The notes under the pieces are model-generated. The model saw only the letters and a program-made list of their open reading frames with translations. It was not told the DNA's origin and searched no databases. A stretch of 11,624 bases of DNA from Candidatus Calditenuaceae archaeon (lineage in GTDB: Archaea; Thermoproteota; Nitrososphaeria_A; Caldarchaeales; Calditenuaceae): positions 1 through 11,624 of the forward strand of contig JANXEU010000029.1 of assembly GCA_025058055.1 (NCBI GenBank), in the 5' to 3' direction. Of the stretch, positions 1 through 11,624 are shown one piece after another. Each line of letters starts with the position of its first letter. The stretch's first letter is position 1. The position numbers and the translations under genes were made by a program.

Positions 1-1133
1 TTCCTGAGGCCACCCATCTGGTCGATGTCGTTGGTAGCGACCGCGTGAATCACGGAGCCCGCCGCGAGGAAGAGGAGGGCCTTGAAGGCCGAGTGGCTGA
101 GCAGGTGGTAGACCCCGGAGGCCCAGCCCGCGACCGAGCCGGCACCGATCGCCGCGAACATCAAGGCCAGCTGGCTGATCGTGGAGTACGCCACCACCCT
201 CTTGATGTCGTTCATGACGAGGCCCATGGTGGCCGCGAAGAGAGAGGTGAAGCTGCCGATGGTGATCATCAGCGCGTACCAGTCGGAGAGCTGTGCTGTG
301 CCGAAGTGCTCGACCGGGACAAGCGTCCAGGAGTATCTGGCCATCAAGTAGACTCCGGCCTTGACCATCGTTGCGGCGTGGATGAGCGCGCTGACAGGAG
401 TGGGGCCCTCCATGGCGTCCGGGAGCCAGACGTGGAGCGGGAACTGGGCGGACTTGCCCATCGCTCCACCGAAGGCCAGCAGCATCACCAGCGACATGAA
501 GCCGGGGTCGATCCCCTGACCGTGGACCTTATGGGCGATCTCCGAGACGCTGAGCGACCCGAACCTCGAGAAGAGGAGCGCTATTGAGGCGAAGAGCATG
601 ACGTCGCCTATCCTCGTGGTGACGAAGGCCTTGATCCCGGCGAGCCTCGCCTCCTTCCTGTGGTAGTAGAAGCTGATGAGCCCGTAGCTGCAGATGCCCA
701 CTATCTCCCAGCCTATGTAGAGGCCTGCGAGGCTGTCCGAGACGACCAGCAGCGTCATGCCGCCGATGAAGAAGGTCATGAAGAACCAGTACCTCGGGAG
801 GCCCTCCTCATGGGACATGTAACCCACGGAGTAGATCAGGATGAGAAGGCCGATGCCGTTGGCGATGGCTGCCATGAGGACCGAGAGCGGGTCCAGGAGA
901 ACGCCGAACTTCAGCTCCGTGCCGCCGGGGAGGGCGAGCCACGAGGCCTCGACGACCTGAGAGGGCTTGCCGTAGACGTCCGGGATCATCGAGACGGCGA
1001 AGGCCGTTGAGAGCGCAACCAGCGAGATCGAGTAGAGCTCACCGACGCGCTTTCCGATTTTGAAGAACGCGGGCACCAGCGTCGACCCGAGGATCGGTAT
1101 CAGCCAGACCAGCCAGGGCGCGTAGGGCAGCAT
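1..1133 (-). CDS. Complex I antiporter-like subunit, NuoL/MrpA family (NADH-quinone oxidoreductase chain L or Mrp antiporter subunit A). N-terminal ~377 aa only; the C-terminus lies beyond the left window edge.
   Basis: I translated the minus strand by hand from the ATG at 1133-1131, which is preceded by an in-frame TGA at 1160-1158. It reads MLPYAPWLVWLIPILGSTLVPAFF...LDPLSVLMAAIANGIGLLILIYSVGYM...GWEIVGICSYGLISFYYHRKEA...TTRIGDV...GKSAQFPLHVWLPDAMEGPTPVSALIHAATMVKAGVYL...AYSTISQLALMF...HLLSHSAFKALLFLAAGSVIH and stays open to base 3. These are hallmark motifs of the proton-conducting NuoL/ND5/MrpA family, including the chain-5 N-terminal segment. The + strand ORFs 45..587 and 660..1010 are R/E/D/G/H-rich antisense shadows. 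Confidence 0.9.
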   Translation of the reverse strand, partial: MLPYAPWLVWLIPILGSTLVPAFFKIGKRVGELYSISLVALSTAFAVSMIPDVYGKPSQVVEASWLALPGGTELKFGVLLDPLSVLMAAIANGIGLLILIYSVGYMSHEEGLPRYWFFMTFFIGGMTLLVVSDSLAGLYIGWEIVGICSYGLISFYYHRKEARLAGIKAFVTTRIGDVMLFASIALLFSRFGSLSVSEIAHKVHGQGIDPGFMSLVMLLAFGGAMGKSAQFPLHVWLPDAMEGPTPVSALIHAATMVKAGVYLMARYSWTLVPVEHFGTAQLSDWYALMITIGSFTSLFAATMGLVMNDIKRVVAYSTISQLALMFAAIGAGSVAGWASGVYHLLSHSAFKALLFLAAGSVIHAVATNDIDQMGGLR

Positions 1134-1308
1134 GATCTTCGGATAGCCCGCTATACCTCAGAATAAAGGCTTGACCCTGCAGAACGGACCGGGCCGACCA
1201 GGGCGTGGAGGACGGGCCTCTCGGAGCTATCTCAGTCCCTTGAGTCGTTACGGCGATGGCCGGAGCCCGGAGGAGGGACGGGGGAGCGATCGGGAGGCGC
1301 GCGGGTAG

Positions 1309-1848
1309 ATGAGCGGGACTCGAGTGCTCGGGCAAAGGGTGATGTATACTGCGGGTCGATGTAAGGTCGTGAGGCGGCTGGTCTTGGTGGGGTTGATAGT
1401 GGCCCTCGCGGTGATGCTGATGGGCACGTTGATGGCCGTGAACCTCGACAGGGGCGGGGCGGGCGGAGGGCCCTGCGCAGACAGACTGGGGTTCGACGAG
1501 AGGAACGGCGTGACGCTGACCCTGAGGCCGGCCTTCGTCGGAAGCGGTGTCAGGTCGATCGAGTACACGATCGTGAACAGGAGGAGCGAGCCGGTCTACT
1601 TCGGCGCGCCGTACGACGTCCAGAAGTTCACCGACGGCAAATGGGTCACGGTTGAATGGATGAAGGACCGTGTCTGGATAATGATACTCTACTCGCTGAA
1701 CTCCGGGGGGTCGATGACCCTGACGGTCGAGCTACCGGAAGACATCGAGCCGGGATGCTATCGACTCGTCAAGGAGGTAATGCTGCGGGACACCACGGAA
1801 TCCGAGTGGAAAGTAGAGCTGGTTGCGACGTTCGTCGTGGAGCGGTGA
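1309..1848 (+). CDS. Hypothetical membrane-anchored or secreted protein with a single N-terminal hydrophobic helix and a beta-rich, possibly Ig-like, C-terminal domain
   Basis: The ORF track gives a 179-aa ORF. A hydrophobic anchor (RRLVLVGLIVALAVMLMGTLMAV) is followed by a G-rich linker and alternating beta-strand-like patterns (IEYTIVNRRSEPVYFGAPYDVQKFTDGKWVTVEW, MTLTVELPEDIEPGCYRLVKEV). These resemble Ig-like/proteinase-inhibitor-like folds, but that is only an impression. The start is ambiguous: in-frame ATG 1309, ATG 1342 or GTG 1369, the last giving MRRLVLVG. Confidence 0.6.
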   Translation: MSGTRVLGQRVMYTAGRCKVVRRLVLVGLIVALAVMLMGTLMAVNLDRGGAGGGPCADRLGFDERNGVTLTLRPAFVGSGVRSIEYTIVNRRSEPVYFGAPYDVQKFTDGKWVTVEWMKDRVWIMILYSLNSGGSMTLTVELPEDIEPGCYRLVKEVMLRDTTESEWKVELVATFVVER

Positions 1849-1868
1849 TCCTCAGCGGCCGATGAGAG

Positions 1869-1876
1869 TTAAATTA
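1869..1876 (+). promoter_or_regulatory. Candidate archaeal TATA box for the tRNA gene
   Basis: TTAAATTA is centred about 27 nt upstream of tRNA position 1 (base 1900). This matches the usual archaeal TATA-to-start distance. Confidence 0.5.
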
Positions 1877-1926
1877 GGGGCGCGTGAGAGTAACGACAGG
1901 CCGGGGTACCTCAGCTGGCTAGAGGC

Positions 1927-1943
1927 GTTTGCCGGACAAAGGG
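1927..1943 (+). other. tRNA intron 1 (~17 nt) at a non-canonical position between the D stem and anticodon stem; boundaries are approximate to within 1 nt
   Basis: There are 18 nt between the D-stem 3' strand (GAGG, ending at 1925) and the anticodon-stem 5' strand (starting at 1944), where only position 26 is expected. The insert can form a TTTG/CAAA hairpin (1928-1931 with 1937-1940). Confidence 0.6.
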
Positions 1944-1955
1944 CCGCGCTCATAA

Positions 1956-1975
1956 TCCCTCGGTGAGGGATGAAT
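1956..1975 (+). other. tRNA intron 2 (~20 nt) at or next to the canonical 37/38 position in the anticodon loop; boundaries are approximate to within 1-2 nt
   Basis: 20 extra nt separate the 7-nt anticodon loop from the 3' anticodon-stem strand. The intron pairs ATGA (1970-1973) with TCAT (1950-1953), covering the anticodon, and forms an internal CCCT/AGGG hairpin. This layout is bulge-helix-bulge-like. Confidence 0.65.
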
Positions 1976-2187
1976 CGCGGTTGTCGTGGGTTCGAATCCC
2001 ACCCCCGGCAGGTTCAACAAGAACCCTCATGAGATTCTGAACTAGGTGTCATCAACGAAACTTGGCCCTCGTGTTGGAGGAACAGAGGGACGCGGAGGGT
2101 TACGAAATGCATTCTGCACGAAAAACAGTAACTCAATTAACAGAATATCTACAGACTACATCAAAAATCAAAAACGAAGAGGAGAGG

Positions 2188-2649
2188 TTATGTCACGTTG
2201 GTGCAGGTCAACGTTGCAGACGTCGGTGCCCATGGGGCGGTTCCAGTTCCCAGAGTGGCCAGCACCGCTGTCGGGTAGGACTTGCCGCCTGCGCTGTAGA
2301 ACGCAAGCTCAACCGTAACTCCGGGAGGTGGGGACTGTACGTCTACGTCACACTGAACTGTCTGACCGACGGGTACCGCGACCGGGGCCGCCGGAGTGCC
2401 TATGGCCCTTCCCTGCACGACGACCTGAATTATCGAGGTGTCCGCAGATCCGGTGTTCCTCAACCTCACCCTGAACGTGTCTTGGTCGGTCATAACAGCC
2501 GAGACGATCTCCAGCTTCTCGAACCTCGTGAAGACTCCGACCAGACCGGAGGCCCAGAACGCCACCGCGATCGCGATCACGATAGCGACCGCAACCAGTA
2601 TAACCGTCGCGACTACCGGGCTTATCGCCTTCTTCTCCCGTCTTCTCAT
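2188..2649 (-). CDS. Archaeal type IV pilin-like protein with a class III signal peptide (DUF361 / archaeal flagellin N-terminal-like domain)
   Basis: The N-terminus is MRRREKKA|ISPVVATVILVAVAIVIAIAVAFWASG. A basic leader ends in K-A, followed by a ~21-residue hydrophobic helix, the typical prepilin-peptidase (PibD/FlaK-type) substrate. The C-terminal part is beta-rich with two Cys (QCDVDV and LTCTNVT). It is a paralog of the 2809..3240 gene. Confidence 0.85.
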   Translation of the reverse strand: MRRREKKAISPVVATVILVAVAIVIAIAVAFWASGLVGVFTRFEKLEIVSAVMTDQDTFRVRLRNTGSADTSIIQVVVQGRAIGTPAAPVAVPVGQTVQCDVDVQSPPPGVTVELAFYSAGGKSYPTAVLATLGTGTAPWAPTSATLTCTNVT

Positions 2650-2662
2650 TTCACCCAGATTG

Positions 2663-2690
2663 ATCTTTATCCAGTAGATAAATATTTCAT
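2663..2690 (-). promoter_or_regulatory. Candidate promoter (TATA-like tract) for the 2188..2649 pilin gene
   Basis: The minus strand reads AAATATTTATCTACTGGATAAAGAT, lying 14-40 nt upstream of the ATG at 2649 within an AT-rich 159-bp intergenic spacer. Confidence 0.4.
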
Positions 2691-2808
2691 GAATAAGAGA
2701 CTGATGATCATGAGAACCAACTGATTAACAAAATGAACCTAAAAGGCTCTAACTAATATTAATAGTTATGCTGTATTTTGCATGTTAGACACGAGATTGA
2801 TTAACAGT

Positions 2809-3240
2809 TTAGACACAGTGAACGGATTCTACGTTAGTCGCGAACGGCCCCGAGAAGCCACCGTGATTGGCCATGAACACGGTCGGGAACCTCTTCCCGG
2901 TGGAGGTGATCACCACCAGCTCGATCGAGGCACCGACTGGCAGGTCTCCGTTGACACGAACCACACAGGTCCTCACAGCCCCGGTCCCCACATCGATACC
3001 ACTCGGCAGCCGATAGTACACTCTGCCCATCAGCTCGACCGCCGAGATCGAGGAGACCGCCACCCCCGGGTTCTTAACGGTGAACTCGATCGTCCTGCCG
3101 TCGACGGTCCTTGCCCCGATGATTTCCAGCCTCTCGAAGGGCGTGACCTGCGCGACGAACCCCGAGGCCCAGAACGCGACCGCTACAGCGGCTACCACCG
3201 TGACGGCAATAAGGATCGCCGCCTCCACCGAGACCTCCAT
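2809..3240 (-). CDS. Pilin-like paralog with a conserved hydrophobic N-terminal helix but no recognisable prepilin leader
   Basis: MEVSVEAAILIAVTVVAAVAVAFWASGFVAQVTPFERLEIIGA aligns without gaps to the predicted mature N-terminus of the neighbouring pilin (ISPVVATVILVAVAIVIAIAVAFWASGLVGVFTRFEKLEIVSA). Both proteins have a central and a near-C-terminal Cys. Confidence 0.8.
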   Translation of the reverse strand: MEVSVEAAILIAVTVVAAVAVAFWASGFVAQVTPFERLEIIGARTVDGRTIEFTVKNPGVAVSSISAVELMGRVYYRLPSGIDVGTGAVRTCVVRVNGDLPVGASIELVVITSTGKRFPTVFMANHGGFSGPFATNVESVHCV

Positions 3241-3264
3241 CCAGCACAGTGAACGAGCCTCCAG

Positions 3265-3274
3265 TATATTATTA
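3265..3274 (-). promoter_or_regulatory. Candidate TATA box for the 2809..3240 pilin-like gene, implying a leaderless or near-leaderless mRNA
   Basis: The minus strand reads TAATAATATA, centred about 29 nt upstream of the ATG at 3240. Confidence 0.5.
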
Positions 3275-3348
3275 GAGCGCTCTTGTCCGCCCCGCTCGAC
3301 ACGTGGACCCGAAAAGCTTTTACCGAGTCTAGACGTAAATGAAACAGC

Positions 3349-5127
3349 ATGGGATTCTCCGACTCCTTCGCGTCCTTCTCCTTCGCCTACTTCAGGAGCT
3401 TGGGCAGTAAGATCGTCCTCCGCTTAGCTCCAGGCATACCGGACAAGCTGGACTCCACCGGGAAGCGCCTCCACCCGGAGGTCTTCGCGTCGATGGTGAT
3501 GAGCGCCTTCTTCATCTCGCTGGCGGTCACCGGGGCCGTCATGGCCGCTGTGTACCTGATAACGCTAAACTGGCTCTACGTGATCCTTCTCGTGCCCATA
3601 CCGGTGCTGGTGCTGCTCTTCGGCATAGCCTATCCGTACCTCTCCGCCGCCAACACCTCGTCCATGTACGAGAGCGAGGTCCCCTACGCAGCCGCCTATC
3701 TGGCCGTCATGTCCACGGGTGGCATACCGCCGTTCAAGAGCCTCGAACGCCTCGCTGAGACCGACCTCCTCCCGAGCATCGCCAAATCGGCACAGGTGGC
3801 CCAGATACACGTCAAGATCGCGGGCGAAGACCCCGTCACGGCAATCGAGAAGATGGCCAAGGGCATACCTTCGAAGGAGTACAGAGACCTGCTGCTGGGA
3901 TACGCGTCAACCCTCAGGAGCGGCGGCGACGTCGTCCACTACCTGATCCGGAAGACCGAGCAAATCTTCACGGGGAGGATGGGGACGATGAGGATCGTCG
4001 GCGAGAGGATGGGCATGCTGATGGAGGGGTTCGCGGCGATCACTATGATGCTCTCGCTGGTCCTCTTCACGATCTACATCATCTCGAGGGCCCTTCCGTC
4101 CGAGTTCATGGTGATGCCCCAGGAGCAGTTCGTCATCATCTCCTACGTGATCCTCCCCACGCTCTCCATCGTCTTCGTCTACATCGCCGACATCAGCCAG
4201 CCCAAGTACCCCCAGACCGACCCGAGACCCATGAAGGTCTTCTACCTCACGATGCCGGCCGGACTGGCGTTCCTAGTCCTCTTCGTCGTCCCCTTCTTCT
4301 TACCCGAACTGAGGACGATACAGCCCTTCAATTTCACCTCCTCCCTCATGGTCGGGTTAAGGTCCGCGATGGGCCTCGAACCCGGATACGAGTCGTCTCT
4401 TGCGCTCTGCCTCACCTTCATCGCCCTCTTCCTGCCAGGCGCGGTAGCCTTCAGGACCTACAGCTCCGAGAACTTCTCCGTCATCCACGGGATGACCCTC
4501 TTCCTCAGAGACCTCACAGAGGTCAGGAAGACCGGGCTGAGCCCAGAGCAGTGCATCATAGACCTCTCCCAGAACTCCTACGGCGCCTTCTCCAAGAGGC
4601 TGAGGGAGATCGCGAGACAGATAAGCTGGGGGATACCGCTGAAGAAGATCTATCAGGACTTCACCAAGAGGACCTACGGCTGGCTGGAGAAGGCAGGTAT
4701 ATTCATTCTAATTGACGCGATCGACGTCGGTGGTGGCGCTCCCGAGACCCTCGAGGTCCTCACGAGCTTCTCCGAGGATCTGGAGGAGATAGAGAGGCAG
4801 AAGCGCGCAACGCTCAGACCGCTCATGATGATACCATACCTGACGGCCATTCTACTGGTAGTGGTCGTGGTCATACTGATAGTCTTCATGAGGGAGCTCC
4901 TGAAGGTCGCCAGAATGCCCATCTCGACCGCCGAGTTCATCGGTTCCTTCCTCCCGCCGGTGATCTTCATCGCTGCGATCAGCGGGCTCGTCGCCGGTAA
5001 GATCTCCACCTCTAGAGTCGCAGGGGGCTTCGTTCACGCCACCATACTATCGGTCATCTCGCTGCTGGCGATCTGGATATCCGGAGTGATGGCTGTACAG
5101 TTGTTCCAGCTACCCTCCGTGGGTTGA
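3349..5127 (+). CDS. FlaJ/ArlJ/TadC-type polytopic membrane platform protein of an archaeal type IV pilus-like system, with two T2SS-F-like repeats
   Basis: The 592-aa ORF has two repeats, each a cytoplasmic helical domain followed by TM helices. Repeat 1 is VPYAAAYLAVMSTGGIPPFKSLERLAE...AGEDPVTAIEKMAKGIPSKEYRDLLLGYASTLRSGGDVVHYL. Repeat 2 is FLRDLTEVRKTGLSPEQCIIDLSQ...ISWGIPLKKIYQDF...IDAIDVGGGAPETLEVLTSFSEDL. There are many hydrophobic segments, and the size and layout are typical of FlaJ/UpsF/AapF-type proteins. Confidence 0.85.
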   Translation: MGFSDSFASFSFAYFRSLGSKIVLRLAPGIPDKLDSTGKRLHPEVFASMVMSAFFISLAVTGAVMAAVYLITLNWLYVILLVPIPVLVLLFGIAYPYLSAANTSSMYESEVPYAAAYLAVMSTGGIPPFKSLERLAETDLLPSIAKSAQVAQIHVKIAGEDPVTAIEKMAKGIPSKEYRDLLLGYASTLRSGGDVVHYLIRKTEQIFTGRMGTMRIVGERMGMLMEGFAAITMMLSLVLFTIYIISRALPSEFMVMPQEQFVIISYVILPTLSIVFVYIADISQPKYPQTDPRPMKVFYLTMPAGLAFLVLFVVPFFLPELRTIQPFNFTSSLMVGLRSAMGLEPGYESSLALCLTFIALFLPGAVAFRTYSSENFSVIHGMTLFLRDLTEVRKTGLSPEQCIIDLSQNSYGAFSKRLREIARQISWGIPLKKIYQDFTKRTYGWLEKAGIFILIDAIDVGGGAPETLEVLTSFSEDLEEIERQKRATLRPLMMIPYLTAILLVVVVVILIVFMRELLKVARMPISTAEFIGSFLPPVIFIAAISGLVAGKISTSRVAGGFVHATILSVISLLAIWISGVMAVQLFQLPSVG

Positions 5128-5132
5128 TTAGA

Positions 5133-6740
5133 TCACTCAGACTTCGAAAGCTCACTTACGAGCTCGGAGACCACGGACGTTAAAACCTGTCTGAGAGCGA
5201 CATTACTGGGAGATGAAACATCGATGAGTTTGATGCCGAAGCTCTTTGCGATGGTCTCAACGGTCGACGGCCACTTCGCTACCGCCAGCACGTGAACCTC
5301 CTTGATCTCCTTCTCCAGCCTGAGCCAGACCGCCTCCGAGAGGACCTCGCCCGCGCTCCTGTAGGGGGAACCGAACGAGAGGAAGGCTGCCACTGGACTC
5401 TCGTCCCGCTTCACTAGGAGCTCGACGATGTGTGGTGTTCCCGCGGAGTCCAGAAGCACAGAAGGCGACTCGACCCTCAGCCCTGCCTCTTGCAGGAGAT
5501 TGTACAGCATCAGAAGCGGCCTCTTCTCCTTCTCCAGATACTCTTTGTACTCCGGCTTGAGCTTGAAGTTGTAGAAACGCTGATACTTGCCGTACTGCGC
5601 GTCGTAACGGTTGCCGCAGGCTTTGCAGGTGAACTCGGTTCTAGGTATCTCGGAGATCGACCCACACGAGTTACACCTGAAGAGGGTCGAGTAGAGCAAG
5701 AAGGTTACGCCCTGCGGCCTGCCTGCAGCACCTCCCTCTCCTGAACCGTATGACTGGACGTCCTCGCCTCTTATCCTGCACTGCGGACACTCATAGTAGG
5801 CGAGCTTCGTGAACGACAGTAAGGGGCCCAAATATCCGCAATTTGAGCACTGAATTACCTCTTGGCGCTCTATGTCTTCGGACTTGCAATACGCACAGAC
5901 GAGCTCGTAAGACGCATCGATACCGTTGCACCTAGGACACGACAACGTTTTGAAGGCGAAATCTCCTACCAGCACTCCCTTTCTCCAGAGCGAGGTTAAC
6001 AGCTCCAATATCGACCTCGATTCCAGGCCCAACGCCTCCTCGGCCTCTTGGTATCTGCCTCCGAGTGGTGCCCTGTCGTCTCTCAATGGTTTCAGGACTT
6101 TACCGTACTCTGCTAACCACTCAACTAACGTAAGCTCCGCGTGGGAAAGAGTGATGACCGTGGGGGCAGCGTCTACGAACTCCTGCACCTTGGTGAGAAC
6201 TTGTGGCTGATCGCTCGTCGACACCAATTGAACGGTCGATTCCGAGGGCGCCTCCTCCTGAGGCTTTGGTGAAGAGGACTGGGCCGTCCCAGCGGGCGAT
6301 GGAATCTGAACACGCGCTTCTTCACGTTGCTCGGTTTGCGCGACCGTCTTCTCAGGCTTCTTCTCGAGACCCGACACCAACGCGTACGCTATCGAAACAC
6401 TGAGACCTATAGCTGGAAGAGGGACAGAGAACACGACGTGTCTTCCAAAAGCAGCCACACCTTCTGGAGTGATAAGGGACACAACGAACGTCCCGATGAC
6501 CCATCCCACCAACACGCCGAGTAAGGCTAGGACGTTTCCAGCAATGCGACGCAAGAACAGCATGAGAACGCCGAGTATCACACCACCGAGTACCGAGGGC
6601 AAGAAAACGAAGAACTGTGAAAGGGGAGAGAGTAAAAGGAGCGCGACAAGGGTCACGACAGATCCCAGAGCAATGTTAACCAGTAAGGGTAATAATTTGC
6701 CCCTATATGCGGATCCCGTCATCATTTCTCCGCCATTCAC
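5133..6740 (-). CDS. Membrane-anchored multi-Zn-ribbon protein: ~4-5 N-terminal TM helices, a low-complexity linker, a helical domain, six CxxC pairs and a C-terminal alpha/beta domain. Function unknown.
   Basis: The ORF is 535 aa. TM segments lie within residues ~15-125 and a P/Q/E/S-rich linker spans ~130-180. Cys pairs are at residues 268/271, 282/285, 298/301, 318/321, 356/359 and 372/375 (nt 5616-5939). The track start at 6740 is GTG. ATG codons at 6725 and 6722 (MMTGSAYRGK...) are plausible alternatives, since a TATA-like AAAATATATG (6751-6760, minus strand) lies ~30 nt upstream of them. Confidence 0.75.
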   Translation of the reverse strand: MNGGEMMTGSAYRGKLLPLLVNIALGSVVTLVALLLLSPLSQFFVFLPSVLGGVILGVLMLFLRRIAGNVLALLGVLVGWVIGTFVVSLITPEGVAAFGRHVVFSVPLPAIGLSVSIAYALVSGLEKKPEKTVAQTEQREEARVQIPSPAGTAQSSSPKPQEEAPSESTVQLVSTSDQPQVLTKVQEFVDAAPTVITLSHAELTLVEWLAEYGKVLKPLRDDRAPLGGRYQEAEEALGLESRSILELLTSLWRKGVLVGDFAFKTLSCPRCNGIDASYELVCAYCKSEDIERQEVIQCSNCGYLGPLLSFTKLAYYECPQCRIRGEDVQSYGSGEGGAAGRPQGVTFLLYSTLFRCNSCGSISEIPRTEFTCKACGNRYDAQYGKYQRFYNFKLKPEYKEYLEKEKRPLLMLYNLLQEAGLRVESPSVLLDSAGTPHIVELLVKRDESPVAAFLSFGSPYRSAGEVLSEAVWLRLEKEIKEVHVLAVAKWPSTVETIAKSFGIKLIDVSSPSNVALRQVLTSVVSELVSELSKSE

Positions 6741-7016
6741 TAGGCATCCCCATATATTTTTGTTTCTAAAATAACAACCACTTAAGATCGCTCCCAGCTT
6801 GCCTCACCCATGAAGGGCACAAATCTTCACCATGTGGCCCCTTGAATTCGGGTATTATGCTTTCGGATCAGCTCCGAAGTTATGCTAAAGGACGAACTAT
6901 CGACGTTTTCGTTAGGAGTTTAATTTTTAATTTATATATTGGACAGTTGAGATTCACCGAGCGCTTGGAAAAGACAAAGTTTATTGAATTAACGTTGCGA
7001 AGAGGCTGTTCGGGCT

Positions 7017-8207
7017 TTGAGCGGATCGAGGAGCCACGTCAACGTAGCGATCTTCATGGTCAGCATAGGGTTAGCCAACGCCCTCTCGACCGGCTTGCAA
7101 CCGCTTCTCCCATACTTCATCAGGGGCTTGGGGGCCACCGTTGAGCAGGTAGGCTTCGCCCTGGCCCTCTCAAGAGTCTCGTACCTAATTCTCTCGCCGA
7201 TAGGTGGGGTCCTAGCTGACATGTGGGGGAGGAAGACGGTGCTTGTGCTGTCACCGCTGATCACGGGCTTCGCCTACCTGCTGCTGGCTGAGTCGACCGA
7301 CTGGCTGTCGTCGGTGGTACCGCTGATGCTGATCATGCTTCCTGTAGCGCTAACCGGACCGGCGGTCTTCGCGTACATCGCGGACCTCTCTTCTGCAGAG
7401 AGATACGGTCGATTCTACGGCCTGTACTTCGGCGTCGTCAACGCGGCCACCGTCATAGGGTACCTGGCTGCCGGACCACTTGTCGAGTTCAGCGGTTATC
7501 GGGCAGTCTTTCAAATCACCGCACTGACCCTCCTCCTAAGTGCAGCCCTGCGGATCGCACTGAAGGAAACCCGTACCCGAAAGGACAGCACTACGATGGA
7601 CCTCAGCCTCCTGCTGAGGAGCTCTGTAAAAGCGGCATCCAAGGGGCCGCTGCCGGCCCTCATCACGCTCAGGAGCCTCAACTTAGCGCAGATATGGGTT
7701 CTGACCGGAATCGTCATACCGTTAGTCGCAAGGGACGTCATACAGCTGAGCGAATCAGACCTGACCTTGATGTTCGCGTTCGAATCGATCGTCTTCGCGT
7801 CTCTTTCCACGCTCGGTGGAAGGTTGGTAGAGGGTGAGAGGTGGTTCCTGTACATCTGGTTGGAGATAGTTATGCGCTCTCTGAGTGTATTGGTTCTCAT
7901 AACTATGAGCACGTGGTTCGGGGTTCTGCTCGCGCTGCTCTTGGGATCAGGTCTAGCCATCTTTTTCCAGCCATTCGTCGACTCAAGAACCTCCGCTCAC
8001 GTCGACAGGTCCATAAGGGGAGGGGTCTGGGGAATCCAGCAGCTGCTGTACACCGCATCTACAATGGTAGCCACGTACGGTGCTAGCCTCGTGTGGGAGA
8101 CTCTTGGCTATCAGATCGCTATTTGGTTCACCGTGCTGCCGGTAATGTTCATGATTCCGATAGTTCATCAGATTCGTAAACAGACCGTTTTGGCAAACGC
8201 TCGGTGA
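7017..8207 (+). CDS. Major facilitator superfamily (MFS) transporter; substrate unknown
   Basis: The 396-aa hydrophobic ORF carries MFS motif A in the TM2-TM3 loop (GGVLADMWGRKTVL) and multiple TM segments throughout. The start is TTG at 7017, the first start codon after the in-frame TAA at 6990-6992. ATG 7056 is an alternative. Confidence 0.8.
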   Translation: MSGSRSHVNVAIFMVSIGLANALSTGLQPLLPYFIRGLGATVEQVGFALALSRVSYLILSPIGGVLADMWGRKTVLVLSPLITGFAYLLLAESTDWLSSVVPLMLIMLPVALTGPAVFAYIADLSSAERYGRFYGLYFGVVNAATVIGYLAAGPLVEFSGYRAVFQITALTLLLSAALRIALKETRTRKDSTTMDLSLLLRSSVKAASKGPLPALITLRSLNLAQIWVLTGIVIPLVARDVIQLSESDLTLMFAFESIVFASLSTLGGRLVEGERWFLYIWLEIVMRSLSVLVLITMSTWFGVLLALLLGSGLAIFFQPFVDSRTSAHVDRSIRGGVWGIQQLLYTASTMVATYGASLVWETLGYQIAIWFTVLPVMFMIPIVHQIRKQTVLANAR

Positions 8208-8281
8208 TCTTTTCCAAATTGCCATCAAAATACACTGTCCAGCACCTAAAGTGAGAAATCGTAGAGCAGAACGACCGAGAG

Positions 8282-8292
8282 CTTAATCATTT
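8282..8292 (+). promoter_or_regulatory. Candidate TATA-like element for the 8313..9185 gene
   Basis: CTTAATCATTT is centred about 26 nt upstream of ATG 8313. The match to a TATA box is weak. Confidence 0.3.
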
Positions 8293-8312
8293 GGATATCT
8301 GTGTAGTGATAG

Positions 8313-9185
8313 ATGGCCACCGAGGCTATAAGGTCGAATGTGTTAGCCGCCTTGGTCGAGCTCGCTTCTTCGGGAACGACTCTCATCAAGCCTATGTTCG
8401 ATCCACAGGCACCGAACGGGGTGTCCTACCCGGAGGCTGATGAAGCGTTCAACACCAAAGGTGCCGAGACCGAGGAGCTCCTCGAGAACCTTCACAGGGC
8501 CGGCATGCTGAAGAGGACACTTTTAGACGTCATAAGGGCGTGTCCGGTATGTGGACACGTCGACGTTGAGGCAAGGGAAGCGTGTCCGAGTTGCAAGTCC
8601 CCGAATTTGACAGTTGGGGACCGAAAGGTGTCTTGCATGAGTTGTGGAACGGTATCTCAATCTCCCGAGTTCGTGCTTCACTGTAGCAAATGCGGGAATC
8701 TGTTCCCTCAAGAAGCAGCTAAGTTACGGCCGCTATTCGCTTACCTGATCGCCAAATCGACGCTAACGGAACAAGAAAGGACCGCGAAGTCTAACGTGAT
8801 AGAGATAACTGGAAGGCTCGTATTGCAAACCCCTCTCATGGAGGAGATGAGGAGGGTCATGGAGAGCATGACTGAGAGAATAGAGAAGGCAGTCAACAGG
8901 CTCGTCGAAACTTCAGGTCGGTTGGAGGCCGGATCGCAGGCGACTGGGCAGGGCAGGGCCTTTACGAGGACCACCCTGTCACCCGCGCTTAGGAAGACGC
9001 TGGAGGCCCTCTCTCAGGTGGGAAGTGCCACGGCCGAAGAGGTCTCATCTCTGACCGGAAGGACGAGGCCCCTCGAGAGCGTCTATCTCAACCAGCTGGC
9101 CTATATGGGATACGCTACAAAGGAGAGGAAAGGACAGAGGATCTACTTCAGGTCCTTGAACCAGACGATGTTGGAGATGAAATGA
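8313..9185 (+). CDS. Soluble double Zn-ribbon protein with a coiled-coil segment and a C-terminal winged helix-turn-helix; putative transcription regulator and paralog of the Zn-ribbon module in 5133..6740
   Basis: The ORF is 290 aa, with Cys pairs at residues 77/80, 91/94, 108/111 and 124/127 (nt 8541-8693). A heptad-like segment reads LMEEMRRVMESMTERIEKAVNRLVE. The C-terminal LRKTLEALSQVGSATAEEVSSLTGRTRPLESVYLNQLAYMGYATKERKGQRIYFRS has a MarR/ArsR-like wHTH pattern. Confidence 0.7.
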   Translation: MATEAIRSNVLAALVELASSGTTLIKPMFDPQAPNGVSYPEADEAFNTKGAETEELLENLHRAGMLKRTLLDVIRACPVCGHVDVEAREACPSCKSPNLTVGDRKVSCMSCGTVSQSPEFVLHCSKCGNLFPQEAAKLRPLFAYLIAKSTLTEQERTAKSNVIEITGRLVLQTPLMEEMRRVMESMTERIEKAVNRLVETSGRLEAGSQATGQGRAFTRTTLSPALRKTLEALSQVGSATAEEVSSLTGRTRPLESVYLNQLAYMGYATKERKGQRIYFRSLNQTMLEMK

Positions 9186-9347
9186 ACCGAGCGCCCTTGA
9201 ATACGGATTGGCAACTCGTTTCCGTCTCTTACCATGAGGGAGTTGTATGATCTGCTACGGAGCGAAGCGGCTGACACCTTATGGGATGCAACAGTTACCT
9301 GAAACTCGAGACCAATCGGGAACGCGGGGGTTTAGCTGTCCGTTGGG

Positions 9348-9363
9348 TATACTATTTTTATAT
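9348..9363 (+). promoter_or_regulatory. Strong TATA-like box, probably the promoter of the large pilin-like operon
   Basis: TATACTATTTTTATAT lies 31-46 nt upstream of ATG 9394. It sits inside the N-terminal extension that the ORF track proposes (start 9247). Confidence 0.55.
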
Positions 9364-9393
9364 GACGCAGTGGCGGCTAAGATTAGATCCTTG

Positions 9394-10614
9394 ATGAGAA
9401 TGATGGTTCGTCAACCTCGTGACGCGATTAAAGGTCGTATGGGAATCTCGCCAGCCGTTGCGACCGCGATTCTGGCTGGCGTCACCCTTTTCCTAGGTAT
9501 TTTACTCATCACGCTCAGTGCTGGCTGGTTCAGCGTTAACGCGACCGATCTGAACCTACAGGCCAACCGCGAGATACAGTTGATCAAGACTTCAGGGTTA
9601 CTGGTCTTCGAAAGCGTTAGGTACGCTGCAAACTCAGCTAGTCGTAGTGCAACAGTCAGGAACGTCTCCGAAGTCGAGTTATGCGTGACCAGAGTTGAGT
9701 TGATCCGCGAAAACGGTATTCTGGCTGGGGTATGGCCCACGTCCCCTGAGGGGTGGGCGAGGTGTGATCCGACTGGACTGAATCCTATTATGTCTAGGCA
9801 GAGCCTCAATCTCAGCGCAACGGATGGTACCTTACCGCCTTGCATCGACTGCAGCCCTGGAGAGCGCATCAGGCTGAGAGTTTGGTACATCGCGAGGTCA
9901 CTTTACGATCAAAACAACCCTGTGAACTCTGCGGACGAGATGCGCTTCACTGAGACGCTGATCGTCTTCCCAGGAACGAGGAGAGTCGGAATGTGCACTG
10001 CAAATTTGGGTAGCAGGTATGTCGTCCTGAGCTCCATCGACCCGCTCACGAACTACAACAACGGTCGAATAATGGACAGCCCCAACGACAAGCTTTACCT
10101 CGGTTTCTCGCATTCGACACCAGCAACAGACAACCCCGTGCACTTCGGAGTTAAACTAGTGGGACGCGATAACGTCGTAGTAGTAATAAGCAGTAACCTG
10201 AGGATAGATGTGCCATACGAGCAGGCCATCGCTGGAGCAGCTGGTATATCAACGCCCTTCTCAGCGTACGCCAGCGGTTACTATCAACCGGTTCCATGGG
10301 AGTTTTACTTCGACAGAACCGATGACGGAGTGTTGCACGTCTCAGACATCCGGCTGATAACACAGTACCGCTCCTACCTGAGCGAGTTTCCGATTCTGAC
10401 GAGCGTTCAGCTTACACTGGGCAAATTATACGGTGTAGCTGTGCACGACAGGCCCGTTAATGTGTATTTAACTGATTGTAATGGCGTTCGTCTAGCGACT
10501 CTGTCCATCACGATCTCAGCGGGAAGCGAGGAGGAGTGGATCACCGTGTTCATAGACGTCCCTGAGATAATTGAGGTTACCGAGCTAGCGAAAGTGGAGG
10601 TTTACCTTAGATGA
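9394..10614 (+). CDS. Large (~406 aa) pilin-like protein with a class III signal peptide; candidate minor pilin or adhesin
   Basis: In the frame of ORF 9247..10614, the segment MRMMVRQPRDAIKGRMG|ISPAVATAILAGVTLFLGILLITL matches the leader/cleavage/hydrophobic-helix pattern of the small pilin (KKA|ISPVVATVIL). I moved the start to ATG 9394 because of the TATA box at 9348-9363 and the implausible 49-aa extension. ATG 9400 and 9403 are also possible. The remainder is beta-rich and carries several Cys. Confidence 0.75.
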   Translation: MRMMVRQPRDAIKGRMGISPAVATAILAGVTLFLGILLITLSAGWFSVNATDLNLQANREIQLIKTSGLLVFESVRYAANSASRSATVRNVSEVELCVTRVELIRENGILAGVWPTSPEGWARCDPTGLNPIMSRQSLNLSATDGTLPPCIDCSPGERIRLRVWYIARSLYDQNNPVNSADEMRFTETLIVFPGTRRVGMCTANLGSRYVVLSSIDPLTNYNNGRIMDSPNDKLYLGFSHSTPATDNPVHFGVKLVGRDNVVVVISSNLRIDVPYEQAIAGAAGISTPFSAYASGYYQPVPWEFYFDRTDDGVLHVSDIRLITQYRSYLSEFPILTSVQLTLGKLYGVAVHDRPVNVYLTDCNGVRLATLSITISAGSEEEWITVFIDVPEIIEVTELAKVEVYLR

Positions 10615-11624
10615 CCCGGAAGAGAACGCGCGGGGACTCAGACGTGGTCTCAACGGCCATCGCCCTCTCGTTGGTCGTTGCAATAGGGATAAGCTTGCTC
10701 ATCCTCCTCAACTCCAGAGCTATGATCAGCCGACAGGAAGCGGTCGAGGACCTGAACAGAGATCAACTTTTGCTGAGATCATTGCTCGCTGCGGATTACG
10801 CGCTGTTCCCCGATCCGAGACTGGGGGAGGGCTCGGGAATTGGTATGATCAAGTTTAGAAACGTCGGAGACGTGCCAATAACGATATTCAGGTTAATCGT
10901 GTACAGAAACGGATCTGTCTCTTCCGATTCAGGAATCAATCCTTCAAGGTTCATAACGCTCGGGGTAAGGTCTGAGGAAGAGAGAACGGAGGAGATTAGG
11001 TTCACCTGTCGTGGTTGCAGGGCCGGTGACCCGATACTCGTGACGGTTCACTACGTTCCCACCGCACTGATAAACCCGGCAGACCCTACCACCATCGATC
11101 CGCTCTACAGGACGATGCTCTACAAGGTTGCCGAGTTCAAGCCGATCGTACCTCAGGCGCTAGCTTCCCCCATCTGCCCGCTGCCGGATAACTGGATCTT
11201 CATCGAGTTCGTGGATCCTGTGGAGGAGATGATGAGACAGCAGGGAGGTCCTATTCAGGCTGTAATTACTAACAGGCTGAGGTTCAGGGTGACTATGGCC
11301 AGCAACCCCAATTTGGACACAACGATCAACGTCATAGTGACCGACGGCACTAATCAGATGACCGGATCGGTTCGAATATCTCCGCCCTACCCGAGGCAGT
11401 ACGAGGTCGAGCTACGGGGCCCGGTTCTCAGGTATCCCGTGTCGGTTCAGTTCACGTCTGATACTGTAGACATACGTCCGGAAACGTGGAGGTTCAACAC
11501 CGACAGCGAAGTCCTTATACCGGATTACATGCGCCTCAGCGTAGACAACCTCAACAACTTAGTTGTAGGTCTGTTGGCGTCAGCTTACGCGACCGAGGAC
11601 ACGTCTGCGACGGTGCGCATGGAC
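10611..11624 (+). CDS. Second large pilin-like protein with a class III signal-like N-terminus; partial (338 codons), continuing beyond the right window edge
   Basis: It is absent from the ORF track because there is no stop in the window. I translated it by hand from ATG 10611: MTRKRTRG|DSDVVSTAIALSLVVAIGISLLILLNSRAMISRQEAVEDL...; the frame is open to 11624. The ATG overlaps the upstream TGA (ATGA at 10611-10614), and GGAGG lies at 10596-10600. A basic leader with R-G followed by a hydrophobic helix fits the class III signal pattern. Confidence 0.75.
   Translation, partial: MTRKRTRGDSDVVSTAIALSLVVAIGISLLILLNSRAMISRQEAVEDLNRDQLLLRSLLAADYALFPDPRLGEGSGIGMIKFRNVGDVPITIFRLIVYRNGSVSSDSGINPSRFITLGVRSEEERTEEIRFTCRGCRAGDPILVTVHYVPTALINPADPTTIDPLYRTMLYKVAEFKPIVPQALASPICPLPDNWIFIEFVDPVEEMMRQQGGPIQAVITNRLRFRVTMASNPNLDTTINVIVTDGTNQMTGSVRISPPYPRQYEVELRGPVLRYPVSVQFTSDTVDIRPETWRFNTDSEVLIPDYMRLSVDNLNNLVVGLLASAYATEDTSATVRMD

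What the first reader, a model, noticed from the sequence alone, without database searches (positions are those of the whole stretch)
2188..11624. Atypically organised archaeal type IV pilus-like locus: platform protein, four pilin-like proteins and two Zn-ribbon paralogs, with no ATPase or peptidase in 9.4 kb
The sequence shows one FlaJ/TadC-like platform gene, two small paralogous pilin-like genes and two large (over 330 aa) pilin-like genes in an overlapping operon. It also shows two proteins sharing a multi-CxxC module and an embedded MFS transporter. Characterised archaeal type IV pilus-like systems (archaellum, Ups, Aap, Epd) pair the platform protein with a FlaI/PilB-family ATPase. Here the genes are arranged in four or more separate transcription units with divergent and convergent junctions. 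The accessory genes (Zn-ribbon proteins, very large pilins) do not match any characterised system I recognise. This may be an uncharacterised surface filament or adhesion system with its own regulators.
Basis: partly seen in the sequence, partly recalled or inferred. Interest (0 to 1): 0.75.

Follow-up and report, generated by a model that had tools for sequence, protein, structure and literature searches.

The report
Aigarchaeal type IV pilus locus, cut short
This is an ordinary, probably complete type IV pilus gene cluster of a hot-spring archaeon (family Calditenuaceae); the "missing" motor ATPase lies about 2.8 kb beyond the window's right edge in near-identical genomes, and the zinc-ribbon genes belong to a family already recorded next to archaeal pilus genes.

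Summary
The window is collinear (84-90% nt identity) with Calditenuaceae MAG contigs. In those contigs the second large pilin gene, which the window end cuts, is followed by a Thr-rich pilin-like gene, a 441-aa prepilin-like gene and a 594-aa FlaI/VirB11-type ATPase. That ATPase starts 2,783 bp past the window end. A second lineage (Ca. Calditenuis fumarioli) has the same pilin-to-ATPase order in one operon. Lack of a prepilin peptidase in the locus is normal: in Ca. Caldiarchaeum subterraneum it is encoded elsewhere. The two Zn-ribbon paralogs are TackOD1 (PF18551 = arCOG06883) proteins. Makarova 2016 and Galperin 2018 already recorded this family inside thaumarchaeal and aigarchaeal pilus loci. 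The small pilin resembles solved Sulfolobales adhesive pilins. The core gene set is conserved across Caldarchaeales but heavily rearranged. Two details appear new. The membrane-anchored TackOD1 protein ends in a restriction-endonuclease-like fold (AF2 pLDDT 93). The MFS gene and the TackOD1-wHTH gene form a conserved pair. Verdict: a new member of a known kind, of low to moderate interest.

The parts
2188..2649 (-). pilA: 153-aa prepilin, the candidate major pilin. N-terminus MRRREKKA|ISPVVATVILVAV...
   Evidence: NCBIfam TIGR02537 archaellin/type IV pilin N-terminal domain scores 32.3 bits (cut-off 20). Best equivalog model is UpsA, E 5e-9 but below cut-off. Pfam Pilin_N E 0.0022. PDB sequence hits to solved archaeal T4P pilins: 8tib/8tif E 1.7e-7, 8fjs E 2.2e-5, 6nav E 1.4e-4, 6w8x E 4e-3. 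One N-terminal hydrophobic helix. Orthologues at 48-91% identity sit next to the platform gene in L001, L005, L008, L010, L013 and L018.
2809..3240 (-). pilB: 143-aa paralogous pilin-like protein with a very short, uncharged leader (MEVSVEA|AILIAV...)
   Evidence: 34-37% identical to pilA, E about 1e-15. PDB hit 8fk7 E 1.6e-3. Orthologues in L001 (65%), L008 (85%) and L010 (41%). No Pfam or NCBIfam pilin hit of its own.
3349..5127 (+). Platform protein (FlaJ/TadC/T2SSF family), 592 aa, polytopic membrane protein, divergent from pilB
   Evidence: Pfam T2SSF E 9.9e-21 with two stretches. Best NCBIfam models are UpsF (92.5 bits), BasF (89.5) and ArlJ (52), all far below their cut-offs. About 9-10 hydrophobic segments. 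1,800 homologues found; the nearest are in Caldarchaeales/Nitrososphaerota MAGs. 97% identical in L008, 90% in L001, 82% in L010.
5133..6740 (-). TackTM: 535-aa membrane-anchored TackOD1 protein. About 4 N-terminal TM helices, a low-complexity linker, a winged-helix-like segment plus three Zn ribbons (6 CxxC), and a C-terminal restriction-endonuclease-like fold. Convergent with the platform gene, 5 bp apart. The true start is probably the ATG at 6725 or 6722.
   Evidence: Pfam TackOD1 E 4e-24, 85.6 bits (cut-off 32). TM segments and CxxC positions. AF2 model of residues 191-535 with a 150-sequence MSA: pLDDT 93, pTM 0.79. Foldseek against PDB: AF1548 1y88 E 8e-5, R2 RLE domain, Can2/Cdn1/Card1, EcoT38I, MspJI. 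11 of 66 family members hit Pfam Mrr_cat, best E 4e-13. Orthologue adjacent to the platform gene in L001, L008/L015 and L010, in an operon with the ATPase in L017, and about 9 kb away in L005.
7017..8207 (+). MFS transporter (396-aa ORF; the orthologue in L015 is called at 383 aa), first gene of a conserved MFS-TackHTH pair
   Evidence: Pfam MFS_1 E 1.1e-28, 100.6 bits (cut-off 33.4). Weak similarity to drug/H+ antiporter models only. An MFS gene lies directly upstream of the TackHTH orthologue in all 11 copies that hold the pair (window, L004, L008, L015, L013, L020-L025).
8313..9185 (+). TackHTH: 290-aa soluble TackOD1 protein (winged-helix-like segment plus two Zn ribbons, 4 CxxC), a helical linker, and a probable C-terminal winged HTH. 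Candidate transcription regulator.
   Evidence: Pfam TackOD1 E 2.8e-20, 73.1 bits (cut-off 32). TrmB wHTH E 0.0026 at residues 230-278. NCBIfam ArsR/SmtB HTH E 0.0016 and SdpR E 0.0046 at 226-288. PDB AspA E 0.07 at 232-282. The AF2 N-terminal 150 residues have pLDDT of 95 or more, but the C-terminal 70 residues only about 50. Its TackOD1 module is 30-32% identical to that of TackTM, E about 1e-10. An exact copy is present in Logan run SRR15826899.
9247..10614 (+). Large prepilin-like protein ('big413' family; maximal ORF 455 aa, probable start at 9394 giving 406 aa). Candidate minor pilin or adhesin. N-terminus ...KGRMG|ISPAVATAILAGV...
   Evidence: The N-terminus matches the UpsA model positions 2-51, E 7.6e-4. 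One N-terminal hydrophobic helix. Orthologues: 85% in L015 (413 aa), 43% in L010 (412 aa), 43% in L005 (400 aa), 30% in L002. TATA-like box about 35 nt upstream of the ATG at 9394. No Pfam family and no PDB match.
10611..11624 (+). Second large prepilin-like protein ('big604' family): the first 338 of about 604 aa, cut by the window end. Its start overlaps the previous stop (ATGA). N-terminus MTRKRTRG|DSDVVSTAIALSLVV...
   Evidence: 93% identical to the 604-aa protein of L015, 46-50% to the 605-aa protein of L005, 44% to L010, 32-34% to L002. Distant paralogue of the big413 family (E 1e-8 to 1e-13). N-terminal hydrophobic helix, plus a C-terminal hydrophobic segment in the full-length orthologue. 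No Pfam, NCBIfam or PDB match.

Best explanation
The window holds the left two-thirds of a complete type IV pilus (T4P) locus of a Calditenuaceae archaeon (Caldarchaeales, formerly Aigarchaeota). The locus is of the TACK 'clade 4' kind that also contains the Sulfolobales Aap, Ups and bindosome systems.

What is shown:
- A FlaJ/TadC-type platform gene.
- Two small pilins, one of them related to solved adhesive-pilus pilins.
- Two large prepilin-like proteins.
- Two TackOD1 (arCOG06883) Zn-ribbon proteins.
- An MFS gene.
- In collinear genomes, the cut gene is followed by a Thr-rich pilin-like gene, a 441-aa prepilin-like gene and a FlaI/VirB11-type ATPase about 2.8 kb beyond the window end.

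What is inferred from established T4P biology:
- A prepilin peptidase (PibD/FlaK type, encoded elsewhere) removes the short leaders.
- The hexameric ATPase docks on the platform protein and drives insertion of pilA (possibly also pilB) from the membrane into a filament.
- The large prepilin-like proteins act as minor pilins or tip adhesins that prime assembly and mediate attachment.
- The filament serves adhesion and cell-cell contact in hot-spring biofilms or streamers.

The two TackOD1 proteins are most likely regulatory. TackHTH (TackOD1 plus a probable wHTH) would act as a DNA-binding transcription factor. TackTM would be a membrane-tethered partner whose cytoplasmic Zn-ribbon and endonuclease-like domains contact nucleic acid or the ATPase/platform complex. 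The scattered transcription units reflect the frequent rearrangement of this locus within Caldarchaeales, not a different kind of machine.
For: Gene identities.

Organism and relatives.

ATPase beyond the window edge:
- L015 (130-kb contig) has the same gene order as the window and continues 604 aa > [Thr-rich region] > 441 aa > T2SSE ATPase 594 aa. The ATPase scores Pfam T2SSE E 5e-32 and NCBIfam FlaI model 337.6 bits.
- The window aligns to L015 at 84-87% nt identity, ending at L015 position 7218. The ATPase starts at 10001.
- L008 (platform 97% identical, collinear with the whole window at 86-90% nt identity) and L016 from the same MAG overlap by 141 bp on L015.
- The independent lineage L010 (575-kb contig) has one operon: pilB-pilA-412-605-193-466-T2SSE.

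Conserved core set (platform, ATPase, pilA, big413, big604, p441 and usually p386 and TackTM) in L002, L005, L010, L015 and L017.

Pilin homology to solved T4P pilins.

Literature:
- TackOD1/arCOG06883 in T4P loci, and the peptidase encoded elsewhere in C. subterraneum.
- Calditenuis pilus genes highly transcribed in situ.

The predicted topology places the TackTM soluble part in the cytoplasm (positive-inside residues flanking 4 TM segments, read from the sequence).
Against: - The ATPase is not in the window itself. Its presence in this genome is inferred from relatives at 84-90% nt identity, and the source contig could not be found.
- No prepilin peptidase was located for this lineage.
- No filament has been observed, and the major/minor pilin roles are assigned by analogy.
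- All equivalog models (Ups, bindosome, archaellum) score far below their cut-offs, so the system is not an orthologue of any characterised pilus.
- The roles of the TackOD1 proteins are unproven. The wHTH of TackHTH rests on sub-threshold profile hits and a low-confidence model.
- TackTM differs from its family at the conserved positions of the endonuclease-like domain.
- The MFS gene has no known link to pili.
Confidence: 0.85

Rival explanations
1. One reading: a novel, ATPase-less or trans-acting surface-filament system. Platform, pilins and Zn-ribbon proteins would work without a locus-encoded ATPase, forming a new system type.
For: No T2SSE gene lies within window 1-11624. The platform gene is followed by TackTM at the position where 67-70% identical relatives carry the ATPase. 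Makarova 2016 notes that ATPase/TadC pairs can serve different pilin sets (abstract).
Against: Collinear genomes carry the ATPase 2.8 kb past the window end, in the same orientation as the large pilin genes. L010 places it in the same operon as the pilins. Every related locus with enough flank has an ATPase within 10 kb of the platform gene.
Confidence: 0.04
2. Partly fortuitous juxtaposition: the MFS-TackHTH pair is a self-contained transporter-plus-regulator cassette, as in many efflux pump and repressor pairs. It merely lies in or near the pilus locus and has no pilus function.
For: The pair moves as a unit. It lies between TackTM and the large pilins in the window, L008 and L015. In L013 and L020-L023 it lies after a CBS/HTH gene pair, 4-5 kb from the ATPase. 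It is absent within 10 kb of the platform gene in L010, L005, L002 and L017. The MFS protein resembles drug/H+ antiporters.
Against: In all 7 loci with enough flank (window, L008, L015, L013, L020-L023) the pair lies within about 7 kb of T4P genes, even at 46-52% protein identity. TackHTH shares its sensor-like TackOD1 module with the T4P-linked TackTM and with arCOG06883 proteins of other T4P loci.
Confidence: 0.3
3. The locus encodes another T4P-derived machine: an archaellum (motility) or a bindosome-like sugar-binding-protein assembly system.
For: The platform and ATPase give their best NCBIfam hits to UpsF/BasF and to FlaI/BasE models.
Against: All scores are far below cut-off: ArlJ 52 against 550, BasF 89.5 against 1300, FlaI 337.6 against 550, BasE 226 against 1000. 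No archaellin, ArlH, ArlCDE or ArlF/G genes and no substrate-binding proteins occur in the window or in the L015 or L010 flanks. C. subterraneum carries a separate canonical archaellum operon.
Confidence: 0.04

Closest known systems
Archaeal 'clade 4' T4P loci carrying an arCOG06883 (TackOD1) Zn-ribbon gene, e.g. the Ca. Caldiarchaeum subterraneum operon FlaI-arCOG06883-TadC with a divergent pilin, and Ca. Nitrosopumilus AR2 (Makarova, Koonin, Albers 2016, PMC4858521, Table S4; Galperin et al. 2018, PMC5847659)
   Same: FlaI-type ATPase, TadC/FlaJ platform, small FlaG/FlaF/PilA-type pilin and a TackOD1 Zn-ribbon protein in one neighbourhood. The prepilin peptidase is encoded elsewhere. Same phylum-level group (TACK)..
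   Different: The platform is larger here (592 aa against 461 aa). There are two TackOD1 genes: one fused to a 4-TM anchor, one to a probable wHTH. There are several large (400-600 aa) prepilin-like proteins. The ATPase is about 9 kb from the platform rather than adjacent. arCOG membership of the large proteins could not be tested because no arCOG profiles were available.
Sulfolobales adhesive pili (Aap) and related solved crenarchaeal T4P (PDB 8tib/8tif of Saccharolobus islandicus, PMC11178852; 6nav; 6w8x)
   Same: pilA153 aligns over about 95 residues with these major pilins (E 1.7e-7 to 4e-3). Small pilins of about 130-150 aa with a class III leader. Probable adhesion role.
   Different: No orthology of the machinery: all equivalog models are below cut-off. 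Sulfolobales loci lack TackOD1 proteins and the large pilin-like set. Pilus structure and glycosylation are unknown here.
Ups pili of Sulfolobales (UpsA/B, UpsE, UpsF, UpsX)
   Same: The best-scoring NCBIfam equivalog models for pilA and the platform are UpsA (E 5e-9) and UpsF (E 2.5e-26). Two tandem small pilins lie next to a platform gene.
   Different: Scores are 36 against 130 bits and 92.5 against 400 bits, so these are not Ups orthologues. No UpsX. No evidence of UV induction or DNA exchange.
Pilus system of Ca. Calditenuis aerorheumensis (Beam et al. 2016, PMC4681859)
   Same: Same family (Calditenuaceae). L011, from the 'JGI OTU-1' assembly, carries an 82% identical platform gene with a pilA next to it. 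The paper reports these pilus genes as highly transcribed and suggests cell-cell contact.
   Different: Only three genes (_01412-_01414) were named in that paper. The accessory genes, the TackOD1 proteins and the locus architecture were not described.

Membership tests
Archaeal type IV pilus (T4P/type IV filament) assembly system | Polytopic FlaJ/TadC/T2SSF-family platform protein | tested here: met
   Pfam T2SSF 74.4 bits (cut-off 25.2), two stretches; about 9-10 hydrophobic segments.
Archaeal type IV pilus (T4P/type IV filament) assembly system | FlaI/VirB11 (T2SSE) family assembly ATPase encoded with the platform | tested here: inconclusive
   Absent from the window. Present 2,783 bp beyond the position matching the window end in collinear L015 (= L008+L016), and in the pilin operon of L010. 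The source genome itself could not be retrieved.
Archaeal type IV pilus (T4P/type IV filament) assembly system | Substrates with a class III (prepilin) signal peptide followed by a hydrophobic helix | tested here: met
   pilA: TIGR02537 32.3 bits (cut-off 20) and homology to solved pilins. pilB, big413 and big604 carry [KRE][GA]|[IAD][SI]-type sites followed by a single N-terminal hydrophobic helix (read from the sequences).
Archaeal type IV pilus (T4P/type IV filament) assembly system | A24-family prepilin peptidase (PibD/FlaK) in the genome | not testable with these tools
   None in the window or in the 10-kb flanks of L015 or L010. In C. subterraneum it is a stand-alone gene elsewhere. A 41%-identical relative (L019) has Peptidase_A24 next to its ATPase.
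Ups pilus (Sulfolobales) | Orthologues of UpsA/B, UpsF, UpsE and UpsX (NCBIfam equivalog cut-offs) | tested here: not met
   UpsA 36.4 against 130 bits. UpsF 92.5 against 400 bits. No UpsX-like gene.
Archaellum | ArlJ and ArlI at equivalog level, plus archaellins, ArlH, ArlF/G and ArlC/D/E or ArlX | tested here: not met
   ArlJ models 52 bits or less against cut-offs of 400-570. The relatives' ATPase scores 337.6 against 550. No archaellin or ArlH in the window or flanks.
Bindosome assembly system (Bas) | BasF/BasE/BasABC at model cut-off, with linked substrate-binding proteins | tested here: not met
   BasF 89.5 against 1300, BasE 225.9 against 1000, BasC E 0.062.
TackOD1 (PF18551; arCOG06883 Zn-ribbon proteins) | Pfam gathering threshold and the conserved CxxC/HxxC array | tested here: met
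   85.6 and 73.1 bits against 32. 6 and 4 CxxC motifs. All 66 scanned family representatives hit PF18551. TackTM has CxxC where the family has HxxC, and TackHTH lacks the middle ribbon. Equivalence with arCOG06883 is taken from PMC5847659 and was not tested with arCOG profiles.
PD-(D/E)xK / Mrr-like restriction endonuclease fold (C-terminal domain of TackTM) | Fold similarity and catalytic D...(D/E)xK residues | tested here: inconclusive
   The fold is supported: AF2 pLDDT 93; Foldseek 1y88 E 8e-5, with R2 RLE, Can2, EcoT38I and MspJI among the top hits; 11 of 66 relatives hit Mrr_cat. A catalytic motif is not evident. The window protein has G431D, S433A, D440E and D476E relative to the family consensus, so activity is doubtful.
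Major facilitator superfamily | Pfam MFS_1 threshold, about 12 TM segments | tested here: met
   100.6 bits against 33.4. At least 8 separate hydrophobic segments in a crude hydropathy scan, fewer than the 12 expected.

The most novel reading that the evidence does not exclude
The TackOD1 proteins may form a pilus-dedicated control or DNA-handling module that has not been described.

TackTM is a 4-TM membrane protein whose cytoplasmic part combines a winged-helix-like segment, three Zn ribbons and a restriction-endonuclease-like fold. It sits beside the T4P platform or ATPase gene in six Caldarchaeales lineages.

Two readings are open:
(a) TackTM is a membrane-tethered nucleic-acid-binding regulator that works with, or sequesters, its soluble paralogue TackHTH. 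This would couple pilus assembly state to transcription, and the MFS gene would belong to the same regulon.
(b) TackTM is a DNA-binding or DNA-processing component that links this pilus to DNA uptake or exchange, by analogy with Ups-dependent DNA exchange.

The C-terminal endonuclease-like fold of the TackOD1/arCOG06883 family was not mentioned in the papers read here. Galperin et al. 2018 call the domain's function obscure.
Probability: 0.2. Interest if true: 0.55.

Novelty: new member of a known kind. Interest (0 to 1): 0.25.

Why it matters
As filed, an ATPase-less new filament system would have been notable, but it is an artefact of where the window ends. What remains is still useful.

- It documents a conserved yet highly rearranged T4P gene set in Caldarchaeales: platform, ATPase, two small pilins, four to five large prepilin-like proteins and a TackOD1 membrane protein. 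A close relative of this system is among the most highly transcribed gene sets of Calditenuis in hot-spring streamers (PMC4681859).
- It gives a first structural handle on the TackOD1/arCOG06883 family: Zn ribbons plus an Mrr-like fold, occurring in membrane-anchored, REC-fused and wHTH-fused forms. The function of this family is still called obscure.

Neither point opens a long-standing question, so the value lies in annotation and hypothesis building.

Tried and rejected
Searches that found nothing:
- Exact look-ups of window proteins, intended to find the source contig, failed for the platform protein and for TackTM in two forms. Only the 290-aa protein was on record, on a 1.8-kb Logan contig.
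- An exact 41-mer from the window's right end was absent from JGI metagenome contigs.
- A word-index homologue search with the partial big604 protein returned nothing, although BLAST finds 44-93% identical orthologues in fetched loci. That search was wasted.
- ARAGORN in default mode and Rfam at gathering thresholds found no RNA genes. A two-intron tRNA was recovered only by manual splicing.
- PDB sequence searches gave nothing for TackTM or big604, and only chance-level hits for big413.

- A Pfam scan of the 150-member alignment exceeded the size limit.

Weak results:
- The AF2 model of the TackHTH C-terminus is unreliable (pLDDT about 50), so the wHTH call rests on weak profile hits only.
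- No conserved palindromic operator was apparent in the MFS-TackHTH or TackTM/MFS intergenic regions on inspection.

Readings considered and rejected:
- Archaellum, bindosome or Ups membership, because model scores are far below cut-off.
- An integrated mobile element next to the tRNA gene: no integrase is present, and the same flanks (nuoL, Big_14) occur in L001 and L008.

Full report
**1. What is in the window**

ORF listing and three-frame translation of the ends give the following map.
- A partial NuoL-like antiporter subunit gene, 1 to about 1140 (-).
- A Big_14 Ig-like protein, 1309-1848 (+).
- Two small pilin-like genes, 2188-2649 (-) and 2809-3240 (-).
- A divergent 592-aa T2SSF/FlaJ-type platform gene, 3349-5127 (+).
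- A convergent 535-aa gene, 5133-6740 (-).
- An MFS gene, 7017-8207 (+).
- A 290-aa gene, 8313-9185 (+).
- Two large genes with a 4-bp overlap, 9247-10614 and 10611-11624 (+). The second runs off the right end.

Pfam and NCBIfam confirm T2SSF (E 9.9e-21), MFS_1 (E 1.1e-28) and the archaeal pilin N-terminal domain in pilA (TIGR02537, above cut-off). Both Cys-rich proteins are above threshold for TackOD1, PF18551 (85.6 and 73.1 bits, cut-off 32).

The four pilin-like proteins each have one N-terminal hydrophobic helix preceded by a short class III-type leader. No T2SSE gene or A24 peptidase gene lies in the window.

**2. Organism**

The platform protein's nearest homologues are from Caldarchaeales/Nitrososphaerota MAGs. 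A scan of GTDB species representatives found:
- a Ca. Calditenuaceae MAG contig (SKYB46, L008) with 97% protein identity;
- another hot-spring MAG (L009 = L001) at 90%;
- Ca. Calditenuis fumarioli (L010) at 82%.

L008 is collinear with the whole window at 86-90% nucleotide identity.

**3. The 'missing' ATPase**

I used the ATPase of L010 as a probe and found its 80%-identical relative (P0124) on two contigs.

L015 is a 130-kb contig with exactly the window's gene order, and it continues beyond it:
- platform > TackOD1 (-) > MFS > TackOD1-290 > 413 aa > 604 aa > [Thr-rich region] > 441 aa > T2SSE ATPase of 594 aa.

L016 comes from the same MAG as L008. It starts with the last 166 codons of the 604-aa gene and carries the same 441-aa and ATPase genes.

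L008 and L016 overlap by 141 bp when laid on L015 (99.8% identity). The window aligns to L015 at 84-87% identity and ends at L015 position 7218. The ATPase starts at 10001, which is 2,783 bp beyond the window edge.

The ATPase scores Pfam T2SSE E 5e-32. Its best NCBIfam model is FlaI (337.6 bits, below the 550 cut-off).

An independent lineage, L010 on a 575-kb contig, has one minus-strand operon: pilB-pilA-412-605-193(Thr-rich)-466-T2SSE598. The platform gene is divergent from it and a 542-aa TackOD1 membrane protein is convergent. Two lineages that bracket the window therefore place the ATPase immediately after the genes the window cuts off.

The absence of a peptidase gene is unremarkable. 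In Ca. Caldiarchaeum subterraneum the A24 peptidase is a stand-alone gene among housekeeping genes (Makarova 2016 Table S4).

**4. Neighbourhood conservation**

tblastn with 14 reference proteins against all fetched loci shows a conserved core across Caldarchaeales:
- the platform;
- the ATPase;
- pilA;
- the big413 family;
- the big604 family;
- a 441-466-aa prepilin-like family;
- usually a 386-396-aa prepilin-like family;
- a membrane-anchored TackOD1 protein.

The order is very plastic.
- In L017 (67% platform identity) the arrangement is platform > < ATPase < TackOD1.
- In L005-L007 (70%) the ATPase follows the platform gene and TackOD1 ends the pilin operon about 9 kb away.
- In L013/L014 the ATPase follows pilA.
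- In the window, L008/L015, L001 and L010, TackOD1 takes the place next to the platform gene and the ATPase ends the large-pilin operon.

More distant relatives (L018 at 55%, L019 at 41%) keep the platform, ATPase and pilins but have no TackOD1 gene within 10 kb. L019 has the peptidase adjacent.

This matches the 'modular evolution' and fast evolution of TACK T4P loci described by Makarova et al. 2016 (abstract).

**5. The Zn-ribbon proteins**

TackOD1 was defined by Galperin et al. 2018. [quoted passage not shown] Makarova et al. [quoted passage not shown] Their Table S4 shows an arCOG06883 gene between TadC and FlaI in C. subterraneum. So the accessory family is already on record.

Three details are added here.

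(i) Family size and forms. An exhaustive HMMER search with TackTM found 662 cluster representatives (E up to 1e-3). About a dozen of the closest carry 3-5 N-terminal TM helices. The typical member is a soluble protein of about 340 aa.

(ii) Family consensus. The consensus is a helical (winged-helix-like) segment, three ribbons (CPxC..CPxC, HxxC..CPxC, CxxC..CxxC) and a C-terminal domain with the pattern G.SG..H.FD..A...D. 11 of 66 members hit Pfam Mrr_cat (best E 4e-13) and 5 carry REC.

(iii) Structure.
- An AF2 model of window TackTM residues 191-535 is confident (pLDDT 93, pTM 0.79).
- Its C-terminal domain matches PD-(D/E)xK folds: AF1548 E 8e-5, the R2 endonuclease domain, Can2/Cdn1/Card1, EcoT38I and MspJI.
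- The window protein departs from the family at the conserved positions G431D, S433A, D440E and D476E, so nuclease activity is doubtful.
- The charged residues flanking the four TM segments put this domain in the cytoplasm (read from the sequence).

TackHTH keeps the N-terminal module with two ribbons (pLDDT of 95 or more). This is followed by long helices and a C-terminal region that three libraries weakly call a wHTH: TrmB E 0.0026, ArsR/SmtB E 0.0016 and AspA E 0.07. The model there is unreliable.

**6. The MFS-TackHTH pair**

A metagenome scan with a TackHTH alignment returned six loci. In all six an MFS gene lies directly upstream. In the four with enough flank, the T4P ATPase and a p386-family gene lie 4-7 kb away, together with a CBS-domain gene and an HTH gene that also follow the ATPase in L015.

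The pair is therefore a conserved unit kept near the pilus genes in at least two lineages that are only 46-52% identical. It is missing from the L010, L005, L002 and L017 loci. Whether it serves the pilus is open.

**7. The pilins**

pilA153 aligns with solved archaeal T4P major pilins:
- 8tib/8tif of Saccharolobus islandicus adhesive pili, E 1.7e-7;
- 8fjs, 6nav and 6w8x (searches give their papers).

pilB is a 34-37% identical paralogue with an unusually short acidic leader.

The large proteins have no Pfam, NCBIfam or PDB match beyond the pilin-like N-terminus. They are paralogous to each other, and big604 and p441 also have a C-terminal hydrophobic segment. By analogy with minor pilins and adhesins in other T4P loci (Makarova 2016) they are candidate minor pilins or tip adhesins.

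**8. How it most likely works**

Shown: the parts list and its conservation.

Inferred from established T4P biology:
- leader removal by an A24 peptidase encoded elsewhere;
- ATP-driven extraction of pilA from the membrane by the ATPase-platform complex;
- priming and adhesion by the large prepilin-like proteins;
- a role in attachment and cell-cell contact, consistent with very high in situ transcription of the pilus genes of Ca. Calditenuis aerorheumensis. L011, from that organism's assembly, carries an 82% identical platform gene next to a pilA.

TackHTH is most likely a transcription factor. TackTM is most likely a membrane-tethered regulatory or nucleic-acid-binding partner.

**9. Verdict**

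The interpretation as an atypical, ATPase-less and unrecognised system is not supported. The locus is a new member of the known TACK clade-4 T4P kind with an arCOG06883/TackOD1 accessory gene. It is not an orthologue of the Ups, Aap, bindosome or archaellum systems, since all equivalog scores are far below cut-off.

Residual novelty lies in the TackOD1 architectures and the endonuclease-like fold.

Interest 0.25. The most novel reading not excluded is a pilus-linked TackOD1 regulatory or DNA-handling module: probability about 0.2, interest 0.55 if true.

Noticed in passing
window 1900-2010 (+): A tRNA(CAU) gene with two introns lies between the Big_14 gene and pilA. ARAGORN in default mode and Rfam miss it. 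Removing 17 nt after position 26 and 20 nt within the anticodon loop gives a perfect 74-nt tRNA-Met cloverleaf. ARAGORN in intron mode instead calls a doubtful tRNA-His at the same place.
   Followed up: partly
window 9247-9393: The first 49 codons of the 455-aa ORF are probably not translated. Orthologues are 400-413 aa, and a TATA-like box (CTATTTTTATATG) lies about 35 nt upstream of the ATG at 9394.
   Followed up: partly
window 6602-6740 (-): The start of TackTM is uncertain: GTG at 6740, or ATG at 6725 or 6722. The public gene call for the identical protein (P0241, 489 aa) starts at residue 47 and would delete the first one or two TM helices, so it is probably mis-called.
   Followed up: no
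window 5133-6740 compared with 3349-5127: TackTM evolves much faster than its neighbour. It is 73-76% identical to L008, L015 and L001, where the platform protein is 90-97% identical.
   Followed up: no
window right end; L001 12724; L008 18762: Three independent assemblies break inside this locus: the window and L008 within the big604 gene, and L001/L009 within TackTM. This suggests strain-level heterogeneity or repeats here, for example the Thr-rich gene just downstream.
   Followed up: no
L015 8171-8551 (-); L005 2588-2896 (+); L016 655-1053 (-): The called 'poly-valine' ORFs of 102-132 aa look like antisense artefacts of a Thr-rich prepilin-like gene. The L010 4628-5209 product (193 aa) has a run of Thr residues and a class III-like N-terminus.
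   Followed up: partly
L019 6284-9331 (-); protein P0231: Some related T2SSE ATPases carry inteins: 1,015 aa with PF14890 Intein_splicing in L019, and a 902-aa partial protein with PF14528 and PF14890.
   Followed up: no
L002/L003 13807-16055; L005 13777-16037: In the 70% relatives the T4P ATPase gene is followed, on the same strand, by a 506-509-aa gene without a Pfam hit and an ABC-type ATPase gene. This is a conserved pair of unknown relation to the pilus.
   Followed up: no
L015 11799-13932; L013 6149-8257; L020-L023: A CBS-domain protein (about 290 aa) and a 364-379-aa protein with two weak HTH hits are conserved beside the T4P ATPase and next to the MFS-TackHTH pair. They may be further regulators of the locus.
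   Followed up: no
window 1-2000 compared with 2000-11624: G+C drops from 60-64% in the nuoL/Big_14 part to 46-60% across the pilus locus. It is lowest (45.6%) in the divergent TackTM/MFS intergenic region, 6501-7000.
   Followed up: no

Follow-up and report, generated by a model that had tools for sequence, protein, structure and literature searches.

The two proteins with repeated CxxC motifs encoded side by side with a transporter gene in this archaeal pilus locus, a membrane protein (A) and a soluble protein (B), are both members of the TackOD1 family (arCOG06883); they appear to fall into separate subfamilies, each with its own conserved gene partners. In the reading that we favor, with a probability of roughly 0.6, A serves the pilus locus as a membrane-tethered accessory component or regulator, while B locally regulates the MFS transporter. 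TackOD1 (PF18551) has already been published as a double-Zn-ribbon family of thaumarchaeal type IV pilus (T4P) loci, and stand-alone, REC-TackOD1 and REC-wHTH-TackOD1 forms are known (Galperin et al. 2018, PMC5847659; Makarova et al. 2016, PMC4858521).

Organization of the locus and the shared module

All coordinates refer to the window, the whole stretch of 11,624 nt that was analyzed, on the forward strand of contig JANXEU010000029.1 (GCA_025058055.1) from a Candidatus Calditenuaceae archaeon. Two type IV pilin genes on the minus strand (2188-2649 and 2809-3240, spanning 2188..3240) are paralogous to each other (E ~1e-21), and the first matches NCBIfam UpsA (E=5e-9) and arch_flag_Nterm (E=5e-8). 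The following T2SSF/TadC-type pilus platform gene (3349..5127, plus strand; Pfam T2SSF, E=1e-20) is convergent with gene A (5133..6740, minus strand; Pfam TackOD1, E=4e-24), with a gap of 5 nt between them. The region between A and the divergent MFS gene (6741..7016) contains AT-rich TATA-like tracts at ~6751-6774 and ~6919-6941, and no repeats or palindromes were found in it; operator-like repeats were not found in any of the intergenic regions inspected. The MFS transporter gene (7017..8207, plus strand; Pfam MFS_1, E=1.1e-28) is DHA/efflux-like, with weak multidrug/Tet efflux matches in NCBIfam, and is followed by gene B (8313..9185, plus strand; Pfam TackOD1, E=2.8e-20), which codes for a protein of 290 aa whose TackOD1 module is truncated and whose C-terminus carries a winged helix-turn-helix (wHTH). 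Further downstream p455 (9370..10614, plus strand; start placed at 9370 by tblastn) encodes a large pilin-like protein with a class III signal-peptide-like N-terminus (NCBIfam UpsA N-terminal match, E=7.6e-4). The open reading frames and Cys motifs were found at the positions given in the original prediction, and the pilus setting it described agrees with the T2SSF and UpsA-like pilin genes of the window and with a T2SSE gene in the sister locus.

Using BLASTP, residues 205-306 of A could be aligned with residues 14-132 of B (E=4e-13, 31% identity). The similarity persisted when every Cys was masked (E=4e-7), and the Cys-free helical segments, residues 14-66 of B against the 200-264 region of A, share 40% identity over 53 aa (E=7e-11, z=15 versus shuffled sequences). 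An hhalign comparison of the two families yielded a probability of 98.2% (E=5.6e-14), and both A (85.6 bits) and B (73.1 bits) score above the Pfam TackOD1 cut-off of 32 bits. A and B are homologous, and the Cys residues are not the sole driver of this similarity; the shared module proposed originally is real, and TackOD1, which had been named as a candidate, is the correct family. The proposed in-register match of CxxC pairs 3 and 4 was refuted by profile alignments, in which C108-C127 of B aligns to C356-C375 of A. The second hmmsearch domain places profile positions 260-310 onto B residues 107-157 (E=6.5e-13), hhalign concurs, and both ribbons have a 13-residue spacing and the pattern CxSCG...P...C..CGN. 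The second ribbon of A (C298-C321) has no counterpart in B in these alignments.

A profile search revealed 604 relatives, mostly soluble proteins of ~320-350 aa that match residues 200-510 of A; the cytoplasmic part of A aligns end to end with the common stand-alone proteins of 320-350 aa. A and B share the domain and its conserved CxxC array with these TackOD1 proteins, a family located in T4P loci of Thaumarchaeota/TACK archaea. They differ from them in that A carries an additional N-terminal anchor of four transmembrane (TM) helices with a linker, whereas in B neither the middle ribbon nor the domain at the C-terminus is present. The REC domain of the REC-TackOD1 forms is missing from both, and the wHTH, which precedes TackOD1 in REC-wHTH-TackOD1, is C-terminal in B.

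Domain architecture of protein A

Counted from the GTG start, A comprises 535 aa (489 aa in the NCBI version), and the alignment shows the long N-terminus also in the relative P0003. A Kyte-Doolittle scan indicated about four hydrophobic TM helices within residues 14-124 (6369..6701, minus strand); of the four to five helices predicted originally, hydropathy supports the lower number. The N-terminus, loop 2 (LRR) and the stretch that follows TM4 (EKKPEK) contain basic residues, and the topology is predicted to be N-in/C-in with short outside loops. Since all extracytoplasmic loops would be short, A seems to have no obvious external sensor domain. TM anchors are also present in the relatives P0019-P0027 and P0031. 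The adjoining linker (residues 125-195; 6156..6368, minus strand) is rich in Pro, Gln, Glu and Ser and weakly conserved.

The N-terminal helical part of the TackOD1 module (residues 200-264; 5949..6143, minus strand) was modeled by AF2 with a pLDDT >90 in the order helix, strand, helix, helix, hairpin. We call it winged-helix-like on the basis of this topology; profile methods gave no confirmation of a wHTH nature, and hhalign assigned a probability of 14.5% to a match with the C-terminal wHTH of B. The CxxC motifs at residues 268, 282, 298, 318, 356 and 372 form three Zn ribbons on the minus strand. Ribbon 1 (C268/C271/C282/C285; 5886..5939), identified by its motifs and the AF2 model, has Cys residues that are invariant among 62 family members. 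Ribbon 2 (C298/C301/C318/C321; 5778..5849) was defined by the family census and profile alignments; its first ligand, at the third motif, is a His in 57 of the 62 members but a Cys in A. Ribbon 3 (C356/C359/C372/C375; 5616..5675) is the counterpart of the second ribbon of B. The AF2 model of the protein is confident (pLDDT 92.8, pTM 0.79) and bears out the third ribbon and the C-terminal alpha/beta domain described earlier.

This C-terminal part (residues 396-535; 5136..5555, minus strand) consists of a long helix and an alpha/beta domain with a PD-(D/E)xK fold similar to Mrr_cat (PF04471) and AF1548. The best Foldseek match was PDB 1y88 (E=4.6e-5), followed by R2 RLE, Can2/Card1/Cdn1, EcoT38I, MspJI and Bax1; the family profile also matched 1y88 (E=3.8e-5), and Pfam Mrr_cat was hit by 10 of the 62 members (best 4.1e-13). 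Mrr combines a winged-helix-like N-terminal domain with a C-terminal PD-(D/E)xK fold, as does A, except that three Zn ribbons separate the two domains in A and that its context is a pilus locus and not restriction-modification or defence genes. At the active-site-like positions conserved in the family A has kept E440, whereas F453 stands in place of the beta-3 Asp, Leu in place of K473 and Glu in place of D476. According to a residue census the canonical beta-3 (D/E)xK lysine is missing throughout the family, and the beta-3 acidic residue is gone in A and most other TM-anchored members, with a nearby Asp in P0023-P0025. From these degenerate residues A probably lacks nuclease activity; residual metal binding or catalysis may persist, since H437, E440 and E476 are kept. 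The TackOD1 literature that was searched makes no mention of a restriction-endonuclease-like C-terminal domain. The new architecture described here is a protein in which four TM helices are followed by a winged-helix-like domain, three Zn ribbons and, at the C-terminus, an Mrr_cat/AF1548 fold with a degenerate active site.

The Mrr-like layout, together with the strict linkage of A to T4P platform and pilin genes, could suggest a DNA-handling factor at the pilus base, which binds or processes DNA taken up or exchanged via the pilus; like A, other full-length arCOG06883 proteins would be Mrr-like DNA-handling factors composed of winged helix, Zn ribbons and PD-(D/E)xK domain. DNA exchange in Sulfolobales is mediated by Ups pili. 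We regard this role as improbable with respect to the lost beta-3 residues; moreover, the loci showed no Ced-like or ComEC-like genes, and the REC-TackOD1 regulators, at the 318 aa published for them, would have no nuclease-like domain.

A further model is a membrane-bound one-component transcription regulator of the pilus genes, whose winged-helix-like domain and Zn ribbons would contact the promoter region between the divergent genes. ArnR and ArnR1 of Sulfolobus acidocaldarius are membrane-bound archaellum regulators; in ArnR the HTH is N-terminal and the TM helices are C-terminal. A resembles them in that a type IV filament locus encodes a protein which has both a membrane tether and a putative DNA-binding domain. 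The wHTH-like topology of the AF2 model is consistent with this, as is the use of TackOD1 as output domain of response regulators (PMC5847659), a role that often involves DNA binding; in three loci the A-type gene is also divergent from a pilin-like gene. However, the wHTH assignment is not confirmed by profiles, the order of TM helices and DNA-binding domain is reversed, and A contains Zn ribbons and a nuclease-like fold. An ArnR analogue is possible, although we consider it rather unlikely. In the favored reading A would be the membrane-anchored TackOD1 form of Caldarchaeales (Aigarchaeota-type) T4P loci: its four N-terminal TM helices would tether the cytoplasmic module of winged-helix-like domain, three Zn ribbons and degenerate restriction-endonuclease-fold domain to the membrane, and at the cytoplasmic face it might bind nucleic acids or proteins as accessory factor or regulator of the pilus system.

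Domain architecture of protein B

The features of B are all encoded on the plus strand. Its TackOD1 helical, winged-helix-like part (residues 9-73; 8337..8531) was recognized by similarity to A and has a weak match to Pfam HTH_69 (E=0.023). CxxC motifs at residues 77, 91, 108 and 124 form ribbon 1 (C77/C80/C91/C94; 8541..8594; motifs and hmmsearch) and ribbon 2 (C108/C111/C124/C127; 8634..8693; hmmsearch and hhalign), the latter equivalent to family ribbon 3. Residues 132-201 (8706..8915) are a helical linker and putative coiled coil, for which AF2 gives helices 139-155 and 176-201 at low confidence (pLDDT <50). For B as a whole AF2 gave a poor model (mean pLDDT 57.6), the exception being residues 221-284 (8973..9164), where an ArsR/TrmB/MarR-like wHTH with H-H-H-E-E topology is predicted with pLDDT 77-88. 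Foldseek matched it to AspA, AntR, ArsR, MarR and NolR at a probability of 1.0, which substantiates the wHTH predicted for B. The fold is thus that of ArsR/SmtB, TrmB and MarR regulators, but the sequence scores remain under the family cut-offs (Pfam TrmB, E=0.0012-0.0026; NCBIfam HTH_metalloreg, E=0.0016), and the N-terminal sensor-like part is the TackOD1 Zn-ribbon module rather than a canonical ArsR metal site.

The second new architecture is a TackOD1 protein in which the middle ribbon and the nuclease-like domain are missing and their place is taken by a helical linker and an ArsR/TrmB-like winged helix. In the favored reading B would have retained ribbons 1 and 3 along with the winged-helix-like domain, lost the nuclease-like domain as well as ribbon 2, and gained linker and wHTH. 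The Cys4 ribbons could be a structural, dimerization or metal/redox-sensitive module.

Gene neighborhoods of A and B

Orthologues of A (32-76% identity) belong to T4P loci in each of the 12 further loci that were inspected, although the short L018 reveals no more than a truncated neighboring gene. The A-type gene adjoins T2SSF and pilin genes in eight loci (L001, L004, L016, L017, L020-L023), with A and T2SSF convergent in each of them, and in L019, L024 and L025 it is directly divergent from a p455-like pilin gene. Within the available sequence no MFS or B gene was found beside the ten A-type loci outside the clade of the window (L016-L025), and adjacency of A and B is confined to this clade (window, L001, L004). 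There an MFS-B unit seems to sit between A and the p455 gene, whose counterparts in L019, L024 and L025 diverge directly from each other.

B orthologues (35-80% identity) come directly after an MFS gene in every locus for which upstream sequence is available (14 of 14). Local regulators are usually encoded beside their transporter genes, and B adjoins an efflux-type MFS gene. In five loci of more distant Caldarchaeales (L008, L010, L012, L014, L015) neither T2SSE, T2SSF, pilin nor A-type genes were found near B within ~10 kb on both sides, or ~2 kb downstream for L008; the neighbors were metallo-beta-lactamase, metallophosphoesterase, hemerythrin, HAD and glycerate-kinase-like genes.

These neighborhoods bear on the original prediction, in which A acts as a membrane sensor paired with B, a soluble DNA-binding paralogue. 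Joint control of the pilus genes could then work, for example, by A sequestering or releasing B via contacts between their TackOD1 modules. The homologous module, the wHTH of B, the adjacency of A and B within the T4P locus of the window, L001 and L004, and the T4P genes next to B in L006 fit such a model; A (76%) and B (80%) are also the fastest-diverging proteins between window and L001, compared with 97-98% identity for T2SSF and the antiporter, which could reflect co-evolution. Co-occurrence with T4P genes is seen for A-type genes but not for B-type genes in the five loci that lack them within the flanks covered, and the ten A-type loci with no B or MFS gene in the available sequence argue against a dedicated pairing as well. 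Furthermore, A and B are not mutual nearest relatives, the best non-B matches of B being soluble TackOD1 proteins, and A has no sizeable extracytoplasmic domain. A joint sensor/regulator function seems very unlikely to us; A and B are probably not a dedicated pair, since their roles would differ, A being a pilus-locus component and B a transporter-linked regulator.

As such a regulator, B would be a DNA-binding transcription factor for the adjacent MFS gene and/or for its own gene. The MFS-B spacer (8208..8312), ~105-116 nt long across all clades in spacer alignments, contains a T-rich tract past the MFS stop codon and a TATA-like element, CTTAATCATTT, at ~8282-8292, so that gene B is probably transcribed from a promoter of its own. 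B may nevertheless be functionally connected to pili in some way, since it adjoins T4P genes in two Calditenuaceae clades, window/L001 and L006, with differing gene orders.

TackOD1 membership of proteins A and B

Protein A (535 aa; 5133-6740, minus strand), which is anchored in the membrane, and the soluble protein B (290 aa; 8313-9185, plus strand) are members of different subfamilies of TackOD1 (Pfam PF18551). Using the Pfam HMM with its gathering score of 32 bits, we obtained 85.6 bits for A and 73.1 bits for B, and thus the shared module is the domain that the original prediction had named. All 62 relatives in our family alignment likewise match Pfam TackOD1. The name was introduced by Galperin et al. 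2018 for an output domain of thaumarchaeal response regulators; they described eleven conserved Cys residues in five CxxC motifs and one HxxC motif, equated the domain with arCOG06883 and called its function obscure (PMC5847659). Double-Zn-ribbon proteins of arCOG06883 were reported in thaumarchaeal T4P (type IV pilus) loci by Makarova et al. 2016 (PMC4858521), and in the literature searched no further paper mentioning the domain was found beyond these two. TackOD1 is widespread; it serves some thaumarchaeal response regulators as output domain and is a regular part of thaumarchaeal pilus loci. Because the family, its Zn-ribbon nature and its association with pilus loci are already published, the finding at its core rediscovers an already known but uncharacterised family in its established genomic setting.

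The Cys motifs of both proteins are located exactly where they had first been described, and the homology proposed on this basis was confirmed by BLASTP (E=4e-13) and by family-versus-family hhalign (98.2% probability, E=5.6e-14). The helical parts without Cys, taken alone, share 40% identity across 53 residues (E=7e-11, z=15 versus shuffles), and a comparison of A and B with every Cys masked still gave E=4e-7. Thus, the similarity outlasts the removal of the cysteines and goes beyond a shared Cys pattern. The original prediction had paired CxxC motifs 3 and 4 of the two proteins in register, which turned out to be wrong, because in profile alignments the second ribbon of B matches ribbon 3 of the family and the middle ribbon is missing from B. 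In these alignments C108-C127 of B is aligned to C356-C375 of A with the same spacing, and both segments read CxSCG...P...C..CGN. All six TackOD1 motifs are present in A, but HxxC is replaced by CxxC (C298), whereas 57 of the 62 relatives have the His. B contains only four of the motifs, since the HxxC...CPxC ribbon is deleted.

A REC domain was not matched in A or B at E values up to 1, and membership of the two proteins in the response regulators of the REC-TackOD1 type was rejected for this reason. Word-based homologue searches recovered only 4-14 relatives, and an exhaustive profile search was needed, which identified 604 representative clusters at E up to 0.001. Most of these relatives are soluble, about 320-350 aa in length, and align to residues 200-510 of A. 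The module of B is not specifically closest to A: the best non-B matches of B fall among soluble TackOD1 proteins, and the top 45 matches of A do not include B. On these grounds, a recent duplication giving rise to A and B was rejected.

Domain architecture of the two proteins

Hydropathy analysis placed about four TM helices within residues 14-124 of A. As basic residues flank the predicted cytoplasmic sides, we infer an N-in/C-in topology with short outside loops only. Roughly twelve representative clusters, among them P0019-P0027 and P0031, have N-terminal TM helices like those of A. We preferred the 535-aa reading of A over the 489 aa annotated at NCBI (P0001), because residues 8-46 of the 535-aa ORF, corresponding to the upstream 40 residues and including the first TM helix, are conserved in P0003; the NCBI start is probably located too far downstream (region concerned: 6603-6740, minus strand).

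An AF2 model of A built with the 62-sequence alignment was confident for residues 190-535 (pLDDT 92.8, pTM 0.79) and consists of a helix-strand-helix-helix-hairpin N-domain, three Zn ribbons, a long helix and an alpha/beta domain. The modelled N-domain resembles a winged helix in topology only: sequence and profile tests for a winged helix were not significant, among them an hhalign comparison of the TackOD1 N-domain with the C-terminal wHTH of B. Pfam scans of the isolated N-domain, C-domain and TM region of A gave nothing over threshold. The C-terminal domain has the PD-(D/E)xK restriction-endonuclease fold, with AF1548 (1y88) as top Foldseek match (E=4.6e-5) and further matches to R2 RLE, Can2/Card1/Cdn1, EcoT38I, MspJI and Bax1. 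The family profile also matches 1y88 by sequence (E=3.8e-5), and Pfam Mrr_cat is matched by 10/62 members (best 4.1e-13), although not by the sequence of A itself. There is no mention of an endonuclease-like domain in the TackOD1 paper or its supplement (PMC5847659); this C-terminal domain and the winged-helix-like front end are newly described here for the full-length members.

Residues conserved in the family are a His, an Asp in beta-2, an Asp in beta-3, and a Lys and an Asp in a helix, and the canonical (D/E)xK lysine is found in no family member. Of the active-site-like residues A keeps only H437, E440 (the beta-2 acid) and E476. The beta-3 position is occupied by F453, without Lys at +2, and L473 replaces the helix Lys of the family, and the catalytic D...(D/E)xK triad is not present in A. 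The beta-3 acid is also missing from most of the other TM-anchored members; P0023-P0025 keep an Asp nearby. Due to these degenerate residues we rejected the status of an active Mrr-type nuclease for A and regard the domain as a probably non-catalytic binding module. A DNA-handling role of this Mrr-like module at the pilus base seems unlikely to us.

B retains the N-domain, ribbon 1 and ribbon 3, followed by a linker predicted by AF2 with low confidence to be helical. Residues 221-284 at the C-terminus were modelled as a winged helix (pLDDT 77-88), for which Foldseek found AspA, AntR, ArsR, NolR and MarR with a probability of 1.0. Matches to TrmB (18-19 bits, cut-off 25.6) and HTH_metalloreg (18.2 bits, cut-off 55) stayed under the respective cut-offs, and orthologues of B are labelled 'Zn-ribbon and HTH transcriptional regulator / ArsR family' at JGI. 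Outside the wHTH, including the Zn ribbons and the linker, the model was poor. The ribbon-2-deleted architecture fused to a second, C-terminal wHTH is new as well.

Gene neighbourhoods of A-type and B-type genes

The cluster in the window is a true archaeal T4P locus. It is located on a MAG contig (window proteins NZ988_05565 and NZ988_05575 at NCBI), and the closest genomes belong to Candidatus Calditenuaceae / Caldarchaeales, an Aigarchaeota-type lineage of the Nitrososphaerota. A partial Mrp/NuoL-like antiporter gene (3-1133, minus strand) and a gene for a Big_14 protein (1309-1848) are followed by two type IV pilin genes (2188-2649 and 2809-3240, minus strand), the T2SSF platform gene (3349-5127), the gene for A (5133-6740), an MFS transporter gene (7017-8207), the gene for B (8313-9185), a gene for a large pilin-like protein (p455; about 9370-10614, also given as 9247-10614, plus strand) and the start of the gene for a 604-aa pilus-locus protein (10611-11624, plus strand). 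In L001, the locus of a sister MAG, the cluster runs on to the T2SSE ATPase.

Comparison with other loci demonstrated that the conserved partners of A are pilus platform and pilin genes, that the conserved partner of B is the MFS transporter, and that the adjacency of A and B is lineage-specific. Besides the window, 12 A-type loci were compared, and all 12 were counted as T4P settings, including the short L018, in which only a truncated gene beside the A-type gene is visible. In 8/12 loci (L001, L004, L016, L017, L020-L023) the A-type gene is convergent with T2SSF, and pilins come after T2SSF wherever the contig reaches. In L019, L024 and L025 it is divergent from homologues of p455, the 604-aa protein and 441, or located beside T2SSE/T2SSF. 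This membrane-anchored subfamily tied to T4P platform and pilin genes has not been described before. Within the available sequence, the A-type loci outside the clade of the window (window, L001 and L004) contain no MFS or B gene. In L019, L024 and L025 the A gene is directly divergent from the p455-like gene, and in the window the MFS-B unit is located exactly between the two; this arrangement suggests a clade-specific insertion or rearrangement. Immediately upstream of the A-type gene in L016 there are a HepT/MNT (nucleotidyltransferase) toxin-antitoxin pair (3931-4747) as well as Cdc6 and RFC genes, which have no bearing on the finding.

For B-type genes 15 loci besides the window were compared (L001-L004 and L005-L015). 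An orthologous MFS gene is located directly upstream of B on the same strand in all 14 loci with upstream sequence, and this strict linkage of the ribbon-2-deleted, wHTH-fused architecture is also new. Each of the three B clades has an MFS-B spacer of about 105-116 nt (8208-8312 in the window, with equivalents in L002-L015). With a T-rich tract right behind the MFS stop codon and, about 20-30 nt ahead of the B start, a TATA-like element, the spacer suggests that B is transcribed separately with little or no leader. Nothing meaningful in the way of operator-like direct or inverted repeats was found in five intergenic regions, and aligning the MFS upstream regions revealed TATA-like blocks only.

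T2SSE, T2SSF, pilin and A-type genes are absent from roughly 10 kb on each side of the pair in L010, L012, L014 and L015, where B is about 35% identical, and from about 2 kb downstream in L008. The MFS-B pair of Ca. Calditenuis fumarioli (L006) adjoins pilus-locus genes and T2SSE; the gene order is different there, and within 10 kb no A-type gene is present. B-type genes adjoin T4P genes only in Calditenuaceae (window, L001/L004 and L006). In L010, L012, L014 and L015, which are from Caldarchaeales other than Calditenuaceae, the pair is part of a syntenic block. The Pfam matches flanking it in L015 are two hemerythrins, a metallo-beta-lactamase, a metallophosphoesterase, a HAD hydrolase, a glycerate-kinase-like gene and, weakly, a V4R domain; flanks of this type may be a hint that the signal of B is related to metals, oxygen or redox state.

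The original prediction had combined A and B into a membrane sensor and its soluble DNA-binding partner. The homologous module behind this idea stands, whereas pairing as a conserved logic does not, because A goes with T4P genes and B with the MFS gene. These neighbourhoods weaken the idea of a dedicated pair; a sensor/regulator pair within Calditenuaceae has a small chance of being correct, yet would not represent a conserved logic.

Candidate functions and further features of the locus

Our preferred reading of A is an accessory or regulatory part of the pilus system, cytoplasmic and tethered to the membrane, which could act by ArnR-like DNA binding or by docking onto the pilus machinery. 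In ArnR an N-terminal HTH precedes C-terminal TM helices, whereas the order in A, as read from its sequence, is reversed with N-terminal TM helices. B, which follows the MFS gene in 14/14 loci, would be a putative DNA-binding factor that locally controls transcription of the neighbouring MFS gene and/or its own. Its Cys4 ribbons may be structural, mediate oligomerisation or form a metal/redox-responsive element. A more far-reaching proposal, which we consider improbable, is that full-length TackOD1/arCOG06883 proteins are domesticated Mrr-like modules (winged helix, triple Zn ribbon and PD-(D/E)xK fold), integral cytoplasmic and in Caldarchaeales membrane-tethered parts of the T4P machine of Nitrososphaerota, through which the pilus would be linked to the binding or processing of DNA for its uptake or exchange; B would then have arisen as a spin-off, a transcription factor that reuses the DNA-binding front end. 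Current views are not overturned by these results, but for a domain so far only named they provide testable hypotheses on DNA binding, pilus regulation and transporter regulation.

The two large proteins encoded after B (413-455 aa and 604 aa in L001) are kept in every related T4P locus. They are distant paralogues (22.5% identity, E=2.4e-6) without a Pfam family, the first one has a pilin-like N-terminus resembling a class III signal peptide, and both may be large minor pilins or adhesins. The G+C content changes from about 62-64% at the antiporter/Big_14 end (1-2000) to about 51-58% over most of the pilus locus (2000-11624), with the T2SSF region (about 60%) as an exception. A TATA-like AT-rich tract is located near the start of A (6751-6774). 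Divergence between the window and L001 is very uneven, with amino acid identities falling from the antiporter (98%) and T2SSF (97%) through the 604-aa protein (93%), pilin153 (92%), Big_14 (88%), MFS and p455 (84% each) and pilin143 (81%) to B (80%) and A (76%). The genes for A and B are thus the fastest-changing ones of the locus, and the changes in A are found chiefly in the TM and linker region.
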